DNA of 64,000 bases, taken from IMG/VR virus record IMGVR_UViG_3300022744_000020, positions 186,001 to 250,000 of that record, one strand, 5' to 3'. Both the position numbers and the translations under genes were made by a program. The stretch's first letter is position 1; every line of letters begins with the position of its first letter. Positions 1-64,000 of the stretch are shown piece by piece. The notes beneath the pieces are model-generated. The model worked only from the letters and a program-made list of their open reading frames with translations. It had not been told where the DNA came from and did no database searches.

Positions 1-3
1 GAA

Positions 4-546
4 TTGGATAACTCCCGACAATGGAGCCTTTCCTACCTGTGTGGTTGGCAAGTCTTTGTTTTCGGAAGGAAGCGAAGCGGAAAAACACGCCAGGCGTTGC
101 GGATATCAAGTCCAGGTAGAACCTCAAGATTTGGCATCGGTCAAGGCGCAAGCGATGGAATGGTTGAAAATCTGATGTCTTCTATCATCTTACCACACAC
201 GATCATTGACACAAGGGACGATCGTCGCAATCGTGCGATGTATCTGATCGATACCATGAGCCGGTGGAAGAGAAACCCACTCGTGAGAACCCTGGATAGT
301 TTGGCCATTCTGAGTAGCTTTGGGGTGCTCGTCGTCTATCGAAACGGTCACGCCGTTTCAGAGATCGATCCTGACTGGCTATCTGAAGATCATCCTATCT
401 GGTCCGATCAACATGTAGGGATGTACCTCTACGAGGAAGGAAGCTCCCAGGAAATGCAAGCCAAGAAACAAGGAAAGCCACTGACAATTCTTCGCAGTGA
501 TGCAATGGCGATCCAAGAAGAAGCCAAGCGCTGGCTGCGATTCTGA
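4..546 (+). CDS. P-loop-containing protein, probably 5'-truncated by the window edge
   Basis: Frame is open from base 1; Walker A-like FVFGRKRSGKT; followed by a terminator. Confidence 0.45.
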   Translation: MDNSRQWSLSYLCGWQVFVFGRKRSGKTRQALRISSPGRTSRFGIGQGASDGMVENLMSSIILPHTIIDTRDDRRNRAMYLIDTMSRWKRNPLVRTLDSLAILSSFGVLVVYRNGHAVSEIDPDWLSEDHPIWSDQHVGMYLYEEGSSQEMQAKKQGKPLTILRSDAMAIQEEAKRWLRF

Positions 547-564
547 TCTCGTTTGAATTGCAAC

Positions 565-595
565 GATGGGGCTTCGGCCCCGCTTTTTTTTTTTT
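565..595 (+). terminator. Rho-independent terminator
   Basis: GGGGC-TTCG-GCCCC followed by a 12-T run; the same 17-mer GATGGGGCTTCGGCCCC recurs at 50371. Confidence 0.85.
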
Positions 596-608
596 GACAT
601 AAAAAGAT

Positions 609-660
609 CCGGGTGAGCCGAAGCCCACCCGGAGTTCGTCCACCCAGACGAAAAAAAGGA
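609..660 (+). promoter_or_regulatory. Tandem hairpins in the thyA leader
   Basis: CCGGGTG-AGC-CGAA-GC-CCACCCGG, then TTCGTC-CACCCA-GACGAA running into AAAAAGGA. Confidence 0.45.
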
Positions 661-665
661 GATCG

Positions 666-716
666 ATGCTCACTCGATTCATTCCATACGATTATGAAAA
701 AATACTCCAGTTCTAA
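666..716 (+). CDS. Candidate 16-aa leader peptide MLTRFIPYDYEKILQF
   Basis: Read by hand; AAGGAG at 656-661, ATG at 666, TAA at 714-716. Confidence 0.35.
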   Translation: MLTRFIPYDYEKILQF

Positions 717-748
717 AATCAAGTGTCAGACAACCAACCCCTTTGATC

Positions 749-1747
749 ATGGAACAATACCTCGACATTCTTCGACACATCCGAGAAAACGGCAAGCCTT
801 CACCGGATCGAACTGGAACGGGCCGTACTCGAATCTTCGGCAGCATGCAGCGCTACAACCTACAAGACGGGTTCCCGATACTCACCTCGAAACAAACGAT
901 GTTCAAGGGAGCCATCGCTGAACTCCTTTGGTTTCTGGAGGGTTCAACCAACGTCAATCGACTCAAAGAGATTGCTGGCGGCAACTTGAAATTTTGGGAT
1001 CGGTGGGCAACCGAAACGGGTGATCTGGGCCCGATCTACGGTACTCAATGGACTCGCTTTTCCTCCATCGTTCACGATGGAAACGGCGAGGCCCATTTCA
1101 AAAAGATCAATCAGATCGATGAGCTGATCAAGAATCTCAACGAGCGTCCTTTCTCGGCGCGACACATCGTCACGGCCTGGAATCCGGCGGACTTGCCGGA
1201 TGAATCCAAGAGCCCTCAGGAAAATGTCCGTGACGGAAAGATGGCGTTGGCAGCCTGTCATTGCCTCTTTCAGTTCTTTGTGGCTGAGGCAGACGGAGAT
1301 TCCCGACTTCGCCATCTGAGCGCGATGTATCCGAATGGTTTGGAGATCAGCGATCGCCAATACGATCTGTCGAACGAGCCCGGACTGCATCGCCTGTGTG
1401 ACGACTATCAGGTACCGAAGCTTCAACTGTCGTGTTTGTTGTTCCAGCGCAGCTCCGACAAATTCGTCGGAGAGCCGGTGAACATCGTCAGTTATTCCCT
1501 CCTGACGCACATGGTGGCTCAGGTCACTGGAATGATTGTGGGGGATTTCGTCCACATGGGTGGTGATGTCCATATCTATCACGATCAGCTTGAAGGGGTC
1601 GACGAACTGCTGAGCCGAACCCCTGGAAAACTTCCCAAGCTGAAGCTCAATCAGGGTGTGAAATCTCTGAAAGATTTCAAGATGGAGGACTTTGAGTTGG
1701 TGGGCTACGATCCCCAGCCGGCAATTGCGGCGCCTGTTTCGGTTTAA
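749..1747 (+). CDS. thyA: Thymidylate synthase
   Basis: DRTGTG, LGPIYGTQW, catalytic ACH, QRSSD, PVN, DVHIY motifs; ATG at 749 preferred over TTG at 743. Confidence 0.97.
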   Translation: MEQYLDILRHIRENGKPSPDRTGTGRTRIFGSMQRYNLQDGFPILTSKQTMFKGAIAELLWFLEGSTNVNRLKEIAGGNLKFWDRWATETGDLGPIYGTQWTRFSSIVHDGNGEAHFKKINQIDELIKNLNERPFSARHIVTAWNPADLPDESKSPQENVRDGKMALAACHCLFQFFVAEADGDSRLRHLSAMYPNGLEISDRQYDLSNEPGLHRLCDDYQVPKLQLSCLLFQRSSDKFVGEPVNIVSYSLLTHMVAQVTGMIVGDFVHMGGDVHIYHDQLEGVDELLSRTPGKLPKLKLNQGVKSLKDFKMEDFELVGYDPQPAIAAPVSV

Positions 1748-1760
1748 CCGAATAGGATGT

Positions 1761-1788
1761 AAGAAGTGCGGTTTCGATCGCACTTCTT
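1761..1788. promoter_or_regulatory. 12-bp UUCG hairpin between thyA and nrdA (terminator or processing site)
   Basis: AAGAAGTGCGGT-TTCG-ATCGCACTTCTT. Confidence 0.6.
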
Positions 1789-1854
1789 ATGCTGGCTACA
1801 GATAAGTCCCGGCCCAAATTCCCCTCCATTTCTTTTCCTCTTTCCTCCAACACC

Positions 1855-4107
1855 ATGCTAAAAATAGCGATTAAGCGCGACGGTACCCACGAAGCGGCTC
1901 AGCCTCACAAGCTCCACAACTGGGTCCAATGGGGCGCCGGTGAGCTTCTCGGTGATCGGATTGACTGGTCCGGCATTTGCATGGACACCACCGCTCGTCT
2001 GGGCGAAGTGGAAACCACGGTACAGATCAACAAAACTCTCGTCGACGTCCTTATCGAGCAAGCAGACTGGCCTCACAACCTGATGGCTGGTCGCATCTAT
2101 GCTGCCGATCTGCGAAAGCAGCTCTACAACAACAAGCTGCCGACGATGCGTGAGATGTATGAAAAACTCCTGAAGTTGAACTTCATGGAGCCGCTGCCTT
2201 ACTCCGATTCAGATTGGGAGAAGATCGAGAAGATCATTGATCACGATCGTGATTTCACGATGGCTCATTTTCAGATCAGCCAAATCCACAACAAGTACAG
2301 CATTCAGGATCGTCACGCGAAGGTAAAATTCGAGATGCCTCAATACGTGTTCATGCGTATGGCTCTGGCTTTGTCGAAGAGTTCGGACAAGGATGTCCAA
2401 CTCTCCCTGATTCGCGATTTCTACGACTACTTTTCGTTCGGTCGAATCAACTCCCCCACCACGAACTACGTCTATCTCGGCACCCCGATGCATGGGCTGG
2501 CTTCGTGTTGCCTGTATTCCACGAGTGACACCGCAGACAGCATCGACGTGGGAGATTCAATCATCTCGCGCATGACCAAAATCGGCGCTGGTATCGGTGG
2601 CATGATCAACGTTCGATCGCCGGGGGATCCGGTTCGTAACGGCGCGATCATTCACAAGGGCAAGATGGATTATCTCCGCTCGGCTGAAGCTGCGGTGAAG
2701 AAAAACACCAAGGCCGGACGAGATGGCGCATGCACGCAGTATTACAGCGTGTACGATCCGGAGGCGATCTCTATTGCCACGGCACAGAACCCGAAAGCTA
2801 CCGACGCCAATCGAATTCGCGGTCTTCATTTCGCTGCAATTTACAACCGGTTCTTTGCCGATTGTGTTTTCCGAGATGATTCGATCTTCACGTTCAACTG
2901 CTTCACGGCTCCGGTTTTGTTCGACCTCATCTTCAGTGGCAATGAGGTGGCATTTGAGCAAGAATACAACCGACTGTTGGCGGACAGCTCTTTCAAGAAA
3001 ACGTTCGTTCGTGCCCGTGACGTGGCGCTGGCTTTCCTGATCCAAGAACAAGAGGTCTCGACCAACTACGAGTTCAATGCCACGGAAGTGAATTGGCACA
3101 CGCCGTTCAAGGAACTGATCCGTACGTCAAATCTGTGCTTGGAGGTGTGTCAGCCGCACTTCCCGTACGAGAATGAAATGGATCTGTATCTCGAAGAAGA
3201 TCACGGTCGAGGTGAAATCAGTGTCTGCTCACTGGGCGCAATCAATGTTGCCACCCCGATGACGGACGAGCAGTATCTGCGTGCGTGCTATCTGACACTG
3301 CTGATGATTGACGAGTGCATTCACCTCAGCGATTATCCGTATCCGCATCTGAAATTCACTGCCAAACAACGCATGAATGCCGGTGTCGGCATGATTGGGG
3401 TTGCGACGGTGATGGCACGCGCTGGAGTGAAGTACGGAAGTCTGGAGGGTCGCAACCTGCTGCACAAGCTCTCCGAGCGGCACATGTACTTCATGATCAA
3501 GGCGTCTCTTCAGCTTGGTCGCGAGAAGGGCAATGCTCCTTGGATGCACAAGACCAAGTGGCCCGAAGGTTGGTTGCCGATCGACACCTACAACCGATCG
3601 ATTGATGAGATCGTCACTGAGTCATATCACTACCCGTGGGAAGAGCTCCGAGCCGACGTTGTTGAAAACGGCGGCATTCGCAACTCCTGCCTCGTGGCGC
3701 ACATGCCCACCGAGTCTTCGTCCAAGGCTTCTGGTCCCCCGAATGGACTGTACCCGATTCGTGGCCTGTCGCTGCTGAAAACGGACCAGGGACATGCTAT
3801 CGATTGGGTTCCAATCGACGGCGATCTTCTCGGAGATGCGTACGAAAACGCCTTCGATACTGATCCGGTCGACATGGCCATGGCTTACGGCGTGGTTCAG
3901 AAGTTCACCGACCATGCTAGTTCGGCGGATGGATACATGGATCGGATCAGGAAGCCTGTGTTGAAACATAGCGATCTGGTGAGATTTTGGCACGCACGTG
4001 TGAAGTACGGGAACAAAACTGCTTACTACACCAACACCCGCACTCCGATGAATGCGACCGAACAATCAAAAGCCCCGGTTTGCGGATCTGGCGGCTGCAC
4101 GCTCTGA
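1855..4107 (+). CDS. nrdA: Class Ia ribonucleotide reductase alpha subunit with ATP-cone-like N-terminus
   Basis: LASCC, SNLCLE, VCSLGAIN, AYY and C-terminal CGSGGC; start MLKIAIKRDG (alternative ATG at 1789). Confidence 0.95.
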   Translation: MLKIAIKRDGTHEAAQPHKLHNWVQWGAGELLGDRIDWSGICMDTTARLGEVETTVQINKTLVDVLIEQADWPHNLMAGRIYAADLRKQLYNNKLPTMREMYEKLLKLNFMEPLPYSDSDWEKIEKIIDHDRDFTMAHFQISQIHNKYSIQDRHAKVKFEMPQYVFMRMALALSKSSDKDVQLSLIRDFYDYFSFGRINSPTTNYVYLGTPMHGLASCCLYSTSDTADSIDVGDSIISRMTKIGAGIGGMINVRSPGDPVRNGAIIHKGKMDYLRSAEAAVKKNTKAGRDGACTQYYSVYDPEAISIATAQNPKATDANRIRGLHFAAIYNRFFADCVFRDDSIFTFNCFTAPVLFDLIFSGNEVAFEQEYNRLLADSSFKKTFVRARDVALAFLIQEQEVSTNYEFNATEVNWHTPFKELIRTSNLCLEVCQPHFPYENEMDLYLEEDHGRGEISVCSLGAINVATPMTDEQYLRACYLTLLMIDECIHLSDYPYPHLKFTAKQRMNAGVGMIGVATVMARAGVKYGSLEGRNLLHKLSERHMYFMIKASLQLGREKGNAPWMHKTKWPEGWLPIDTYNRSIDEIVTESYHYPWEELRADVVENGGIRNSCLVAHMPTESSSKASGPPNGLYPIRGLSLLKTDQGHAIDWVPIDGDLLGDAYENAFDTDPVDMAMAYGVVQKFTDHASSADGYMDRIRKPVLKHSDLVRFWHARVKYGNKTAYYTNTRTPMNATEQSKAPVCGSGGCTL

Positions 4108-4118
4108 AGAGAAACAAC

Positions 4119-5237
4119 ATGATTCCAGTCAATATTCTCAACACCAGTAAGACCGACTACGAGAGCCCAGCCCTACTGTTGGGGGAGCAGCGTCCCGGTC
4201 TCTTCGACACCATCCATCCTCATCATCCGAGACTGCGGAGTTTGTTCCGAGATCTGAGAAATCAAGATTGGGACGAATTGGAGTTCCCTTTTGACTCGTG
4301 TGTGCAGGAGTTCAAAACCTGTGCTGAGCATGAGTTCGATGCGCTGATGGATGTGATTGCCTATCAGTGGGAAACGGACTCGGTGGCGGCTCAGAGCTTG
4401 GTGCCCATCACCTCGCAGTTTGTTACCTCGAACATCCTCAACCGACTGTATGCCCGTATTGGTGAGAACGAATACTTGCATGCACCCACCTACTCAGAGA
4501 TCCTGAAAAACTCGTTCGAGAACCCGGATGACATCCTGAAGGACATTCATTCTCGCCAGCACTCCTTCGATCGCTTGGAGGGTGTCACCCACATCTACGA
4601 AGAGGCTCGAATCGCGGGCTTGGAGTACGGTCTCGGTCAGCGTCCGAACAACCAAGAGTTGTACGAGATCGCCATGAAGTACCTGCTGACCAACCTGGCG
4701 ATGGAGGGCGTTCAATTCACGCCTTCCTTCACGTTGGCTTTTGCCTATGGCAAGCAGGGTCGCTTCATGCCGGTGGCCGACGCCATCCAAAAGATCGCTG
4801 TGGATGAATACCACATCCACGTCCCGACGGGACAATACGTTCTGGATTGGGAATTCGGAACGGAGCGCGGGATCACGGCCTGGCATCGCCTGTCCAAGTG
4901 GTTTATCCAACTGGTTCGTGGGATTGTTCACACCGAATATTCCTGGAATGCGCGTCAATTCCGGGGTGGTCGTGAGCACATGGGTCTGACGAACGAGCTG
5001 CTGGACATGTATGTTCGATATTGCGCCACCAAGATCCTGAAGTCTCTCAAAATCCCGGTGCCGGAAGATCTCCTGCAGGAGAGAAATCCTCTGCCTTGGA
5101 CGGAACAGTGGTTGAATCCGAATCTACGACAAGGGTCGGCCCAAGAACAGCGCGGCGGTAACTATCTGCTCGGCGGATTCGTGAACGATATCGGACGCCG
5201 TCCTCTACCCGAATTCTATTTGGGTCCGAGAAAGTAA
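4119..5237 (+). CDS. nrdB: Class Ia ribonucleotide reductase beta subunit
   Basis: Di-metal ligands in ETDS, ENEYLH, MEGVQF, DEYHIH; radical Tyr in HAPTY; C-terminal GNY. Confidence 0.95.
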   Translation: MIPVNILNTSKTDYESPALLLGEQRPGLFDTIHPHHPRLRSLFRDLRNQDWDELEFPFDSCVQEFKTCAEHEFDALMDVIAYQWETDSVAAQSLVPITSQFVTSNILNRLYARIGENEYLHAPTYSEILKNSFENPDDILKDIHSRQHSFDRLEGVTHIYEEARIAGLEYGLGQRPNNQELYEIAMKYLLTNLAMEGVQFTPSFTLAFAYGKQGRFMPVADAIQKIAVDEYHIHVPTGQYVLDWEFGTERGITAWHRLSKWFIQLVRGIVHTEYSWNARQFRGGREHMGLTNELLDMYVRYCATKILKSLKIPVPEDLLQERNPLPWTEQWLNPNLRQGSAQEQRGGNYLLGGFVNDIGRRPLPEFYLGPRK

Positions 5238-5247
5238 TTCCTCCTCC

Positions 5248-5299
5248 ACTGGAGTACCCTCTTGGCTCAAAAGGCCAAGAGGGTACTCCAGTATTTTTT
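5248..5299 (+). terminator. Long terminator hairpin, CAAAA loop
   Basis: 20-bp stem ACTGGAGTACCCTCTTGGCT/GGCCAAGAGGGTACTCCAGT followed by a T run. Confidence 0.85.
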
Positions 5300-5302
5300 G
5301 GG

Positions 5303-5317
5303 ACATATATTCTCATT
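5303..5317 (+). promoter_or_regulatory. Phage promoter-like motif
   Basis: ACATATATTCTCATT, member of the repeated intergenic ATATA/ATACATCAT family. Confidence 0.55.
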
Positions 5318-5334
5318 ACGAAGTCAACAACCAC

Positions 5335-5348
5335 TCCTGAGAAAAGGA
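5335..5348 (+). promoter_or_regulatory. RBS hairpin TCCT-GAGAAA-AGGA
   Basis: One of five covarying copies; ATG 6 nt downstream. Confidence 0.65.
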
Positions 5349-5354
5349 TTTGAA

Positions 5355-5924
5355 ATGAATTTGCCCGAAATGACAATGGCCGGTGAGATTTACCGTAAAG
5401 TGCATGAGAATCCAGGTATCTGGGTTTCCAAGTCTGGGAGTTTCTGGCGTGAGGACAAGAAGTTATTCATGACCCCAGTCACCAAGGTAAATTTCGCGCT
5501 GGTAACCCCTCGGAATTATTGGTACGTCAACTATCGGCTGACCGGGGAGCGACCCGTCAGTTTGTTGATCAATCGCCTGATGGCAAAAGCCTGGAAGGAG
5601 AAGCCGGTGGGGTTGAAAGAATACGATACGCTCCCGGTAATTTACCGAGTAAACCCGACAACGCTAGAGTTGGCGTTGGATTTGACCAACATGGCTTACT
5701 GTGTCGTCAAAAATTACTACTACAATTTTGTTTGTGGTCAGGTAACGATTGGAGAGAAAGTCATCGAGTTCAAAAGCAATCGCCACTTGGGATTAATTTT
5801 AGAAGAGAACAAAATCTCTTTGAACAGAGAACAAATTCGAACCCTGTTCAGAAGAAAAAGAACAGAACACCCCACCATAAAGGGGTTTTCTCTGACGTAC
5901 TACGACGAAAACAAAGTCGCGTAA
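5355..5924 (+). CDS. Degenerate NUMOD4/HNH homing-endonuclease-like protein
   Basis: WVSKSG, YWYVNY, INRLMAKAW and TNMAY align by eye to the HNH family pattern; HNH histidines absent. Confidence 0.45.
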   Translation: MNLPEMTMAGEIYRKVHENPGIWVSKSGSFWREDKKLFMTPVTKVNFALVTPRNYWYVNYRLTGERPVSLLINRLMAKAWKEKPVGLKEYDTLPVIYRVNPTTLELALDLTNMAYCVVKNYYYNFVCGQVTIGEKVIEFKSNRHLGLILEENKISLNREQIRTLFRRKRTEHPTIKGFSLTYYDENKVA

Positions 5925-5951
5925 TCATTTCAACCACCACGAGGATCAGCC

Positions 5952-6623
5952 ATGCATCAGCTCAACACCCCTAGTCAGCAATTCCACCACGTCGGAGCGG
6001 TTGAAATTCGCCCCAATAATTTTGCTGTCACGTTGCCGTTCGAGATTCTTGATCGGAAAATAAATATCAGTACCCATAAAAGTCTCACGTGGGGAGAGAT
6101 TCATTCGCTTCTCAGTAAGCACACGCGTGAAGGTCTGCGCATGTTCTTGGTGACGACCAAGGGACAAAGTCATCTCGTCTTGGAGACGGACAAGAACATG
6201 AATCCAACGGATGCCCGGAAATTGGAGCAGGAGGTCTACCTGCTTTTGACCAAGGCCATTGGAAGAGATGAGAATTCCAACGACGTGAAGTCCAGCCGGA
6301 GTAGAAACCTCACCGTGTTCGGTTTCTATCACGGAGATGATGCTGTGAAGTTTCTCAACGCTTACCGGTATTTTCGTGAGCCGGCCGAGCCGTTGAAGAT
6401 CTCTGAAACTGGCATGATGATGTTCTATGCCGGAGAACTCCCTGTGTTGGTCAATGCAAAGAACATCAACTACATCCGTCAAGATCAGCGAAGCAGTGAG
6501 TCTGTCGTGATCTCCTTCATGTCGAGTTCGGTTTTTGTGACCTACCCGTCGGAAGAAATCGCTGAGAAAGTGATCCTGAAAGCACAAGAGTACCTGATGG
6601 GTGTGGTCCCCACCCTTTCGTAA
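5952..6623 (+). CDS. Hypothetical protein, paralog family A
   Basis: C-terminal VTYPSEEIAEKV motif shared with the next two genes. Confidence 0.8.
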   Translation: MHQLNTPSQQFHHVGAVEIRPNNFAVTLPFEILDRKINISTHKSLTWGEIHSLLSKHTREGLRMFLVTTKGQSHLVLETDKNMNPTDARKLEQEVYLLLTKAIGRDENSNDVKSSRSRNLTVFGFYHGDDAVKFLNAYRYFREPAEPLKISETGMMMFYAGELPVLVNAKNINYIRQDQRSSESVVISFMSSSVFVTYPSEEIAEKVILKAQEYLMGVVPTLS

Positions 6624-6648
6624 AACTTCTCATTTCTCGGAGTAAAAA

Positions 6649-7338
6649 ATGGATTATTCTAGCCTTACCTCGTGCCAGAAGCATTACCGTCCTATCAACG
6701 TGAACCCTTCGGACGAGCACAGTCGCGAGAAGGCCGTCTACCTGGGTAGTCACTTCTATTTGACGATTCCAAAGATTGTCGATGTTGTGATGACTTTGGA
6801 TCGACCCGCGGGCTTCTCTTTCAGTTTCACCGAACTGGAAGGAGAATGTTACATGCATTTCGAGTTCTCGAAAGAGGACTCTCCGGTCGAAATCTCGAAC
6901 CATTTGAAAGAGTTCGAGCGGAAAGCAATCGAAGCGGCCGGCGGGGCTCACAAAGTCGGTCGGATTTATCAGAAAAAGATCGGCAACTCGGTGGTGTTTG
7001 GATTCTCCATCGATAGTGCCGCGATTGATTTCTTGAGGACGTATCTGTTCTTTCGTGAGGTGGACAAGGTTCCAAACGGTAAGGAGCCGAAAGCTCGCCC
7101 GGTTGTGAAGTTCAAGAACGGATTCGTCACCCTCTTTGATGGCCTGACCTCCCTTATGTGCCGTTTGTCGGCAATTACCTACGTCTACTCGGGTGCGGGG
7201 GAAAGGACAGAAGACTCGGCGCGAACGATTTACCTGGGTGTGGATGGGGTGCCCCAGCACCTGAAGTTCCCCAGCCCAGAGATCGCGGAGACCGTCGTTT
7301 CCGTGGTTCAGAACAACCTCATGGAAATCGACAATTAA
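6649..7338 (+). CDS. Hypothetical protein, paralog family A
   Basis: C-terminal LKFPSPEIAETV. Confidence 0.8.
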   Translation: MDYSSLTSCQKHYRPINVNPSDEHSREKAVYLGSHFYLTIPKIVDVVMTLDRPAGFSFSFTELEGECYMHFEFSKEDSPVEISNHLKEFERKAIEAAGGAHKVGRIYQKKIGNSVVFGFSIDSAAIDFLRTYLFFREVDKVPNGKEPKARPVVKFKNGFVTLFDGLTSLMCRLSAITYVYSGAGERTEDSARTIYLGVDGVPQHLKFPSPEIAETVVSVVQNNLMEIDN

Positions 7339-7347
7339 GGAGCCAAC

Positions 7348-8058
7348 ATGCCCGCCCAATCCGAAAAAGAGTATTACACCCCCGTCGCACGATGTATTGG
7401 CGGGGTCATCCAACTTAACCCCCTTAACCCACTGGACGTCGGCTCTTTGGATGGTTTCTTAAACCGTAAGGTTTTCGAAGATCGAGAACCTATGCTGGTC
7501 TCCGAGTACCTCCGAATCAGCAAGGATTTCTGGAGAGGCGAAGGTCCGAGAGACACGCTGGACATCATCTACGAATGGAAGGACGAGCTCCATGTGGTTT
7601 TGGAGTATTTAAAAGCGGAGAGTCCGGCTAGGATGCGGATTAATGCCAGAGTCCTGACAAAAGCACTCGCCGAAGTGGGACAACTGGGAGATCACCCGCG
7701 ATTGTCTAATGTGCGCGAACTCTTCGCTCTTGGCGGACACAGCCTTTTCCCAAAGCTGAATGTTCTCAACGCTGTTCACTATCACAAAGGAATAGCTAGG
7801 GGAATGAAGCCAATCTGGAGGGACGAGTTAGAAAACGTCGGCTTCTTCACGGGCGAAGTAAGAATGATGGTTCAGAGGAAGCAGATTCTTTCGTATTGGT
7901 TCGGGGGCAATGGTTGTGCTGAAATTGAACTGAGTCCGTCTGAACTGGCTTTGATCATTGGGTCCAATAGTCAGCCAATTCGGATCAGTTATCCATCTCC
8001 AGACATTGCGGAGTCTGTTGCTGAATCCCTTGAAAAGATGATGGGTTCGTTGGGCTAA
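7348..8058 (+). CDS. Hypothetical protein, paralog family A
   Basis: C-terminal ISYPSPDIAESV; AAGGAG RBS. Confidence 0.8.
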   Translation: MPAQSEKEYYTPVARCIGGVIQLNPLNPLDVGSLDGFLNRKVFEDREPMLVSEYLRISKDFWRGEGPRDTLDIIYEWKDELHVVLEYLKAESPARMRINARVLTKALAEVGQLGDHPRLSNVRELFALGGHSLFPKLNVLNAVHYHKGIARGMKPIWRDELENVGFFTGEVRMMVQRKQILSYWFGGNGCAEIELSPSELALIIGSNSQPIRISYPSPDIAESVAESLEKMMGSLG

Positions 8059-8075
8059 CTGCCGGCAAAAAGATA

Positions 8076-8113
8076 CTGACAGCCACCAGCCATGAAAGGC
8101 TGGTGGCTGTCAG
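8076..8113. terminator. Bidirectional terminator between convergent genes
   Basis: 16-bp perfect stem CTGACAGCCACCAGCC-ATGAAA-GGCTGGTGGCTGTCAG. Confidence 0.8.
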
Positions 8114-8116
8114 GTC

Positions 8117-8191
8117 TTACTTTTCTTTCTTCTGAATCGGACCAAACCAAATCATCCAAAAGAGCCACGGGTTCAACATCAGAACGGCCAT
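8117..8191 (-). CDS. 24-aa Trp-rich membrane peptide MAVLMLNPWLFWMIWFGPIQKKEK
   Basis: Read by hand; ATG 3 nt after the amidase stop; fills the gap to the terminator. Confidence 0.5.
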   Translation of the reverse strand: MAVLMLNPWLFWMIWFGPIQKKEK

Positions 8192-8194
8192 GAC

Positions 8195-8689
8195 TTAAGC
8201 CTCGCTTGCGGAAAAGCCACCCACGACACTCTGAACCTTCAGGTCCCGATTCGGCGTCGGCACACCCTTCGGCCACCGAATACCGATCAGTCTCGCCAGC
8301 GGGAATTTCACGTCACTGACCCGGTTGCCCTGATTCCCCCCACGAACCACCAGATGCCCATCGGGCGTCTTTCCGAGGATGAAGCCCACGTGACCACCAC
8401 CTTCTCGTGCGAAGATGCCTACGGCCCCTTCCTGCGCGATGGTGAGGGGTTGTCCGAATTCCATCCAGTCACGTGCTCGGAAATAGTTTTCAGGCGGCTT
8501 GATTCCCACCTGGTTCAGGCAGTAAGCCACATAAACCCCACACCACGCCCCTGCGTTGATGGTGGGATTGAAACTGTCTGAGAACCACTTCGGTCCCAGT
8601 TTTTTTGCCCAGCCCTTGATTTCGATGGAGTTTTTGTTCTCCTCGAAGCCAAGATACTTCTTTCCTTCTTCAAGCCAAGGTGTCGACAT
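8195..8689 (-). CDS. NlpC/P60-CHAP-like peptidoglycan hydrolase (TIGR02594-like)
   Basis: PWLEEGKKYLG, AWCGVYV (Cys), GGGHVGFI (His), GGNQGNRV; GGAGG RBS before MSTPW. Confidence 0.85.
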   Translation of the reverse strand: MSTPWLEEGKKYLGFEENKNSIEIKGWAKKLGPKWFSDSFNPTINAGAWCGVYVAYCLNQVGIKPPENYFRARDWMEFGQPLTIAQEGAVGIFAREGGGHVGFILGKTPDGHLVVRGGNQGNRVSDVKFPLARLIGIRWPKGVPTPNRDLKVQSVVGGFSASEA

Positions 8690-8816
8690 CGCGTCCTCCA
8701 ATAAGAGATCCGACCTAAATCTTAGATCAGACGATGGTTTTAAATTCACAGATCGACCTCATCAAGTGCCCGATAATTCAGGCGTTCCAACATCGACTTC
8801 CCGGAGAAATACGCTC

Positions 8817-9707
8817 ATGTCTAAAAAGCAACTTCCTCAGCCCGAACAAAATTTCTTTCTGACGAAAGAGTTTGTTTTGGATACGTTCCCGAAGCAGACG
8901 CATCTTCGACTCAATGCCGTCACAGCCATGCTTGACTCGTGGTCGGCATTGATCTGGCCGCACATCCAAACCGCTTCCCCAACCCCAGAGTTGAACTCGC
9001 TGAAAGATCAGCTTCAACGTGCGAAGCTGAAGATCCAGCAGGCTGACAAAATGCGGCCACAAGATCACTTTGAGGGGCGCGGGACCATCGGCGTCGAAGT
9101 CAGCATGCATCTGAGAATGACGACGATAGCGCAGCCGCACTCCATTCAGAATGAACGGCTGAATTATGAGTTTCGTCAGCTTTTCGTCTATCCTATCGAA
9201 GAGTTCAGTGCGGAGGAACTGGACAAAATTGGGCAGGATCTGCTTCTGCTCTGCAAGCGAGTGCACTCGGTCTCAGTTAATCACAATCCGGGAGAACAGG
9301 CAGACGACATTGGTATCGTCGCGGAAGATCGAATCTTCAATTCCAAGACCCCGCTGCTTTATCTTCGCGGTACCTCACGCCAACACGATCTGGAGGGGGT
9401 GCAGACCAACACCGAACCCGCCACCTATGCAATGTATTCCAGTGCAGCCGGGCATTTCAAGATCGTCATCAATCACCCGATCGAAGGACCGATCGACGTC
9501 AATGGCGCTTTCTTTCTCGAAGGAATGCTTCTGGGGATTGTTTTCGGTCTCTGGTTGATGTATAGTGATTTCAAACGCGTCACTGAAGATGAGTCGTTCC
9601 TGCTGAGCGATTACCAGTCATTTGAAAACAAATGGAAAAATGACTTCCTAGAAGGAACTAAGTCCAAGGCAGTGATAGATTGCCTGGATGATGCGCACGA
9701 AGAATAA
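8817..9707 (+). CDS. Hypothetical protein
   Basis: Long ORF; GGAG before MSKKQ. Confidence 0.8.
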   Translation: MSKKQLPQPEQNFFLTKEFVLDTFPKQTHLRLNAVTAMLDSWSALIWPHIQTASPTPELNSLKDQLQRAKLKIQQADKMRPQDHFEGRGTIGVEVSMHLRMTTIAQPHSIQNERLNYEFRQLFVYPIEEFSAEELDKIGQDLLLLCKRVHSVSVNHNPGEQADDIGIVAEDRIFNSKTPLLYLRGTSRQHDLEGVQTNTEPATYAMYSSAAGHFKIVINHPIEGPIDVNGAFFLEGMLLGIVFGLWLMYSDFKRVTEDESFLLSDYQSFENKWKNDFLEGTKSKAVIDCLDDAHEE

Positions 9708-9734
9708 CTCACTCACCTGAAACCTGGAAGAAAA

Positions 9735-10988
9735 ATGGAAAATTGCCTGAACCGAATCGTCGTTGCTTACGATCGCCGTGATTACGACGCCGCCCTTGCA
9801 GCGGCCCTGAAAATCTTCAACCTGCAGTCGGTGGGATATTCTCCCATCGTTCGCCCGATTGAGCCCAAACACCCGAATGAGAGCTTTTCTCAGTTCTACG
9901 GGTGTCAAACAGCGTACTTCCTCGGTTTCATGCCTGGACTGGCTGAGCTGATCGGGTTTCATGATGCTGGGTCCAGCGTCGTTGTCCATTACAACTTGCC
10001 GGATTCGGCTGAAATCCTTCGAGAACTCCCAGGAGCGCTGGGGACTCGCGTGGGGGATTGCCTCCTGCAGAAAACCCCCTTCCCTACGCAAGTGGCCATT
10101 TTGGCTCCGGTCACTCGGATTCTCATCACTGCGACTGAGAAGGAAAGCCTCACAACTCAAGTCTTGAAAGGACATCACGATGTTGCGTGGGATCGAATTC
10201 AGGCGCTTCCCGGCCTTGCTCATTGCCAGGAAGTTCTGACGGAGATCGAGGCGGGTCGGACCAAAATCACTTCCATGTACGATGACACCTTCGACCTCCT
10301 CAACCGTTGCCAAGATCCGGCAATGGCTTTTCTTCAACTTCTGACCCAGGGAGATCGGAAGGTACATGCGTCGAGAGAGGGGGAGCTTTCGGTCGGGATC
10401 CCGAATCTGCTGGAATACCCACTCCCTCGATTTCTGTTCACCCCTCCGAATTCGGGTCGCTGCATGGAAGCTACGATGGTTCGGGCCCCCGCCCATCTGG
10501 TTCGTTGTTACCTGAGAGTTCTTCGGGATATCAACCCGCTGGACTGGATCATCACGTATCAAGATGGTCCGGCGTTCAACTTCCAGTTTATGCCGCCGGA
10601 AAACGCCACCCCCGAGTACATCGAGGAGTTCGTCAAGACCCTTGGGGCACAATACAAGAACGGTTTCGGAACATTCAGTTGGGGAAGTATTTCTCACCTG
10701 AAGAAAATAGGCTACTTGGTGGATTTGCCCTCTGATGGCCAAGCTCCGAGGATGTGCCCGCTCTACGGCATCAATGACGGAACTGGAGCAATACCCAGCG
10801 CCTCGGGCCCTTTCCGGTCTTCGTATGAGATGCAGAGCCTGTTCGAACCCTGGGTCAGCGCGTGTCACAGTGAAGCACTGGCTGCAAAGCACATCCTGGA
10901 GAAAGCCAATCCAGAGAAAAAATATACCATATGTCAGCTTTCTCCGAGTGTTGATCAGACAAGCGCTGCGCGACTCTCGACTGTGTGA
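9735..10988 (+). CDS. Hypothetical protein
   Basis: 417-aa ORF in operon context. Confidence 0.8.
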   Translation: MENCLNRIVVAYDRRDYDAALAAALKIFNLQSVGYSPIVRPIEPKHPNESFSQFYGCQTAYFLGFMPGLAELIGFHDAGSSVVVHYNLPDSAEILRELPGALGTRVGDCLLQKTPFPTQVAILAPVTRILITATEKESLTTQVLKGHHDVAWDRIQALPGLAHCQEVLTEIEAGRTKITSMYDDTFDLLNRCQDPAMAFLQLLTQGDRKVHASREGELSVGIPNLLEYPLPRFLFTPPNSGRCMEATMVRAPAHLVRCYLRVLRDINPLDWIITYQDGPAFNFQFMPPENATPEYIEEFVKTLGAQYKNGFGTFSWGSISHLKKIGYLVDLPSDGQAPRMCPLYGINDGTGAIPSASGPFRSSYEMQSLFEPWVSACHSEALAAKHILEKANPEKKYTICQLSPSVDQTSAARLSTV

Positions 10989-11030
10989 GTCTAGGTTCTG
11001 ACAAATAGTATGCGATAGAAGAAGCATAAA

Positions 11031-11066
11031 AAAATGAAGCCGCTGGTCAAAGGCGGCTTCATTTTT
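11031..11066. terminator. Terminator hairpin
   Basis: AAAATGAAGCCGC...GCGGCTTCATTTT with A and T flanks. Confidence 0.75.
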
Positions 11067-11154
11067 GCAGCTCACGTCGTGGGGGATATTACCCAGAGCA
11101 ATAAGTGATCGCAAAGATCCGGGCTCTTTCTTTTTTGTCTATTCAGGACCTGAT

Positions 11155-12897
11155 ATGTTGAAATTAAAGTATCTGCTCTTAGGACTGGTCTTTGCGACAT
11201 TGTCCGCTTGCGGTGGTGGGGATGTGGAAGAAGCTCCCGTCAGCGCTCCACCAAGTGAATTTGTGGGTCCAGTGAGTCCCACACCGCCAGTCGTGGTGCC
11301 AGTTGATCCCACGCCGGTCAATCCAACTCCGACTCCAACGCCTATCACACCCGCCCCAGTCACCCCTACTCCCACACCAGTGATCACACCACCGGTAGTG
11401 GTTCCGGAACCCGTCCCCGTTGTGACCCCTCCTCCGGTCATTCCAGCGAACACCAAATGTTTGCCTGGGGTTGGATCCGACTATGTTGTCGGTGCTGGCC
11501 AACCTTATGGCTCCGCAGACTTGGTTCCGTGGGAAAGCTTGAAGGCCGGTGACAGCGTTCGCTTCACCTATTCAAGCTCACCATACAAAGCCAAATTCAT
11601 CGTGACTGGATTTGGTACTTCGGCTGCACCCATCACAATTTGCGGCATTCCTGGGCCGAATGGTGAAAGACCCATCATCGAAGGCGCGGGTGCTGTGACT
11701 CGCGCTAATCTGAACACGACCTACGGAAACTCGGAAGAGACCTTTGTTGCTCGAAGCGAACGCTCGATCATCGAAATCACGAAACCCAGCTATGGAACGT
11801 GGGATTCGTTCCCGAGCTATGTGGTGATCAAAGGTCTGAACATCCGTAATTTCAATAAGGGGGATACCTTCACCGATGCACGTGGTGCGTCACGGGTAGC
11901 TGCTCAGTTCAGTGCCTGTGTTTGGGTAGACCGTGGTCAAAATTTGGAATTCTCCGACAACGAGGTTTCGAATTGCTCGATGGCGATGTTCACGAAGTCC
12001 ACGAACGACGGGACCTTTGCGATCACCACGAATCTGAAAATCGCAGGAAACCACATGTGGGGACACGGTGTCGTCGGTTCAGACCGCGAACACACGATCT
12101 ATACCTCTGGATCGAACATTCTCTACGAGTTCAACCATTTCGGCCCTCTGAAATCCGGTGCCTTGGGTAACGCGATCAAAGATCGTTCGGCTGGTTTGAT
12201 GGTGCGATACAACTACATCGAAGAAGGAGCACACTCAATCGACATGGTGGAAGCGGAAGACTGGCCGGACATTGCCACGAAGCTGACTTCTTATCGCAGC
12301 ACTTATGTCTATGGCAACGTGATGAAGAAGACAGGGGACTCGGGGCCTTTCTTCCATTACGGCGGTGATCACTTCGGTGCCCCCGCAGGTGCAAACTGGG
12401 GAGAAACATTGTTCCGTCGAGGCACCCTGTACTTCTGGAACAACACAGTGATTGCCACTGGCGTAGAGGCTCGACTGTTCAAGCTTTCTACCACCCTGGA
12501 GACAGCTCAGATTTGGAACAATGTGTTCTACGGAACCGTCCCGACTGGGGCTTTCTTCCTTCGGCAAAATGAGAGCGACAATGTCTCGGCAAGTTATACT
12601 CGCGCTGGCAATCTGGTGTTTGGTGTTAACTGGGTTCGCGCGGACTATGCTGACAGCGACATCTATCACCCGATCCCAGGAACGATCAGTGGGATGAGTA
12701 ACTTCATCACTGGGACGCTCTCCCCGATTGAGTTGTCTACTTATCGCCCGGTTGCTGGGTCGTCCGTGATCGACAAAGCCCAAGCTAATCTGTCCGGCGT
12801 CAGCGGCATCTCGGTGAACTATCAATTCGTTGGTGGGCAGCCACAGAGTCGGACCACGACGGGTGCTGGTGTGGATCTTGGAGCTATTGAGTATTGA
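11155..12897 (+). CDS. Lipoprotein with Pro/Thr/Val linker and right-handed beta-helix (pectin-lyase-like) domain
   Basis: MLKLKYLLLGLVFATLSA-C lipobox; PVTPTPTP linker; repeated FSDNEV/IAGNHM/YEFNHF/VRYNYI/VYGNVM/FWNNTV/IWNNVF coils. Confidence 0.8.
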   Translation: MLKLKYLLLGLVFATLSACGGGDVEEAPVSAPPSEFVGPVSPTPPVVVPVDPTPVNPTPTPTPITPAPVTPTPTPVITPPVVVPEPVPVVTPPPVIPANTKCLPGVGSDYVVGAGQPYGSADLVPWESLKAGDSVRFTYSSSPYKAKFIVTGFGTSAAPITICGIPGPNGERPIIEGAGAVTRANLNTTYGNSEETFVARSERSIIEITKPSYGTWDSFPSYVVIKGLNIRNFNKGDTFTDARGASRVAAQFSACVWVDRGQNLEFSDNEVSNCSMAMFTKSTNDGTFAITTNLKIAGNHMWGHGVVGSDREHTIYTSGSNILYEFNHFGPLKSGALGNAIKDRSAGLMVRYNYIEEGAHSIDMVEAEDWPDIATKLTSYRSTYVYGNVMKKTGDSGPFFHYGGDHFGAPAGANWGETLFRRGTLYFWNNTVIATGVEARLFKLSTTLETAQIWNNVFYGTVPTGAFFLRQNESDNVSASYTRAGNLVFGVNWVRADYADSDIYHPIPGTISGMSNFITGTLSPIELSTYRPVAGSSVIDKAQANLSGVSGISVNYQFVGGQPQSRTTTGAGVDLGAIEY

Positions 12898-12911
12898 ACT
12901 CAAAATAGTGC

Positions 12912-12945
12912 AAAGGACAGGGCTTTCGGGCCCTGTCCTTTTTTT
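12912..12945 (+). terminator. Rho-independent terminator
   Basis: AAAGGACAGGGCT-TTCG-GGCCCTGTCCTTT plus T run. Confidence 0.9.
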
Positions 12946-12989
12946 ATGCCTTAGCGGTTTAGTATGTAAAAACCAACCGAGTAATTCCC

Positions 12990-14054
12990 ATGACCGAATT
13001 CAAGTATCTCAATCGCAAAACTGCTGAACTTCTTTTTGGAACTGACTTTCTAATACCTGGTCAGACCAACTCCGAACTCCATCGTGGGATTATAGCCACC
13101 AGGCAATCTCTTCAAATGCTGTCGGTTCAATTAGGGCAGCACTTCCCGATGCTCGGCACGATCTCTTTGTCGGACGCAAACATGTCCATCTTCCCAGAGG
13201 TTTCCGAGCAAGAGCAAATCAAGAACTTTCTCAAAGGAAAGAACGGGTACGGTGATGAAATTCGTCGTTTCATTGCTCGAATGGTTTGCTTCAGTGGACC
13301 TGTGTCGGAACGAATTGTGGATGACCGGATCATTTACCATCTGGGAACTCATCCGGAACTGACGGTTCTGAATAAAGAGTTTCTTTTGGCGTACCCCAAT
13401 AACCTGCCCCTATTGAGGATAAAGAATCCCAAGGATCTGAATGTCGCTTTCTTCCGATGGTTTCGTCAGCGTGCTCACAGTTTGAAAGTTCCTGTTTTCA
13501 AATCCGTTCGTTACCCGTTGGTGTCGATGGAGTTTGAACCCAATGGCGTTGGACACGCTATTCAGCACGAGCTAGAAGGTGTATTCACGTATGAAAACGA
13601 ATCGAGTATTCCGGACGATTTACTAGATGAAATAACCACCCACATTAGTAACCACGTTGGTCTGGGTCCGGATCTTGAACTTACGATGGAGGCCGTTCAG
13701 AGCACGCTGATTCAAATCTTGAACGAAGGAGTGAAATCTAAAGAATCACTGTATCTCTACGGTCAGGACCATCGCACTGAATCAAATCGCAGTCTGATTA
13801 TCAGTAAATTGAAAGAAGGTACGGTAATAGAAATACTTCTTAGCTATTACGACTATAACGGCCGAGAGGTTGGGTACAGACACGTCTGCGAAATTGGGGA
13901 GGAGTTGACGGAAGAAAAGAAAACGGAGGCTCTAAGCTGGATCAAAGATTGCTTTGAAAAGATCAAATCCCCCACCGATCAGTGGTTTGTCGCGGATGTC
14001 CTGATGAGGCGATACAAAGAACTGACCAAAGAAATCAAGTCCCAGCAGGAGTGA
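12990..14054 (+). CDS. Hypothetical protein
   Basis: 354-aa ORF. Confidence 0.8.
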   Translation: MTEFKYLNRKTAELLFGTDFLIPGQTNSELHRGIIATRQSLQMLSVQLGQHFPMLGTISLSDANMSIFPEVSEQEQIKNFLKGKNGYGDEIRRFIARMVCFSGPVSERIVDDRIIYHLGTHPELTVLNKEFLLAYPNNLPLLRIKNPKDLNVAFFRWFRQRAHSLKVPVFKSVRYPLVSMEFEPNGVGHAIQHELEGVFTYENESSIPDDLLDEITTHISNHVGLGPDLELTMEAVQSTLIQILNEGVKSKESLYLYGQDHRTESNRSLIISKLKEGTVIEILLSYYDYNGREVGYRHVCEIGEELTEEKKTEALSWIKDCFEKIKSPTDQWFVADVLMRRYKELTKEIKSQQE

Positions 14055-14067
14055 TTCCATCTTTTTT

Positions 14068-14094
14068 CAGTCACATATAACCTATGTGAATCGA
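14068..14094 (+). promoter_or_regulatory. Phage promoter-like motif
   Basis: CAGTCACATATAACCTATGTGAATCGA, near-identical copy at 38763; contains the TCACAT/ATGTGA inverted repeat. Confidence 0.65.
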
Positions 14095-14116
14095 AGCAAT
14101 CCTTGCTTCAGCCCAC

Positions 14117-14130
14117 TCCCGAGAAAGGGA
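14117..14130 (+). promoter_or_regulatory. RBS hairpin TCCC-GAGAAA-GGGA
   Basis: Covarying copy; ATG at 14138. Confidence 0.65.
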
Positions 14131-14137
14131 ATTAATC

Positions 14138-14443
14138 ATGGCAATGATGCGAATCACTTTTGGAAGACTGATGTTTTCCGTTCACGAAAAAGAGGCTGAA
14201 AAGTTAAATAAGGAGTTTATAGCGGCTGGTGGTGATCGCGCCGCCCTGGCAATACTCGTGAACAACGGCTGGAAGTTTCGTGTCATTCCAGCCCGACCAA
14301 ACCCTGGGGAGTTGGACCTCCCGCATGACTGGAAAGATATAGTCGAGGTAATTTCTCAGCCTCGCTTATCTTTGTGGGAAAGGTGCGTCCGACCCGAACC
14401 GATCCCCTTCCCCTCGTTTTCTGAATTTTCTCAGTTCTCCTGA
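14138..14443 (+). CDS. Hypothetical protein
   Basis: First gene after the promoter motif. Confidence 0.75.
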   Translation: MAMMRITFGRLMFSVHEKEAEKLNKEFIAAGGDRAALAILVNNGWKFRVIPARPNPGELDLPHDWKDIVEVISQPRLSLWERCVRPEPIPFPSFSEFSQFS

Positions 14444-14451
14444 TAAAAGGA
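14438..14451 (+). promoter_or_regulatory. RBS hairpin TCCT-GATAAA-AGGA
   Basis: Variant copy overlapping the upstream stop; ATG at 14460. Confidence 0.55.
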
Positions 14452-14459
14452 CCTTTCTC

Positions 14460-15029
14460 ATGAACGCCCTGAATATTCTTTCTCTCTCCTCGGTGACGCC
14501 TGCTGAACTCGATCAATGCATGCTCGAGAACCTTGGCGTCGTTGACAAAATCACCCTCGCGGACGGTACCTGCCTGAAATACTGGAACGAGTTCATTCCC
14601 AACCTCCTGCCCGGTGGTTGGTCCGTCCGTTGGGTTAATGTGAAGCCGACTTCGGCAGACCTGGTGCTTGTCCCAAACACCGGTCGTGCTCGTCACGTTC
14701 GGAAACAAGGGTTTGTCCAGCACTGGATGAAGAAGGGTCTTGACGCCGTCGAGGCTGAAGCACTCTACGAATGCCGCACGCAATACAAAATCGAGGTGGC
14801 CGACAAAGCCATTGAGATTTGGATCGCTCCTGAAAATGAGAAGCTCTATAATGCCTACCACGCACTATGCGACCATCCGGGATCGTACGGCTCTGGCTCC
14901 GGTCGCTCCGGCTGGCGCATGAAGAATCTCGATTCGCTCAAGGGAGCGGATCTACACGAGTGGTCCGCACAGCGAGAACTGGCATTGGTGATTTGCATTC
15001 GGGCACTTCAAGAAGCCAATGCCAACTGA
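14460..15029 (+). CDS. Hypothetical protein
   Basis: ORF in operon. Confidence 0.75.
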   Translation: MNALNILSLSSVTPAELDQCMLENLGVVDKITLADGTCLKYWNEFIPNLLPGGWSVRWVNVKPTSADLVLVPNTGRARHVRKQGFVQHWMKKGLDAVEAEALYECRTQYKIEVADKAIEIWIAPENEKLYNAYHALCDHPGSYGSGSGRSGWRMKNLDSLKGADLHEWSAQRELALVICIRALQEANAN

Positions 15030-15423
15030 GGGAAATCAAATGACGTTCGCAATCTTCAACCATCAAATTCTTCAGGCTCTTCCAGGAGTGCTGGAGGAAC
15101 TGGGGCTGATCCCTGGGCAAGTGGTATCGGCCGAGGAGGTGAAAATGATCACGGCCTCCAATCTGATGAAAATGTTGGAGGTCATGTCGGCTCCCAAGAT
15201 CCGATCGGAATACTTGTCCCGAAGACTCCCGACTGTGCCTCCCCAGGAAGCCGGAGGAAATTATGGGTACTCAAGCCGCGAGGAATTTCTGACCGCGGTG
15301 AAAGCGGCCACCTTTAGGAGAGAACAGACCGGACAAATCCCCGCACCCGCGTCCGATCTGATTGGATACCGTTTTCCGCTTGAGTTCTTCGCAGGTAAAG
15401 GGATCTGTCAGGATCTCAACTGA
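15019..15423 (+). CDS. Hypothetical protein
   Basis: ORF in operon; start may be 15040. Confidence 0.7.
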   Translation: MPTEGNQMTFAIFNHQILQALPGVLEELGLIPGQVVSAEEVKMITASNLMKMLEVMSAPKIRSEYLSRRLPTVPPQEAGGNYGYSSREEFLTAVKAATFRREQTGQIPAPASDLIGYRFPLEFFAGKGICQDLN

Positions 15424-15424
15424 A

Positions 15425-15467
15425 ACACAGCCCCGGATTTCTCCGGGGCTGTGTAACTTTATTTTTT
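15425..15467 (+). terminator. Terminator
   Basis: ACACAGCCCCGGA-TTTC-TCCGGGGCTGTGT followed by T-rich sequence. Confidence 0.8.
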
Positions 15468-15499
15468 GTCCTCTTACTCTGAACTCAAAGGAGCCCAAA

Positions 15500-15808
15500 A
15501 TGACCAATCAAGTTACCGGAACTTTTTATTTAAGAGAAGCCGGCTCGGATAACTTTCAATCTCAAATCGAGATGGGTAACCAGGAGAAAATAATTATGGT
15601 TATTGGAGTTTTGAAAGTCCCGGTTTCCTTTATTGCCGATGAACAATCCGTCCCAATTTCGGGAGTCGTAAAGGCAAATGGTGAGGTAGTTCTCAAAATG
15701 CACATGACGATGCGAGAGGACTATAGAGACAAAATAGGACTCAGAGGTTACTATTATTCCGGCCTCAAAATGGGTAGTTTGTTACTTGAACCGATATGGA
15801 AGGTTTAA
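15500..15808 (+). CDS. Hypothetical protein
   Basis: AAGGAG RBS before MTNQVTG. Confidence 0.7.
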   Translation: MTNQVTGTFYLREAGSDNFQSQIEMGNQEKIIMVIGVLKVPVSFIADEQSVPISGVVKANGEVVLKMHMTMREDYRDKIGLRGYYYSGLKMGSLLLEPIWKV

Positions 15809-16606
15809 ATGTTTACCTACGCTCGCTTTTCAAGCAAGGAAAAACCCGGCTATGAAGTGTCTAGTGCCGGGGATAATCGATTCTCAGCACTGAACGCTGT
15901 TCTAGAAGACGGCAGAAGCATTGAGATGCATTATCAACTAGACGTTAAAGGATATTCCCCTGGAGGGACGGATTGGAAACTAGGTAAAGGTAAACCGGGA
16001 CTTAATCCTCAGACGGACCTATGGTCCGAATACCTGAAACTCTGGTGGCGGTGGTGCAAACTTAATCCAAAAATGCTGGAGTTTCTTAGAGAGGTAGTAG
16101 AGAAAGAAAACAGCGGTCTTCTAACTGATAAGTTTGCCAGTACAGACATCAGCCAAGCTCGGGCACTTGCCGAGATATTGAACACGCCAATATCTAAATT
16201 GATAGTCGTACCCACAAGCTTTAATGAAAAGATACCAAGTAAGATAGAGCGGTATCTATCTCAAAATCATCCGAGCATTTTGGAACAGTATTTGACTCAC
16301 ATGGGGTTAAGCCGAGCTCAAAGCAACGACTGGTCCACCGATCAAACCCGAATGACGTGGACGTGGATCTGGTCAAGTCGTTCCGTGGAAGAGCTGTTAT
16401 TATTTTGGCCGTGCTTGCAAGTAGACTTCTTAGAGAAAGTTTGGAAGTTCAGAATCAACGAACTACTTCTTGAGAAACTGAAGTGGTATCCGGACATTCC
16501 TATCGTAATTCTTTCGCCATCGCCAGGCAAAACAATAGGACCCATTAGACAAATTTACCCGTACCTTCAAGAAAACAATAGAACATCGCAGTACCAATTT
16601 GTGTAA
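15809..16606 (+). CDS. NADAR-like domain protein with C-terminal extension
   Basis: RFSALNAVLEDGRSIEMHYQLDVK resembles NADAR S..F...SVEHYYQA.K; later NPKMLEFL and QARALAEIL. Confidence 0.45.
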   Translation: MFTYARFSSKEKPGYEVSSAGDNRFSALNAVLEDGRSIEMHYQLDVKGYSPGGTDWKLGKGKPGLNPQTDLWSEYLKLWWRWCKLNPKMLEFLREVVEKENSGLLTDKFASTDISQARALAEILNTPISKLIVVPTSFNEKIPSKIERYLSQNHPSILEQYLTHMGLSRAQSNDWSTDQTRMTWTWIWSSRSVEELLLFWPCLQVDFLEKVWKFRINELLLEKLKWYPDIPIVILSPSPGKTIGPIRQIYPYLQENNRTSQYQFV

Positions 16607-16614
16607 AAAGAAGA

Positions 16615-16654
16615 ACATATATCATTCAACTGAACCAACCCAGACGAAAAAGGA
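16615..16654 (+). promoter_or_regulatory. Promoter-like motif plus ACCCAGACGAAAAAGGA leader
   Basis: ACATATATCATT at 16615; leader 17-mer also at 642 and 35820. Confidence 0.6.
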
Positions 16655-16660
16655 ATTCCC

Positions 16661-17059
16661 ATGTCATACCCTCTCAGCCTTGCCCAATACACGCGCAAAG
16701 CCAGCAGCCGATTAATCGAGTACATGCTTGCGCATCTGAGCCCGCGAACCTTTGGCCCGACAAATGCCAAGCTGTTCGATAACGACGCGATCGTCGTTAT
16801 CGAATCGTCAATCGTTTCCAACAACCTCGGCCGTGTGGTGAAGATTCACAGCCCGGTACTTTGTTTAGTAGCCAACGACAAAGACAACAAAGCGGCCTAC
16901 TTCGCCCCAGGCGAGATCTATGTTGTTTTGGGAGCTGTAGCCCAAACCGATGGCCGTGAAGACTCCCAGCATTTTGGAACAGTTAGTTTGGCACTCGGCC
17001 AAAACCTAAGGCTCGCCACCCCCAATGAAATCAACACCTACAAATCCCAACAGGAGTAA
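16661..17059 (+). CDS. Hypothetical protein
   Basis: ORF after the promoter motif. Confidence 0.75.
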   Translation: MSYPLSLAQYTRKASSRLIEYMLAHLSPRTFGPTNAKLFDNDAIVVIESSIVSNNLGRVVKIHSPVLCLVANDKDNKAAYFAPGEIYVVLGAVAQTDGREDSQHFGTVSLALGQNLRLATPNEINTYKSQQE

Positions 17060-17064
17060 ACCCA

Positions 17065-17760
17065 ATGACAAATGCTAAGTATTATAACCTACAAGACTGC
17101 GCCATCGAGATCCCACACCGTGAGTTTCTGAAGTGCTCAACGCTCGACGTTCGACTGAAGTTCGGTCCTGATGTCGATGGACTCCCCAAAAACGGGGAAG
17201 AGATAACAGTTGGATCCGAGGAAAACCGAGAAACGTTCACGATCACGCACCCGGTGCTCGCTATCCGTTCGATCGAAACCCAGGAAATCATCTACTTCCC
17301 TCCCTTCGCGCTTTATCTGGCAAAATCCGTTACGGGTGAAGACGTCTTGCTCAAAGCGCCAGATATTCAGCGACTAACAGACGAAGAAAAACAGAGCCGT
17401 CTGATCGAAGCCGAACGACAAGAACGGATGGACCAGTATTTGAAAACCACGGATACTGCGGGTACCTCGAGCACTCTGGAAAGCCTCATTGATTCGACGA
17501 TACAAGATTGTCGACAACACGGCTCTAAAATGCTGGAAGAGGCTTCAATGGCCTTGATGCGCTTACGATTGGATCACTTGCCTCTGACCAAATGGCATTA
17601 CGATCTAGTCATAGAACGTGGGGTTGTGATTCTGGACAACCGTTTCCCGGATGATTTCGGAGTCCCTTTCTTCGAATATCAAGAAGCTCTCGGTCATTGT
17701 CCTGGATGGAAATACGATCTAGATCTGCTGGAGCGTCGTCGTCACTACTTTTACGGATAA
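17065..17760 (+). CDS. Hypothetical protein
   Basis: ORF in operon. Confidence 0.75.
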   Translation: MTNAKYYNLQDCAIEIPHREFLKCSTLDVRLKFGPDVDGLPKNGEEITVGSEENRETFTITHPVLAIRSIETQEIIYFPPFALYLAKSVTGEDVLLKAPDIQRLTDEEKQSRLIEAERQERMDQYLKTTDTAGTSSTLESLIDSTIQDCRQHGSKMLEEASMALMRLRLDHLPLTKWHYDLVIERGVVILDNRFPDDFGVPFFEYQEALGHCPGWKYDLDLLERRRHYFYG

Positions 17761-17767
17761 ACCACGC

Positions 17768-18394
17768 ATGAACGCAATCAAGCACGATTACCGGGATCTG
17801 ATCCCGACAGGTAACCGAATCGATACAATCATTAACAACTCGATGAAGTGCAGGCATCACACCCCTCACGAACTTCATCGCCTGATCGCCCATCCGGAAT
17901 CCGCCGAAGATCCGGGAAAGAAAATTCTCACTCGAAGCGCGTACACGGCTCAAGGAATCGTGCTTCGAGAGGATGCTCGTCAGGCGGCGGAAAAAAGCCT
18001 CAGAAAAACATCCTTAACCTTCCCGATTTGTGAAGCGGATTACGACCATGTCTGCCTGAGGATTATTTTGCTGATTCCTCAAGCCGGTGGATTCTTAGTG
18101 GGTGGTCGTTTCGATCATTACCGTCACAAAACGATTAAGGGACACAGCCTTAATCTTCTCACTTCTACACGAGAAGAGAACGCGGGCATTGACCTCCCGC
18201 GATGGTGGGATGGGGAAGCCTATAACAATCCTGGGAAAACGATCTACGACGAGGGCGTGAATCGGTCCGCAGTCAAAGCGATGAAGGAAGCTTCACGGGT
18301 TATTTCCACGGGGTATCCCTTTACTTGTGTTTTGTATTATTTTGAGTTACCTGAAACTCAAGAAACGGAGAATAGAGATGAGAGAGCCTCTTAA
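17768..18394 (+). CDS. Hypothetical protein
   Basis: ORF in operon. Confidence 0.7.
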   Translation: MNAIKHDYRDLIPTGNRIDTIINNSMKCRHHTPHELHRLIAHPESAEDPGKKILTRSAYTAQGIVLREDARQAAEKSLRKTSLTFPICEADYDHVCLRIILLIPQAGGFLVGGRFDHYRHKTIKGHSLNLLTSTREENAGIDLPRWWDGEAYNNPGKTIYDEGVNRSAVKAMKEASRVISTGYPFTCVLYYFELPETQETENRDERAS

Positions 18395-18668
18395 AGTCGG
18401 CGATCAAGCCAGGGTCGTTTGGGGGAAGTTCGGTGAACAATCACCCAACCGGGGCAAGATCGTCAAGGTCGAAGAAATGCGGGAAGATCACCCTGTCTTC
18501 GGTCGGATGTGGCGCTGTGGCGGAGAAGACCTGAAGTTCCACAACGAATTCAAGGTGTTGATTTCTGCGCCCTTTGCCATTTTCCCGGCAATCTGGCTGG
18601 AAAAGATCTACCCTCCGGAGCAGTCGGACACCACCACGAAGGTGGTCGAGAAAGAACTGACTGAATAA
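18378..18668 (+). CDS. Small SH3-like hypothetical protein
   Basis: LKVGDQARVV...GKIVKV...WLEKI pattern. Confidence 0.6.
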   Translation: MREPLKVGDQARVVWGKFGEQSPNRGKIVKVEEMREDHPVFGRMWRCGGEDLKFHNEFKVLISAPFAIFPAIWLEKIYPPEQSDTTTKVVEKELTE

Positions 18669-18674
18669 GTCATG

Positions 18675-18716
18675 AGACCCACCCACTCTGCCATAATAGG
18701 CAGAGTGGGTGGGTCT
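18675..18716. terminator. Bidirectional terminator between convergent genes
   Basis: 18-bp perfect stem AGACCCACCCACTCTGCC-ATAATA-GGCAGAGTGGGTGGGTCT. Confidence 0.85.
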
Positions 18717-18720
18717 GACT

Positions 18721-21700
18721 TTAAAGCAGTTTTGCTTTTACAACGCGCAAGTCAGCGTTGAGCCTTTCTACTTTGGTGGCTACCAAAGAACTCGATCCTT
18801 GGAACTCCTTGATCGAGTAATCCATACTGTCAAGAGTTTTGGCAAAGCTAGTTACCTCACCCGACTGCGCCAATTGAACTTCTTGTCCGTAAAACAAATA
18901 AGCCAGCCCGTTATCACCATACTCCAAAACAATCGGCCGAGCCTGCGTTCTCATCAACTCTACACCAGCGGCGTTTTTGCGGATGAAATAAGCGCTCTTG
19001 TTGACATTTGCACCCACATTGAATTCGTGGTCACCACTGCCCGTCAGTGTGGCGATCACTTGAGAATTTTCAGCCAGTACGACGTCCACAGTGTCGGTAA
19101 CCGCAGGACCCTGGAGATAAATTCTCGCATCTCCGATGTTCCATGCGCCCGGGTTAATGTTGGTTTTCAATGAGATCAAAGAGATCGATCTGCGACTACT
19201 GTAGCCAGCGCCCGGCAGAACCGTCAGTCTGAACCTCATCTGGAACCCGACATTCACTCCAGGAAGAACCAACGCACTCAGGTTTTCTTTGGTCAGCTTG
19301 GCCCAATTACTCCAAAGCTCATTCGGTAGTCTCCAAGAGAACTCAGCCAGAACGCCAGGGTCCAGATAGTCTCCTGCGTTTTGAGCCAAATTTGCGACTA
19401 CTTCATAATCTTTACCGCCTACCAGTGCCGAAGAATCTAACTTCAAACTCACCGAGTTCGGAAAGCCGAGATAGAAGTTCGAGGTCCATCCTCCGTTACT
19501 TGCGCTGGCTTGAAGTCCTGCACTTGCTGCATTCAGCGCTGCCGCAATGGTTCCCGCTCCAGCGTTGTACGGGATATCTGCTGTCGTGGCAATCGGCGCT
19601 CCGTATTGGTCATAGACCGAGAGTTTGAAAGTTCCAGAGGTCGGGGCAATCGCCGACACTAGAATGTGGTTCTTACTAGCTCCCGAATTTATCAGACCGA
19701 AGAGCAGAGGCCCCGCATTGACAAACGAGGTAACGCCATGAAACAAATACGGAACAGTTAGTAGCGCCGTGTCCCCCTCATTGGGAAGATAAAGAAGGCC
19801 AATCTGGTCAAACCAACACGTGCCTGAAATGATGGCTTCCGGCTCTCCTGAACACATTGGTCCGACGGTAATGTGTCCAGTGGTTGGTGAAAGCCCCATG
19901 TCAGCCCAATTACCTGCGACATAGTGAGTCGCTCCCGAGTGCGCTCTGGCAACCCCGCTTGGTGGGCAACTGACCAGATTGATTTGAGCGTTTTTGGAGA
20001 TCTTTCCCGCTGCGCTACCCCAAGGAGTAAACCCTGAAGCATTGGTAGCGAAGACCTTTCTCAGAATCAAATCCGTACCCAAATAATTTCCGGGCTCGTC
20101 CACAATAGAGGATCCAATGTTGTTTGTGAGCGAAATCCGGTCTACCTTCAACCCTGAACCCGAAGCATAAACCGCATTAGTGGCAAACCCACGACCATCA
20201 ATGTTAACGTCGGTGACGGTGGTGTTTTTAGAAGCTTGCAGTGAATAGATGATGTTTTGGCGATGCGGAGACGGAGCAGCCAAGGTAACACCAATCACTT
20301 TGGCATCTTCGCAATAGGCAACGCCCAAGCCACTGGGAACGTTAGCCAATAACGAACCAACTTCATTGGTTGGCTGATCAGCCAACTTTACATCAAAGAA
20401 TCGAACACCCGGACAACCACGTGCTTCAACATATCCTCCAGCAAACGTGAGGTTTCGAATGACCGTGTCTTTAGAAAGAGACTGAAAGATAGCCAGCGCC
20501 ATTGTTGCTCCGACATCCAAGGAGCGATCGAATGCGTAGCAAATAGTCGTCAGATCTTCAAGCGCTTTCACGTTTGGCAAATACTCAATCTGGAGTCTGG
20601 TACTTCCAGGGTTCTTACCGCAATTGAAAAGTCTCTTCAGTGAAACGTTCCCGTAGCAGCTCGACACGTACAAAAGCATTTGGTCGTTGACACGGTTTGT
20701 GAAGACTACTCCGTCGATATCAACATCGCCAGTCGTGCCGACGATGTAGGCACACGTCAGCCCGACCTGCCAAAGCTTCAGATACGTGAAAGCCACAGCA
20801 CGAAGATAAATTCTCGAGGTAAAACAGACCCACTCGGCGTCCATCGTTCCGGCAGGCTCCAACCAGATACAACTCATTCGGTCGCGATTTCGCTCCAGCG
20901 GATAGAGTCTCGGATTGGATTTTCCCTGGAGTTGAGTATTATCAATGGTCATTCTCATGGCTTTGGTATATTTTCCCCCGTTGGTGATGATGCCAAAGTT
21001 CGTCACACCTCCGTTGTAGCTGACGGCAAATGAGCTCGGACCCATACTCGGCAGTGCCGACAAAGCATCGGCCACCGCCTGTGGTGTCGTATTCCAAGCC
21101 AAAGCCGGAGTCGTTCCTAATGGTCCTGATTCATCTTCCAGAGAGATCGTGTAGGTTCCTCCGTTGATGATATTTTGGCCATTGTAGATTAACCACTCGT
21201 ACGTGTAATCAATCGGGAAGCGATTGGTGATGTAGATGTTGGGGATTCTAACTTTGCACCCGGTTGGAACCACGCAGCCGTTGATGCCATTTCCAGTGCT
21301 GAACACTCTGTCCGTGTGGTGCCAGAAGAAGAACTTCCCAGCCTCCCACGTACCCCCAACAAATCTATTTTTCTTTGTAGCGCCGTAGCAAATACCCGGA
21401 CCGACATCGTCGTTGTATTTGGGATCGATCGGTGCAATACCCCAAGGCTTGTATTTTCCGCTACCTGGAGCCGTCTCCACCTCCACGTAAGTGATCTCCG
21501 GAATTACGCCTCCGAAGAGCTGCTTGAAATCCCAAGTCTTTTCGGTTCCGTCACCAATACCGATCTCCATCGGAGTTCCACGGATGACCAATTTTCCTTG
21601 ACCCGTGGCCTTGATGTGCTGACCCATGTCATCCAGCACAATCACGATTGGTGTCGTGGCGCTTTCATTTTTTATCAGAATGGTTCCTCGACTCACGCAT

Positions 21701-21831
21701 TGAATCGATCCGGTATTCACCGTCGTACTCTGATCTATCGTGAGTACGGCGTTATTGATGATGTTGAATCCCTCGCCTTTGGCGTAGGTAACATCTTTCA
21801 AATTGGTGTTGGTTGCAACGACGATGGTCAT
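18721..21831 (-). CDS. Putative tailspike/receptor-binding virion protein (1036 aa)
   Basis: Beta-rich; central beta-helix-like coils; two GT(F/Y)xIS/LS...T..I/L.(W/Y)N....(V/I)A.AL repeats; C-terminal heptads. Confidence 0.6.
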   Translation of the reverse strand: MTIVVATNTNLKDVTYAKGEGFNIINNAVLTIDQSTTVNTGSIQCVSRGTILIKNESATTPIVIVLDDMGQHIKATGQGKLVIRGTPMEIGIGDGTEKTWDFKQLFGGVIPEITYVEVETAPGSGKYKPWGIAPIDPKYNDDVGPGICYGATKKNRFVGGTWEAGKFFFWHHTDRVFSTGNGINGCVVPTGCKVRIPNIYITNRFPIDYTYEWLIYNGQNIINGGTYTISLEDESGPLGTTPALAWNTTPQAVADALSALPSMGPSSFAVSYNGGVTNFGIITNGGKYTKAMRMTIDNTQLQGKSNPRLYPLERNRDRMSCIWLEPAGTMDAEWVCFTSRIYLRAVAFTYLKLWQVGLTCAYIVGTTGDVDIDGVVFTNRVNDQMLLYVSSCYGNVSLKRLFNCGKNPGSTRLQIEYLPNVKALEDLTTICYAFDRSLDVGATMALAIFQSLSKDTVIRNLTFAGGYVEARGCPGVRFFDVKLADQPTNEVGSLLANVPSGLGVAYCEDAKVIGVTLAAPSPHRQNIIYSLQASKNTTVTDVNIDGRGFATNAVYASGSGLKVDRISLTNNIGSSIVDEPGNYLGTDLILRKVFATNASGFTPWGSAAGKISKNAQINLVSCPPSGVARAHSGATHYVAGNWADMGLSPTTGHITVGPMCSGEPEAIISGTCWFDQIGLLYLPNEGDTALLTVPYLFHGVTSFVNAGPLLFGLINSGASKNHILVSAIAPTSGTFKLSVYDQYGAPIATTADIPYNAGAGTIAAALNAASAGLQASASNGGWTSNFYLGFPNSVSLKLDSSALVGGKDYEVVANLAQNAGDYLDPGVLAEFSWRLPNELWSNWAKLTKENLSALVLPGVNVGFQMRFRLTVLPGAGYSSRRSISLISLKTNINPGAWNIGDARIYLQGPAVTDTVDVVLAENSQVIATLTGSGDHEFNVGANVNKSAYFIRKNAAGVELMRTQARPIVLEYGDNGLAYLFYGQEVQLAQSGEVTSFAKTLDSMDYSIKEFQGSSSLVATKVERLNADLRVVKAKLL

Positions 21832-21834
21832 TTC

Positions 21835-22929
21835 TTAAGCCTGCTGGGCAGTTCCGTATTGGAGGGTGGCTCTGGTATTCCACGCCATAGACGCGTTGGT
21901 CATGGTCGGGTTGTTGATGGGTCCGGCGTAGTCGAACAAAACCCCTTCTCCGACGCTAGAAGCTCTGGCAACGCACCACGGAATGCGTGTGGTGGGACCC
22001 CCGATCTTCAGAGCGTACGTGATACCTGGGGTTTCGTCATTACTGATCGTAGTAACCAACCCATCTAACGGAGAATGGTAATGTGTCTTAAGTCCGGTAT
22101 CTAAGGCCACCAACTTCTGATTAATTAGCTCTATATCTGCCAAATCAAAACCCAACTCTACTTTGGAGATGGGTCGAAACTTCTTTGTGATTGGTTTGGA
22201 GTGATCTGCTGTCGGAGGAAGTTCACCGTTCTTTACGGCCCAACCAGTAAAGAAATTCTTGTTTGAAGCAGCCGAGTTGCAATGGGCATTGATCACATAC
22301 CGATTGAAATAGATGGCCGAGCCCCAATCAATCGCAAGCACCAACTTTCCGTTTACAAACCCACCAGACAACCCTGCGGGCTCCAGAGTTCCCCGACTAA
22401 TATAGCTGGGATTATAGAGTAGGTTTATCCCGAGTGGATCGGCGTAGGTGTAGAAAGAAATGGACAGGTCAGTGAACCCCCCGGGACCGTACGGGTAGCC
22501 AATCAAATCCAGACGAACCATAACGGCACTATTGACCGGAATGTTGGTTTCAATGTACTGGTATCTTTGAACTTCGGCACCAGCAAATTGAACAACTCCT
22601 GGAAATAATCCAGTGTCTCCAGGCTTTACTACGCTCGACAACAAATTGGCTAAACTGATGGTAACGACACTTCCATCTGATTTTGTCAGGGTTAGAGTTT
22701 GGTCAGTTGGAACATATGCTCCGGAAGCGATGGTCGGACCAGTCCCAGCCGGCGCTGTCGTCCCTGAGCCTGCTGCGGGTGCAGAAGTTGCTGTTCCAAA
22801 CAAGTGGACAACATCACTGTATTTAATCTTGGCTAGATTGCCATTAACCAACACAACGGCATAATCGTCAGCCGTTATGTCGGTAAGGGTAGATGTTCTT
22901 TCGAACATCGATTTGAAAGCGTCGCTCAT
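21835..22929 (-). CDS. Putative tail fibre protein
   Basis: Ala/Gly/Thr linker, TLTLTKSDGSVVTISL fibre-like motif, co-oriented with the 1036-aa gene. Confidence 0.55.
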   Translation of the reverse strand: MSDAFKSMFERTSTLTDITADDYAVVLVNGNLAKIKYSDVVHLFGTATSAPAAGSGTTAPAGTGPTIASGAYVPTDQTLTLTKSDGSVVTISLANLLSSVVKPGDTGLFPGVVQFAGAEVQRYQYIETNIPVNSAVMVRLDLIGYPYGPGGFTDLSISFYTYADPLGINLLYNPSYISRGTLEPAGLSGGFVNGKLVLAIDWGSAIYFNRYVINAHCNSAASNKNFFTGWAVKNGELPPTADHSKPITKKFRPISKVELGFDLADIELINQKLVALDTGLKTHYHSPLDGLVTTISNDETPGITYALKIGGPTTRIPWCVARASSVGEGVLFDYAGPINNPTMTNASMAWNTRATLQYGTAQQA

Positions 22930-23006
22930 TCGAGTGATCCTCTTCTAAAGTAGAATAAAAAGTCTGAATCATACCGTTGGTATTTTTATTTAGCTTGAAA
23001 TTTTTT

Positions 23007-23021
23007 AAAGCGATACATCAT
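23007..23021 (+). promoter_or_regulatory. Phage promoter-like motif
   Basis: AAAGCGATACATCAT, identical 15-mer at 45686. Confidence 0.65.
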
Positions 23022-23057
23022 AACAAAGACCTCCACCACCAAAAGGAATTCATTCTC

Positions 23058-23570
23058 ATGGAAACTCCCAACCTTGTCCAGCGCGCCACGATCAAAGTGC
23101 CTTTGGCTCCTGTCGGTTCTCGACTCAATGAGAGCGTCAATCTGGATTACATGGGTAATGCATACTTCGAGTTTGGTGCTTTGCCCAAATCGTTGCGCCG
23201 GATCGAACAGAAAGCCCATCTCTTTCGCATGAGGCGGCTTGAAGACATCAAGAGCGACACTGGGTTCACCCTGCGCGTGTACAGTTATCTCAACGACCGG
23301 GAGTTCGAACAATACCACAAATGCCTGCGCATGATGCGTGGGTTAGAAAAAGCGAACTTCAACTTAGAGGAGTCTACCCACTTTGAAGTCATGAAGAATG
23401 GAGGATTCTCTTTTGTCTCCGGTACCAACTTCTGGTGGGACATCAGAAACGATGTGATGTGGAGCTTCAACAAGACCTTCATGTCGCGCTTACCTAAGCA
23501 ACTCCAAGCGTCGTTCGATTACATGAACGAGAACTCCCCAGAAAACAAACTGCCGAAACTGATCGATTGA
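23058..23570 (+). CDS. Hypothetical protein
   Basis: AAAGGA RBS before METPNL. Confidence 0.75.
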   Translation: METPNLVQRATIKVPLAPVGSRLNESVNLDYMGNAYFEFGALPKSLRRIEQKAHLFRMRRLEDIKSDTGFTLRVYSYLNDREFEQYHKCLRMMRGLEKANFNLEESTHFEVMKNGGFSFVSGTNFWWDIRNDVMWSFNKTFMSRLPKQLQASFDYMNENSPENKLPKLID

Positions 23571-23842
23571 AATTAAGGAAGATGGTTATGTTTGTCTATC
23601 ACGTCTTTGCTGAAACCCGCGATGGGGAGTTGGATTTCAGTGGATTGATTCATTCCCCAGTGAAGATACTGACTCTTCCAGATTTTGAAAACCTGAAGGT
23701 AACCCTGGCAGATCGTTTTTGTGAGCACCCTACAGCCATTCGACAAGGAAGGGATCACATTGTCCGCAGCATGCAAATCAAGAGCCTGAGCTACTTAGGC
23801 GAAAAGTCCAACGAACTCACTGAGGAAAAACCAAATGAGTAA
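23567..23842 (+). CDS. Hypothetical protein
   Basis: Overlapping ORF in operon; start may be 23582. Confidence 0.65.
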   Translation: MKLRKMVMFVYHVFAETRDGELDFSGLIHSPVKILTLPDFENLKVTLADRFCEHPTAIRQGRDHIVRSMQIKSLSYLGEKSNELTEEKPNE

Positions 23843-24278
23843 CGATAAACAAGCAGCACTTCTTCTTGTGCAGGTAGATGATGGACGCGAGTCCTGCTCG
23901 ATGTACGAAGAAGCCTACTGGTCCGTCAGTCGGCGACACGGCGACATCAAGCAGGTCGGGTTGGTCTGTGGTAAAGTCGACCCCGGGGAAACGGCACTGG
24001 AGGCAGCCATTCGAGAAGGGAAAGAGGAAATCGGCCTGGAGGTTTCCGAAGAAGACAAGCAAAAGATCGTCGCCATCCACGCCGGGTGGGATAGCGGTCA
24101 TTGGGTCACAACCTTCCTCTATCCCGGAAAGATGAAGCTTGCCAATCTCGTCATGGAACCGGGTCTCTTACCCCGAGCAGTCACCCTGGACGAAATGTGT
24201 CGACCCGAAGTGAGTCCTTTCTGGAATTACAACTTGGGTATTCGTTTGGCCTTGTGGCGATATCGCGGCAGAAAATAA
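23835..24278 (+). CDS. Nudix hydrolase
   Basis: Nudix box GKVDPGETALEAAIREGKEEIGL. Confidence 0.92.
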   Translation: MSNDKQAALLLVQVDDGRESCSMYEEAYWSVSRRHGDIKQVGLVCGKVDPGETALEAAIREGKEEIGLEVSEEDKQKIVAIHAGWDSGHWVTTFLYPGKMKLANLVMEPGLLPRAVTLDEMCRPEVSPFWNYNLGIRLALWRYRGRK

Positions 24279-24295
24279 AGCGTCTCTGGAAGTAC

Positions 24296-24336
24296 AGCAC
24301 ACACCTATTGGAAGTCAGGTGTGTGCTCGTATTTTT
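24296..24336 (+). terminator. Terminator
   Basis: AGCACACACCT...AGGTGTGTGCT followed by a T run. Confidence 0.75.
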
Positions 24337-24420
24337 ATGTCATTACTTAATTTTTTGGCCCTAACCAACCAGATTGGGAAAGAGGAATGTAAATCGAGAC
24401 GCATTCCAGGTTTTTACAAC

Positions 24421-24481
24421 CGTATATAACTCTCATGAATCAAGTACGACTGTCGTGTTTGAACAACTCCCGAGAAAGGGA
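24421..24481 (+). promoter_or_regulatory. Promoter-like motif, 5' hairpin and RBS hairpin TCCC-GAGAAA-GGGA
   Basis: CGTATATAACTCTCATGAATC; stem TCAAGTACGA/TCGTGTTTGA; RBS hairpin at 24468-24481. Confidence 0.65.
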
Positions 24482-24488
24482 ATTAAAC

Positions 24489-24803
24489 ATGGAAAAGAAA
24501 GAAATTACCTATTTGGTCTACGCCCAAATAGGTGGAGGTTGGTCGCGACAGCCGCGATACATCCCCACCTCCACACGAAGCGATATGGTCGCTTCTTGGT
24601 GCCTGGTCTTTGGACCGGACACCGCCCGGTTGAATCCGGAGGGGGATGTAGAGGTGGAGACCAACAAGGTCTTCCAAGTTGCCGACTATGTCGGCTTGAC
24701 CAATCTGCTCGGTGAAGCAGATTGGCACCCCAGGACCAAAGTAGGTCTGGGGAACTTCATCGAAAGCTTGATCAGCTTATCGGTGCGCGGCATCTCGCCA
24801 TAA
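24489..24803 (+). CDS. Hypothetical protein
   Basis: ATG 7 nt after GGGA. Confidence 0.75.
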   Translation: MEKKEITYLVYAQIGGGWSRQPRYIPTSTRSDMVASWCLVFGPDTARLNPEGDVEVETNKVFQVADYVGLTNLLGEADWHPRTKVGLGNFIESLISLSVRGISP

Positions 24804-24845
24804 ACGAGAGCCAAAGGTTTTGTCGGGCTACCTTAAAGCCCGACA

Positions 24846-25226
24846 ATGAATTCTGAGGAGTTGGCAATGAAGAAGAATGGTGTTGTATTCAATCGAAAGA
24901 TGTTGAAGTGGGGCCGACAGATCGCCCAATGGGCCGTTCGCGGTCTCAATTTCCAGGACAAAGAGACTTATCGGTCCCTGGGGCAGGAGATCCTCAATGA
25001 CCCCAAGCTTGCCGAACGTCTGGGACGTGTGCTGAAAGGCATCACGACTGTGACCCAGACAGAAGCTGCAATGCTTCTTCAGGCTACCGTGGGTCGAATG
25101 GATCCCGAGTGGTTCAACGATTACGTTACGGAGACCGAGGAGAAGAACTTCTCTCGCTGGGAATTCAACCACCGCAACATGGTGGCCGACGCCGTGTGGG
25201 TTCTTCAACCCAGCGTCGTGCACTGA
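24846..25226 (+). CDS. Hypothetical protein
   Basis: ORF; 10-bp hairpin 24820-24846 abuts the ATG. Confidence 0.7.
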   Translation: MNSEELAMKKNGVVFNRKMLKWGRQIAQWAVRGLNFQDKETYRSLGQEILNDPKLAERLGRVLKGITTVTQTEAAMLLQATVGRMDPEWFNDYVTETEEKNFSRWEFNHRNMVADAVWVLQPSVVH

Positions 25227-25245
25227 CACTCGCGCGCAGAAGCGG

Positions 25246-25289
25246 ACCTCGAGGGAAACCCCCTCTTGGTCCACAACTCTTTTTTTTTT
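25246..25289 (+). terminator. Terminator
   Basis: GGACC..GAGGG-AAACC-CCCTC..GGTCC followed by an 11-T run. Confidence 0.65.
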
Positions 25290-25300
25290 GAAGGTTTTCC

Positions 25301-25675
25301 ATGAAGTTACTGATTGATCAAGACCTTTGGTATCGATTTGTCGCTAGTAAGCACGAAGATGAGAAAATCGACGAAGAGGCGATTACGGCCAATTTGGATC
25401 TCGTAGAGAAGCTAAAAAAGTACAGTTGTTACGTTCATCGTAAAATAACCCCGGAGGTCGTTGAGTTCAGAGTTCTCGCGCAAAAATGCACCCTGGAGGA
25501 ATTTGAAATGAATGCACTCCTTACCTATTTAGGGGAGCTTTTTGATCTTCGAGTAGAATACTATCCCCTTGGTGGATTGGGTTGTGGTATATGCTTGAAG
25601 ATTACCCATGCCGTTGCTTATTGTTTAGATGATCCAATTCCTGAGGAGAAAACAGATGGAACTATACCACGGTAG
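25301..25675 (+). CDS. Hypothetical protein
   Basis: ORF. Confidence 0.7.
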   Translation: MKLLIDQDLWYRFVASKHEDEKIDEEAITANLDLVEKLKKYSCYVHRKITPEVVEFRVLAQKCTLEEFEMNALLTYLGELFDLRVEYYPLGGLGCGICLKITHAVAYCLDDPIPEEKTDGTIPR

Positions 25676-26081
25676 CCGCTTTATCACCAATCTACTCAAG
25701 CCGGGTTTCGAACATACCGGCAAGTTGATCAAGTGGGATCAAACCGAAGACAACACGTGGCTCTATGCCTCTACGTCTCAAGCTGAAGCCTATCTGAATG
25801 CTCTGGCTTCAGCACTGGAAGCCAACCATGGTGCAAATAGAGTCTCGTTTGACTCAGAAGAGATTCGAATCTATTCGAGTGGAAAAATCACAGAAGAAGA
25901 GGTTCGAGGGATTCAGGTTTACGTCTATACTTTGTTGTTGACGCCAGATTGGAGAAAGGTCAACAACAAACACAATGGCTCAGACACCGAGTACAAGACA
26001 AGGTCTCACGTCAAGCCCATTTCAAATGAAATGATAACAGACCCCGTTGGTAATCGCGTGTTGCGGTTCTTCAACACCTGA
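25656..26081 (+). CDS. ADP-ribosyltransferase-fold-like protein
   Basis: LYHGS, WLYAST and late TEY motifs fit the H-Y-E ART pattern. Confidence 0.45.
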   Translation: MELYHGSRFITNLLKPGFEHTGKLIKWDQTEDNTWLYASTSQAEAYLNALASALEANHGANRVSFDSEEIRIYSSGKITEEEVRGIQVYVYTLLLTPDWRKVNNKHNGSDTEYKTRSHVKPISNEMITDPVGNRVLRFFNT

Positions 26082-26087
26082 AACCCA

Positions 26088-26113
26088 CCCCCTTAACCGG
26101 GGGTTTTTCTTTT
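26088..26113 (+). terminator. Terminator
   Basis: ACCCCC-TTAACC-GGGGGT followed by T-rich sequence. Confidence 0.7.
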
Positions 26114-26125
26114 TAGGCCAGACCC

Positions 26126-28894
26126 ATGTTTGAAATTTTGAGATCACTTGCTGGTATTCTCGATGTTCGAATCAACCGAAATGTCGTCACTGTCTCCGGA
26201 GTGAAGAAAGCCACAATCGAAGGCGGTATGAAGAAAGTGTTTGGCTCCGATAAGATCGCGGCCCACATTTTCAAAATCAAAAGCAACTCCTTCTCTTTTC
26301 AGGAGTGGTTCCTGCCAGATGTGGCTTTCGCTCTGCAGGAGATTGTCAACTCTCCCAAGTCTTACGCCGATCACAAAAGGACTTGTAAGCAAATTCTCAA
26401 TCAGCTTTACGAGAAGACATGGCTCGGTCGGATCAATACTGAAGCACCAAAGCGGCTTGACCGCTCCAAGCTTCGAGACATGGTCTTCACCCCTTTGGAT
26501 TTCCAGGAAGAGTTCTTCGACTATTTTGAGAAGAACGTCTACGCGTACAACCTGAAGGGTTTTCTTTTTGCTGGTGCGGCTGGTTCGGGCAAAGCCCAAC
26601 CAGACTCGGCACTCGTGAAAATCCCCAACGGATGGAAACCCATAGGGGAGATCAGAACCGGAGATTTAGTGGTCACGCCCGACGGAGCGCATGCTGTTGT
26701 TTCAGGTGTGTTTCCACAGGGAATGAAAAAAATCTACGAGATTTCCACGGTCGATGGTCGTCGCACTCAAGCGTGCCGTGAACACCTGTGGGAGATCATC
26801 ATTCCGGATCAGTCGATTTTCCGTGAACCGAAGGTGGTTAACACTCAGGCAGTTCTATCGCTGATCAGTTCCGGGATTCCGGTCTTTATTCCCACCACCA
26901 TTTGCTGCTCACCGACCGACATACCTCTCAGTGCAGATCCTGAGAAGTGCTCCCCAAGGGAGTTGATCGAAGCTTCATACGCCCAGAAAGAAGCCTTCTT
27001 TGTCGCTCAAGTGGGTCGAAAATATCGATACCTCAACAATTGGGCTCGAGTAACTGGCCAAGACCGAGAAGATTTCATCGCCCTCGTCAGGTCTTTTGGC
27101 GGGGTGATTGGACCAATCACGGAAGAAATGAGCCCGGACATTCTTCCGTACTACTTCGACTCTCTTGTTGAAATTGAGAACGTGCTTCTTGCCGAGGATC
27201 AATACGCTCGCTGCATCATGGTCGAAGATCCTCGTCATTTGTACGTGACCGATCAATACATCGCCACGCACAATACGTTTACCTCTTGCGCCCTGGCTCA
27301 TTGCTCTGGATCCGACAAGATCATCGTTGTTTGCCCGAACAACGCTTTGGATCGGGTTTGGAAAGATTCGGCTCTGACGGTGTTCAAGCAACCACAATCG
27401 GTCTGGATTAGTGACGGGAAAACCCCCTTTACTGGTAAAGAAAGATTCCTGGTATGTCACTATGAATGGCTGAGTAAGCTTCGAGCCAATCTGGACAAGA
27501 TTAGCTATCAGCGACTTACCGTCATTCTCGATGAATCGCACAACCTGAATGAGGCAGATAGCGGAAGAACCCAGAAATTCATTTCCCTGTGCGAGGAAGT
27601 GGACGCGGCTGAGGTCATCTGGCTTTCCGGCACTCCCATCAAAGCGCTTTCGACGGAAGCGATTCCCCTGATAAGATGTATCGACCCCTTGTTCACCCCG
27701 GAGGTGGAAGACATTTTCAAGGCCATCTTCCGAGGAGAAAACAACAAAGCGATTTCGATTCTCAAAAATCGAATCGGTCTGGTGTCGTTCAAGGTCGCCA
27801 AAGATCGTCTGGGTCTGAAAGAGCCACTCTTCACCAATTACAAGGTTGCGTTCCCGGGCGCTGAAGAGTTTACCCTCACCAAGATCCGGGAGAAGATGAC
27901 GGCCTTCATCCAACAGCGAGATGTCTACTATAAGTCTCGAGAAAAGGCCGATCTGGCTTACTACCAGAAAATCTTGGATCAGCACGCTGCAAAGCTGACG
28001 ACTCGTGAAGAAAAGGCGGAATTCGATCAATACGTTCGCAACGCGAACATGATACGCAAAACCCAAGGCATGGGCTGTTCAGACGAAATGAAGGCAGCCA
28101 ACCTCTATGAGCTGCGCAACATCATGCCTGGACTTAGCGCCGAGGATCGCATCAAGTTCAAGGAATCGAAGACGATCTACAAGTACCTCACCCTGAAGAT
28201 TCAAGGAGAATGCTTGGGTCAAATTGTTGGGCGTACCCGGATCGCTTGTCATGTTGAGTTGGCCAAACAGATCAAGTATGCTCCGATCCTTGAGTCGACT
28301 GAGAAGAAGACGGTTGTTTTCTCGTCATTCGTGGACGTGCTAAAAGCGGCTGAAGTGGAGCTGCAAGCTCAGCAGTATTCTCCAATGCTTGTTTACGGAG
28401 AAACCACCAGTAAACTGGCCCAGATAGTACAGCAGTTTGGAGAAGACGAATCAGTGAACCCGTTGGTGGCGACCTATGCTTCGTTGTCTACTGCGGTTCC
28501 TTTGATCATGGCCGACACCATGATTCTGATCGATGTGCCTTTCCGAGACTACATCCTTCAGCAAGCCGTGTCTCGAATCCATCGACTCGGACAGGTCAAC
28601 GACACACACATCTTCACGATCGTGCTGGATACTGGCAACGAGCCGAACATCTCTACCCGAACGGTGGACATTCTGCGCTGGTCACAACAGCAAATCGAAT
28701 CTATCTTGGGCATCAAGTCTCCTTTTGAAATCAAGGACGGGGAAGAGATCGCACTCGAAGCCATGGAAAGTCTGGATGATATCGACCTGACGCAAGTGGT
28801 CGATCCGTTCTTTGCTGGACTCAAGCAGATGGATCAATTCATCGATCCGGACGTGGTTGAAGTCTCTGTTGAAAACACCTATCTCTCTTGGTAA
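26126..28894 (+). CDS. SNF2/SF2 helicase precursor containing an intein
   Basis: GAAGSGK|T (split by the intein), ILDESH, LSGTP, VVFSSF, QAVSRIHRLGQ. Confidence 0.92.
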   Translation: MFEILRSLAGILDVRINRNVVTVSGVKKATIEGGMKKVFGSDKIAAHIFKIKSNSFSFQEWFLPDVAFALQEIVNSPKSYADHKRTCKQILNQLYEKTWLGRINTEAPKRLDRSKLRDMVFTPLDFQEEFFDYFEKNVYAYNLKGFLFAGAAGSGKAQPDSALVKIPNGWKPIGEIRTGDLVVTPDGAHAVVSGVFPQGMKKIYEISTVDGRRTQACREHLWEIIIPDQSIFREPKVVNTQAVLSLISSGIPVFIPTTICCSPTDIPLSADPEKCSPRELIEASYAQKEAFFVAQVGRKYRYLNNWARVTGQDREDFIALVRSFGGVIGPITEEMSPDILPYYFDSLVEIENVLLAEDQYARCIMVEDPRHLYVTDQYIATHNTFTSCALAHCSGSDKIIVVCPNNALDRVWKDSALTVFKQPQSVWISDGKTPFTGKERFLVCHYEWLSKLRANLDKISYQRLTVILDESHNLNEADSGRTQKFISLCEEVDAAEVIWLSGTPIKALSTEAIPLIRCIDPLFTPEVEDIFKAIFRGENNKAISILKNRIGLVSFKVAKDRLGLKEPLFTNYKVAFPGAEEFTLTKIREKMTAFIQQRDVYYKSREKADLAYYQKILDQHAAKLTTREEKAEFDQYVRNANMIRKTQGMGCSDEMKAANLYELRNIMPGLSAEDRIKFKESKTIYKYLTLKIQGECLGQIVGRTRIACHVELAKQIKYAPILESTEKKTVVFSSFVDVLKAAEVELQAQQYSPMLVYGETTSKLAQIVQQFGEDESVNPLVATYASLSTAVPLIMADTMILIDVPFRDYILQQAVSRIHRLGQVNDTHIFTIVLDTGNEPNISTRTVDILRWSQQQIESILGIKSPFEIKDGEEIALEAMESLDDIDLTQVVDPFFAGLKQMDQFIDPDVVEVSVENTYLSW
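26594..27274 (+). mobile_element. Class 3 intein (227 aa) with decayed endonuclease region
   Basis: Starts AQPDSA, ends IATHN/T; block B REHLW, block F ARCIMV, block G ATHN give the W-C-T triplet. Confidence 0.9.
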
Positions 28895-28901
28895 TAAGAT
28901 C

Positions 28902-29981
28902 ATGATCTACGACATGCAAGCTTGGGCTCCGAAGCAAAACGTTCGGCACATTCCTGAGTTGGTTGAAAAAGCCAATCGCTATCGAAACAAAACCCAGAAA
29001 ACGAACCAGGGCGGAAACGTTACCCACCTGGGAATGGAGGGGTTCTTCGATTGGTTCACCAAGAAAGAAGAGAAGAAAACCGAAGGCCAAAAGCCGGACC
29101 ACATTGTCGTCTCCGCTGGGGAAGTCGAGAGAGTCCTGGCGGAGGCATCTAAGAAGGTCTCGGAGGGGAAAGAATACCTCATTCGTTCCAGCTATCTTCG
29201 GGGATGTGGAACTCCGGAAAATGCGCTTAAATCTCTGGCAAACCTGGAGAAGGTGGCTCATGGGCTGCCCAAGAGAAGCGCGGAGCTTTACGCGCAGTTA
29301 GAAGAGCTTCACTCTCTTTTGGATTCCGCACTTGGTGGTGGGGAAGGCATCCCGGAAAAAGCTGAAGCCTTGGCCAAGAAGATCAAGGATCTCAAAGCCT
29401 ACTTCCCTTTCTTGGAGTCAAAGAAGCTCGGGGATCACGAAAGAGAAGACAAGCATCGGCTGAGTTTCGAGTATCTTGATCCAGAGGGTGGTTTCAAGGT
29501 CGGTGTTGAGATGCCCGTTACTACCGATCTGGATGAGTTCAAGACGAACTGGGTGATCATCCTGATGTCTTCCTTTGATTCGGCATGCCTGAATCTGATT
29601 CTGGAAGTTCAAAAGCAAGACGCCGAACAAGGATTTAAGATTGGAGCGCAAGAACTTCAGTCTCTGATCTCGACTCTGAGCAAGATGCACAAAGGCGTGG
29701 TGGAAATCACCGCTCGTGAGACATCTGGGCTTCAAGTGAATCTTCAGAAGAAAGCCGATCAGCTCTATGAACGCTACAGCGACATGGATGCCAATGAAGA
29801 TGAGCGGTACACACGGTTCGGTAAATCGGGATCGGAACACAGCGGAGTTGACCTGGACGAAATTGGCCAGATCCTTTACTGCTTCAACGAGTATTATTGC
29901 TGGTCGATGGACTCGTTTGCAGAGAACCTGCTGGACGTGTATTTGGACGTGGTTGCCCACGTTGCTAATGCGGTGAAGTAA
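28902..29981 (+). CDS. Putative phiKZ-like internal head protein
   Basis: N-terminal region ending LGME|GFFDWF, resembling S/A/G-x-E prohead protease sites; helical body. Confidence 0.55.
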   Translation: MIYDMQAWAPKQNVRHIPELVEKANRYRNKTQKTNQGGNVTHLGMEGFFDWFTKKEEKKTEGQKPDHIVVSAGEVERVLAEASKKVSEGKEYLIRSSYLRGCGTPENALKSLANLEKVAHGLPKRSAELYAQLEELHSLLDSALGGGEGIPEKAEALAKKIKDLKAYFPFLESKKLGDHEREDKHRLSFEYLDPEGGFKVGVEMPVTTDLDEFKTNWVIILMSSFDSACLNLILEVQKQDAEQGFKIGAQELQSLISTLSKMHKGVVEITARETSGLQVNLQKKADQLYERYSDMDANEDERYTRFGKSGSEHSGVDLDEIGQILYCFNEYYCWSMDSFAENLLDVYLDVVAHVANAVK

Positions 29982-29992
29982 TCACTTAAAGC

Positions 29993-30033
29993 TACAGCTA
30001 CCTTCCTTGGGTTATCCAAGGAAGGTAGCTGTA
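29993..30033. terminator. Long hairpin terminator
   Basis: 18-bp stem TACAGCTACCTTCCTTGG/CCAAGGAAGGTAGCTGTA. Confidence 0.8.
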
Positions 30034-30087
30034 TGTAGTTTATTTGGAACATAGATTATCTAGCACAAGCAACTTAAGAGGTGTAAG

Positions 30088-30498
30088 ATGTCTCTCCGCA
30101 CTAACGGCTTTAAGATCGATGCCAAAGTATTTGAAACCGATTCTTTCTACCCCAGTCCGGTGGAGGTGGAGTTGTTGAAGTTTATGGACGGAAACAACCC
30201 TGATCGTGAGTACGTCATTCCCGCGGAAGATCTCGGCCTTTTCATCAAGCTGATGTTCAACCGGTATCGAGGGTTGCGTGAGCTTACGGCTCAATTACGT
30301 CAAGAGTGTGACATCGACCACGACAATTCAAACGACTGGAAAAGTAGGGCAATGCAGGCAGAAGAAAAAATACAGGCATTGAATCGACAAGTGGCTGAAC
30401 TCACGCAGGAGCGAGATCGACTCAAGGGCAAATGCGATGACTTTCGGCTGGAGAAACTCAAGCTCGCTAGAGAGATCTCTAAATTCATCAACGAATGA
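30088..30498 (+). CDS. Coiled-coil hypothetical protein
   Basis: Heptad-rich C-terminal half. Confidence 0.75.
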   Translation: MSLRTNGFKIDAKVFETDSFYPSPVEVELLKFMDGNNPDREYVIPAEDLGLFIKLMFNRYRGLRELTAQLRQECDIDHDNSNDWKSRAMQAEEKIQALNRQVAELTQERDRLKGKCDDFRLEKLKLAREISKFINE

Positions 30499-30529
30499 TG
30501 TTTCTTCTTTGATAGAAAGGGGTTTGTAA

Positions 30530-31126
30530 ATGGAAAAACTACGGCTCGACCAACTTTGGTCGCTCATTGCGGAGGTTCGTTGGATCTTTGCCAATCATTA
30601 CGAACTGTATGGATCGGCAGGATCCCCAGGGATCCATGGTCGTCCCCCATTGTTCTCCTCGATTGACGTGATTCAAGTATATACGAAATGGACCAAAGAG
30701 CGTGCTGAAAACTACCTGGAGACTTTGAAAGAAAACGGGTTCGCCTTCACGTATCACTTTCTGGAAGATGTGTATTATTGCCCTATCCACGATCTGGTTC
30801 CTCAGTCTCCAAGCTTGGTTGATTTCACGGACAAATACCAGCAGTATAGAAAAGAAAAGCTGGAATTGGAAATGCCATTCGAAGAAGGAGTCTTGGAATG
30901 TCTTCGAGTAAGTTGCTACTTGAAGAGTCTTCTGCGCGAAATCAACCAAATGGGGGACTTCCGGAACATTGTCGAGAACCCATATCGGCGATCGGCTTTC
31001 CTGGTGCAGTATAATCCGATCTTGGGAATTCTGCAAGTTCGTGTTCGAGCCAACGACGAAGCAACTGCCCGGACGGCCCTGAACGTCGTCCAGGAAAAAT
31101 TCCCCAAACTTTTCGTAACGGAGTAA
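30530..31126 (+). CDS. Hypothetical protein
   Basis: ORF in operon. Confidence 0.75.
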   Translation: MEKLRLDQLWSLIAEVRWIFANHYELYGSAGSPGIHGRPPLFSSIDVIQVYTKWTKERAENYLETLKENGFAFTYHFLEDVYYCPIHDLVPQSPSLVDFTDKYQQYRKEKLELEMPFEEGVLECLRVSCYLKSLLREINQMGDFRNIVENPYRRSAFLVQYNPILGILQVRVRANDEATARTALNVVQEKFPKLFVTE

Positions 31127-31129
31127 AAA

Positions 31130-31717
31130 ATGCAAGCAATAAAATTGAATCTAGCATCCAACCTGCAAGAAGGTCACCACTTGATCGTCCATGGGGTCAA
31201 TACCCTCGGCTTCATGGGCGCTGGTGTGGCCAAGGCTCTGGCCAGGGAACATCCGAAACTCAGGGGTCATTACCGGAAGTACATATCGGATCGTCTGTCG
31301 GGTCAAGATTGTTTCGCCTCGTTCGATAAACCCCCAGCAAAAAGACATTCGGATCTGTTGGGTGAGATTTTTTACTTCGATGTGAATAACGGGAGAAAGT
31401 CTGGACCTGTCATCGCCAATCTTTTCTGTCAGGCGCAACTGAGGAAATATAAGGGAGAGGTGGTCGCAAGCCGGAACGCCATACTGAAAGGCATGGCGAA
31501 CATCATCCGTTCGGAGGCCGTCAATAACAGCCACGCCTTCATGTTCGATGATCCGAACTACGACAAGAAGGTCTCATCCATTCCGGCGACCAACATCTAT
31601 TTTCCTCGAATTGGATGCGATCTTGGGGGATTGGATTGGAATGAGTTGGGGCCAAAAATCTTTGAGTTGTTCAAGGACCAGACGCACGTTCGTCCGGTTC
31701 TGGTGGAGTGGCCTTGA
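31130..31717 (+). CDS. Macrodomain (ADP-ribose hydrolase-like) protein
   Basis: IVHGVNTLGFMGAGVAKAL, IANLFCQ, FPRIGCDLGGLDW. Confidence 0.9.
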   Translation: MQAIKLNLASNLQEGHHLIVHGVNTLGFMGAGVAKALAREHPKLRGHYRKYISDRLSGQDCFASFDKPPAKRHSDLLGEIFYFDVNNGRKSGPVIANLFCQAQLRKYKGEVVASRNAILKGMANIIRSEAVNNSHAFMFDDPNYDKKVSSIPATNIYFPRIGCDLGGLDWNELGPKIFELFKDQTHVRPVLVEWP

Positions 31718-31748
31718 GTTCTGTTTTCGCTTTTAATAGCAGGAGTAA

Positions 31749-31952
31749 GTGATGAGCACTGACTACAAACTCCTCTGCCGCGAACACAACGTGGCTATCG
31801 ATGCCTGCAGCCGACAAGCGTTCGGGGTCTGTATCGCTTCGGATGGTCACAACCTCGCGAACTTCATCATCGACCATCAAAGCTGCAAGTTGGAAGTAGC
31901 TCGTGAAGGCTCCGATGAATTTCAAGACACTCCTGACTACCAAGGAAGCTGA
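31749..31952 (+). CDS. Small hypothetical protein
   Basis: AGGAG RBS. Confidence 0.65.
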   Translation: MMSTDYKLLCREHNVAIDACSRQAFGVCIASDGHNLANFIIDHQSCKLEVAREGSDEFQDTPDYQGS

Positions 31953-31953
31953 A

Positions 31954-32205
31954 ATGAAAGCTCGAACTAAAAAGAAACTTCTCGTGGCAAAGTCATTCCA
32001 CGCTCTGAAAGAAAAGTCCGGCAACGCTCGTGCGTTGAGGTTCTCAGAAGGGTACTTCCCTCAGAACGACCTACATTTGGCCAATCTCGATACGTCCATG
32101 TTTCCGCTGACTTGCGATTGCGAGAATACGGTAGTGGAAACGCCGCACGAGATTGGGACAACGTGTCATCTCTGTGGTTGTGTGATTAACTTCCCCAAGG
32201 ATTAA
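31954..32205 (+). CDS. Small Cys-containing hypothetical protein
   Basis: CDC...CHLC; AAGGA RBS. Confidence 0.6.
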   Translation: MKARTKKKLLVAKSFHALKEKSGNARALRFSEGYFPQNDLHLANLDTSMFPLTCDCENTVVETPHEIGTTCHLCGCVINFPKD

Positions 32206-32208
32206 AAA

Positions 32209-32589
32209 ATGCCCTGTGCTGATACTCAAAGTAAAAGCATTGATGAATTCGTCCTCGACCATTACCGGCAAGGAGTAAGGATTCTTTGTGACCAAATCGG
32301 CAAAGAATTCAAAAGTGGAAAAGTGAGGAACCTCACAGTTCTGAAATGGTACCGAGATCACCGGTATCTGGACGCGTTTGGTTCCTTCGGATACAAAACC
32401 GATGCCACAATCGAGAGAATCCGTAGGAATTGCCAGGTTCGAGGTACTTTTGGAGATCCTCAAAAGACCCTCATCGTCCTCGAGCTTTTGGATGTCATCG
32501 AGACCCTTGCAAAGCTCGAGGGTATCACCGAAGAGCAGGTTCAAGTAAACGAGTTGAGGCTCGAAATTAAGAATCGGACCACGCTATGA
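32209..32589 (+). CDS. Hypothetical protein
   Basis: ORF in operon. Confidence 0.7.
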   Translation: MPCADTQSKSIDEFVLDHYRQGVRILCDQIGKEFKSGKVRNLTVLKWYRDHRYLDAFGSFGYKTDATIERIRRNCQVRGTFGDPQKTLIVLELLDVIETLAKLEGITEEQVQVNELRLEIKNRTTL

Positions 32590-33113
32590 AAATGAAACAA
32601 CGGCGCCGAATGGCCTCCATTCAGATCGAGCGCTTACCACGACAAGCAAAGATCTTCAAAGCCTCCGCAGCAACTCAAAAGGCCGCAGTCAAATGGTTCC
32701 GACTGCTGCGCTCCGGCTTTAAGATTGACGATGGCGGATTCTGCAATCCCGATCTGAAGGAATTCAACATCGCGCGACAGTATACACCTGGAGGCCATCA
32801 GCGACTCGAGGAGTATCTGGGGGCATTGATGTACGTGCAGCGCCTCGGGGTTGATTATCGTGGAAAGCCCGTCGGGAAGATTCTGCGCAAATCTTTCTGG
32901 AATACGATAAATTGGGTGGTTCGTGAGGTCAGCACTCGACGCTACGAGCACAGCCAACATACAGCGGAATACGAAGCCCGCTGGCTGAAAGAAGACGGCT
33001 ACGGCATCCCCGAGGGAAAGAAGGCCAAACACCAACCAGCCTGGAATGATCGAATTCGCTTCAAGGTGAAATCAGCCAACAGCAATTCCACAATGACCGT
33101 TTGGTTCGTCTAA
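32586..33113 (+). CDS. Hypothetical basic protein
   Basis: ORF in operon. Confidence 0.7.
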   Translation: MKMKQRRRMASIQIERLPRQAKIFKASAATQKAAVKWFRLLRSGFKIDDGGFCNPDLKEFNIARQYTPGGHQRLEEYLGALMYVQRLGVDYRGKPVGKILRKSFWNTINWVVREVSTRRYEHSQHTAEYEARWLKEDGYGIPEGKKAKHQPAWNDRIRFKVKSANSNSTMTVWFV

Positions 33114-33129
33114 CGACTGACCGGCGTAT

Positions 33130-33170
33130 ACCCAGCACCCACACCCCTTGAATGGGTGTGGGTGCTGGGT
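33130..33170. terminator. Bidirectional terminator between convergent genes
   Basis: 17-bp perfect stem ACCCAGCACCCACACCC/GGGTGTGGGTGCTGGGT. Confidence 0.85.
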
Positions 33171-33175
33171 TAGCC

Positions 33176-34189
33176 TTAAGCTATTTTGTTTTCGTCCAGA
33201 TACTGACGGTACCTGGGCTTGAGCTTCTTCAGAATCGTTTCCGCGTAGCTTCGATTGATCTCGAAGAACGTTTGTCGATACTCTTTCATTTTCGGCACGT
33301 TCTTCAGTCGGCTGGTGAGTTCTACGTTACCGAACCAGACATCTGGATCACAACCAGGGGTCACCTTGCAGATTTTCCGGTCACTAGAAACTCGACCCAA
33401 ACCAGCGTTGTAGCCAATCAGCATCATGGCCTCGTGATCTTCTCGGGTTTTAGTCCCAGTGATCTTTGACCAATTGTACCGATTCTTCAAAACGAAAGCT
33501 TGAATTTGATACCGACTGTTTTGAAGGTTTCGATCCCAACCCCAGTCTGCCAGATATTCTGGAAATTGAGCTCTAAGCTCGGATACCACGTCCATCTTGG
33601 CGGTGCGGGTGAACTGCCCCAGTCCAATTCCTTCTTCCCAGGCAGTTTTGGCACGAGCGGTCGGACTGAAGCAAAATCGGTGGGTTTCCGATGGACACGT
33701 CTCCCGGTGAATTTGTGCAGCCAGCGTTGCGAAGTCCGCATCAGGCCAAATTTTAGATCCTTCCCAAACGAGTTCCGGAATGACTTTCTTTGCAGCCTCA
33801 GGAACGCTTGCCTTAGAAGGCGAGGAGAACATCAGTAGCGATGCGAAGACGATGAAAATCCCCAACACGTACACCGACCTGGCCAACGGGTCCTTTTTGG
33901 AATCAAACCACGCTTCCTTGAGATTCACGTACGGCCAAAGCACTCGGCGCACGACGTGGAACGCAGCCATCATCCAGAACGCTTCTGCCGCCTTACCTCC
34001 AACGTAAGCCATTGCCGGCTCATTGAAAACAGAGGTCAGGAAATAAGAGAAGAAGTTCAGGAACAGCCCCATCGTGAACAGTCCAATCACGCGAGTCGTG
34101 TCGGACCATTTCTTTCGATTGAAAGAGAAGTTCGTGAAATCGGTGACGGCATCAAACAAGCCGTCTTTATCAGGTTTTTCGGTACTCAT
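33176..34189 (-). CDS. Three-TM holin-like domain fused to an SLT lytic transglycosylase
   Basis: Three hydrophobic segments, then AAQIHRET (catalytic Glu), GLGQFT, GYNAGLG. Confidence 0.75.
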   Translation of the reverse strand: MSTEKPDKDGLFDAVTDFTNFSFNRKKWSDTTRVIGLFTMGLFLNFFSYFLTSVFNEPAMAYVGGKAAEAFWMMAAFHVVRRVLWPYVNLKEAWFDSKKDPLARSVYVLGIFIVFASLLMFSSPSKASVPEAAKKVIPELVWEGSKIWPDADFATLAAQIHRETCPSETHRFCFSPTARAKTAWEEGIGLGQFTRTAKMDVVSELRAQFPEYLADWGWDRNLQNSRYQIQAFVLKNRYNWSKITGTKTREDHEAMMLIGYNAGLGRVSSDRKICKVTPGCDPDVWFGNVELTSRLKNVPKMKEYRQTFFEINRSYAETILKKLKPRYRQYLDENKIA

Positions 34190-34269
34190 ATACACCTTTC
34201 GGTTAATAAGAGGTAAACTCCTTACCCCTCTACACGATAAGAATAAACCACATTGCAGACTTATTTGAA

Positions 34270-34280
34270 CACATATTACC
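34270..34280 (+). promoter_or_regulatory. Phage promoter-like motif
   Basis: CACATATTACC; the opposite strand reads TATG upstream of the divergent SLT gene. Confidence 0.55.
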
Positions 34281-34319
34281 AGTCTGATTTATCACCCCCA
34301 ACTCAGGAGAAAAATCCTA

Positions 34320-34703
34320 ATGGACGACATGCAATTGGAAGCCTACAAGGCCGCTTTGAGGCTTGAAGCGGAATCGGTCGCCGAGAACGCCGTCGGCGCC
34401 TACCTTCATCAGAAGTACGATCTGATCAAGGAGATCCAGGATGAGGTTCTGGGTCAGAACCCGGATTGGTTTGAGATCCTGGATGGATTTGAGTTTCCTC
34501 GCAAGAAGGAGATCGAAGCAGTACACGAGGCCATCGACCAGGTCCTCAGTGGCTACGGCATCACTTCTGAAGGCCGTCCGAAGTATTCGTTCTTCCGGAC
34601 TCTTCCGGAGTTCGAGTTCTTCCCGGCCGAGAAAGATTCCTTCGGCTGGCTCATTGGTGGATGTCGGCGATTGAGTGATGACATCGTGGCTTACTACGGC
34701 TGA
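34320..34703 (+). CDS. Hypothetical acidic protein
   Basis: AGGAG RBS. Confidence 0.75.
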   Translation: MDDMQLEAYKAALRLEAESVAENAVGAYLHQKYDLIKEIQDEVLGQNPDWFEILDGFEFPRKKEIEAVHEAIDQVLSGYGITSEGRPKYSFFRTLPEFEFFPAEKDSFGWLIGGCRRLSDDIVAYYG

Positions 34704-34739
34704 TCTAAACTGGGGCAGAGATGCCCCTAGGAGAAACAA

Positions 34740-35189
34740 ATGTCTCTGATGATGTATCTGCTGGAGCGAAATATTCGCCTCAGCGAATGGGAAAATTACG
34801 CCGACGAAGGCATCCAAGCCACGCGTGGGGTTAGCGGAACGACCTTTGCCACGATGCCAGCATCCAAGTCGGACAAGATGGCAAACCATATTGTCAGCCA
34901 GCTCAGCCACGATAAGGTCGTCCAGCTCGTTGCGTCGGAGTGGGAGAGGCTCCCCAGCGTGATGCGTCTGCTGATCTCGGACAAGTGCCACAACGCCAAC
35001 TGCTCCGGCAATGCGCGAAAAGGCATTCAGCGCCTCGATAAGCTCCTGAAAGGAAAACTCCTCACTCAGGAGAAGTTCGAACTCAAGTCCAGAGTTCGTG
35101 TCGAGACAGTGGATGGCGTTCGATACGTCGATCGGCGCATCTCCGGGAGCGAGGCCGGCGCTCGTCGCAAACACCAACTCCTGAAGTAA
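34740..35189 (+). CDS. Hypothetical protein
   Basis: AGGAG RBS. Confidence 0.75.
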   Translation: MSLMMYLLERNIRLSEWENYADEGIQATRGVSGTTFATMPASKSDKMANHIVSQLSHDKVVQLVASEWERLPSVMRLLISDKCHNANCSGNARKGIQRLDKLLKGKLLTQEKFELKSRVRVETVDGVRYVDRRISGSEAGARRKHQLLK

Positions 35190-35200
35190 ACGGGAAAACC

Positions 35201-35812
35201 ATGAAAAAGCCAAGGAATATTGTCTGGTGTTCTAGCCGGCCGGATGTCCGAAATAGCTTGACCCCGACGATCTGTTTGGGGTGTTGGACCGTTCAAAGGT
35301 ATCCGCTTTTGGAGAAAATCCTTAGCGAGATCACCACTACCTTCAAGGGGACGGAAGTCATCATCGTCGAAGAAGAAGATCCGACAAAGTTCCAAGAGAT
35401 GGTGATCGTAGGGATTGACGATGGTCAGGCGGAGAAAATTCAGGCGTCCCTGAAAGAGATCGTGGCGCTGGAAAAGCTGGAAGATCCAATCTTCGACGAA
35501 TACAAAGGAGTAATGTCTTGGTCCGAAAATCTGACCAAGTCGTGGATCTATTACCGTCGCAATCAGATTGCCGGGCACGTCCCGATCGTCTGGATTGGTA
35601 ATGGTTTTGTTAAGATCGACACAGTCCAGGGCTGGGTCGTCGTGCGTGTGAGTGACCTGTCCTCTTACTGCCTGGCGGATTTCCGTGGAGATTCGCCGTT
35701 CCCCGATGCTGTGATTTTGAACCTCGGCCGCTCTGAAATCTTCCTCAGGTACCCCGATGAGAACGAAGCATTGAAAATGTTTCGGCTTCTTCAAGGCTGT
35801 GCTTTCCTGTAA
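35201..35812 (+). CDS. Hypothetical protein, dispersed member of paralog family A
   Basis: GNGFVKI...IFLRYPDENEALKM. Confidence 0.7.
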   Translation: MKKPRNIVWCSSRPDVRNSLTPTICLGCWTVQRYPLLEKILSEITTTFKGTEVIIVEEEDPTKFQEMVIVGIDDGQAEKIQASLKEIVALEKLEDPIFDEYKGVMSWSENLTKSWIYYRRNQIAGHVPIVWIGNGFVKIDTVQGWVVVRVSDLSSYCLADFRGDSPFPDAVILNLGRSEIFLRYPDENEALKMFRLLQGCAFL

Positions 35813-35843
35813 TTCAATCACCCAGACGAAAAAAGGATTCCCC

Positions 35844-37352
35844 ATGATTTTCTTCCCCAGCACCAAGAACAAGCACTGGTGGCTCGACGCCGCCACCCTG
35901 TCGACGATCGTGGATGATGCTCTCAAGTCTCTCAATGCGTCCGAGTCGTGGACGAAGTATCTGTCCGCCACCCTGATGGACTTCGACGGCGTCAAGATCT
36001 GGATATTCGATTACAAGTGTCCGTGGGATCCGACAAAGAACGTTTCCGAATGGAAGCGTGTCGAAAACTATCTCGATTTGGCTCAGCTCCGGGCCGTCCT
36101 CGAGGAGTCGGAACGCAAGGAGGTTTTCCGCTACGTCGGAGATCGTGATTTGCTCAAGGTGGGCGATGTCGTCACCTACTACGACGAAGAAGGCTGGGGG
36201 CAGAAGGCTCCGAACGGCATTCTTTTGCGGGTTAAGGAATTCGCTCCCAGGATCGGGCACAATGCCCCTTACTATTGGCCGATCAAGAGGAAAGGGATGG
36301 ATTCGGAAGAACTCGTCTGGTCGGTGTCGCGAGGCGAGGTCACGTACGTCCGCGAGGATACTGGTACTGAAGTCACGGACGCCAGCGAATACAACATCTC
36401 CCTGGCCACTCCGGTCTGTGGTGGGGATCCGGTGGCTGTTCTGGCGGAGCGCAAAGAGCACGCCAAGAAGAACCCCGGAGAGCACTCAAGGGTTCTTGGT
36501 CCCGTCGTGGATCCGAAATTCTATCCGGGCGATCAGGTCTGGTGGATGGATCCGAATCAAGGTCAGGAAACCTTGAAGATGATCGGAGATGCTTTCCCTC
36601 TGAACGGGGCAGAAGCTTGCTACAACTTCGATGAGCAAGGCCAGAAGGGCTATGCAAAGATCGAGGAAAAAGACCTCCGCCTCGACTCGCGCGGCAACCA
36701 CTACCGCTGGGCAACCGGAGGCGTGACGCACTTTACCACCATCGAAGAAGAGTTCAAGTTCTGGTGCGCCGTTGGCGTGATCAGTTCGGTTCGCAATCCG
36801 GATAACGGCTACTATTCGTGGACACTGGACGAGGTCTATGAACAACAGAACACAGGTCGTTGGCTTATCGCCCAAGGAGCCATGATCCAGACCGGTGAGA
36901 AACGGGCCAACTTGGACGTCTTGGAGATCCCCAGCAATCTCCCTCACGTCTGGGAATGGTTGAAAGAAAAGCAGCGTGTGGCTGTGGCGGAGGAAATGTC
37001 ACGCCCGGTGGAGGGGAAGGCTGTGGTTCGAGGCACCGGCCTGTTCCCGGAAGGCGGCCGCATCCTGATCACGCGCCCGATCCGAGACGAGCGCACGGGT
37101 GAGTGTTTCAGGACCGAGGTGACGGAGGAGATCTACATCTGCACTTCGGTACAGCCCGAGGGTTCTCGTGTGGGTCCTGGTGGGCGCGTGATCCGCATCC
37201 ATTGCACTGACAAGGTGATCGAGTACCGCAGCCATCGGGCCAGTATCGAAGTAAGCCGCATCCGAGCGCACTTTGCTGCACTGGAGAACGCACGGGTGAT
37301 CGCAAGCATGAAGCGCTTCGGAATCAACAACCCTGAAAAGAAAACCGACTGA
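35844..37352 (+). CDS. Multi-module hypothetical protein with SH3-like units
   Basis: ACCCAGACGAAAAAAGGA leader; LKVGDVV and FYPGDQVWW modules. Confidence 0.8.
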   Translation: MIFFPSTKNKHWWLDAATLSTIVDDALKSLNASESWTKYLSATLMDFDGVKIWIFDYKCPWDPTKNVSEWKRVENYLDLAQLRAVLEESERKEVFRYVGDRDLLKVGDVVTYYDEEGWGQKAPNGILLRVKEFAPRIGHNAPYYWPIKRKGMDSEELVWSVSRGEVTYVREDTGTEVTDASEYNISLATPVCGGDPVAVLAERKEHAKKNPGEHSRVLGPVVDPKFYPGDQVWWMDPNQGQETLKMIGDAFPLNGAEACYNFDEQGQKGYAKIEEKDLRLDSRGNHYRWATGGVTHFTTIEEEFKFWCAVGVISSVRNPDNGYYSWTLDEVYEQQNTGRWLIAQGAMIQTGEKRANLDVLEIPSNLPHVWEWLKEKQRVAVAEEMSRPVEGKAVVRGTGLFPEGGRILITRPIRDERTGECFRTEVTEEIYICTSVQPEGSRVGPGGRVIRIHCTDKVIEYRSHRASIEVSRIRAHFAALENARVIASMKRFGINNPEKKTD

Positions 37353-37454
37353 GCGAACATCGGGCGAGAAGCTAGAACTCCGACAAGGGTAAAGTCTTCT
37401 CGCCTATGTCGTTTCGTTAAAATCCATCGTTAATATCGAGCTAGTGAGAATCAG

Positions 37455-38237
37455 ATGCAAAAGCCTACCATCCCTGTCTTCGTTAAGCAAGAACCCATGG
37501 ACCCCAACCATCCGTTGGATGTGGACCAGAAGCTCATGGATGACCTCCGGGTGATCCAGGTCCTGGCGACTGAGCAGCCCAGTGGGGGTCCGAAGTCAAG
37601 CTTCCTGCAGGGGCTGCACAAGCAACTGACCTGGTACGGGATCTGGACCCGGCATCATGACTACAGCAGCCACGTAGCCGCCATGCGCGCGGTCTACTGG
37701 GCTGCGGGTTATTTGGTCGGCGCCAAGTCGCATGCGAACAACCCCGAAATGACGGCGCTGATCGACCTCCTCTCGGCCTGGGTGCAGAAGGCTGGCGACC
37801 ATCTCAGTCGCTGGATGTTCGATGATCGTTCCCGGGTTCCGCATCTGAACTATTGCCCGGAGCAGAAGATCAATACCTTCTCGGTCTTGCAAAAGACCGA
37901 CCGGCAGACCGCAGATCCTTCCTGGGATGGATTCACCTGCCCTCGCTGCCGTGGTCATCTGTTCAGCACGATGACTCTTCCGGCAACCACGGATCTGCCG
38001 GAAGGTCAGTCGGTTGGTTACTGCAATAGCTACCTCCCCAATGCCGTCCCTGACCTGACGACTCGCTGTGGCTTCACTTGGGATCGCAACGATCAAGCAA
38101 TGGAGGCGATCTGCATGTACTCCAAGCCGAGGGAGGAGTGGATGGATTCTTTCCCATCCGGATTCCCGACCCAGAAGACAGCGCCGATCGTCTCCCAGAT
38201 CCAGACCCTGGGAGACGATCCTCCGAATTACCCGTAA
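37455..38237 (+). CDS. Hypothetical protein with C-terminal Zn ribbon
   Basis: CPRC...YC...RC. Confidence 0.7.
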   Translation: MQKPTIPVFVKQEPMDPNHPLDVDQKLMDDLRVIQVLATEQPSGGPKSSFLQGLHKQLTWYGIWTRHHDYSSHVAAMRAVYWAAGYLVGAKSHANNPEMTALIDLLSAWVQKAGDHLSRWMFDDRSRVPHLNYCPEQKINTFSVLQKTDRQTADPSWDGFTCPRCRGHLFSTMTLPATTDLPEGQSVGYCNSYLPNAVPDLTTRCGFTWDRNDQAMEAICMYSKPREEWMDSFPSGFPTQKTAPIVSQIQTLGDDPPNYP

Positions 38238-38263
38238 CGCAATCCATTCTAGGAGCTTAAGTC

Positions 38264-38671
38264 ATGAATCGTTTCATCTGCCTCATCGTTCTGTTTCTCT
38301 CCCTCGGTGCCCAGGCGCAAGTCGTACCGCCAGCAAATCTGAGCATCGATCCGTATGCGGATCGAATCACGGCGTGGCTGAAGAAAAATTCGCGCGTCTA
38401 CCAGTGCGCTGATTCAGCCGTGAACCGACTGGTGGAAGATCGCAACGCGATTGTGACCCCTCAGGAATATGGGCGGATCGTCACGATTTGCTCGTCCTTC
38501 CCAGCGGCCAATCCAGGGTCGGCGATGCTTGGGGAGGAGCTCGACTACATGTGGTACGTGAAACCGCATGACCAAAAGCAACTCGCCGAGAAGAAGGCCG
38601 GTCGTCGTTGGCAAGACGTCGACGGGTACCTTCACTTTCCAGACGGCACCATCAGCAGTTCTCCCATGTAA
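38264..38671 (+). CDS. Secreted hypothetical protein
   Basis: Signal peptide MNRFICLIVLFLSLGAQA. Confidence 0.75.
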   Translation: MNRFICLIVLFLSLGAQAQVVPPANLSIDPYADRITAWLKKNSRVYQCADSAVNRLVEDRNAIVTPQEYGRIVTICSSFPAANPGSAMLGEELDYMWYVKPHDQKQLAEKKAGRRWQDVDGYLHFPDGTISSSPM

Positions 38672-38701
38672 CCGAGATCGGCTGAAGTCGGGAACGGCAA
38701 A

Positions 38702-38730
38702 GAAAAGGGGGCTCGTCCCCCTTTTCTTTT
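38702..38730 (+). terminator. Terminator
   Basis: GAAAAGGGGG-CTCGT-CCCCCTTTTC plus T run. Confidence 0.8.
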
Positions 38731-38762
38731 TACTAATTTAAAAACCATTTTCCAGATTTTTA

Positions 38763-38790
38763 CAGTCACATATAACCAATGTGAATCGAG
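38763..38790 (+). promoter_or_regulatory. Phage promoter-like motif
   Basis: CAGTCACATATAACCAATGTGAATCGAG, near-identical to 14068. Confidence 0.65.
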
Positions 38791-38840
38791 TACAAATCGT
38801 GTATTTGGTCACCATCAACCTTGACTCAATGGAGTTCCGA

Positions 38841-39143
38841 ATGCCCTTCCTCGCCCAAATCGCTGGCATCACCCTTCAAATCGTGCAGGTCTGCACACCG
38901 ACTCCGGAGTATCTGGCAGCAAAAGCCGCTCAGATGCCGCAAGCCCAGATCATGATGATCCAGCCCGCCAAGTGCGTCAACACGGGTCATTCCCTGATTG
39001 GCAAAAAGTTCTACTCCCCGGGCATTAGCGACCAATCGATGCGCACCTGCAAGCTTCAGCAAGATTACTGGAAGTGGGTTGCTTCAAAGCAAGGAGTGAC
39101 CATCACCAGTTGGTGCCTGATTGGCTCAGTCACGGCGAAATGA
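38841..39143 (+). CDS. Hypothetical protein
   Basis: GGAG 6 nt before ATG 38841. Confidence 0.65.
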   Translation: MPFLAQIAGITLQIVQVCTPTPEYLAAKAAQMPQAQIMMIQPAKCVNTGHSLIGKKFYSPGISDQSMRTCKLQQDYWKWVASKQGVTITSWCLIGSVTAK

Positions 39144-39174
39144 TCCGTGACCTGTGTTCGGTTTCATCTCGTCG

Positions 39175-39208
39175 AGAATAGGGGTTCGCCCCTATTCTTT
39201 TTTTTTTT
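39175..39208 (+). terminator. Rho-independent terminator
   Basis: AGAATAGGGG-TTCG-CCCCTATTCT plus T run. Confidence 0.9.
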
Positions 39209-39230
39209 GCCGTCTTCTATTAAAATTAAA

Positions 39231-39243
39231 CCCTATATCATCC
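39231..39243 (+). promoter_or_regulatory. Phage promoter-like motif
   Basis: CCCTATATCATCC, compare CCTATATCATC at 50847. Confidence 0.5.
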
Positions 39244-39275
39244 ATTTGCCAGTAACCCCCATGGGCTTTAGCGTA

Positions 39276-39758
39276 ATGGAAAAAAATCAAGCCATTCAAT
39301 TATTCTGGGTAGATGTCTCTCGCGCTGTTTCAAATGCTAAAGCAAATAAACTCCAGGTACATGTGGAGCGCTTTTCTTCGGATCAATGTGACGAGTTTAG
39401 ACTAATTGCAGGCGAATCCATTAAGGAGATAATGTTGAAAGATCAACCACGGAAGAAGTCCCTGATGTTTTACTGGGTCTTCTTGGCCCTCGTTTATTTG
39501 TTGGTGGGCGTGACGATTTACTTCAATGGATCTCAATGGTCCAGACAAAAGGACATCGAAGAAGCCGTGGCTGCTATGTACCTCGACTGCACCGAGCAAG
39601 CCCCACTGCAACGAATCCAAGAAGGTGTTTCACCCTCTCAGCATTTGCTTCTTTGCGGGGAGAGCAGCATGGCTTACCGAGCCATGCTGAAGAAATCAAT
39701 GCCAGATCCGCTGATCCAGGTGTTTGCATGGCCCGCCTTCATTTGGGGTAAAGTGTGA
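39276..39758 (+). CDS. Single-TM membrane protein
   Basis: LMFYWVFLALVYLLVGVTIYF. Confidence 0.7.
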   Translation: MEKNQAIQLFWVDVSRAVSNAKANKLQVHVERFSSDQCDEFRLIAGESIKEIMLKDQPRKKSLMFYWVFLALVYLLVGVTIYFNGSQWSRQKDIEEAVAAMYLDCTEQAPLQRIQEGVSPSQHLLLCGESSMAYRAMLKKSMPDPLIQVFAWPAFIWGKV

Positions 39759-39761
39759 GCT

Positions 39762-40286
39762 TTGCGATCTTTGTTTCCACGAAAGACGATAGGTGATAAA
39801 TTGATACTGCAAAACGTCTCGTTGAGACTGGCTACTCGCCCGTCCGACAAACGTCGAGATAAAATCGATGGTCCGGTGAACGTGATCATTCGAATTCTCG
39901 ACCATCTGACCGAAACTCACCCTACTGACCATGGGGTGGATTATTGGTTCGAAGAAGAAAGGCTTTGGGCCTATCAAGATCCCAGCATTCAAGTCCATGA
40001 ATTCCGTTTCAACAATGTGGACTGGATGAAGCCTGGAAGCATCAATCGAGAGCAAGCGCAGTCGATTGCCAAGATCCTGATCGAAGCAAACAAGAACAAT
40101 CACAACGTGCTCGTTCACTGCGTGCAAGGAGAGTCGCGCAGTGCCGCCGTTGTCAAAGCAGCGCTCCAGTCGTTCAAAGACGCCACGTGCCCCACTGAAA
40201 TTCCGTGGTGCAACAACAGCGTTTGCGATGTGATCAAGTACGAGATTCTCCGGGCTAATCGCCGGGAAGATCGTGCACCTCAGTAG
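39762..40286 (+). CDS. Cys-dependent protein tyrosine/dual-specificity phosphatase-like protein
   Basis: VLVHCVQGESRSAAV (HCx5R) and an upstream D-containing loop FNNVDW; start uncertain. Confidence 0.8.
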   Translation: MRSLFPRKTIGDKLILQNVSLRLATRPSDKRRDKIDGPVNVIIRILDHLTETHPTDHGVDYWFEEERLWAYQDPSIQVHEFRFNNVDWMKPGSINREQAQSIAKILIEANKNNHNVLVHCVQGESRSAAVVKAALQSFKDATCPTEIPWCNNSVCDVIKYEILRANRREDRAPQ

Positions 40287-41178
40287 ACCCACGCTCGCCA
40301 AGAAGGCGATTTCCAACCCCTCAGCAAGAAAGGCTGAACTCGTGACCACCAAACAAAAATCCGTCAAAATCGGGAAGATACTAGGATGCGCCGTTATCGG
40401 CGGCGTCGCCTTGTATTTCGCCGTCAAAATTCTGATTGCCACCATGGCGATCGTGGCCGCTGGAGCGATCGGCTTCACGGCTGTGATGCTCTACCCGACG
40501 TTCCTGGAGCTGTTGGCTTACAACCAGCTCCAAGGAATGATTGCCATCTGGAAAGGCAATCCTGGTTTTGCCTTGCGGCGAAATCTCTTCGACATGAACG
40601 AGGATCACCAAAACCGATCCAAATCGACACTGCAACTCATCGGGGTTGGGCGCACCCTAGAAGATCGCCACGCCGAATCTTCCCGTCGATATCCGGACTC
40701 AGCAACCACCAGGTCTCTCCTGAGCCGAATCGACATGGTTCGTAAATCGGTTGATCATCAAAAGAAATTACTCGCCAATTCGGCTCAGGCTCTCGAGGCG
40801 TACGAGGCGCGGATTGAAGAGCTGGAATTTGATTGGGAGTCCGATCAGCAGATCAACAAGGCCGCGGGCATCTTGTCGGCGCTTACCGGACAAAGTCGCC
40901 GAGCCGCCATGCGTCAGGTGCGCGAAGACACGGCGCTCAAAGCGATCCGCAGCCAAGCAGCCGAAGCCATGGCGGCACTTGAGATGTCTCAACTCGAAGG
41001 AAACGCATTCACCCGCGAGGTCGAAGTCTCGGCTCGCGAGAGTCGGATGGCCGAAGATCAGCGACAGAAGGATCGCGACCGCACCATCGAAGCAGCGCCC
41101 CAACTGGAAAACGAATCCCGCCGTGGGCTGTTCGACAGCTTTCAGCAACAAGATTCTCGTCAAACCCAAAAGAAGTAA
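40273..41178 (+). CDS. Membrane-anchored coiled-coil protein (PspA/IM30-like architecture)
   Basis: Two N-terminal hydrophobic helices, then long heptad segments; start may be later. Confidence 0.6.
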   Translation: MHLSRPTLAKKAISNPSARKAELVTTKQKSVKIGKILGCAVIGGVALYFAVKILIATMAIVAAGAIGFTAVMLYPTFLELLAYNQLQGMIAIWKGNPGFALRRNLFDMNEDHQNRSKSTLQLIGVGRTLEDRHAESSRRYPDSATTRSLLSRIDMVRKSVDHQKKLLANSAQALEAYEARIEELEFDWESDQQINKAAGILSALTGQSRRAAMRQVREDTALKAIRSQAAEAMAALEMSQLEGNAFTREVEVSARESRMAEDQRQKDRDRTIEAAPQLENESRRGLFDSFQQQDSRQTQKK

Positions 41179-41187
41179 AGGTCCATC

Positions 41188-41349
41188 ATGCGCCTGCTTT
41201 TTGCTACTCTCGTTCTGGCAGCCTGCTTGGCCGTCGCCTACTTCCGTTCGGAAGGTACCCTGGGACTGCCCGAAATGAATATGCCCTCCAGTGGAGCACC
41301 AGCCCCCGCGCCCGCCACTCCGGCCGGCACTTCTTCCTTCAAGCTCTGA
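41188..41349 (+). CDS. 53-aa membrane/secreted peptide not in the ORF track
   Basis: MRLLFATLVLAACLAVAYFRSEG...PAPAPATPAGTSSFKL, fills the gap between two co-oriented genes. Confidence 0.7.
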   Translation: MRLLFATLVLAACLAVAYFRSEGTLGLPEMNMPSSGAPAPAPATPAGTSSFKL

Positions 41350-41365
41350 ACCAAGGACTTCTCAA

Positions 41366-42283
41366 ATGAAAAAGCTTTTCCTCGGCCTGATCGTGGCCCT
41401 GTTCTCCTTCCAGGTGTTCGCTCAGTCGAAGCCTCTGATCCTCATTGGAGGCTCGAACACCGAGTCTTCGATGTACTCGGCCATGGCCAGAGAGATCATC
41501 GGAACCTGTCGGGCTGAGGTGGCCGCCGCCTCTGGGTACACCCTCACTCAGGGGTTCAGCACCGGTACGGTGGACACCTTCGGCAAGATGCGAGCCAAAG
41601 CAGGCTGGGTGGCATTTGCCCAAGACGACATCCGCCAACTCTACATGAACAATGAGAAGGCTTCGATGGCCGGTTTCCTTCCGCTGATGGGGCTGAATCA
41701 TGAAGCTTATCATTTCATCGGTCCGGCTTCGGTTAAAGACGGATGGTTCGGTAAAAAGGCTCCCCAACTGGTGGAAGATCTGAGCGGCATGACCATCGCA
41801 GTTACCGAAACGGGAATGCTGAGCCTTCGTTGGTACATGCACTTGACGGGTATTGCGTTGAATCCGGTTCAGTTCGCTGATTCGGATGCGGCGATCGACG
41901 CCGTTAAAACCGGCAAAGCGGCTGCTGCATTGATCGTGACTTCTCGCGACAACCCGGCTATTGAACAGATGGGGAAGAAGACTGGCGGCTCGCTGAAGCT
42001 GCTGGGTCTGAGCAAGGCCCATGCTGACAAACTCAAGGCGGCGGGCTATCTGATCGAATCGTTGTCCTACCCGGGCTTGGGAATGGCGGTCACGGCGTGG
42101 ACCCGGGTGGTTCTGATGGCTCAGAACTTCAATGCACCTGATCGTCGGAGTGGTATTTCCGCTCTGCGCAAGTGCATTTCCGACAACCTGCCTGAGCTGA
42201 TCGACGAAGCAACCTTCACGTCGGCAGCATGGCGCGGGGTGGATCTGAAGGCCCCGATCAAGGCCGAAGAACTCTGGAAGTAA
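41366..42283 (+). CDS. TAXI-family-like periplasmic solute-binding protein
   Basis: Signal peptide VFA|Q; GG...MY; STGTVDT; AFAQDD; LNHEAYHFI; VEDLSGMTIAV. Confidence 0.7.
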   Translation: MKKLFLGLIVALFSFQVFAQSKPLILIGGSNTESSMYSAMAREIIGTCRAEVAAASGYTLTQGFSTGTVDTFGKMRAKAGWVAFAQDDIRQLYMNNEKASMAGFLPLMGLNHEAYHFIGPASVKDGWFGKKAPQLVEDLSGMTIAVTETGMLSLRWYMHLTGIALNPVQFADSDAAIDAVKTGKAAAALIVTSRDNPAIEQMGKKTGGSLKLLGLSKAHADKLKAAGYLIESLSYPGLGMAVTAWTRVVLMAQNFNAPDRRSGISALRKCISDNLPELIDEATFTSAAWRGVDLKAPIKAEELWK

Positions 42284-42302
42284 AACTCTTCTGGTTTGAA
42301 GC

Positions 42303-42337
42303 GGGCGGATGGTTTCGGCCATCCGCTCTTTCTTTTT
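42303..42337 (+). terminator. Rho-independent terminator
   Basis: GGGCGGATGGT-TTCG-GCCATCCGCTC plus T run. Confidence 0.85.
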
Positions 42338-42347
42338 AGTTTGGAGC

Positions 42348-42845
42348 ATGGAAATGAAACTCGATCAAATTGAACAAAACTTAAGCTGGTTCACTCAGAA
42401 CCTGACCGCTGGATTTGTTGTAAATCTCATTGCCTCAAATCCACAAAAGACTTTCCTTTTAGCAAACCAAATAAAAAGGGCTCTTGATCCAGAAGAAACT
42501 AAGTTGGATTTTCTGGATCAAGACGCTTTCAGCCAAGAGGTGTCCGGCTGGGACCAATATCACGAATGGGTTGGAAAGCGTCGGCAACAACTCGGTCAAG
42601 AAGGCAAAGTTTTGGTACTTTGTGGAGTTCCTTCTTGGGTTCGCACCGTAACCCAAGAAGACGTGCTCACTGATTCAGGTGACACTACTGAGAACCTCTG
42701 GGTGTTCCAAAAATTCACCCGATGGATACAGGAATTGGATTGCGTTATTTCTGAAAACCGAAATGGAGACTTATTGCTTCACAAACTCCGAGGGGTTGCA
42801 AATGCAACATTTAGTTTGCGTGACCCATTGATCATTTCAAGTTGA
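42348..42845 (+). CDS. Hypothetical protein (possible degenerate RecA/DnaB-like fold)
   Basis: GGAG RBS; IASNPQKT, KVLVLCG, LLLHKLRG. Confidence 0.6.
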   Translation: MEMKLDQIEQNLSWFTQNLTAGFVVNLIASNPQKTFLLANQIKRALDPEETKLDFLDQDAFSQEVSGWDQYHEWVGKRRQQLGQEGKVLVLCGVPSWVRTVTQEDVLTDSGDTTENLWVFQKFTRWIQELDCVISENRNGDLLLHKLRGVANATFSLRDPLIISS

Positions 42846-42863
42846 CGTCACTCGGAGGCTGAA

Positions 42864-43319
42864 ATGAGATGGACACAAGCTCAAAGAGACCGCGCTTTTA
42901 AAGCGCTCAAGAATATTCACGAGCCCAAATACCAATCCAAAGAAGCGATGGTGCTCCTGGAGAGCTTAAGGAGGCATTTGGAAGAAAAGCAGGCACAAAT
43001 GCGCTACCTCAGCATCAATCTTGGTGTCGAGGTGTTGCAGCAAGAGACAAATGAGTTTCTCAGAAATTGGTCTGATCATCCAGATCGTTGCCTAGACCCG
43101 TTTTTCAAAACGGTGGCAGTTACCTGCGATCTCCAAACTGCACCACGTACCCAAGATGGCCCTCTGCTACCAACGGGGGTCGTATTGCTCAATTACAACT
43201 TAGCTTTGAATGATCTTCTTTTGGGAAGAGCACCGGTCTGTCTTTTCCGTCCATCGACATTCTCAGATCACCCACTTCAGCAAATGTGGTTTGATCAATT
43301 TGGAACCCAAAACCCCTGA
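42864..43319 (+). CDS. Hypothetical protein
   Basis: GGAGG RBS. Confidence 0.7.
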   Translation: MRWTQAQRDRAFKALKNIHEPKYQSKEAMVLLESLRRHLEEKQAQMRYLSINLGVEVLQQETNEFLRNWSDHPDRCLDPFFKTVAVTCDLQTAPRTQDGPLLPTGVVLLNYNLALNDLLLGRAPVCLFRPSTFSDHPLQQMWFDQFGTQNP

Positions 43320-43328
43320 GGAAAGAAA

Positions 43329-44015
43329 ATGGAACACACTGAAACTCAACCGAATAACACAGCTACCTTTGATCAATTCTTGACCGGTTGGCTTAGGCAG
43401 ATACCAAACATGCCAGGGGATGAATCGAGCGCACTAAGAGTTCTTGAAATCATCAGCAACCAGCAAGATAAGATGGCCTTGATGGCTTCCAATCGAGTCA
43501 ACGAAGCTCTGAATCTGCTTATCAGTACGACACATCACCAAGCTGTTCGACTCAGGAGCGAGGTTAAGTTTGTTCAAGGTCCTGAGCATTTGTCGAAAGA
43601 CGTGTCACTGATCCACGAGTTTGTTTCTGACTATCCTCGTGGCGGAATCCCCATCAAAAATAATAAAATCCGTGACACCGTCACGGATACGATTTTTTGG
43701 GCAATCATTGACAGTGTGGCGAGGCTCGACTACATTGGATCGAAAGAAGGGTTTCGTATTTTGTTCACCCCGGCAATCCTGACAAGCGTCTGGGATGAGG
43801 AGGATAACTTAGGACCTTGCCAAAAACAGAAGATCACCTTTGAATTGAGGTACACGTTTGATTACCCTGGATTAGTGAACCTTCACGACACCACACAGCT
43901 CAAGGAAAGATGCGATATTCTTTCGGCCAATGGTTTCTTTGAAAGTATCTTGAAGAAGGGGTTTCACGGCATTGTCCTGCAGCGCTTCGCTTCCAAGTAC
44001 CGAAACATCATTTAA
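43329..44015 (+). CDS. Hypothetical protein
   Basis: ORF in operon. Confidence 0.75.
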   Translation: MEHTETQPNNTATFDQFLTGWLRQIPNMPGDESSALRVLEIISNQQDKMALMASNRVNEALNLLISTTHHQAVRLRSEVKFVQGPEHLSKDVSLIHEFVSDYPRGGIPIKNNKIRDTVTDTIFWAIIDSVARLDYIGSKEGFRILFTPAILTSVWDEEDNLGPCQKQKITFELRYTFDYPGLVNLHDTTQLKERCDILSANGFFESILKKGFHGIVLQRFASKYRNII

Positions 44016-44035
44016 TCTACCAATACCCAGCCACC

Positions 44036-44629
44036 ATGAACGACGATTACTGCAACACCTGCCCCACCAATTCCAAGGGCAGCATCACGAACTGTTTGGC
44101 CACCACCTGCTCTCAACGCGATCTGATGGTTGAGGAGAATTGGCTTCTTGGCCGACTGATCACCGAACATCATCGGATTGTTGCCACTATTAAAAGGGGC
44201 AACCAGATTGTCGAAGAGAATCGTCTTCGCCGTGAGGCTTACACCAAAACCCCCGTGGTCTGGTCTGGCCTGACACTCACTCAGGAGGTCATTGATGATG
44301 CTGAGCGGCTGATCAAATCTCGACTGATGGAGAGTGTTCTGAAGCTTCTGCAAAGCCATGGCGCCACGCCTGCTCAAGCGCAACAGATCTACGATGAACG
44401 CAAGCTTGCGACGGATCTTCCGATTCCCGACAGCTACACGTTCAGCAACGGGTTCATTCTCGGCAAGATGAAAACCCGTGAGCTTTTCGCTCGGATCAAC
44501 GAGCGCCGGATCATGATGGCTGTGAAGTTGGCAATGGACAGCTTCAATGAAAACCATCCCAACATGGACACTGCCGGGTTGCTCAGGATTTTCCACGACG
44601 ACATCAAGAAAACCACGGATCAACTCTGA
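44036..44629 (+). CDS. Hypothetical protein with Cys-rich N-terminus
   Basis: CNTC...NC...TC. Confidence 0.75.
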   Translation: MNDDYCNTCPTNSKGSITNCLATTCSQRDLMVEENWLLGRLITEHHRIVATIKRGNQIVEENRLRREAYTKTPVVWSGLTLTQEVIDDAERLIKSRLMESVLKLLQSHGATPAQAQQIYDERKLATDLPIPDSYTFSNGFILGKMKTRELFARINERRIMMAVKLAMDSFNENHPNMDTAGLLRIFHDDIKKTTDQL

Positions 44630-45141
44630 TGAAACATCTGATCATCACCTACCTGCCGTACGTGCTCAGCACCATCACCATCTACCAGGTGTTTTTGGCA
44701 GGAAACAAAAACGTTCACGCGTGGATCATTGGGATGGGTAACCAGGTGCTCTGGTTGACTTGGATTCTTGTCAGCCAGAATTATGGTCTTCTCCCGATGA
44801 ACGTCGCGATGTGGGTCCTGTACACCCGCAACCATTTCAAATGGAGGAAAGAGGCTTCAAACCTCAAGAAGAAATCCCAACCGATAATCCACCCCACTCG
44901 CGAATTGGCTGTTTATCCTTGCGGTCTGCATTCGATTTCTTTCCTCACTTATCACGCGAGAACCGACCACTCTCCGGTGGTGGAGTGTCGCTTAGTGAGT
45001 GAGGATGATTTTCGCGGATGCGGGAAAGTCAAGTTCTCTACCGAAGAAGTTTCTTTCGACGATATGAGGCAAGCCTACGATTTGGCTCAGGTTGACCTTC
45101 AACAAACCATCTCTAAATATTGCGGACCTCAAAAATGCTGA
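44629..45141 (+). CDS. Half-size PnuC-like membrane domain fused to a soluble domain
   Basis: Three TM helices with AWIIGMGNQVLW and LYTRNHFKW. Confidence 0.55.
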   Translation: MKHLIITYLPYVLSTITIYQVFLAGNKNVHAWIIGMGNQVLWLTWILVSQNYGLLPMNVAMWVLYTRNHFKWRKEASNLKKKSQPIIHPTRELAVYPCGLHSISFLTYHARTDHSPVVECRLVSEDDFRGCGKVKFSTEEVSFDDMRQAYDLAQVDLQQTISKYCGPQKC

Positions 45142-45356
45142 CTGCAGAAACAACCGTGATCGTTCTTCGTGACCCGAAACTTAAGAACGAACTGGTCCCC
45201 TTCACGTTTCATAGTGAGCAGGGGTTTGAGCCGAATGCGTCGCTTAATCGGTTAGTCAGTCTGGGACTGCTCTCCCTGACGACGAAGAATGGAAGGTACC
45301 AGTTTTATAGAATCACTCCGGAAGGTCGTGAACTTTGTTTAGCCATTGGGTATTGA
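45135..45356 (+). CDS. Small winged-helix-like protein
   Basis: SLNRLVSLGLL...YRITPEGRE. Confidence 0.6.
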   Translation: MLTAETTVIVLRDPKLKNELVPFTFHSEQGFEPNASLNRLVSLGLLSLTTKNGRYQFYRITPEGRELCLAIGY

Positions 45357-45359
45357 ATT

Positions 45360-45683
45360 ATGAAAATTGCAGATAAACTCCGATTGCTTAATGTAAACCC
45401 AGAGACCTTAGAGGGGTGGAGTCCGAGCATTTTGTTACGGATTCTGCTCAACTCCGAAGAACTCAATGACCTTGAGGTGGAGGTTTTGCGGCTTCACGCT
45501 CCTAAAAAAGATAATCCGGATATTCTTCCAAAAAGGGTGATGATGAGTACCCAACAATTTCAAACCGCAAAAGGTCTTTACGAAAAAGGATTGTTATCGA
45601 AAACGACTCGAATGACCTATATTCTCAGCATCATGGGAACCTGGGTCTTGTCTATCATTCCTGAAGATTGTGATCGCAGCTAA
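45360..45683 (+). CDS. Small winged-helix-like protein
   Basis: AKGLYEKGLLSKTTRMTYILSIMG. Confidence 0.5.
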   Translation: MKIADKLRLLNVNPETLEGWSPSILLRILLNSEELNDLEVEVLRLHAPKKDNPDILPKRVMMSTQQFQTAKGLYEKGLLSKTTRMTYILSIMGTWVLSIIPEDCDRS

Positions 45684-45685
45684 AC

Positions 45686-45700
45686 AAAGCGATACATCAT
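45686..45700 (+). promoter_or_regulatory. Phage promoter-like motif
   Basis: AAAGCGATACATCAT, identical to 23007. Confidence 0.65.
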
Positions 45701-45729
45701 CCAACCGCCACAACCAACAAGGCACTGAC

Positions 45730-48700
45730 ATGAAGCTCTCCACCTACCTCAAGAACTACGCTCCATCCCTGAAGATTGTGTTTTTCAAAGACTCCCCCTC
45801 TTGGGAAGACGAGTCCGCTGAAACAAAACTCACTTTTCAGAATTTGGGCCTTTTAAACCCTCAAGACGGGATCAAAATGGATGACTTCCTGAAAAAGAAT
45901 CAGTGTTGGGGTCTGTTTTTCAGCATGCAAGGGCGTCCGCGAGATACAGACGCCAGCACGATTCTGGGGGCTTTCCAATTCGGTCAGAATCCGGAGATCC
46001 TGCGCCGCTTGCCGAACGAGTGTTTGCTTTTCTGCGATGTTGAAATCACTCAGGAAGATCTCGACATCTTTGATGAGACACTGAAGCAGTCGGGAACCAA
46101 CATCGAGAACAACTGGTTTTCCACGAGGATCAAAGATCCGATGTTCGTGGATTGCCCGGAGCCACCAACCACCTGCGTGCTTCCCTCGGCTCCGGACGAG
46201 ATGATGTTGGCGGCATACATGCTGCGCTCTGCCGCTCGTCTCGGCGTGAAGCTTCTGAGAAGTGAGTCGGACCCGGACAGTATTCTGGTATTCCGTCCCA
46301 ATAGCTGTCCGGTCGATCCGATACATGTGCTGTTGAAAGCATGCGAGCTGAATTTCGACAAGAAAGAAGACCTCATTTTGTCACAGTTCGAGCTCACAAC
46401 GGGGAAGAGATTGACCCGTAACGAACTGGATCAATCTCCGATCTATTGTTTCACCGACGTCTCAATCACCGACGAGGACCTGATCGATGCTCGAAGGAAA
46501 ATGCCACAACTCTTGGCAGAAGATCGTCCGATCCTGGATTGGTTCATGGAAACTGTGAGCGGTGAGGTTGCCAAACCAGAAACCGTGAACAGTACCCCCG
46601 CCCCGGCTCCTCTTCTGAAAGATCTCATAATCGAAACCCATAAGAAAATCATAAAAGAGATCCTTCCCGCACCAACCGAAACTCGGGAAAAGGCTCTTGA
46701 TGAGGCACTGAAGAAAATGCATGAACGCGTCTTTGAAAAGGCCAGTCTTGCAAATGCATCGGAATGCATCCAAGGCCAAATCCCGTCGAAACAATCCGCG
46801 GAAGAAAACCCCATGAAAACTACGAAGCTCAGCGAATACATGGCCTTTGAAATCGGCCGCCTTGGTGGGATTGTCCTCCCGTCCGGGATCCACATGTACC
46901 CGTTTGTGGTCATGCTGCCGATGAGTATTCCGGTCATCGATGATCCGATCTGGTCCTGGCTCAATATGCCGATGGCTGGGTTTTGCAATCGGACTGCGTT
47001 CGGCAAGATATTTCAGGCGTTCCGAAGCCTCCCAGTAGGTCGATCCATCCTCCCTCCGTTTGGGAATTCTCCGCGATACGTCTTCGAGGAGGTGCTGATC
47101 ACCAAGCAAGATCTGGACATCGCTCAGGACGACACTCAGAAAATCGCACAGCGATATGGTCGTTACATGCGGCAATACTTCGTCCAGAAACCCAACACAT
47201 ATGCAGCAGCCCCAATGACGAATCCGTTCTTGTGCCAGCCCTCTGGCTTCATCCCGAGAAGTCCCTTTTCTCCTGAAAGCATTGCCCTCCCTCATTCTGA
47301 ATGGGAAGATTGTCGTCGTAGGATCAACCCCCAACCAGAACCCAGCATGTATCTCTCCGAGTATCTTGGAAAGACCCTCCACACCGTGAACGCGCCGTTT
47401 AATGTGTTGGGGTTCCCGAGCAATGGGCGCGATGCTGGACTGATTGTGAAATCGACAACAGCCATGCTAACGGCCAGCAGCGGTGTCGATCAGCAATGGA
47501 GGAACATAGTAACCAATGGCGCCTCTTGGGGCGAGAGGAACGTCAAGATCTTCGAAGCATTTCAAGTTCAGGCGTATGAGGGGCAGTTTGATTCCCTCCA
47601 TACGCGATACGCTGGGCCTTCCTCCAACATCTTTCTGGCTTTCCGTGATATCAAGATCACTCAGGCGGACATCGAACTCGCTCGTCAAGCGATGCGGCAG
47701 TTCACGGGGGTTCAAGCTACTCACCCGTGGCTTGGACTGGATCTTCCACTCAGTCCGACTTCTCAATTTACTGGAGTCTCCGAACCCATGAAAACCAACC
47801 CTTTCCCGCGCATGGGGATGTATGAAACAAAAATCCACACCCTGGGCTCGTACCTTCGTCGGTCGCTGGAGCGCTCGACGTCCCAATTGTCCGTCATCCA
47901 GCTTCGTCAACTGGGTACCGCGGCAATTGTCCAGCATGGTGCCCTGAGTGGAGAAAACGCGTATCTGTGGCCAGCCTGGATGGGGGTAATTACTCTTTCA
48001 GACGCATCGTCACTGTACTGTAATCCTATTTTCCGGGCTTTCTTACACGTTATCCCTGATACCAGCCGCAACTGGATGCGCATGAGTGGTAATCATGATC
48101 TGGTCTTGGGGTATTTTCACGATTACGTGATCACTCAGAAAGACCTCGAGCATGCGCGACAATACATGACCCTGGATGGGAAGCCTCATCCGTGGTTAAA
48201 AATGGACCTCGAAGAACTCGAACCCGCGAAGCTCGGACTCTACCAGTATCTCCGTCGCGAGGTGGAAAACTGCAACAATCGGTTCCGTGTTGTCCTGCGC
48301 ACCAATCAGGATCAGTCAGTTGGAGTGATCTGCTACGACTATGACAAGGAAGACGATGGGGATGGATCGGCTTACAACTGGGCCATCGCTGTTTACAACT
48401 ACCGGCAGCAAAATCGCCATGATTCCGTCATCTTCAACATGTTCCTGAACGGACTGAGAACGAAAGACTTCTACAACGAACGCCCGAAGAGTCGCGCTGA
48501 TTTCATCTTCCTCAACGCCGACATCAGCCAGTTGGACATTGACAAAGCACGTCAGGTTTATCAAGAGGTGACCAAAATGACTCAGGTACATCCCTGGCTT
48601 ATTTCGGACCTCGTCAAGGGCGTGGTTTTCACCGGACAGCCGATTGCGCCGTCACAAGCTGGTTATGTTCCCATCCCGCCAACGCAGCCGGGACCGCAGT

Positions 48701-49068
48701 TCGTGACGGAAAGTGGCTGGAAGCCGATCCCAATCCCGGAATGGGCGCGGACCATCCGAGAAGAAGCCATGGATCAAGCATTTCCTCATCGTCGGGATCA
48801 GTCCAATTTGGCAGAGGCGGCAAAGGTCCAAGCTATCTTTGGTCTGGTTGAAAACCTGAGTCATGGCGCACGATGCGTGCTGAGGACCCTGAAAGAAGTC
48901 GGGGCCACTGCTGCTAGTTCGATCATTGAGACCCATGGACTGAAGGCTTTGGAGGAAGCCAGGTTTGTTCTGCGATTCCGCAGCCAAGGAGAAAGTCACG
49001 TGTCGATCAATAAAGACGGTGTGATAGCACTGAAGATGCTGAAGGTCCTCTTTCCGAATGAGGGATAA
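45730..49068 (+). CDS. 1112-aa protein with six divergent tandem domains and a C-terminal winged-helix-like domain
   Basis: Six L[SAGY]xY[LM] ... F.D..IT..D[LI]..A units. Confidence 0.85.
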   Translation: MKLSTYLKNYAPSLKIVFFKDSPSWEDESAETKLTFQNLGLLNPQDGIKMDDFLKKNQCWGLFFSMQGRPRDTDASTILGAFQFGQNPEILRRLPNECLLFCDVEITQEDLDIFDETLKQSGTNIENNWFSTRIKDPMFVDCPEPPTTCVLPSAPDEMMLAAYMLRSAARLGVKLLRSESDPDSILVFRPNSCPVDPIHVLLKACELNFDKKEDLILSQFELTTGKRLTRNELDQSPIYCFTDVSITDEDLIDARRKMPQLLAEDRPILDWFMETVSGEVAKPETVNSTPAPAPLLKDLIIETHKKIIKEILPAPTETREKALDEALKKMHERVFEKASLANASECIQGQIPSKQSAEENPMKTTKLSEYMAFEIGRLGGIVLPSGIHMYPFVVMLPMSIPVIDDPIWSWLNMPMAGFCNRTAFGKIFQAFRSLPVGRSILPPFGNSPRYVFEEVLITKQDLDIAQDDTQKIAQRYGRYMRQYFVQKPNTYAAAPMTNPFLCQPSGFIPRSPFSPESIALPHSEWEDCRRRINPQPEPSMYLSEYLGKTLHTVNAPFNVLGFPSNGRDAGLIVKSTTAMLTASSGVDQQWRNIVTNGASWGERNVKIFEAFQVQAYEGQFDSLHTRYAGPSSNIFLAFRDIKITQADIELARQAMRQFTGVQATHPWLGLDLPLSPTSQFTGVSEPMKTNPFPRMGMYETKIHTLGSYLRRSLERSTSQLSVIQLRQLGTAAIVQHGALSGENAYLWPAWMGVITLSDASSLYCNPIFRAFLHVIPDTSRNWMRMSGNHDLVLGYFHDYVITQKDLEHARQYMTLDGKPHPWLKMDLEELEPAKLGLYQYLRREVENCNNRFRVVLRTNQDQSVGVICYDYDKEDDGDGSAYNWAIAVYNYRQQNRHDSVIFNMFLNGLRTKDFYNERPKSRADFIFLNADISQLDIDKARQVYQEVTKMTQVHPWLISDLVKGVVFTGQPIAPSQAGYVPIPPTQPGPQFVTESGWKPIPIPEWARTIREEAMDQAFPHRRDQSNLAEAAKVQAIFGLVENLSHGARCVLRTLKEVGATAASSIIETHGLKALEEARFVLRFRSQGESHVSINKDGVIALKMLKVLFPNEG

Positions 49069-49084
49069 AATCCCCTGATGGAAT

Positions 49085-49135
49085 GCTACTACCCTGGACG
49101 CCAAAAGCGTCCAGGGTAGTAGCTCCTTCTTTTTT
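49085..49135 (+). terminator. Long terminator hairpin, CAAAA loop
   Basis: GCTACTACCCTGGACGC-CAAAA-GCGTCCAGGGTAGTAGC plus T-rich tail. Confidence 0.85.
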
Positions 49136-49189
49136 ATATCGTTCCGGCATTTTGTACAAATCCACCACACCGATCGCTGGAGCTTACCC

Positions 49190-49975
49190 ATGATTTCCTT
49201 GCAACTCGCTTCAAAGAAAGAAGCTTTTGATTTCTTCCCTGGCTTTGAAGACATCTGGCCCTCCAAATGGAGCGAGCAAGCCATGGTCGCTACAACCGAC
49301 TGGACTCTTGATGAAGCCGATGGAGAGATTTTCTACATTCTTAACGACGGCAAGAAGATTGGAATTACTGGCTGGTGGCCGTTATCCGAATCAATGGCCG
49401 GGCTTCGCTGGCATGGCGTCATCCCTGAATGCCGAGGTCATGGATTTGGAAAGCAAGCGCTTATTTACCTTACCAATCGTCTTGCTTCAAACTACAAAAA
49501 ATTGATCGAAGTCACCATGAGTGATGCACCGATCAAGTTCTTTCGTTCTTTCGGATTCGAAGAAATTACGGACCCGATCTTGATTGAATTTACCAAGAAA
49601 TTGGTAGGGGATTACGGACATCGTTTTTTGGAATTTCGATTGGAGGAGAAGCGGATCTCGTACAAAGACTACGACTATCCGTGGGATTGTGTCAGCGTGT
49701 TTAAGCTGACCACAGAACATTGGGGCCCCTCTTATCGGCTGGATCAATACTGGCGTGGGTTGGGTCCTGGCCAGAATCTTTTTGTGGAAGTTTCATATTT
49801 CAAACTAGGAACTGAGAATAACGACCACAAGGTTTTGGTTCGTGGTGGGGACGCCGGTGGAATGGAGCGTACGTTCCCAGGACGGGCGGCAGCAAAAGAG
49901 TTCTTTGATAAAATTGTGGAGTTGCCAAGGGTTAACGGAGCAGAACTCAAAGCCCTAGGCTTCACCTACATTTAA
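49190..49975 (+). CDS. GNAT acetyltransferase fused to an unknown C-terminal domain
   Basis: WHGVIPECRGHGFGK motif A; FFRSFGF motif B. Confidence 0.8.
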   Translation: MISLQLASKKEAFDFFPGFEDIWPSKWSEQAMVATTDWTLDEADGEIFYILNDGKKIGITGWWPLSESMAGLRWHGVIPECRGHGFGKQALIYLTNRLASNYKKLIEVTMSDAPIKFFRSFGFEEITDPILIEFTKKLVGDYGHRFLEFRLEEKRISYKDYDYPWDCVSVFKLTTEHWGPSYRLDQYWRGLGPGQNLFVEVSYFKLGTENNDHKVLVRGGDAGGMERTFPGRAAAKEFFDKIVELPRVNGAELKALGFTYI

Positions 49976-50006
49976 GATGGTGTAGTCACATTCCAAAAAT
50001 TCATGG

Positions 50007-50072
50007 TCATATATACTCTCATTGAATCGCAAAGCAATTTCGCATAACGATTCACCCTCCTGAGAAAAAGGA
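50007..50072 (+). promoter_or_regulatory. Promoter-like motif, 5' hairpin and RBS hairpin TCCT-GAGAAAA-AGGA
   Basis: TCATATATACTCTCATTGAATC; GAATCG/CGATTC stem; RBS hairpin at 50058-50072. Confidence 0.65.
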
Positions 50073-50078
50073 ACTTTT

Positions 50079-50360
50079 ATGACCATCGTCGTTACCACCT
50101 CCGCACACGCTCTTCAGTTCATGACCGACCTCCGGGTCGGTGTGATTGGGTATGCCAAGGCGACCATCTCGGAGGCAATGGAGGAGCTGGCAGAAGCTGC
50201 TCAAATGGGTAATCGAGTTGTTCTCTTCAACGTCGGGGAGGACTCCCTGGTGGAAGGAATCCCCTTCGTCATTGAAACGGATGCTGAGAAGATCAGCGGC
50301 GTCCGACAGGTGTTCATTCGTCCCCAGTCTCTGGCAGATGTTTGGATGATCCTGGAGTAA
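50079..50360 (+). CDS. Hypothetical protein
   Basis: Monocistronic between promoter motif and terminator. Confidence 0.75.
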   Translation: MTIVVTTSAHALQFMTDLRVGVIGYAKATISEAMEELAEAAQMGNRVVLFNVGEDSLVEGIPFVIETDAEKISGVRQVFIRPQSLADVWMILE

Positions 50361-50369
50361 TCTCTGGGT

Positions 50370-50400
50370 GGATGGGGCTTCGGCCCCTCCTTAATTTTTT
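50370..50400 (+). terminator. Terminator
   Basis: GGATGGGGC-TTCG-GCCCCTCC followed by T-rich sequence. Confidence 0.8.
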
Positions 50401-50417
50401 CTTGGAAGGAAGATCAA

Positions 50418-50843
50418 ATGCACGACGGAAGTATTCCTAGCTGGAAAAATTTCGGCACAGATAGCGTTCAGCGCCGTCCCTCAAAACCAACCCAGCCCGA
50501 TCCACTTTACCCCTTTTGCGAGCCGGTGGAAATGGTCATGACTGAGAACGGACCAAGACAGGCTGAAACGGATTTAATGAAATTCAAGCGCACCGGTAAC
50601 GCCCTCTGCGCGGCAAAGCTTTTGTCCGATCAAATACTTCAGGACCTGAAAAAGCCGGAGATCAAAATTCGTCGAGATTATCTCGAATGGCTTCTGGCCT
50701 ATTTAGAGGTTGATTGGGACTCGATCATGGAAAGTAACAACCGAGCTACTCGGAATGTGAATGATTTAATGGAGCGAGCCCAAGAAAACAAAGAAAACCA
50801 AAAGCTCGTGGTGGCCAGACTCGCAACCATTAGAAAAGATTAA
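50418..50843 (+). CDS. Hypothetical protein
   Basis: ORF with RBS. Confidence 0.7.
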   Translation: MHDGSIPSWKNFGTDSVQRRPSKPTQPDPLYPFCEPVEMVMTENGPRQAETDLMKFKRTGNALCAAKLLSDQILQDLKKPEIKIRRDYLEWLLAYLEVDWDSIMESNNRATRNVNDLMERAQENKENQKLVVARLATIRKD

Positions 50844-50846
50844 GAT

Positions 50847-50882
50847 CCTATATCATCGATCTGGATAATCCAAATCCAGATC
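50847..50882 (+). promoter_or_regulatory. Promoter-like motif plus 5' hairpin
   Basis: CCTATATCATC, then GATCTGGAT/ATCCAGATC. Confidence 0.55.
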
Positions 50883-50901
50883 AACCAAACCAACCGCCAT
50901 C

Positions 50902-51774
50902 ATGACCATTCCTACCGTCTACTCCCAAGCCCGCCCGCAGATCTTTACCGAGGAGGAAATCGCACAGATGACTCCCGTCAATCAACTCGCTTACGCGCGA
51001 CTGAAAAGACTCAATCCGGAGGAGGAAGCAGGCTTCTTCCGCTGGAGCGCCGGCTCGTTGGCCTTTGATTCCGATGTGGAGAACCATCCCTGCTGGGGCC
51101 ACATCTACGCCAATCGGATCCGTGAATTATTGGTGGGGCTCAAAGATGAGAATCTCTACGTTGAGGTGTTTGACATGGGGGAGTTCTGGGTCTACAACCT
51201 TCAGCTCAACAACCCTCAGCAATGGAAGATTCTCAATCAGGGGGTCTACCACTTTCAGACGGAATACCAGCAAAGTTTTGGCCATGTGTCGTCGGACGCA
51301 GATACCATGACGGTGATGTACAAATCCCGACCCATGGGCCCGGTTCCGGATCACAGCATCGATGCCTGGTGGATCTCGGACAGCTTGTTGACCCGCATGG
51401 TCGACTACTGGTCGGCCAAGAAGTATTTCCAGCGGCTGGAAACTCAGCAGCACCGATACGAAGTAGCCCCCATTACCCGGCTCATTTTGGAGTCGAGCAA
51501 CGGAGAAAAGAAACTGGTGGACATTTCCGGGCTTGTCGGCATGTTCCATTACGGGGACGAGGGTTCTGTGAGGCTGGCCTTTCGGTATTTGGACAACCAG
51601 AGAGACACTGGCTTGGAGGTGGGTACCAAGGAAGCCGCTGATCGTTACCAGAAGTTCATTTTGGACGAGTTGGCTGCTCAGGGGGTTCCCGTTCTGAACA
51701 ACAAGGCACCGGATCTGAAGGCGTTCTATCCCGCTCAAAACTACCGTCGATCTGCCCCGCTAATCCTCAGATAA
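50902..51774 (+). CDS. Hypothetical protein
   Basis: 290-aa ORF; C-terminus weakly resembles family A. Confidence 0.8.
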   Translation: MTIPTVYSQARPQIFTEEEIAQMTPVNQLAYARLKRLNPEEEAGFFRWSAGSLAFDSDVENHPCWGHIYANRIRELLVGLKDENLYVEVFDMGEFWVYNLQLNNPQQWKILNQGVYHFQTEYQQSFGHVSSDADTMTVMYKSRPMGPVPDHSIDAWWISDSLLTRMVDYWSAKKYFQRLETQQHRYEVAPITRLILESSNGEKKLVDISGLVGMFHYGDEGSVRLAFRYLDNQRDTGLEVGTKEAADRYQKFILDELAAQGVPVLNNKAPDLKAFYPAQNYRRSAPLILR

Positions 51775-51805
51775 GCCTCAAAAACTGAAGCTTTAAGACA
51801 GCTCA

Positions 51806-51850
51806 ATACTGCCCCTTCCTCAAAAAGGAAGGGGCAGTATGCTTTTCTTT
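51806..51850 (+). terminator. Long terminator hairpin, CAAAA loop
   Basis: ATACTGCCCCTTCCT-CAAAA-AGGAAGGGGCAGTAT plus T-rich tail. Confidence 0.85.
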
Positions 51851-51904
51851 TTCTTTTATTCTCTGCCGGCAAGTAAATTCTCAAACTTAACCAGGAGTGC
51901 ATCC

Positions 51905-52495
51905 ATGCAACCCCTTAAGCAATTGATTTTATTGCTGTGTTTTCTGTTCAGCACCAATGCGTTCAGTCACACACCGCAGTGGATAACTCACCAAACTAAA
52001 GGCCGAGTAAGTCAATCTCTGGCTGTAAAAATTGTCTCTTTTGTGCATGCCTACTCACTCAAGCGGGATCTAGATCCTGACTTGGTGTTTCGGTTCATCA
52101 CGGTGGAGTCAGGGTTTCGATACAATGCATTATCCAAAGCCAACGCTCGTGGATATATGCAAGTAGTACCACAGTACCACCCTGAAAAAATAAGAGGTCG
52201 CAACCTCTTTGATCTCGAAACCAACATTGAAGTTGGGACGGCAGTGTTTCAAGAATATCTACTCAAGTATGGTGACGTTGATAAAGCCATTCGCGCTTAT
52301 CAAGGAAATCATCGCAGTGATGTCTACTTGAACAAAATTCGAGCAGTCAAGTTTATTGACTATCCGAATTACTACCCCAACACATCCCTCATTCCTGTCG
52401 AGTCGAATGCTGTAGATTTTAATGAACCTACATCATCAATTTGCGACGAGTTAGATCACTACGCTTGCATGCCTGACGAATTGCGTCGGCCATAA
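51905..52495 (+). CDS. Secreted SLT-domain lytic transglycosylase
   Basis: Signal peptide; ITVESGF (catalytic Glu), ARGYMQV, AIRAYQG. Confidence 0.88.
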   Translation: MQPLKQLILLLCFLFSTNAFSHTPQWITHQTKGRVSQSLAVKIVSFVHAYSLKRDLDPDLVFRFITVESGFRYNALSKANARGYMQVVPQYHPEKIRGRNLFDLETNIEVGTAVFQEYLLKYGDVDKAIRAYQGNHRSDVYLNKIRAVKFIDYPNYYPNTSLIPVESNAVDFNEPTSSICDELDHYACMPDELRRP

Positions 52496-52563
52496 GCTTT
52501 TGATCTCTGCTCTGACGCAAATGTAAAACTCTTCATGCGCTAAGCGCAGAAAGAAATAGCCCC

Positions 52564-53103
52564 GTGATCAAATCACTCAAATGGGTCTTGATGACCCTGA
52601 TTTTAAGTCTTTCGATTCCCTGCTTCCCGATGTCGGTGCAGTGGATTCAGTATGCGTCGTCAAACCGCATCGATCCCATCCGGGCAGTTTACCTCAAAGA
52701 CATGATTGCCAGGATCGCCAAAGAGAAAGGCGTGCCGGTAAAGCTGGCGCATCAACTGATCTCTACCGAATCTGCATACATTGCCCGAGCCAAGCACGGC
52801 CCAGCAGTAGGAATGACCCAGGTCATTCCTAGGTTCCATCAAGATCGATTCTTGACTGGAAACTATTACAACGAGGAAAACAACGTCCGAGCCGGGTTGG
52901 ATTATTTGGCAGAGTGTTTGGAAGATGCTCACGGTAATCAGGCGGTCGCTCTGGCTCTGTACAACCGAGGACCGCATCGATACGCATACGCCAGCAAAGT
53001 CCTTCGGGTGAACTTCAAGATACCAGCTTCATTCCATCGCTCTCAAGCAAAGAAACAATTGTATGCGAGCCGCGACGTGAGTCGACCACGGAGCAAGGGA
53101 TAA
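52564..53103 (+). CDS. Second secreted SLT-domain lytic transglycosylase
   Basis: Signal peptide; ISTESAY, AVGMTQV, ALALYNRG. Confidence 0.85.
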   Translation: MIKSLKWVLMTLILSLSIPCFPMSVQWIQYASSNRIDPIRAVYLKDMIARIAKEKGVPVKLAHQLISTESAYIARAKHGPAVGMTQVIPRFHQDRFLTGNYYNEENNVRAGLDYLAECLEDAHGNQAVALALYNRGPHRYAYASKVLRVNFKIPASFHRSQAKKQLYASRDVSRPRSKG

Positions 53104-53149
53104 CTCCGATCATCTTGCTCTGACCGCTTGGTATCTCAACCTTGCTAAA

Positions 53150-53460
53150 TCAGTGTACTCTTCTGTTATCGAGAGTAATCGTGACGGGTGAAGACTGGGC
53201 TCGCCGGCCCCTCAAGTCGTGTCCTGTAACCCATGATCTGCTTTGAAATGAGTAGCACGGCAATTGTTCGGGATAGCCCCACCCAAGCCCAAACGCCATC
53301 GAGGTGAATGGACTAAGATAAGTAAACTCAGTGGGGCTCTTACGGTTGTATGCACGCACGCGACAACTCGTGAATTTACAGAGTGCGCAAATAAGAAATT
53401 ATTTGTTTTGCACATCTGTTGCGTGAAGACGTCGAGTGATGTTCTTCTAGGGTGCACGTT
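53150..53460 (+). ncRNA. Candidate ~310-nt structured ncRNA
   Basis: Intergenic; helices TACTCTT/GAGAGTA, GACT/AGTC around GGGC/GCCC, AGCCCCAC/GTGGGGCT, nested ACTCG/CGAGT, ACAGA/TCTGT, CAAATAA-GAAA-TTATTTG. Confidence 0.45.
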
Positions 53461-53473
53461 TTGGAGGCGGATC

Positions 53474-53698
53474 ATGGAAAGATTCGAGGTATGGATTTCA
53501 ACATTCTGGGGAATGGGGCAGATCCAGCGTTCTCGACGGGTGTACGTCTGTCAGGCTAAGACTTTTGACGAGGCGTGCTCAAAATTTGTCGAAAGATACC
53601 CCGAGTACCGAGAAGGTTGGAAGCCAGAGTCGCGACAAATTGGCTGGGATCAAAAGCTTTTCCCTTCCAAGAAAGAAGCAGACGCGTACTTGAGATAA
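53474..53698 (+). CDS. Small hypothetical protein (74 aa)
   Basis: GGAGG RBS before MERFEVW. Confidence 0.7.
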   Translation: MERFEVWISTFWGMGQIQRSRRVYVCQAKTFDEACSKFVERYPEYREGWKPESRQIGWDQKLFPSKKEADAYLR

Positions 53699-53708
53699 GG
53701 GATTTTCA

Positions 53709-53796
53709 GGGTCCTGTCCCAACACCGGCCTTCTAAGCCGGCGACATAAAACGGTTGGACGGAAGTCAAGAAGTTCGATTCTTCCAGGACCCCCCA
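53709..53796 (+). tRNA. Atypical tRNA-like RNA, Arg(UCU) anticodon arm, no D arm
   Basis: GGGTCCTG/CAGGACCC acceptor, CCGGC-CTTCTAA-GCCGG, GAAG-TTCGATT-CTTC T arm, 3' C-CCA. Confidence 0.7.
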
Positions 53797-53805
53797 AGTC
53801 ACCTG

Positions 53806-53862
53806 TCATACATTCACTCCAGAGTCCAAAAGACTCTGGAGTGAATGTATGATGCTTTTTTT
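53806..53862 (+). terminator. Long terminator hairpin, CAAAA loop
   Basis: 21-bp perfect stem TCATACATTCACTCCAGAGTC/GACTCTGGAGTGAATGTATGA plus T run. Confidence 0.88.
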
Positions 53863-53907
53863 ATGCCGATCTAAAATAGGGTACAACCTCCTTGGAGAAA
53901 TAGAAGC

Positions 53908-54375
53908 ATGCCTGATAACCACACTCAGCTCTGGACCAGTATTCGCCCCGGTCAAAAATGGCATTTCACTTTGCTGGCGATCGTTCCGAACCATTGGCTA
54001 TCGAAATCGGGCCCGAGCATAAAGGAGAGAATTCAGCAGAATCCAGAATGCCTGAAAGAGATCCAGCGATTCACTGAAGACGGAAAAACTCTCTTTCATG
54101 GCGGTACCATGTTTGAGCTTAAAGCCACACATGGAGTTCCGCTCGATTTTCTGTTGGATAAAATTGTCAACGAGTTTGGCTTTGCTGTCAGTTGGATCGA
54201 TTTCATTGAACAGTCGCGCAAGAATGGGAGATGGGATTTCCAGACCATCAAAGAGATTGATTACGGCCTCAAGGACGCAATGATCGATCGACAGTACGCC
54301 GAAGGAATTCTGATCCGATGTAAGATCTACATGACACAAGTCGCTCACCCGCTTTTGAAGGAACAAACCAAATGA
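53908..54375 (+). CDS. Protein with an alanyl-tRNA-synthetase-like helical motif
   Basis: GGTMFELKATHGVPLDF...EFGFAVSWIDF resembles AlaRS G..AFKLYDTYGFPLD...E.G..VD..GF. Confidence 0.55.
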   Translation: MPDNHTQLWTSIRPGQKWHFTLLAIVPNHWLSKSGPSIKERIQQNPECLKEIQRFTEDGKTLFHGGTMFELKATHGVPLDFLLDKIVNEFGFAVSWIDFIEQSRKNGRWDFQTIKEIDYGLKDAMIDRQYAEGILIRCKIYMTQVAHPLLKEQTK

Positions 54376-54593
54376 AATACAACCAACTCAACATTGGTCC
54401 AGCTTTTTACTATCCAGACGAATTGGAGCGGTTAGAGGTATCTGTGGAAGTATCCCAACCGAACAAGGGAAAAGTTTGGGTCAAGGCTCGCCCTTTAAGT
54501 TGTTCCAATAACGCTTCCTTCCTGCATCGCCTCAAGATGGCTTGGGAAGTTTTTCGTGGTAAATCCGACGTTCTTCGCTGGAGAGGTCAATGA
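54372..54593 (+). CDS. Small hypothetical protein
   Basis: ATGA overlap with the upstream gene. Confidence 0.7.
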   Translation: MKYNQLNIGPAFYYPDELERLEVSVEVSQPNKGKVWVKARPLSCSNNASFLHRLKMAWEVFRGKSDVLRWRGQ

Positions 54594-55144
54594 CTCAACC
54601 GATTCTTTTCGAGCAAATCCCTACGACTTCAATTAAGGACCTAATAAAGTTCTTTGATGAAAATGAACGGGAGTCTCTTAAGTCGATAAGTGCTTTTGAT
54701 TTTGAATCCCAGTTACTTCAGATCTACTGCTTCAAACCTGATGATCCGGTTAATACCTATAGACTTTTCTTTGTTTTAGCTTACTACCGCGAGTTTTGTG
54801 TGAATCCGGCAGAGTGCCGACCATTCGCAAAACTTCCGAACGGGGAAGTTTGTGAGATCGATGTCTCACTACTGGGGATAAGGATTAGGCCAATCACCAC
54901 CACCCTGAAGTACATGGTCGTGGATCGGGACCAACTTAACGTCCCGAGTAGGTATGGATTGCCCGCTATCGCCTTTGATGAAGTCGCCTGGTATCTCGGA
55001 AGTGGTCCTTTTGATGCAGAAGCAAACCCCACGATAGTTGAGCAGGTTCACACAGCTACAAAAGCTCGACTTCAAAAGTTCCCAGAAGAAGATTTCTTCG
55101 GTAAGGCACCTCACCCAAAAGTAAAGAATCGCAAAAAGTCCTGA
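54590..55144 (+). CDS. Hypothetical protein
   Basis: ATGA overlap. Confidence 0.7.
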   Translation: MTQPILFEQIPTTSIKDLIKFFDENERESLKSISAFDFESQLLQIYCFKPDDPVNTYRLFFVLAYYREFCVNPAECRPFAKLPNGEVCEIDVSLLGIRIRPITTTLKYMVVDRDQLNVPSRYGLPAIAFDEVAWYLGSGPFDAEANPTIVEQVHTATKARLQKFPEEDFFGKAPHPKVKNRKKS

Positions 55145-55145
55145 G

Positions 55146-55157
55146 CATATATTACCA
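55146..55157 (+). promoter_or_regulatory. Phage early-promoter-like motif
   Basis: CATATATTACCA contains TATATTAC, the phiKZ early promoter core. Confidence 0.65.
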
Positions 55158-55212
55158 AGGACTAAAGTAATCTTTGCTTAGTAACGAAACCACAACGATT
55201 GGAAAATCGATA

Positions 55213-55674
55213 ATGTCCGATACTGAAAAGCTCGCACTCATTTCCCCGGCACCTTGGCCGTATTTCGGTCTCGTTGACGGTGTGACTAAATATCAAGAAG
55301 ACCGAGAGCATAATCCGGAAGCCTTGCTCACAATGAAGATGAACGAGGAAACTCTTTCTGGTATGTTGGGCTATCTGCTCTCCGTCAAACAGTCTAATCG
55401 GGAACTCACGGCCCAGCGACAAGCGGTTGCCAACGAACTCGATTTCGCAAAAGGAGGGGATTTAACCCAACTAGCTTTAGCTGTTAGAAAACTAAACGGC
55501 GACCTCTTTGATAAGCACGGAGAATGGGCGCTCGAAAGAAGGCGAGCTGAAGAACTTCAAGGACAACTGAGTAAAGAGACTGCCAGAACTAAAGAGCTAG
55601 AAGAAAAATGTGCACGACTCGAGAAAATCAACGAGCGGCAACAAATCGCATTGCTTAATTTCTTAGGGGCTTAA
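55213..55674 (+). CDS. Coiled-coil hypothetical protein
   Basis: Heptad-rich C-terminus. Confidence 0.7.
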   Translation: MSDTEKLALISPAPWPYFGLVDGVTKYQEDREHNPEALLTMKMNEETLSGMLGYLLSVKQSNRELTAQRQAVANELDFAKGGDLTQLALAVRKLNGDLFDKHGEWALERRRAEELQGQLSKETARTKELEEKCARLEKINERQQIALLNFLGA

Positions 55675-55721
55675 GACGACCTAAACCGTCCAGCTCAACA
55701 ACCAACGTAGGAGTAACTCCC

Positions 55722-56435
55722 ATGGCATTAGATCTTCAAAATCCCGTCAGCGAAACCCAATTCATCGAGAGTCAGCAAGAAAAATACGTCTTGGTCGACG
55801 AGGCGGCTCGCACTCAACTCAGCGAGACCATCAAGGCTATCGTCCTGCAAAATAGCAGCGAGTTCAACGCCGTTGTGGCGTGGTACTGCAAGTGCGTGGA
55901 GCAGTTCATGGGGCCGTTTGCCGAATGGCAAAAGCCAACAGTTCACGCCAGTGCCATTGCCTACGGAAACGAAAGCGATACCCACTTTCGTTTCGACATC
56001 TACCTGGGTTGTCTTTGGAAGAACGTCCGTCAGTTCGAGAACAACCCTGCAGCAACACGCAATCCGATTGCTCCTTTTGGGCTGGATACGGATCGCAGTT
56101 TGCCCATTGTGGATGAGGTGACTCGTCAGTTACTCGCCGCTCTGGCTTCAGAGTTCCTCCTGGTACCGACTTCTCGTGCCAGGCTCGGTAAATTCGGCTC
56201 TTTCAGCGAAGGGTCTCCGGAATGCGTCTATAAGCCAAATGGAAACATGATGGTTGGATTTTCCGTGATCTACAGTGTCACCGATTTGGTATGCGTCAAT
56301 ACCCGGATGCGCGGAATGGAAGGTAAGACTCCGTCGGCACTGTACGTGTTTTCTCGCATCTCCCCAAGGGTCATCGATGGGACACTCAAGCTGGCAGTGC
56401 AGCGAGTGATGAATATCGACGGCTCGATGATCTGA
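55722..56435 (+). CDS. Hypothetical protein
   Basis: AGGAG RBS. Confidence 0.75.
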   Translation: MALDLQNPVSETQFIESQQEKYVLVDEAARTQLSETIKAIVLQNSSEFNAVVAWYCKCVEQFMGPFAEWQKPTVHASAIAYGNESDTHFRFDIYLGCLWKNVRQFENNPAATRNPIAPFGLDTDRSLPIVDEVTRQLLAALASEFLLVPTSRARLGKFGSFSEGSPECVYKPNGNMMVGFSVIYSVTDLVCVNTRMRGMEGKTPSALYVFSRISPRVIDGTLKLAVQRVMNIDGSMI

Positions 56436-56456
56436 ATCAGGTCAAAAGGAAAAGAA

Positions 56457-57044
56457 ATGGCAATCGACACCATTCCGGAGATGAAGGACCAATCTCTCGA
56501 CGTGACAATCGAGGCGAATCGGTTTGCGCGGTACATGGTCTATCTCCAGGACTTATTTGCTTCTCCAAAGGCAGGTAATAAAGAGCCCGCTGAAGTTACG
56601 GTTGTGCTCAATGAAGATCGACCCCGCTACCTGGTAAAGTTTTACTGTCGGTATGCCATATCGAGCTACTTCGGTCTGGATTACACAGAGTTCATCGATC
56701 GCATCCTGAAGAAGAGAACCTACGTCGAGGCAATGGTGATTCCGGCAGGAGTTACGTCGCGCTGGACGCATTGCGCGGAGATCATCGTCGGGATACCCTG
56801 TAAGGAATATTACCGTGGCTATTTGACCGGGGTTCTTTTCGGGGAGGACAACCCTCTGGCATTCGTTACCGACGAATTCGAAATCAAGAATTATTTCTGG
56901 CGATATACTCGGGAAACTTTACTGGAGTGGTCGCTTGAAAACGACCAGAAGTCAAGAGGAGTTCAAGAACAATACCAGCTACAGTGTGCTTTGGATAATA
57001 AATTCCGAGCATTTAAAGATCAACTGATTTCCATCGCCAACTGA
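56457..57044 (+). CDS. Hypothetical protein
   Basis: AAAGGA RBS. Confidence 0.75.
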   Translation: MAIDTIPEMKDQSLDVTIEANRFARYMVYLQDLFASPKAGNKEPAEVTVVLNEDRPRYLVKFYCRYAISSYFGLDYTEFIDRILKKRTYVEAMVIPAGVTSRWTHCAEIIVGIPCKEYYRGYLTGVLFGEDNPLAFVTDEFEIKNYFWRYTRETLLEWSLENDQKSRGVQEQYQLQCALDNKFRAFKDQLISIAN

Positions 57045-57051
57045 GAACACC

Positions 57052-57261
57052 ATGGCCAAACTGAGTAAAGAAGCAAAAGAAGCGTTTCTGGAAGAACTGA
57101 ACCAACTGACCCGCAAACACGGAATTCACATCTGGGGTTGCGGCTGCTGTGGCGGGCCGGCACTGGTAGGTCTGACCGAAAAGGAAACCAGCCCCGACCA
57201 CCGGTATCGTTTTGATGACGCTGAAGAAAGCGACGGACATATCGAGTGGGCGGACAAATGA
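57052..57261 (+). CDS. Small Cys-cluster protein
   Basis: IWGCGCCGGP. Confidence 0.7.
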   Translation: MAKLSKEAKEAFLEELNQLTRKHGIHIWGCGCCGGPALVGLTEKETSPDHRYRFDDAEESDGHIEWADK

Positions 57262-57539
57262 GTCAGGAGCCTGAAAACCAATTCAGGCTCTCATTTCACT
57301 ACTTTGGGGTCAAGCTAGTTTTCACGATAGTTAGATCCCTTACTGGTGAGGTGAGCTGCACTATACGTGCTACTTACAGTGGAGTAAAAGAGCCTGAAGA
57401 GTTCGGGCTCAAATTTACCGATAAAGCGCAAAAAGCAGCGCGTGAAAACTGGCCGCTTTACTTGGAGAAGGCAAAGGCCAATGAGCTAACCTTCTTCTCC
57501 TCTCTTTTCGAAAACTCTCAAGAGGTGACACATGGCTGA
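57258..57539 (+). CDS. Hypothetical protein
   Basis: ATGA overlap. Confidence 0.65.
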   Translation: MSQEPENQFRLSFHYFGVKLVFTIVRSLTGEVSCTIRATYSGVKEPEEFGLKFTDKAQKAARENWPLYLEKAKANELTFFSSLFENSQEVTHG

Positions 57540-58143
57540 TGCTGAAAACAACCAAGAATCAAGCGATCACCCCGCTACGCAAACCGGACAATTGGGGGAG
57601 TTCTTTATCTACCTCCAACAAGTTCTTGCTCCATCGACTTACCCGGTGATTTTCAGATCTGAGGAAATAGAGGCTGAGCCGGAACATACTCAACTCATCT
57701 TTACCACGGACTTTCCAGCAAAGTTCGAGGATGTGAGCGAGGACTGGAATTACAACGCAGTTATTCAAAAAATCCTAGGCCGAAATGCCACCCACCAAAA
57801 CATCCGGCATGCGCACTATTTCGCCCGAGATTATCCAACTCGGATTTTCTACTGGTGGACCTACGAACGAGAACTCAATATCCTGGCTCCGAAGATCGTA
57901 CTCCGGGAACAAACACTCGCCTCTACCCTGTTCCCGGAAATGGAAAATGATGAGCGTGCAAACATCAATCAGGGATACCGAAAGCAAGTGTTCTTGAAAG
58001 CAATCTATTCGATTGCTCAAGCAGTGCGAGAAGAACAGCAAGCGAAAATTTCGGATCTGATTCAAGAACTCTCCGAGCGCCAAAAGACCAGTCGTGCTTT
58101 AGATAAGGATCTGGTGCGTTGGTCAAAAATGGTTGCGATCTAA
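57532..58143 (+). CDS. Hypothetical protein
   Basis: GAGGT RBS. Confidence 0.75.
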   Translation: MADAENNQESSDHPATQTGQLGEFFIYLQQVLAPSTYPVIFRSEEIEAEPEHTQLIFTTDFPAKFEDVSEDWNYNAVIQKILGRNATHQNIRHAHYFARDYPTRIFYWWTYERELNILAPKIVLREQTLASTLFPEMENDERANINQGYRKQVFLKAIYSIAQAVREEQQAKISDLIQELSERQKTSRALDKDLVRWSKMVAI

Positions 58144-58176
58144 ATCCCTTCATTCCAAAATAGAAAGGCCAGCATC

Positions 58177-58419
58177 GTGGGAATTGACCATTTTATCCTT
58201 TGCAGTAAATGCCAAGAATCGGCACCAACCGTAGGGACTTCAGCGGGATGCTCTGAGCCTCGTTGGATGCCTGACTCTTTGGAGGTGCTACCCGCGTTCA
58301 TAATGGCTCATCTTGGCCATCCGATTGAGTTGGTTCATGAATCTGATCCGCGCGCTTACCTGTTTGAGCAATGGGATGATGAAACCTTTGAAGCGATGAA
58401 AAATAAAATCCGCCCCTAA
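58177..58419 (+). CDS. Small Zn-finger-like protein
   Basis: CSKC...HLGH. Confidence 0.6.
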   Translation: MGIDHFILCSKCQESAPTVGTSAGCSEPRWMPDSLEVLPAFIMAHLGHPIELVHESDPRAYLFEQWDDETFEAMKNKIRP

Positions 58420-58437
58420 ATTACCAGCGACAACGAC

Positions 58438-58863
58438 ATGAAAACACTTGCCACTCCGCTCCCCCTAGATCCTTTCCTGGCTCAACATGCTTGGTTCCAA
58501 TCCGTCCAAAGCAAGAAACACTATTTGTTCTGGTGGTGTCCTGCCAACGAATGCTGGTCTTCTGGTCCCGATCTTCCGGCTGCGAGCGAGATCGGAGATT
58601 TCAGCTTTTTCTCCTGCTGTCCCAATCCGGGGTATCTTCCCGCCAAAGACACCCTCGTGATCGAGTACCTGCAATCCATTCGATCGATAGTGCCTCCGAC
58701 TGAACTCCGATATGCACATCGTGCCGAACTCATCAAACTCTTTCGATCTAAACTTGGATTTAGCTTGAGGCAAGCCAAGGATGAAAGCGAAGCGATCCTG
58801 GACCGGCTCTGGATGAGCGATTCGGACACTTACGCCGGTGCCCTACTGAACGCCGTTGGTTAA
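58438..58863 (+). CDS. Hypothetical protein with C-terminal bL12-CTD-like motif
   Basis: ELIKLFRSKLGFSLRQAKDESE. Confidence 0.6.
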   Translation: MKTLATPLPLDPFLAQHAWFQSVQSKKHYLFWWCPANECWSSGPDLPAASEIGDFSFFSCCPNPGYLPAKDTLVIEYLQSIRSIVPPTELRYAHRAELIKLFRSKLGFSLRQAKDESEAILDRLWMSDSDTYAGALLNAVG

Positions 58864-58888
58864 ATCACTCACTCCGCAAGGAAATTCA

Positions 58889-59938
58889 ATGACTACACGC
58901 ACTAATTCTGGAATCGTTACCTTTGGTTGGAACGGCAGCATTCACGACCAATATTTCACCTCGAACCCTATGGAGCTTTTGGAACCAGGGCAATACGAAT
59001 TCATGCAAGACAGTGGCATGTTGTCGGCAATTGAGTCTCGTACTCAGCCGGTTGAGTTGTCTCTCTGGGCTATTGAAAGTTCCAATCACTGTCTTCGTCA
59101 CGGCTTTGATACGCTGAATATTTCAATGTACGCTGCTCCAAAAAAGGCCCTACAGACCAACAAGTTCTTGCTTTCGGAAATTGTCATCGACCCAAAAACA
59201 GACAAGGCTCGGTTCAGTCATCAAAAATTAGAACTAAAGAAGCCCCTCTACGTTTGGTTGGAGCCTAAAGACGGTTGGAAACTTCGCGATGGTCGGGCAA
59301 CTCATCCAAATGCGGAGCGTATTGGAAAGACATCTTCAATCAGTATCAACCTGCAACGCATGAGCGTGACTGAGGTCGGGGACGCCCTTCCCAATTATTC
59401 GCTGCCAGAAGCGATGAAGGCGGTGCAGTCTAATTCAAAAGAACATTGGTTTAAATTCATTGCTGGAAATTATGAAGGAAAACCCCCACGACCCACTGAT
59501 TCATTGTTGGAAGCCTTGATGGTGCAGGCCGCAACTATGGAAGGAATTCACGATAAAGAATACCTCAAGCTTTGTACAGCGCTGAGTGAAACCCATTCTG
59601 GTCTTAATTGGCCTCAAGAAGTTCTGACCAAGGCTTTTGAGGCGATGGCTGGGGATCGTTCACTCAATACCGCGGCTGAAAATCTGCACTATGAAGGATT
59701 GTTTGGTCGCGCCCTGATTCTGTCCGGTGCCGCTCGGGCCACCTTGTTGGCTTTGCATCGTGTCGGACCTCTGAGAGATGGCGACGTCCCGAGTAAAGCC
59801 GGCAGGGACGAGTTATTGGCGATCGGATTGATCGAAAAGATCATCGTTCGTGGAGAGGACGGGTATCAAGCCTGCAATTATCGAGGTCGCGATGTGATGA
59901 AAGCACTGAACGTTCTTTATCCGGATAAAAAATTATAG
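58889..59938 (+). CDS. Hypothetical protein with C-terminal winged-helix-like segment
   Basis: AAGGA RBS; DELLAIGLIEK...CNYRGRDV. Confidence 0.75.
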   Translation: MTTRTNSGIVTFGWNGSIHDQYFTSNPMELLEPGQYEFMQDSGMLSAIESRTQPVELSLWAIESSNHCLRHGFDTLNISMYAAPKKALQTNKFLLSEIVIDPKTDKARFSHQKLELKKPLYVWLEPKDGWKLRDGRATHPNAERIGKTSSISINLQRMSVTEVGDALPNYSLPEAMKAVQSNSKEHWFKFIAGNYEGKPPRPTDSLLEALMVQAATMEGIHDKEYLKLCTALSETHSGLNWPQEVLTKAFEAMAGDRSLNTAAENLHYEGLFGRALILSGAARATLLALHRVGPLRDGDVPSKAGRDELLAIGLIEKIIVRGEDGYQACNYRGRDVMKALNVLYPDKKL

Positions 59939-59940
59939 GA

Positions 59941-60468
59941 AGATCCCTATAATCTGCGAAAGCAGAAATGCCATTTGAGATAGGGTTGGGACTGGTAACG
60001 GGGCCCAATGACTTCAACCTTAACGGGTTGCGCTCCAGTGGAGCAGCGAAGTCGCAGATGCTGTCTCTGGAAGACCGGGAACCTGAAAAGTAATCCCGCG
60101 TCGGCATCACTGTGCCTATGGGTGTAGTCAGTGATGTTTATAAACGAACCATCCGTGACAACTCAGACTTGTCACGGAGTTCAAGGTAGGGAGGGAAATC
60201 GAAATTAACTCCCCTAGAAGTCCTTGGTCATGCCCACCACTCGGAAAGCCCCCTTCCGCTGGGAATGTTTCGACGAAATTCCAGACTCTGAGGGGTTTGG
60301 ATGGATGAAAATCCACTCGTGACTTTAAGCCGGGCCTCAGCCCAAAACCTGCCCGTGTAGCCGGGCATAGGCAAGGGTATGCCGAAGTTAAAATCGGAAG
60401 TCGCACCACAGATCTTCCACCCAAAAGAAACGAATCTTCGCCTGCTACCTTGCGTGGAAGACCAGTCT
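59941..60468 (+). ncRNA. Candidate large ornate ncRNA (~530 nt)
   Basis: No credible ORF; at least 14 helices in nested multibranch domains; GAAA x3 and GTAA tetraloops; own terminator. Confidence 0.75.
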
Positions 60469-60470
60469 CT

Positions 60471-60520
60471 CTGCCCCACCCTCATGCTCAAAAGGCGTGA
60501 GGGTGGGGCAGTTCTTTTTT
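60471..60520 (+). terminator. Long terminator hairpin, CAAAA loop
   Basis: CTGCCCCACCCTCATGCT-CAAAA-GGCGTGAGGGTGGGGCAG plus T run. Confidence 0.88.
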
Positions 60521-60540
60521 GGTTATTCTAAAGATTAATA

Positions 60541-60553
60541 GACACATATCATC
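60541..60553 (+). promoter_or_regulatory. Phage promoter-like motif
   Basis: GACACATATCATC after an AT-rich tract. Confidence 0.55.
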
Positions 60554-60583
60554 AAGGTGTAACCACCGCCAACGAAAGCAGAT

Positions 60584-60964
60584 ATGTCGCAACAAAAGAC
60601 CCATGCCGAAATCCTGCAAGCCCAGTGCTTGAGCCTTGGTGAGCTTTACCAGGCTGCCAAAGCCACTCTGGACGAAAACACCAGACTGACAGCCACTTTG
60701 GCTTCCTGTACTCGTGAGCGAGATGAAGCTCGGAAGAAGCTTGCCGAACTGCAAACAGCCGGGACAACCGAAGGTGATCAGATCACTTTGTCGAAAGAAA
60801 CTTTCCAGAAGCTGATCGATCTCGGGGAAAGATTTCTCGATAGGGATTTTGATGCGTTCACTGACCGGTCGGTGTTCCGAGGCACTTCGGAAGAATACCA
60901 TCAGAAATACAACCCTCAGGAGTATGAGTTGATCCAAGCTCTTCAGAAACGCATGTACGAATAA
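60584..60964 (+). CDS. Coiled-coil hypothetical protein
   Basis: First gene after the promoter motif. Confidence 0.75.
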   Translation: MSQQKTHAEILQAQCLSLGELYQAAKATLDENTRLTATLASCTRERDEARKKLAELQTAGTTEGDQITLSKETFQKLIDLGERFLDRDFDAFTDRSVFRGTSEEYHQKYNPQEYELIQALQKRMYE

Positions 60965-60973
60965 GGAGTTGTA

Positions 60974-61255
60974 ATGAAATACCCATTTATTGGTACCAAG
61001 AGATCCCTCGAGCTCAGGTATGCACCCACAGATACAGAAAAACGAAAGCCGTTCCTGTTAATGCCGGCAGGAGAAGCAAACGTTTACCGGATTCTTTGTG
61101 GTGCTCGACTTGAGGGTGGTAAATTGTATCTCAAAGTAAAGACCTGGAATGACGTTCCAGAATACTCGAGTCTTCAACCTGTTGAGATCGTCACCTCGGA
61201 GCAGATCGAGTTTTCTCGGGCCTGTCTTGAAGCGGTAGACAAAAGCACTGCGTGA
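60974..61255 (+). CDS. Hypothetical protein
   Basis: AAGGAG RBS. Confidence 0.7.
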   Translation: MKYPFIGTKRSLELRYAPTDTEKRKPFLLMPAGEANVYRILCGARLEGGKLYLKVKTWNDVPEYSSLQPVEIVTSEQIEFSRACLEAVDKSTA

Positions 61256-61261
61256 AAGGAA

Positions 61262-61597
61262 ATGCGCATGATGAAGAAAGTTTTGGAGCGATGCGTTGCC
61301 ATGGAGCGGCCTTTTCTTATGGAGCTTGAATGGTGTTTCAAAGAACTCATTCGAGAAATCTTCAAGGAAGGGTTTGTTCGTTTTGGAGCGATTGAGAAAA
61401 TCGCAATACTGAAAAAGAAGATGGCGAGGATCCACGAAGAGGACGAGTTGGACCATAATCGACAAATGGTTTATCTGATCTATTGTACTCACCAGGAAGA
61501 GAACAACCCGGGCTCTTTGGAAATCCGCGCTCGAAGAGTCTCCCTACTGCATGCGTGCGGTCTCGGGGACTTCATCCCCCATCAGCTTCAGGATTAA
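61262..61597 (+). CDS. Hypothetical protein
   Basis: AAAGGA RBS. Confidence 0.65.
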   Translation: MRMMKKVLERCVAMERPFLMELEWCFKELIREIFKEGFVRFGAIEKIAILKKKMARIHEEDELDHNRQMVYLIYCTHQEENNPGSLEIRARRVSLLHACGLGDFIPHQLQD

Positions 61598-61601
61598 AAG
61601 C

Positions 61602-61979
61602 ATGGCACACAAAACCAAAGAAGATCGACAGAAGGAAGCAGCGGTTCGTCGTCGAAAAGATCTCCCAACCTTGGAGTCTTTCTTCAAGGAGGCTTTGCTG
61701 CAGGCACTGAAGAAGGATGGGACCAAGGAATATCAATACGAAGCCATCCGCCGCAGTCGCCAAAATCTATCCAGCAAGATGGAAGATTGCGACTACGCCG
61801 AACCCGCCATTGAGCGACGGATCGCCGTACTGATTCGAGAAGTCCTCATCGAAACCAACAAGACACCGAGGGACTTCGCACACATCGACTACCAGCACGT
61901 CATCGGCTACTATCTCGAAGTCCCTTTGTTGGACTCCCAAAAGAAAGAACTCAATCTGCATGCTCTCTTACCTACTTAA
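61602..61979 (+). CDS. Hypothetical protein
   Basis: AGGA RBS before MAHKTK. Confidence 0.7.
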   Translation: MAHKTKEDRQKEAAVRRRKDLPTLESFFKEALLQALKKDGTKEYQYEAIRRSRQNLSSKMEDCDYAEPAIERRIAVLIREVLIETNKTPRDFAHIDYQHVIGYYLEVPLLDSQKKELNLHALLPT

Positions 61980-62403
61980 ACCCTTCTTCAAACCTCCAGT
62001 GAGGTCGGAGTTCCACTTCCATGGCACGATAGCCAATCGCGAGTACCCTTCCCCGGCAGAGGAATTCAAAAGAGGACCAGGTATCTTTGTGGTGAAGGCA
62101 GTCACCTACGAGCATGCGACTCCGGCGACACCCGTTCGATGGAAGCTCTCCATTCGGACATTGGTACTGGATGAAGTTCGACCTTCACGCTGGTTCAACA
62201 AGCCGGCTGGTGGTTTCGGGTTACTGCGCGGCGTGATCCCTGTCTCGGATGAGAATTTTGCATTCCGAGTGATGCCGAATTCAGGGTTTCAACTTACCGC
62301 TAAACGCAAGTTGCAGTTCCGGAAATCGGACCGGAAAAAGCTGGGCTTTGCCCGTGATCTCACGGTTGTCGTGGATTTTTACGAGTACCGCTGGCCTTTT
62401 TAA
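61960..62403 (+). CDS. Hypothetical protein
   Basis: Overlapping ORF in operon. Confidence 0.65.
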   Translation: MLSYLLKPFFKPPVRSEFHFHGTIANREYPSPAEEFKRGPGIFVVKAVTYEHATPATPVRWKLSIRTLVLDEVRPSRWFNKPAGGFGLLRGVIPVSDENFAFRVMPNSGFQLTAKRKLQFRKSDRKKLGFARDLTVVVDFYEYRWPF

Positions 62404-62455
62404 GAAAACAGCCCCCATTTATTGACACCAACCTAGCACTATCTGGAAGGGAGTA

Positions 62456-63055
62456 ATGCCCCAAACCCAGGTAAGGCTAGGCTGTTTATTTTTTGTCAAA
62501 TCCCCAAATGTCGAGGAAATCATCGTGCAAATCACCCACGTATCTGGCGAAGTCGTCTCCCAATCTGAATCTTATCAGGACTGGGAAGAGGGTCTTCATT
62601 TTGATGTGACCACTTTAGAGACCCGAATTCTCAGAGATAATTACGCGCTGGAGGGTGTTGTATTTGTGCGTAACCGATCCTCTAAAAAACTACTCTTGAG
62701 AAAGACTGATCAGCTCCGAGCTTACAGTTGTTTCTTCCCGAAGATTCCTGATCCGTTTCACTCCAGCATTGCTGAGCATCTGTGCCGTCAAGTCTCCTGG
62801 GTCACAGGGGTACGCGTCACCGAAGCCGAGAAGAACGTCTATTTCCAAAAGCTTAGCCTGGGTCGAGCTTTTGGTTTTGTTGACCCGAAACAAAGAACAG
62901 CTCGAATCATCACCTGTTTGGATGTCACGTGCGATGACCTGATCTCATCTGGTTGGTCCTGGTACGAAGACACTTCATCGGTGAGGAGAAGCGGTGAGTT
63001 CATGCGCGAATGCCTGTCGGATGAATCCGTCCGGGCATTGAACTTCAGCCAGTGA
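62456..63055 (+). CDS. Hypothetical protein, possible single copy of the 45730 repeat domain
   Basis: SIAEHLCRQV ... FRAF-like RAFGF ... CLDVTCDDL. Confidence 0.7.
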   Translation: MPQTQVRLGCLFFVKSPNVEEIIVQITHVSGEVVSQSESYQDWEEGLHFDVTTLETRILRDNYALEGVVFVRNRSSKKLLLRKTDQLRAYSCFFPKIPDPFHSSIAEHLCRQVSWVTGVRVTEAEKNVYFQKLSLGRAFGFVDPKQRTARIITCLDVTCDDLISSGWSWYEDTSSVRRSGEFMRECLSDESVRALNFSQ

Positions 63056-63073
63056 CCATTGAAGAGAAACAAA

Positions 63074-63643
63074 ATGAAAGCCCCTGTCCCCTACATGAAG
63101 GCCATCTGGGCCGAGTCTGCCAACGGCATCATCGGAAATCAAGGAGCTCTTCCATGGAAGTCCAGTGAGGACATGAAGATTTTCAAAGAGAAGACGGCCG
63201 GCAGTACCGTCATCATGGGTCGAAAGACCTGGGATTCTCTGCCGATCCAGCCGCTCCCTGGTCGTGAAAACATCATCGTCACGAGGGACTTCTTCAACGT
63301 GAACCCCCCAGACGTTCATGGTTTTTCCACTAACCAACTCGATCGGGCTTTCTTTGATGATTACCCCAAGGGAATTCATCAAAGCCTCATGGCGCGGACG
63401 ATTGAGAATCGTCGACCGATCTGGGTCATTGGTGGATCTCAGATCTTCAAAGAGTTCTGGCCTTACATCGCCGAGCTTCACATCACCATCTTCCCGGATC
63501 TGATCGTGAATGGAGACACGTCCTCCCCTCTGCTGGATCGGTCGGACGAACTTCCGATGCATTGGGAAATGAAGGAGAGCGAGTGCCGGTTCATCAAGAC
63601 TGATCGAGAGAGCCTGGATCACCTCGTCTTCGTGCGTAAGTGA
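63074..63643 (+). CDS. folA: Dihydrofolate reductase
   Basis: AIWAESANGIIG, LPWKSSED, VIMGRKTW, PLPGRENIIVTR, WVIGGSQIF. Confidence 0.96.
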   Translation: MKAPVPYMKAIWAESANGIIGNQGALPWKSSEDMKIFKEKTAGSTVIMGRKTWDSLPIQPLPGRENIIVTRDFFNVNPPDVHGFSTNQLDRAFFDDYPKGIHQSLMARTIENRRPIWVIGGSQIFKEFWPYIAELHITIFPDLIVNGDTSSPLLDRSDELPMHWEMKESECRFIKTDRESLDHLVFVRK

Positions 63644-63660
63644 TTTGGTATTTTTTACAA

Positions 63661-63690
63661 ACATACATCATCGGTTAGGTAAAACTAACC
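63661..63690 (+). promoter_or_regulatory. Promoter-like motif plus 5' hairpin
   Basis: ACATACATCATC, then GGTTAG-GTAAAA-CTAACC. Confidence 0.55.
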
Positions 63691-63703
63691 GGTGGTGTGC
63701 ATT

Positions 63704-64000
63704 ATGACGTTTCTCCAAGAACAGATTGCTCGAGTCGAATACCTTCGTGCAAAAATCGCAGCAATGGATCGCGACTACCACGAACAGGGACTTCCCCGCG
63801 TTAGCGACGATGTCTATAATCAGGCTTATTCGGAGCTAGTGAAGCTTGAAGAATTGACGGGATTGGATTCCAGCCGTTCCCCGACCCAGGTGGCTACTTG
63901 GAAGCCAAAGAAGACCTTCGAGAAATACACTCACCAGCGCCCTATGCTTTCCATCAAGACGCTGACGGACTCCAGTAAAGAGGCCGCGGTACAGTTTGTA
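63704..64000 (+). CDS. ligA: NAD-dependent DNA ligase, N-terminal fragment (runs off the window)
   Basis: Hand translation MTFLQEQIARVEYLRAKIAAMDRDYHEQGLPRVSDDVYNQ...LE...SPTQV...FEKYTHQRPMLSI. Confidence 0.88.
   Translation, partial: MTFLQEQIARVEYLRAKIAAMDRDYHEQGLPRVSDDVYNQAYSELVKLEELTGLDSSRSPTQVATWKPKKTFEKYTHQRPMLSIKTLTDSSKEAAVQFV

What the first reader, a model, noticed from the sequence alone, without database searches (positions are those of the whole stretch)
53908..54375. Stand-alone AlaRS-like helical motif protein next to the tRNA-like RNA
Seen in sequence: GGTMFELKATHGVPLDFLLDKIVNEFGFAVSWIDF resembles the AlaRS segment G..AFKLYDTYGFPLD....A.E.G..VD..GF. Established: that segment lies in the helical tRNA-contacting part of AlaRS, not the catalytic core, and no class II synthetase motifs are visible here. 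The gene is the immediate downstream neighbour of the atypical tRNA-like RNA, although a terminator separates them. The RNA has G3:C70, not the Ala G3:U70 identity pair. Inference: a tRNA-binding or tRNA-shielding module that may act with the RNA.
Basis: partly seen in the sequence, partly recalled or inferred. Interest (0 to 1): 0.62.

Follow-up and report, generated by a model that had tools for sequence, protein, structure and literature searches.

The report
Free-standing AlaRS tRNA-recognition fragment in phage
A giant phage carries a small gene derived from the piece of alanyl-tRNA synthetase that touches the tRNA acceptor stem; it belongs to a large, unstudied jumbo-phage protein family, and it is not genetically tied to the odd tRNA-like RNA next to it.

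Summary
ORF 53908-54375 (+, 155 aa) contains the quoted peptide, and the likeness to alanyl-tRNA synthetase (AlaRS) is real homology. AlaRS is the top hit in Pfam, NCBIfam and PDB. 88 of 150 family members hit PF01411 at the same model positions. hhalign against E. coli AlaRS gives 92% probability, E 6.3e-7.

The matching part is the Mid2 subdomain of the AlaRS tRNA-recognition domain (E. coli about 365-435). It includes the LYDTYGFP turn whose Asp400 reads G3 of G3:U70. In the window protein that Asp is Ala73. There is no catalytic core, editing domain or C-Ala, so this is not a synthetase.

The protein belongs to a family of about 226 clusters of 85-150 aa proteins, found almost only in jumbo phages. 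A few GenBank records mislabel members "alanyl-tRNA synthetase".

The proposed partnership with the neighbouring tRNA-like RNA is not supported. That RNA is real, but in 27 other homologue loci nothing similar lies beside the gene, and no neighbouring gene is conserved.

The function is untested. My best guess, at low confidence, is an autonomous binder of the tRNA acceptor stem without G:U specificity. The main rival is a scaffold that no longer binds tRNA.

The parts
53908..54375 (+). Gene for a 155-aa stand-alone AlaRS-Mid2-like protein (stop codon included)
   Evidence: ORF listed. 226 family clusters at E<=1e-3. AF2 model built with the family alignment has mean pLDDT 82.8, about 97 for residues 60-150.
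53894..53897 (+). GGAG Shine-Dalgarno-like motif, 10 nt upstream of the ATG
   Evidence: Read from the sequence.
54046..54243 (+). Segment homologous to AlaRS Mid2 (residues 47-112). The core hhalign match is residues 62-100 (nt 54091-54207). Ala73 (nt 54124-54126) stands where E. coli AlaRS has Asp400.
   Evidence: Asp400 was located in the E. coli alaS translation. Its role is described in PMC6055181.
54208..54357 (+). Family-specific C-terminal part (residues 101-150): FIE.AR.N.WWDFQT motif plus two long helices. It has no counterpart in the AlaRS matches.
   Evidence: Column conservation, secondary structure of the model, and the limits of the AlaRS alignments.
53908..54045 (+). Poorly conserved, low-confidence N-terminal extension (residues 1-46). 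Only the closest relatives share it (VPxxYL motif).
53709..53796 (+). Neighbouring tRNA-like element, not shown to belong functionally. It has an 8-bp acceptor stem GGGUCCUG/CAGGACCC, then C and an encoded CCA. It has no D arm. The anticodon-like loop is CUUCUAA and the T arm is GAAG-UUCGAUU-CUUC.
   Evidence: ARAGORN is negative. The exact 22-mer occurs only in this contig within IMG/VR.
53807..53861 (+). Intrinsic terminator (20-bp stem, T run) between the tRNA-like element and the gene
54372..55144 (+). Two downstream ORFs (73 aa and 184 aa) whose start codons overlap the preceding stop codons (ATGA). They probably form one operon with the gene. They have no homologues in other homologue loci.

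Best explanation
Identity (shown). The gene encodes a free-standing descendant of the Mid2 subdomain of the AlaRS tRNA-recognition domain. It consists of a beta-hairpin, a helix-turn-helix around the conserved (L)K-A/D-T-H-G-x-P-L-D turn, and a short strand and helix. Two phage-specific helices close the domain into a compact unit of about 90 residues. It lacks everything needed for aminoacylation or editing. It belongs to a large family that is essentially confined to jumbo phages of Proteobacteria and sits in variable early/replication-type regions, with no conserved partner gene.

Mechanism (inferred, not shown). The domain acts on its own on something every host supplies. [quoted passage not shown] Because the G3-reading Asp is Ala here, as in half of the family, it would not select G3:U70. 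Such a binder could cover acceptor ends of host or phage tRNAs, or compete with enzymes that inspect them: synthetases, or acceptor-end-directed toxins of the toxSAS or MenT kind.

The adjacent tRNA-like RNA is a coincidental neighbour, not an obligate partner.

My confidence is about 0.85-0.9 for the identity and about 0.3 for acceptor-stem binding. The figure given is a blend.
For: Homology to AlaRS Mid2: 88 of 150 members hit PF01411; 92%, E 6.3e-7.

Local 3D agreement: model 54-~110 against E. coli AlaRS 385-441 and human 400-449, rmsd 2.3-3.6 A, Z 4.3-4.8.

Role of the matched segment: the aligned turn is the one holding E. coli Asp400, which H-bonds the 2-amino group of G3 from the minor groove (PMC6055181).

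Family size and stand-alone architecture.

Jumbo-phage restriction:
- All 23 INPHARED hits are in genomes of 218-349 kb.
- IMG/VR contigs run up to 312 kb.
- Only 4 loci turn up among one genome for each of 185,579 bacterial and archaeal species.

Autonomy: no neighbouring gene is shared across loci.

Gain of positive charge: a conserved Lys replaces AlaRS Tyr398, and the family core is less acidic (median pI 5.6) than the E. coli Mid2 segment (pI 4.5).

Loss of the Asp need not abolish acceptor-stem recognition: a viral mini-AlaRS lacking the conserved Asn and Asp still recognises tRNA-Ala (PMC10036535 abstract).

Enzymes that inspect acceptor ends exist in defence contexts (abstracts listed).
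Against: - No binding data exist for any family member.
- The domain is mildly acidic to neutral (median core charge -2), unlike typical autonomous RNA binders.
- In AlaRS, Mid2 contributes only part of the tRNA interface and works together with Mid1 and the catalytic domain.
- The key Asp varies (A 75, D 43 of 150). It co-varies with position 70 (K/R with D; E/Q with A), as an intrahelical salt bridge would, which suggests a structural rather than RNA-reading role.
- The most conserved family-specific residues (W96, W108, W109, D110, F111, Q112) have no AlaRS counterpart. They could instead form a protein-binding surface.
- Whole-domain fold searches give nothing above generic helical matches (Z <= 5.5 to 6.9).
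Confidence: 0.4

Rival explanations
1. An exapted scaffold. The Mid2-derived fold has lost any tRNA role. It serves as a small protein-protein adaptor or inhibitor aimed at a host or phage protein, using the family-specific aromatic/acidic WWDFQT..DA surface.
For: - The strongest conservation lies in family-specific positions with no AlaRS counterpart.
- The net charge is acidic.
- The D/A change co-varies with position 70 like a structural salt bridge.
- The gene sits among unrelated small early-type ORFs and next to replication or nucleotide-metabolism genes in several lineages: divergent PolB, an HD-domain protein and thymidylate synthase.
Against: No partner is known. The AlaRS-like turn (T-H/Y-G-x-P-L-D), which faces the tRNA in AlaRS, is the second most conserved block. 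That could, however, be purely structural.
Confidence: 0.3
2. One reading: the protein works together with the adjacent tRNA-like RNA, binding, shielding or presenting it.
For: - The two are adjacent: 111 nt separate the RNA's encoded CCA end (53796) from the start codon (53908).
- No sigma-70-like promoter was found between the terminator and the ORF, so read-through co-transcription cannot be excluded.
- The RNA's G3:C pair fits a protein that has lost the Asp specific for G:U.
Against: - A 20-bp-stem terminator separates them.
- None of 27 other homologue loci has a tRNA-like element beside the gene. Only XaC1 has tRNAs, 1.6-3.3 kb away.
- The RNA sequence is unique to this contig.
- JA29 carries the gene with no tRNA annotated in its whole genome.
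Confidence: 0.07
3. A modulator of host AlaRS. A free Mid2 mimic either competes with AlaRS for tRNA-Ala or binds AlaRS itself, changing alanine charging during infection.
For: The domain derives from AlaRS. 29% of members retain Asp, together with the AlaRS-like F-(K/R)-L-x-D context.
Against: - The window protein and half the family lack the Asp.
- The same Asp-to-Ala change (D400A) lowers kcat/Km of E. coli AlaRS 24-fold.
- An isolated subdomain should compete poorly with the full enzyme.
- No evidence of any kind supports a protein-protein contact.
Confidence: 0.08
4. Chance or convergent motif: the similarity to AlaRS is not homology.
For: - Single-sequence scores are below the curated thresholds: 16 bits against a Pfam gathering score of 30.3, and TIGR00344 12.8 against 457.
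- Structural Z scores are within the noise for helical proteins.
Against: - Three independent libraries give the same top family at the same positions.
- Scores improve as the profile deepens: E 0.12, then 0.012, then 6e-4.
- 88 of 150 members hit PF01411.
- hhalign gives E 6.3e-7.
- GenBank annotators reached the same result with InterPro and HHpred for Moabite gp181.
Confidence: 0.03

Closest known systems
AlaRS tRNA-recognition domain, Mid2 subdomain (within Pfam PF01411; InterPro IPR018162, as cited in the Moabite record)
   Same: Homologous sequence over about 40-65 residues, including the G-x-x-x-F-x-L-x-(D)-T-(Y/H)-G-x-P-x-D turn. Same local order of secondary structure. [quoted passage not shown]
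   Different: - It is free-standing at 155 aa, against about 876 aa for AlaRS.
- It has no catalytic, Mid1, editing or C-Ala parts.
- Asp400 is replaced by Ala73 and Tyr398 by Lys72.
- A phage-specific pair of C-terminal helices and the WWDFQT motif are added.
Phage proteins annotated 'alanyl-tRNA synthetase' or 'alanine-tRNA ligase' (Serratia phage Moabite gp181, 132 aa; Serratia phage vB_SmaS-Totoro; Xanthomonas phage XaC1_496, 90 aa) and unnamed homologues (Dickeya JA29 gp045, Erwinia PhiEaH1, Klebsiella FBKp24)
   Same: The same family: 32-52% identity to the window protein over the core. The BFVD models superpose, with JA13 at rmsd 0.5 A over 83 columns.
   Different: The window protein has a longer N-terminal extension and is the only member found next to a tRNA-like element. 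The GenBank product names overstate the function, because none of these proteins can be a synthetase.
Free-standing paralogues of aaRS accessory domains: AlaX (the AlaRS editing domain on its own), Trbp111/CsaA (a MetRS-type tRNA-binding domain on its own), and the LysRS KTSC RNA-binding domain proteins noted in jumbo phages (PMC7824862). AlaX and Trbp111/CsaA are cited from general knowledge, not from a tool result.
   Same: The concept is the same: a single non-catalytic aaRS domain released as an independent small protein. The KTSC case shows that jumbo phages do pick up such pieces.
   Different: It is a different domain and a different fold (helical Mid2 rather than an editing core, OB fold or KTSC). 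No biochemical function is yet shown for it.
Tupanvirus mini-AlaRS (PMC10036535)
   Same: A virus-encoded, truncated AlaRS derivative that lacks the conserved Asn and Asp yet still recognises the acceptor stem.
   Different: The mini-AlaRS keeps the full catalytic and tRNA-recognition domains and charges tRNA. The phage protein keeps only the Mid2-like piece.

Membership tests
Alanyl-tRNA synthetase (class IIc aaRS; PF01411, TIGR00344) | Class II catalytic core (motifs 1-3), giving a full-length match above the curated cut-offs | tested here: not met
   The protein has 155 aa. The Pfam match covers only model positions 374-424 of 552, at 16 bits against a cut-off of 30.3. TIGR00344 scores 12.8 bits against a cut-off of 457.
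Alanyl-tRNA synthetase (class IIc aaRS; PF01411, TIGR00344) | Editing domain (tRNA_SAD) and C-Ala domain | tested here: not met
   The window protein and 150 family members have no recurrent Pfam hit other than PF01411.
AlaRS Mid2 subdomain (tRNA-recognition domain) | Sequence homology to the segment around E. coli residues 365-435 | tested here: met
   hhalign gives 92% probability and E 6.3e-7. The family profile finds AlaRS in PDB at E 6e-4 to 1.5e-3. 88 of 150 members hit PF01411 at the same positions.
AlaRS Mid2 subdomain (tRNA-recognition domain) | The minor-groove Asp that reads the 2-amino group of G3 (E. coli Asp400) | tested here: not met
   Asp400 is the D of LYDTYGFP. It aligns with Ala73 of ELKATHGVP. 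Across the family that column is A in 75, D in 43 and other residues in the remaining 32 of 150.
AlaRS Mid2 subdomain (tRNA-recognition domain) | Three-dimensional superposition on Mid2 of solved AlaRS structures | tested here: inconclusive
   Foldseek ranks AlaRS entries first but at E about 1. VIA-align gives Z 4.3-4.8 over 50-65 residues, rmsd 2.3-4.0 A. That is within the range of generic helical matches.
AlaRS Mid2 subdomain (tRNA-recognition domain) | Contact with the tRNA acceptor stem | not testable with these tools
   No protein-RNA modelling or binding assay is available here.
AlaX (free-standing AlaRS editing domain) | tRNA_SAD fold with the HxxxH / CxxxH zinc motifs | tested here: not met
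   There is no tRNA_SAD hit in Pfam. The predicted fold is helical with two short strands.
Co-functioning protein and tRNA-like RNA gene pair | Conserved adjacency of homologues with a tRNA or tRNA-like element | tested here: not met
   27 other loci (275 kb) were examined. tRNAs occur only in XaC1, 1.6-3.3 kb away. No tRNA-like element lies beside any homologue, and nhmmer finds nothing similar to the window RNA.

The most novel reading that the evidence does not exclude
Jumbo phages have captured the acceptor-stem-reading subdomain of AlaRS and turned it into an autonomous small tRNA-end-binding protein. It would shield host or phage tRNAs from acceptor-end-directed immunity (CCA pyrophosphorylation, 3'-extension or acceptor cleavage) or retune charging during infection. 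That would be a new class of phage counter-defence or translation-takeover factor built from a synthetase fragment.
Probability: 0.15. Interest if true: 0.75.

Novelty: new variant of a known kind. Interest (0 to 1): 0.45.

Why it matters
Free-standing pieces of aminoacyl-tRNA synthetases (AlaX, Trbp111, YbaK and others) have repeatedly turned out to have functions of their own. A stand-alone Mid2 has not been described in the papers I could search.

The family is large (about 226 clusters at 50% identity) and almost exclusive to jumbo phages. It is currently either unannotated or mislabelled as a synthetase. If it binds acceptor stems, it adds a protein-based layer to the phage-host conflict over tRNAs, which so far is known mainly through phage-encoded tRNAs and RNA repair.

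If it does not bind tRNA, it is a clear case of a synthetase subdomain reused for something else. At a minimum, the "alanyl-tRNA synthetase" product names on these 86-132 aa phage proteins should be corrected.

Tried and rejected
- **Word-based protein search** found only 2 homologues. The full HMMER scan was needed to find the family.
- **First AF2 model**, built from 3 sequences, was unusable at pLDDT 51. It was replaced by the 150-sequence model.
- **Ubiquitin hits** with profile A1 are an artefact. They sum about 2.6 bits over each of nine repeats of polyubiquitin. I disregarded them.
- **The PHIKZ123 hit** (E 0.43) did not recur with the profiles.
- **PHROGs** holds no family for this protein, only weak hits to phrog_22967. 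**PADLOC** gave nothing.
- **Megablast of the region against INPHARED** found no match.
- **The search for related loci with the 150-sequence alignment** failed because no block was conserved enough. It worked with the 11-sequence core alignment.
- **Longer family members** (202-313 aa) carry no informative fused domain.
- **Whole-domain fold searches** gave only generic helical matches: designed repeats at Z 6-6.9, others at or below 5.5.
- **Complex prediction** of the Dickeya phage JA29 homologue with full-length E. coli AlaRS returned "no answer", score 0.00. This is no evidence for or against binding.
- **Literature searches** for a described phage AlaRS-like domain, for IPR018162 and for jumbo-phage AlaRS found nothing relevant. 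The Nature 2014 paper on the AlaRS-tRNA complex is not held in the library.
- **A 64-nt stem candidate** upstream of the homologue in L017, L019 and L025 (5365-5428) has no CCA and no anticodon arm. I judged it a chance hit.

Full report
**1. What is there**

The window is part of a 270,383-bp IMG/VR viral contig, IMGVR_UViG_3300022744_000020. From the L007 coordinates, the window corresponds to about 186,001-250,000 of that contig. It encodes a ribonucleotide reductase, a helicase and transglycosylases, and it has no close relative in INPHARED. It is therefore an uncultured jumbo phage.

ORF 53908-54375 (+) encodes 155 aa. A GGAG lies 10 nt upstream of the ATG. The stop codon overlaps the start of a 73-aa ORF, whose stop overlaps the start of a 184-aa ORF.

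Upstream of the gene lie, in order:
- a 74-aa ORF ending at 53698;
- a tRNA-like element at 53709-53796;
- a terminator with a perfect 20-bp stem and a T run at 53807-53861.

**2. Is the AlaRS resemblance real?**

Yes. The single sequence puts AlaRS first in three independent libraries, always over the same segment. Each score is below the curated threshold:
- PDB: Aquifex AlaRS, E 0.12, query 47-112 against chain 361-429.
- Pfam PF01411: E 0.0044, query 53-106 against model 374-424 of 552.
- TIGR00344: E 0.025.

The signal grows as homologues are added:
- A 3-sequence profile gives E 0.012.
- A 150-sequence profile gives AlaRS of Aquifex, E. coli and a third bacterium as the six best PDB sequences, E 6e-4 to 1.5e-3, with human AlaRS further down.
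- Scanned one at a time, 88 of the 150 members hit PF01411 at E<=0.01 (best 7.6e-9). No other Pfam family recurs.
- hhalign of the family against E. coli AlaRS residues 251-481, translated from the MG1655 record, gives 92% probability and E 6.3e-7. Window residues 62-100 align with E. coli 389-426.

The annotators of Serratia phage Moabite reached the same conclusion for its homologue, citing InterPro IPR018162 and HHpred at 88-89%.

**3. Which part of AlaRS**

The aligned turn, E. coli A-F-R-L-Y-D-T-Y-G-F-P-V-D, contains Asp400. According to PMC6055181, Asp400 lies in the Mid2 subdomain of the tRNA-recognition domain. It hydrogen-bonds the 2-amino group of G3 of the G3:U70 identity pair from the minor groove. 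The D400A mutation lowers kcat/Km about 24-fold.

In the window protein the turn reads M-F-E-L-K-A-T-H-G-V-P-L-D. Asp400 is replaced by Ala73 and Tyr398 by Lys72.

Across 150 family members that column is A in 75, D in 43 and T, N or E in 19. Members with Asp tend to have K/R three residues earlier, as AlaRS has Arg396. Members with Ala have E/Q there. This looks like a coupled intrahelical pair. It marks the Asp-type members as the more AlaRS-like form.

**4. Structure**

With the 150-sequence alignment, AlphaFold2 gives a confident model: mean pLDDT 82.8, and about 97 for residues 60-150. It shows a short hairpin, helices at 65-75 and 79-89, a short strand, a helix at 96-105, and two long helices at 110-123 and 128-144. 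Residues 1-25 are disordered.

- Foldseek ranks AlaRS catalytic fragments first, but only at E about 1.
- VIA-align gives Z 4.3-4.8 over 50-65 residues. One example is human AlaRS 400-449 at rmsd 2.3 A and 24% identity.
- An unbiased search of 48,161 representative chains finds nothing above Z 5.5, and those matches are all generic helical arrangements.

The structure therefore agrees locally with the sequence homology but does not prove it independently. The C-terminal half is specific to the family: W96, FIE.AR.N, W108-W109-D110-F111-Q112-T113, and the last two helices. BFVD returns only family members.

**5. The family**

An exhaustive HMMER scan of 1.84 billion representative proteins finds 226 clusters at E<=1e-3 and 120 at E<=1e-10. 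Nearly all are 85-150 aa, and the common core is about 90 residues.

- tblastn against 50,697 phage records finds the family in 23 records, all of 218-349 kb. They are Dickeya JA11/13/29/33, Serratia Moabite/Totoro/Haymo, Erwinia PhiEaH1/Ea277G/pEa_SNUABM_54, Klebsiella FBKp24-like phages and Xanthomonas XaC1.
- IMG/VR loci lie mostly on contigs of 110-312 kb.
- Among one genome for each of 185,579 bacterial and archaeal species only four loci appear. Two are in MAG contigs and two in Pseudomonas draft contigs.

Three GenBank records call the protein alanyl-tRNA synthetase or alanine-tRNA ligase, which is a misnomer. PHROGs has no family for it. I found no paper that discusses it.

**6. Is it linked to the tRNA-like RNA?**

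The RNA itself is real. It has:
- an 8-bp acceptor stem followed by C and an encoded CCA;
- a 5-bp stem with a 7-nt loop CUUCUAA;
- a canonical T arm (UUCGAUU loop);
- no D arm.

Rfam's best match is tRNA-Sec at 27.4 bits, below the gathering score of 47. A simple T-loop/acceptor scan finds it as the only hit in 64 kb, against none in 30 shuffles.

The pairing with the protein is not conserved. I examined 27 other homologue loci (275 kb in all, some of them duplicates of one phage).
- ARAGORN finds tRNAs only in XaC1, 1.6-3.3 kb upstream.
- The structural scan recovers those tRNAs and the window element, but nothing beside any other homologue.
- Rfam at E<=0.1 to 1 finds nothing in eight loci.
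- nhmmer with the window RNA finds nothing.
- The RNA's exact 22-mer occurs only in its own contig in IMG/VR.
- In the two closest homologue contigs an unrelated 76-aa ORF abuts the gene.
- The JA29 record has 318 features for 318 reported ORFs, so no tRNA is annotated in that genome.

No protein-coding neighbour is conserved either. The AlaRS-like gene is the only family shared by all loci. In different lineages it sits next to a divergent family-B DNA polymerase, an HD-domain protein or thymidylate synthase.

One caveat remains. No sigma-70-type promoter was found between the terminator and the ORF, and phage-specific promoters are unknown, so read-through co-transcription in this one phage cannot be excluded.

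**7. How it most likely works**

Shown:
- It is a Mid2-derived, free-standing domain.
- It cannot aminoacylate or edit.
- It has no conserved phage partner gene or RNA.

Inferred: it acts alone on a component that every host supplies. The most economical reading is that it keeps the ancestral activity of its parent domain, docking on the acceptor stem from the minor-groove side, and has lost G:U specificity. It could then cover tRNA acceptor ends or compete with proteins that inspect them.

Points in favour:
- the origin of the domain;
- the conserved turn;
- the gain of Lys72 and a less acidic surface than E. coli Mid2 (pI 5.6 against 4.5);
- the precedent of a viral AlaRS that reads the acceptor stem without the canonical Asn and Asp.

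Points against:
- the domain is still slightly acidic;
- Mid2 is only part of the AlaRS-tRNA interface;
- the Asp/Ala column behaves like a structural pair;
- the best-conserved residues are family-specific aromatics that could equally form a protein-binding surface.

I put acceptor-stem binding at about 0.3. An exapted protein-binding scaffold is also at about 0.3. Modulation of host AlaRS is at about 0.08, co-action with the neighbouring RNA at about 0.07, and non-homology at about 0.03. A complex prediction of the JA29 homologue with E. coli AlaRS gave no verdict.

**8. Comparison and novelty**

The protein works like, and descends from, AlaRS Mid2. It is not a member of the AlaRS enzyme family, because the catalytic, editing and C-Ala features were all tested and are absent.

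Conceptually it joins the free-standing aaRS accessory domains. These include AlaX and Trbp111/CsaA, which I cite from general knowledge, and the LysRS KTSC domain proteins noted in jumbo phages (PMC7824862). The window protein is a new member of an existing but unstudied phage family. The family as a whole is a new variant of a known kind.

Interest is moderate. The homology is solid and the jumbo-phage restriction is striking, but the function is open, and the most eye-catching part of the original idea, the protein-RNA pair, is not supported.

Noticed in passing
window 53709-53796 (+): tRNA-like element with no D arm. It has an 8-bp acceptor stem, an encoded CCA, a canonical T loop and the anticodon-like loop CUUCUAA (UCU). 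It starts 10 nt after the stop of a 74-aa ORF and lies just before a strong terminator, that is, at the 3' end of a transcription unit. ARAGORN misses it. Rfam's best match is tRNA-Sec at 27.4 bits (gathering score 47). It occurs only in this contig in IMG/VR.
   Followed up: partly
window 53807-53861 (+): Unusually long, perfect 20-bp hairpin followed by a T run (intrinsic terminator). No sigma-70-like promoter was detected in the 47 nt between it and the AlaRS-like ORF.
   Followed up: partly
window 51839-52495 and 52564-53103 (+): Two tandem paralogous lytic transglycosylase (SLT-type) genes, each with a hydrophobic N-terminal segment, just upstream of the locus (PHROG transglycosylase hits at E 5.5e-20 and 2.8e-11).
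   Followed up: no
window 49190-49975 (+): GNAT acetyltransferase gene (Pfam E 1.6e-8) about 4 kb upstream. Some GNATs act on aminoacyl-tRNAs, but nothing links this one to the AlaRS-like gene.
   Followed up: no
window 54372-54375 and 54590-54593: ATGA stop/start overlaps couple the AlaRS-like gene to a 73-aa ORF (phrog_21988, E 4.9e-7, unknown function) and then to a 184-aa ORFan. Neither has homologues in the other homologue loci.
   Followed up: partly
family alignment A3, columns of window residues 70 and 73: Coupled substitution. Members with Asp at the AlaRS-Asp400 position have K/R three residues earlier, as in AlaRS (F-R-L-Y-D). Members with Ala have E/Q. The family thus splits into an AlaRS-like 'D type' (43 of 150) and a derived 'A type' (75 of 150).
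   Followed up: partly
L004 3884-4282 (Serratia phage Moabite gp181); L005 4121-4393 (Xanthomonas phage XaC1_496); Serratia phage vB_SmaS-Totoro (H8): GenBank product names 'alanyl-tRNA synthetase' or 'alanine-tRNA ligase' are attached to proteins of about 90-132 aa that contain only the Mid2-like piece. These are annotation misnomers and could propagate.
   Followed up: yes
L014 3550-5682, with the same arrangement in L012, L020 and L024: In one lineage the homologue lies directly downstream of a divergent family-B DNA polymerase (PF20286, E 1e-214). In other lineages it lies near an HD-domain protein or thymidylate synthase. The gene therefore tends to sit in replication and nucleotide-metabolism regions.
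   Followed up: partly
L027 (243-kb contig binned as a betaproteobacterial MAG) and L028 (Gallionella MAG): The closest cellular-database homologues (45-47% identity) sit on MAG contigs that are probably mis-binned jumbo-phage DNA. This hints at a betaproteobacterial host for the window phage.
   Followed up: no

Follow-up and report, generated by a model that had tools for sequence, protein, structure and literature searches.

A probable new family of large structured RNA encoded by an uncultivated 270-kb phage

What is encoded by a stretch of roughly 560–590 bases that lies between two genes of an uncultivated jumbo-size phage, codes for no protein and is nonetheless very strongly conserved? 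The stretch is located in a 64,000-nucleotide segment (the window; all coordinates refer to it) of the 270,383-bp IMG/VR contig IMGVR_UViG_3300022744_000020, window position 1 corresponding to about contig position 180,001. The genes of the window are packed almost entirely on the + strand, and the recognizable ones encode ribonucleotide reductase subunits, an SNF2-type helicase, two SLT transglycosylases, a GNAT acetyltransferase and dihydrofolate reductase. The habitat and host of the phage are not known, and two of its proteins compared with the cultured phages of INPHARED returned no match. A preliminary description, made by inspection of the sequence alone, proposed that the largest gap of this densely coding genome specifies an ornate non-coding RNA of about 530 nt read on the + strand and ending in its own terminator, a member or analogue of the GOLLD and ROOL class and possibly a new family. 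The observation was confirmed by the analysis reported here, and the core of the interpretation, a large structured non-coding RNA analogous to but distinct from GOLLD and ROOL, is supported.

Residues 59939–60583 (645 nt) constitute the largest stretch of the 64 kb without a plausible gene, and the only one of at least 200 nt that has no + strand ORF of 60 aa or more and is not covered by a long minus-strand gene. Every complementary segment listed in the preliminary description is present at its position. A folding energy no better than that of shuffled sequences had been named in advance as grounds for rejecting the RNA, and this outcome was not obtained: the + strand RNA 59939–60520 has a minimum free energy of −230 kcal/mol compared with −185.7 ± 6.6 for dinucleotide shuffles (z = −6.7), and 0 of 100 shuffles folded as well. 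The minus strand also folds well (z = −5.2), such that folding energy alone does not give the strand.

Homologues were sought with the proteins of the two flanking genes and of a third neighbor in 5.8 billion proteins, and the three protein searches yielded only three other phage fragments that carry the locus, together with a 2.3-kb JGI contig too short to reach the RNA. The first fragment, L003 (Logan ERR13176177, 4,995 nt), has the same gene order and the whole element; the second, L006 (Logan SRR33038191, 1,474 nt), also contains the whole element; the third, L007 (JGI 3300043408, 1,220 nt), starts inside the terminator and thus retains only the last ~15 nt of the element and the spacer that follows. 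DNA searches added no relative. A blastn search of INPHARED phages with the element and a search of PLSDB plasmids were negative. Pattern scans of IMG/VR with invariant blocks returned only the source contig and chance matches in coding DNA (three loci, L005, L008 and L009), an 18-mer scan of JGI metagenomes returned 72 loci of which only one, the same contig, is real, and a 19-mer scan of GTDB genomes gave one chance hit in Paenalcaligenes. The family is real but rare, being known from only 3–4 phages and occurring once in IMG/VR. The features of the locus are collected in Table 1.

Table 1 Features of the locus in window coordinates, with the observations that bear on each.
Positions	Strand	Feature	Observations
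58856..59938	+	Upstream gene, 360 aa, function unknown; its C-terminal 65–100 residues form a widespread small domain	No Pfam or NCBIfam match; the domain has 331 cluster representatives at E <= 0.001, mostly stand-alone proteins of about 100 aa; AlphaFold model of low confidence (pLDDT 44.6)
59925..59953	+	Conserved A-rich block followed by a perfect palindrome, TTATAGG-N6-CCTATAA (59933–59952), overlapping a consensus TATAAT (59948–59953); either a promoter with an operator or the 5' hairpin of the RNA	Block invariant in L006 and L003; after the stop codon in L003, overlapping the last five codons of the upstream gene in the window; loop between the arms differs at 2 positions, arms at none; no sigma-70 type −35 box; no other copy in the window; segment 59939–59970 is 94% identical to L003
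59953..59966	+	Hairpin UCUGC-GAAA-GCAGA	Invariant in all three sequences; consistent with pairing, without covariation
59957..59970	+	Copy 1 of a 14-nt direct repeat, CGAAAGCAGAAATG; its ATG opens an ORF that is not conserved	Matches 60573–60586 at 13 of 14 positions, the only two copies in 64 kb; ORF of 41 aa in the window and in L006, 13 aa in L003 after a 2-nt deletion (alignment read by eye)
59971..60070	+	Domain 1, multibranch, closed by 59971–73/60068–70 plus 59977–83/60061–67; contains the UUGGG/CCCAA hairpin (59986–60008) and GACUUC/GAAGUC (60010–15/60048–53), the latter holding two hairpins	Closing helix with 1 compensatory and 2 one-sided changes and no break; hairpin 60030–36/60040–47 with 2 compensatory changes; 81% identical to L003
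60073..60182	+	Three consecutive hairpins, 60073–60102, 60103–60138 and 60146–60182	Stems 60073–80/60094–102, 60103–12/60129–38 with its tip 60116–19/60124–27, and 60146–61/60169–82; together 10 pairs with changes on both sides (1, then 3 + 2, then 4); segment 60071–60182 only 70% identical to L003
60183..60345	+	Nearly invariant core, with a 62-nt block identical in all three sequences (about 60181–60242) and hairpin 60237–46/60254–62	92% identical to L003 and 99% to L006; 60242–46/60254–58 with 2 compensatory changes; mutually exclusive helices 60259–64/60279–84 and 60280–88/60293–301, each with support; two invariant loops could form a 7-bp contact, 60199–205 with 60267–73
60346..60460	+	Variable 3' region with 7-nt and 10-nt indels and hairpins that differ between homologues	64% identical to L003, 22 gap columns; predicted helices mostly broken in L003; candidate covarying pairings 60374–79/60446–51 (2 compensatory) and 60353–57 with 60173–77 (3 compensatory, 1 one-sided)
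60471..60519	+	Intrinsic terminator: 18-bp stem (60471–60511; 12 G-C pairs), CAAAA loop and T run TTCTTTTTT	T run on the + strand only; 4 compensatory changes across L003 and L006; 81% identical to L003
60525..60552	+	Promoter-like motif, ATTCTA-N16-TATCAT, in the spacer between the terminator and the next gene	Member of a recurrent motif family; the 61-nt spacer is 93–100% identical in four phages
60573..60586	+	Copy 2 of the 14-nt repeat, CGAAAGCAGATATG; the last 11 nt of the 5' UTR and the start codon of the 126-aa gene	Kept in L006, and kept with one C-to-T change in L003 and L007
60584..60964	+	Downstream gene, 126 aa, function unknown, predicted to be helical	78–91% identical in three relatives; no family match; model of a long N-terminal helix plus a small helical domain (pLDDT 73) without significant structural match

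Comparison with the flanking genes shows that the element is under strong selection. It is identical to L006 at 575 of 584 positions (98.5%), whereas in both flanking genes the third codon positions are 85.5–85.7% identical and the second codon positions 97.1–97.6% identical. The element therefore changes about ten times more slowly than nearby synonymous sites. Identity to L003 is 78%, compared with 39–56% at third positions; second positions were not used in this comparison. Conservation is uneven along the element.

The conservation is not that of a coding sequence. ORFs of 39–98 aa exist on both strands, and a 41-aa gene was called on L006, but the ORFs differ between the window and L003, where the 41-aa ORF is not found, and no ORF matches Pfam at E <= 1. 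Substitutions fall 49/37/34 by position modulo 3, without codon periodicity, and the indels are mostly of 1–2 nt (lengths 1, 1, 1, 2, 3, 7, 10 and so on). Codon-type conservation of a minus-strand ORF had been named beforehand as an outcome that would overturn the RNA interpretation. The one apparently shared ORF does lie on the minus strand, with 98 aa in the window and 105 aa in L003. However, the two translations are similar only where the DNA is invariant and are unrelated in between, because 1-nt indels shift the frame.

Helix conservation was assessed by folding the alignment of the window, L006 and L003 with RNAalifold, which gave 186 pairs, 20 of which are kept through changes on both sides. 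In 100 column shuffles that keep the conservation pattern the compensatory pairs number 6.2 ± 2.0 with a maximum of 11, and the fold energy is −133 ± 6.4 compared with −206 observed (z = −11.4). Four helices have three or more compensatory pairs, against 0.10 expected, and the L003 sequence alone folds with z = −6.0. Only two truly diverged sequences exist, the window/L006 pair and L003; the covariation therefore rests on few independent events, R-scape-type statistics are not applicable, and a covariance model was not built. Most pairs of the core never vary, so that its fold is untested by covariation, and two diverged sequences do not resolve the variable 3' region. The well-supported helices are the closing helix of domain 1, the hairpin 60030–36/60040–47 within it, the three consecutive hairpins that follow, 60242–46/60254–58 in the core, and the terminator.

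Of the helices drawn in the preliminary description, about half are confirmed or, for lack of variation, not open to this test, and about a third are wrong. Compensatory changes confirm the 10-bp helix 60152/60169 (4 double changes), CGGGA/TCCCG at 60076/60094 (1), the second hairpin inside GACTTC/GAAGTC at 60030–47 (2), and the terminator (4). TCTGC-GAAA-GCAGA, TTGGG/CCCAA, GACTTC/GAAGTC (5 of 6 pairs kept), CAAGG/CCTTG, TAGGG/CCCTA, GTCATG/CGTGAC (one U-A to U-G change), TGGAT/ATCCA and CCGA/TCGG are consistent with the homologues or invariant. GCCCG/CGGGC is replaced in L003 by a different, longer hairpin at the same place. Four local helices and the long-range pair are contradicted. CCCTAT/ATAGGG has an A·C mismatch in L003, and that segment pairs instead with 60061–67; GATGCTG/CGGCATC clashes with hairpin 60103–60138, which has 3 double changes; AAGCCCC/GGGGTTT is broken by the G60294A change in L006; TCTTCCAC/GTGGAAGA has two mismatches in L006 and is absent in L003; and the long-range GACTGG/CCAGTC has its 5' partner largely deleted in L003. 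All four GNRA loops noted at the outset exist in the window, but only GAAA at 59958 and GAAA at 60085 are kept in L003, whereas GUAA at 59995 and GAAA at 60307 are not.

Since folding energy does not separate the strands, the assignment to the + strand relies on three observations: the T run lies on one side of the terminator only, the terminator covaries, and helices that contain a compensatory pair have 11 G·U cells and 0 A·C cells. The terminator belongs to a phage-wide class with a 15–20 bp stem, a CAAAA loop and a T tail, seen also at 49085, 51806 and 53807. The promoter-like motif directly after it matches ATTCCA-N16-TATAAC, which recurs at 14054, 24403, 38749 and 49990, and by eye near 63650, in each case ahead of + strand genes; a degenerate pattern gives 3 matches against 0.05 expected. 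This motif is read as the promoter of the 126-aa gene, and on that reading the structured element closes one transcription unit and is not the leader of the next. At the 5' edge the consensus TATAAT would start the RNA near 59960, and the palindrome is either an operator or a 5' hairpin; no transcript, 5' end or abundance was observed, expression data not being part of the analysis. A position-weight scan with the phage's motif family found no promoter of the recurrent type in front of the element, and no strong + strand terminator lies between 53852 and 60471. Read-through from upstream genes is thus also expected, and the element, rather than forming its own transcription unit, could be the 3' end of an operon transcript.

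A match to a known family, which had been set out beforehand as the result that would remove the novelty, was not found. Rfam 15, in which GOLLD, ROOL, OLE, introns, RNase P and tmRNA are all curated, gave no match at the gathering score in the whole window, and at E <= 10 the element, its two halves and L003 gave only chance hits to small unrelated families. ARAGORN found no tRNA or tmRNA gene in the window or in the related loci, and no tRNA gene lies within 60 kb. The element is therefore not GOLLD, ROOL, OLE, a group I or group II intron, RNase P RNA or tmRNA, and neither HEARO nor the other curated large RNAs matched. The neighboring proteins do not disclose the function of the RNA: searches of Pfam, PHROGs, NCBIfam and PDB sequences were empty, the model of the 360-aa protein was too poor for a structure search, and a weak, sub-threshold resemblance to winged-helix families is not evidence.

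The best explanation is that the region from about 59933 or 59960 to 60519 encodes a new family of large, multi-domain, structured non-coding RNA, a reading that is held with moderate confidence. The analysis itself demonstrates that the DNA is non-coding and under purifying selection stronger than that on the second codon positions of its neighbors, that at least seven helices keep pairing through compensatory change, that the element ends in a covarying intrinsic terminator that works only on the + strand, that the next gene has its own promoter-like motif after that terminator, and that no known family matches. It is by inference that the RNA is made from the + strand, either from the TATAAT at 59948 or by read-through, that it accumulates as a stable folded product, that the covariation-supported 5' half, with one multibranch domain and three hairpins, presents the nearly invariant 160-nt core, and that the invariant loops and junctions of this core make tertiary, intermolecular or protein contacts. 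The RNA most likely acts in trans as a folded scaffold or decoy, alone or with a phage protein, in the manner proposed for ROOL and GOLLD, and is not thought to regulate the adjacent gene. The confinement of the family to one narrow phage clade is, however, also what a lineage-specific cis element would show.

Among the alternatives, the one that survives best, though unlikely, is a structured 3' untranslated region, transcribed only as the tail of the upstream operon and acting in cis, for example on stability, processing or translation of the upstream genes. The lack of an intervening terminator and of a recurrent-type promoter agrees with this view, as does the start of the element, in the window, inside the last codons of the 360-aa gene. 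However, a terminator hairpin alone protects a 3' end, so 500 nt of covarying helices and a 160-nt invariant core are far more than such a role needs. Moreover, the upstream gene is the least conserved part of the locus (52% amino acid identity) while the element is strongly conserved, and a consensus TATAAT with a conserved palindrome sits at its 5' edge.

A very long 5' leader, riboswitch-like or a protein-dependent attenuator whose terminator controls read-through into the 126-aa gene, is less probable still. The terminator ends 65 nt before the ATG of the gene, the spacer is conserved in four phages, the 14-nt sequence of the leader recurs at the start codon, and some alternative pairings covary. 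Nonetheless, the spacer carries the motif shared with at least four other intergenic sites upstream of + strand genes, and the terminator is of the general class of this phage. Inspection of the covarying pairings revealed no conserved antiterminator against the 5' arm of the terminator, but as activity of the promoter-like motif was not shown, the criteria for a leader are neither fulfilled nor excluded. Riboswitch and T-box leaders are much shorter, and none matched. A role at the DNA level, as a replication origin, packaging site or recombination site, is improbable: the many inverted repeats, including the palindrome at 59933–59952, and the similar folding energies of the two strands would be compatible with it, but there are no iterons or tandem repeats, the composition is not AT-rich and shows no skew change, the helices tolerate G·U but not A·C, which is an RNA signature, and a + strand terminator is an integral, covarying part of the element. 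A protein-coding region is the least likely, given the lack of a conserved frame described above.

The closest known system is ROOL RNA (about 580 nt, encoded by phages and prophages), which forms an octameric RNA-only cage (PMC12286853). The element resembles ROOL in being encoded by a phage, in its length, in its many hairpins and multibranch junctions, and in a conserved body interrupted by a region with little sequence or structural conservation, a linker in ROOL (PMC12286853) and 60346–60460 here; the function is unknown and no partner protein is evident. It differs in the absence of a match to the ROOL covariance model even at E <= 10 and of nearby tRNA genes; assembly into a homo-oligomeric cage through kissing loops and A-minor contacts was not assayed, and only the invariant candidate loop–loop complementarity was seen. 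GOLLD RNA (more than 800 nt, encoded by phages and prophages) is often, though not universally, beside tRNA genes and forms a 14-mer cage (PMC12286853). The element is likewise a large ornate phage RNA with one strongly conserved and one less conserved part and a terminator behind it, but it does not match the covariance model, is shorter and has no association with tRNA genes. OLE RNA (about 610 nt) occurs in extremophilic Firmicutes and works with the OapA/B/C proteins (PMC12286853). Its size and degree of structure are similar, and the element could plausibly work with proteins encoded next to it, yet it does not match the OLE model and is carried by a phage, not a cell. The neighboring proteins matched no protein family, which leaves the presence of oap genes undecided, since no search was aimed at the oap proteins specifically.

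The 14-nt repeat recalls autoregulation by target mimicry in ribosomal-protein operons such as the L1, S8 and L20 systems, since a sequence inside the structured RNA that recurs at the translation start of the adjacent conserved gene is the layout expected if the gene product binds the RNA and also a mimic site on its own mRNA. Both copies are kept in L003. The repeat also suits pairing of AUCUGC (59952–57) with GCAGAU (60578–83), and it could be chance, a rough estimate of the expectation within 700 nt being about 0.04. The comparison rests on sequence resemblance only, no binding was shown, and the 126-aa protein has no recognizable RNA-binding fold. In addition, 60353–57 changes from CCGUG to UUCUC in parallel with the 5' arm of the 10-bp helix and can therefore pair with the same 3' arm. 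Together with the two supported partners of 60279–84 and the complementary invariant loops, these features hint at alternative conformations or contacts between molecules, which two lineages do not prove. A more speculative and unlikely reading, not ruled out by the data, is that the RNA is the core of a new phage ribonucleoprotein or self-assembling RNA particle. In this view the invariant core and its self-complementary loops would mediate assembly, the covarying but mutually exclusive pairings (60173–77 with either 60153–57 or 60353–57, and 60279–84 with either 60259–64 or 60293–301) would reflect a conformational switch or domain-swapped contacts between molecules, and the 126-aa protein would bind the site CGAAAGCAGA(A/U)AUG both in the RNA and at its own start codon, so that its synthesis is tuned to the amount of RNA.

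Very few bacterial or phage non-coding RNAs exceed 500 nt (OLE, GOLLD, ROOL and a handful more), and the first structures of these showed unexpected RNA-only cages (PMC12286853), yet none has a known function. The element described here is a further kind of large ornate phage RNA with no detectable relation to the known ones. It also shows that such RNAs can be missed by surveys that need many copies: the IMG/VR survey in PMC10690425 required at least three regions and found motifs of 29–151 nt, and would presumably have missed it. The locus offers concrete handles for experiments in its defined helices, defined 3' end, invariant core, and repeated 14-mer linking the RNA to the neighboring gene. 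A further, unrelated family in a jumbo-size phage would add a new sequence and fold class for testing whether large phage RNAs generally self-assemble.

Further coding regions were noted in the window, and their coordinates are listed in the table together with those of the non-coding features. Two proteins of more than 1,000 amino acids have no Pfam match. The 1,132-residue protein also yielded no tblastn match in 50,697 cultured phage records, so the phage lineage has no cultured relative in that collection. A 290-residue protein exhibits a weak match to the ParE-like toxin family, with an E value of 0.006 and a score of 16.9 bits, which is below the curated cut-off of 28. An additional ORF that runs off the end of the window was not included in the searches. 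The C-terminal third of the 360-residue protein comprises a small domain with the conserved pattern GPL.DGD.PSK.GR..L...G...K..V.GEDGY.A.TY.G. This domain is found in 331 cluster representatives, mostly stand-alone proteins of about 100 residues, and it has no Pfam, NCBIfam or PDB match, hence it is a widespread uncharacterized domain.

Coordinates of additional features in the 64-kb window.
Feature	Position in window
Recurrent 40-nt motif	14054-14093, 24403-24442, 38749-38788, 49990-50029, 60525-60564; by eye also about 63645-63675
Long terminator hairpins with CAAAA loop	49085-49123, 51806-51840, 53807-53851, 60471-60511
Shorter terminator type, GGGGCTTCGGCCCC followed by T's	565, 38704, 39177, 50371
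Near-identical 5' UTR and start regions	14115-14147 and 24466-24498; 16638-16660, 35820-35842 and 628-656
Weaker resemblance to the second shared 5' UTR sequence, inside the RNA	60405-60433
Small domain of the 360-aa protein	59618-59935
290-aa protein, weak match to the ParE-like toxin family	50902-51774
Two proteins of more than 1,000 aa	45670-49068 and 18721-21831 (minus strand)
ORF running off the end of the window	63704-64000

Near-identical 5' UTR and start regions are shared by different genes. The shared sequences are ACTCCCGAGAAAGGGAATTAA.CATGG, and ACCCAGACGAAAAAGGAATTCCC before ATG. The structured RNA itself contains a segment with a weaker resemblance to the second of these sequences, with 69% identity.

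The terminators of the window include a family of unusually long hairpins, 15-20 bp, all of which share the loop CAAAA and a T-rich tail. The shared loop suggests a common recognition or processing feature. The second terminator type is shorter and is likewise followed by T's. At least two copies of a recurrent 40-nt motif follow terminators directly. This motif, with the consensus ATTCCA-N16-(C)ATATAAC followed by a short inverted repeat, lies ahead of + strand genes, and its upstream hexamer does not resemble the sigma-70 TTGACA box. The motif is probably a phage-specific promoter class.
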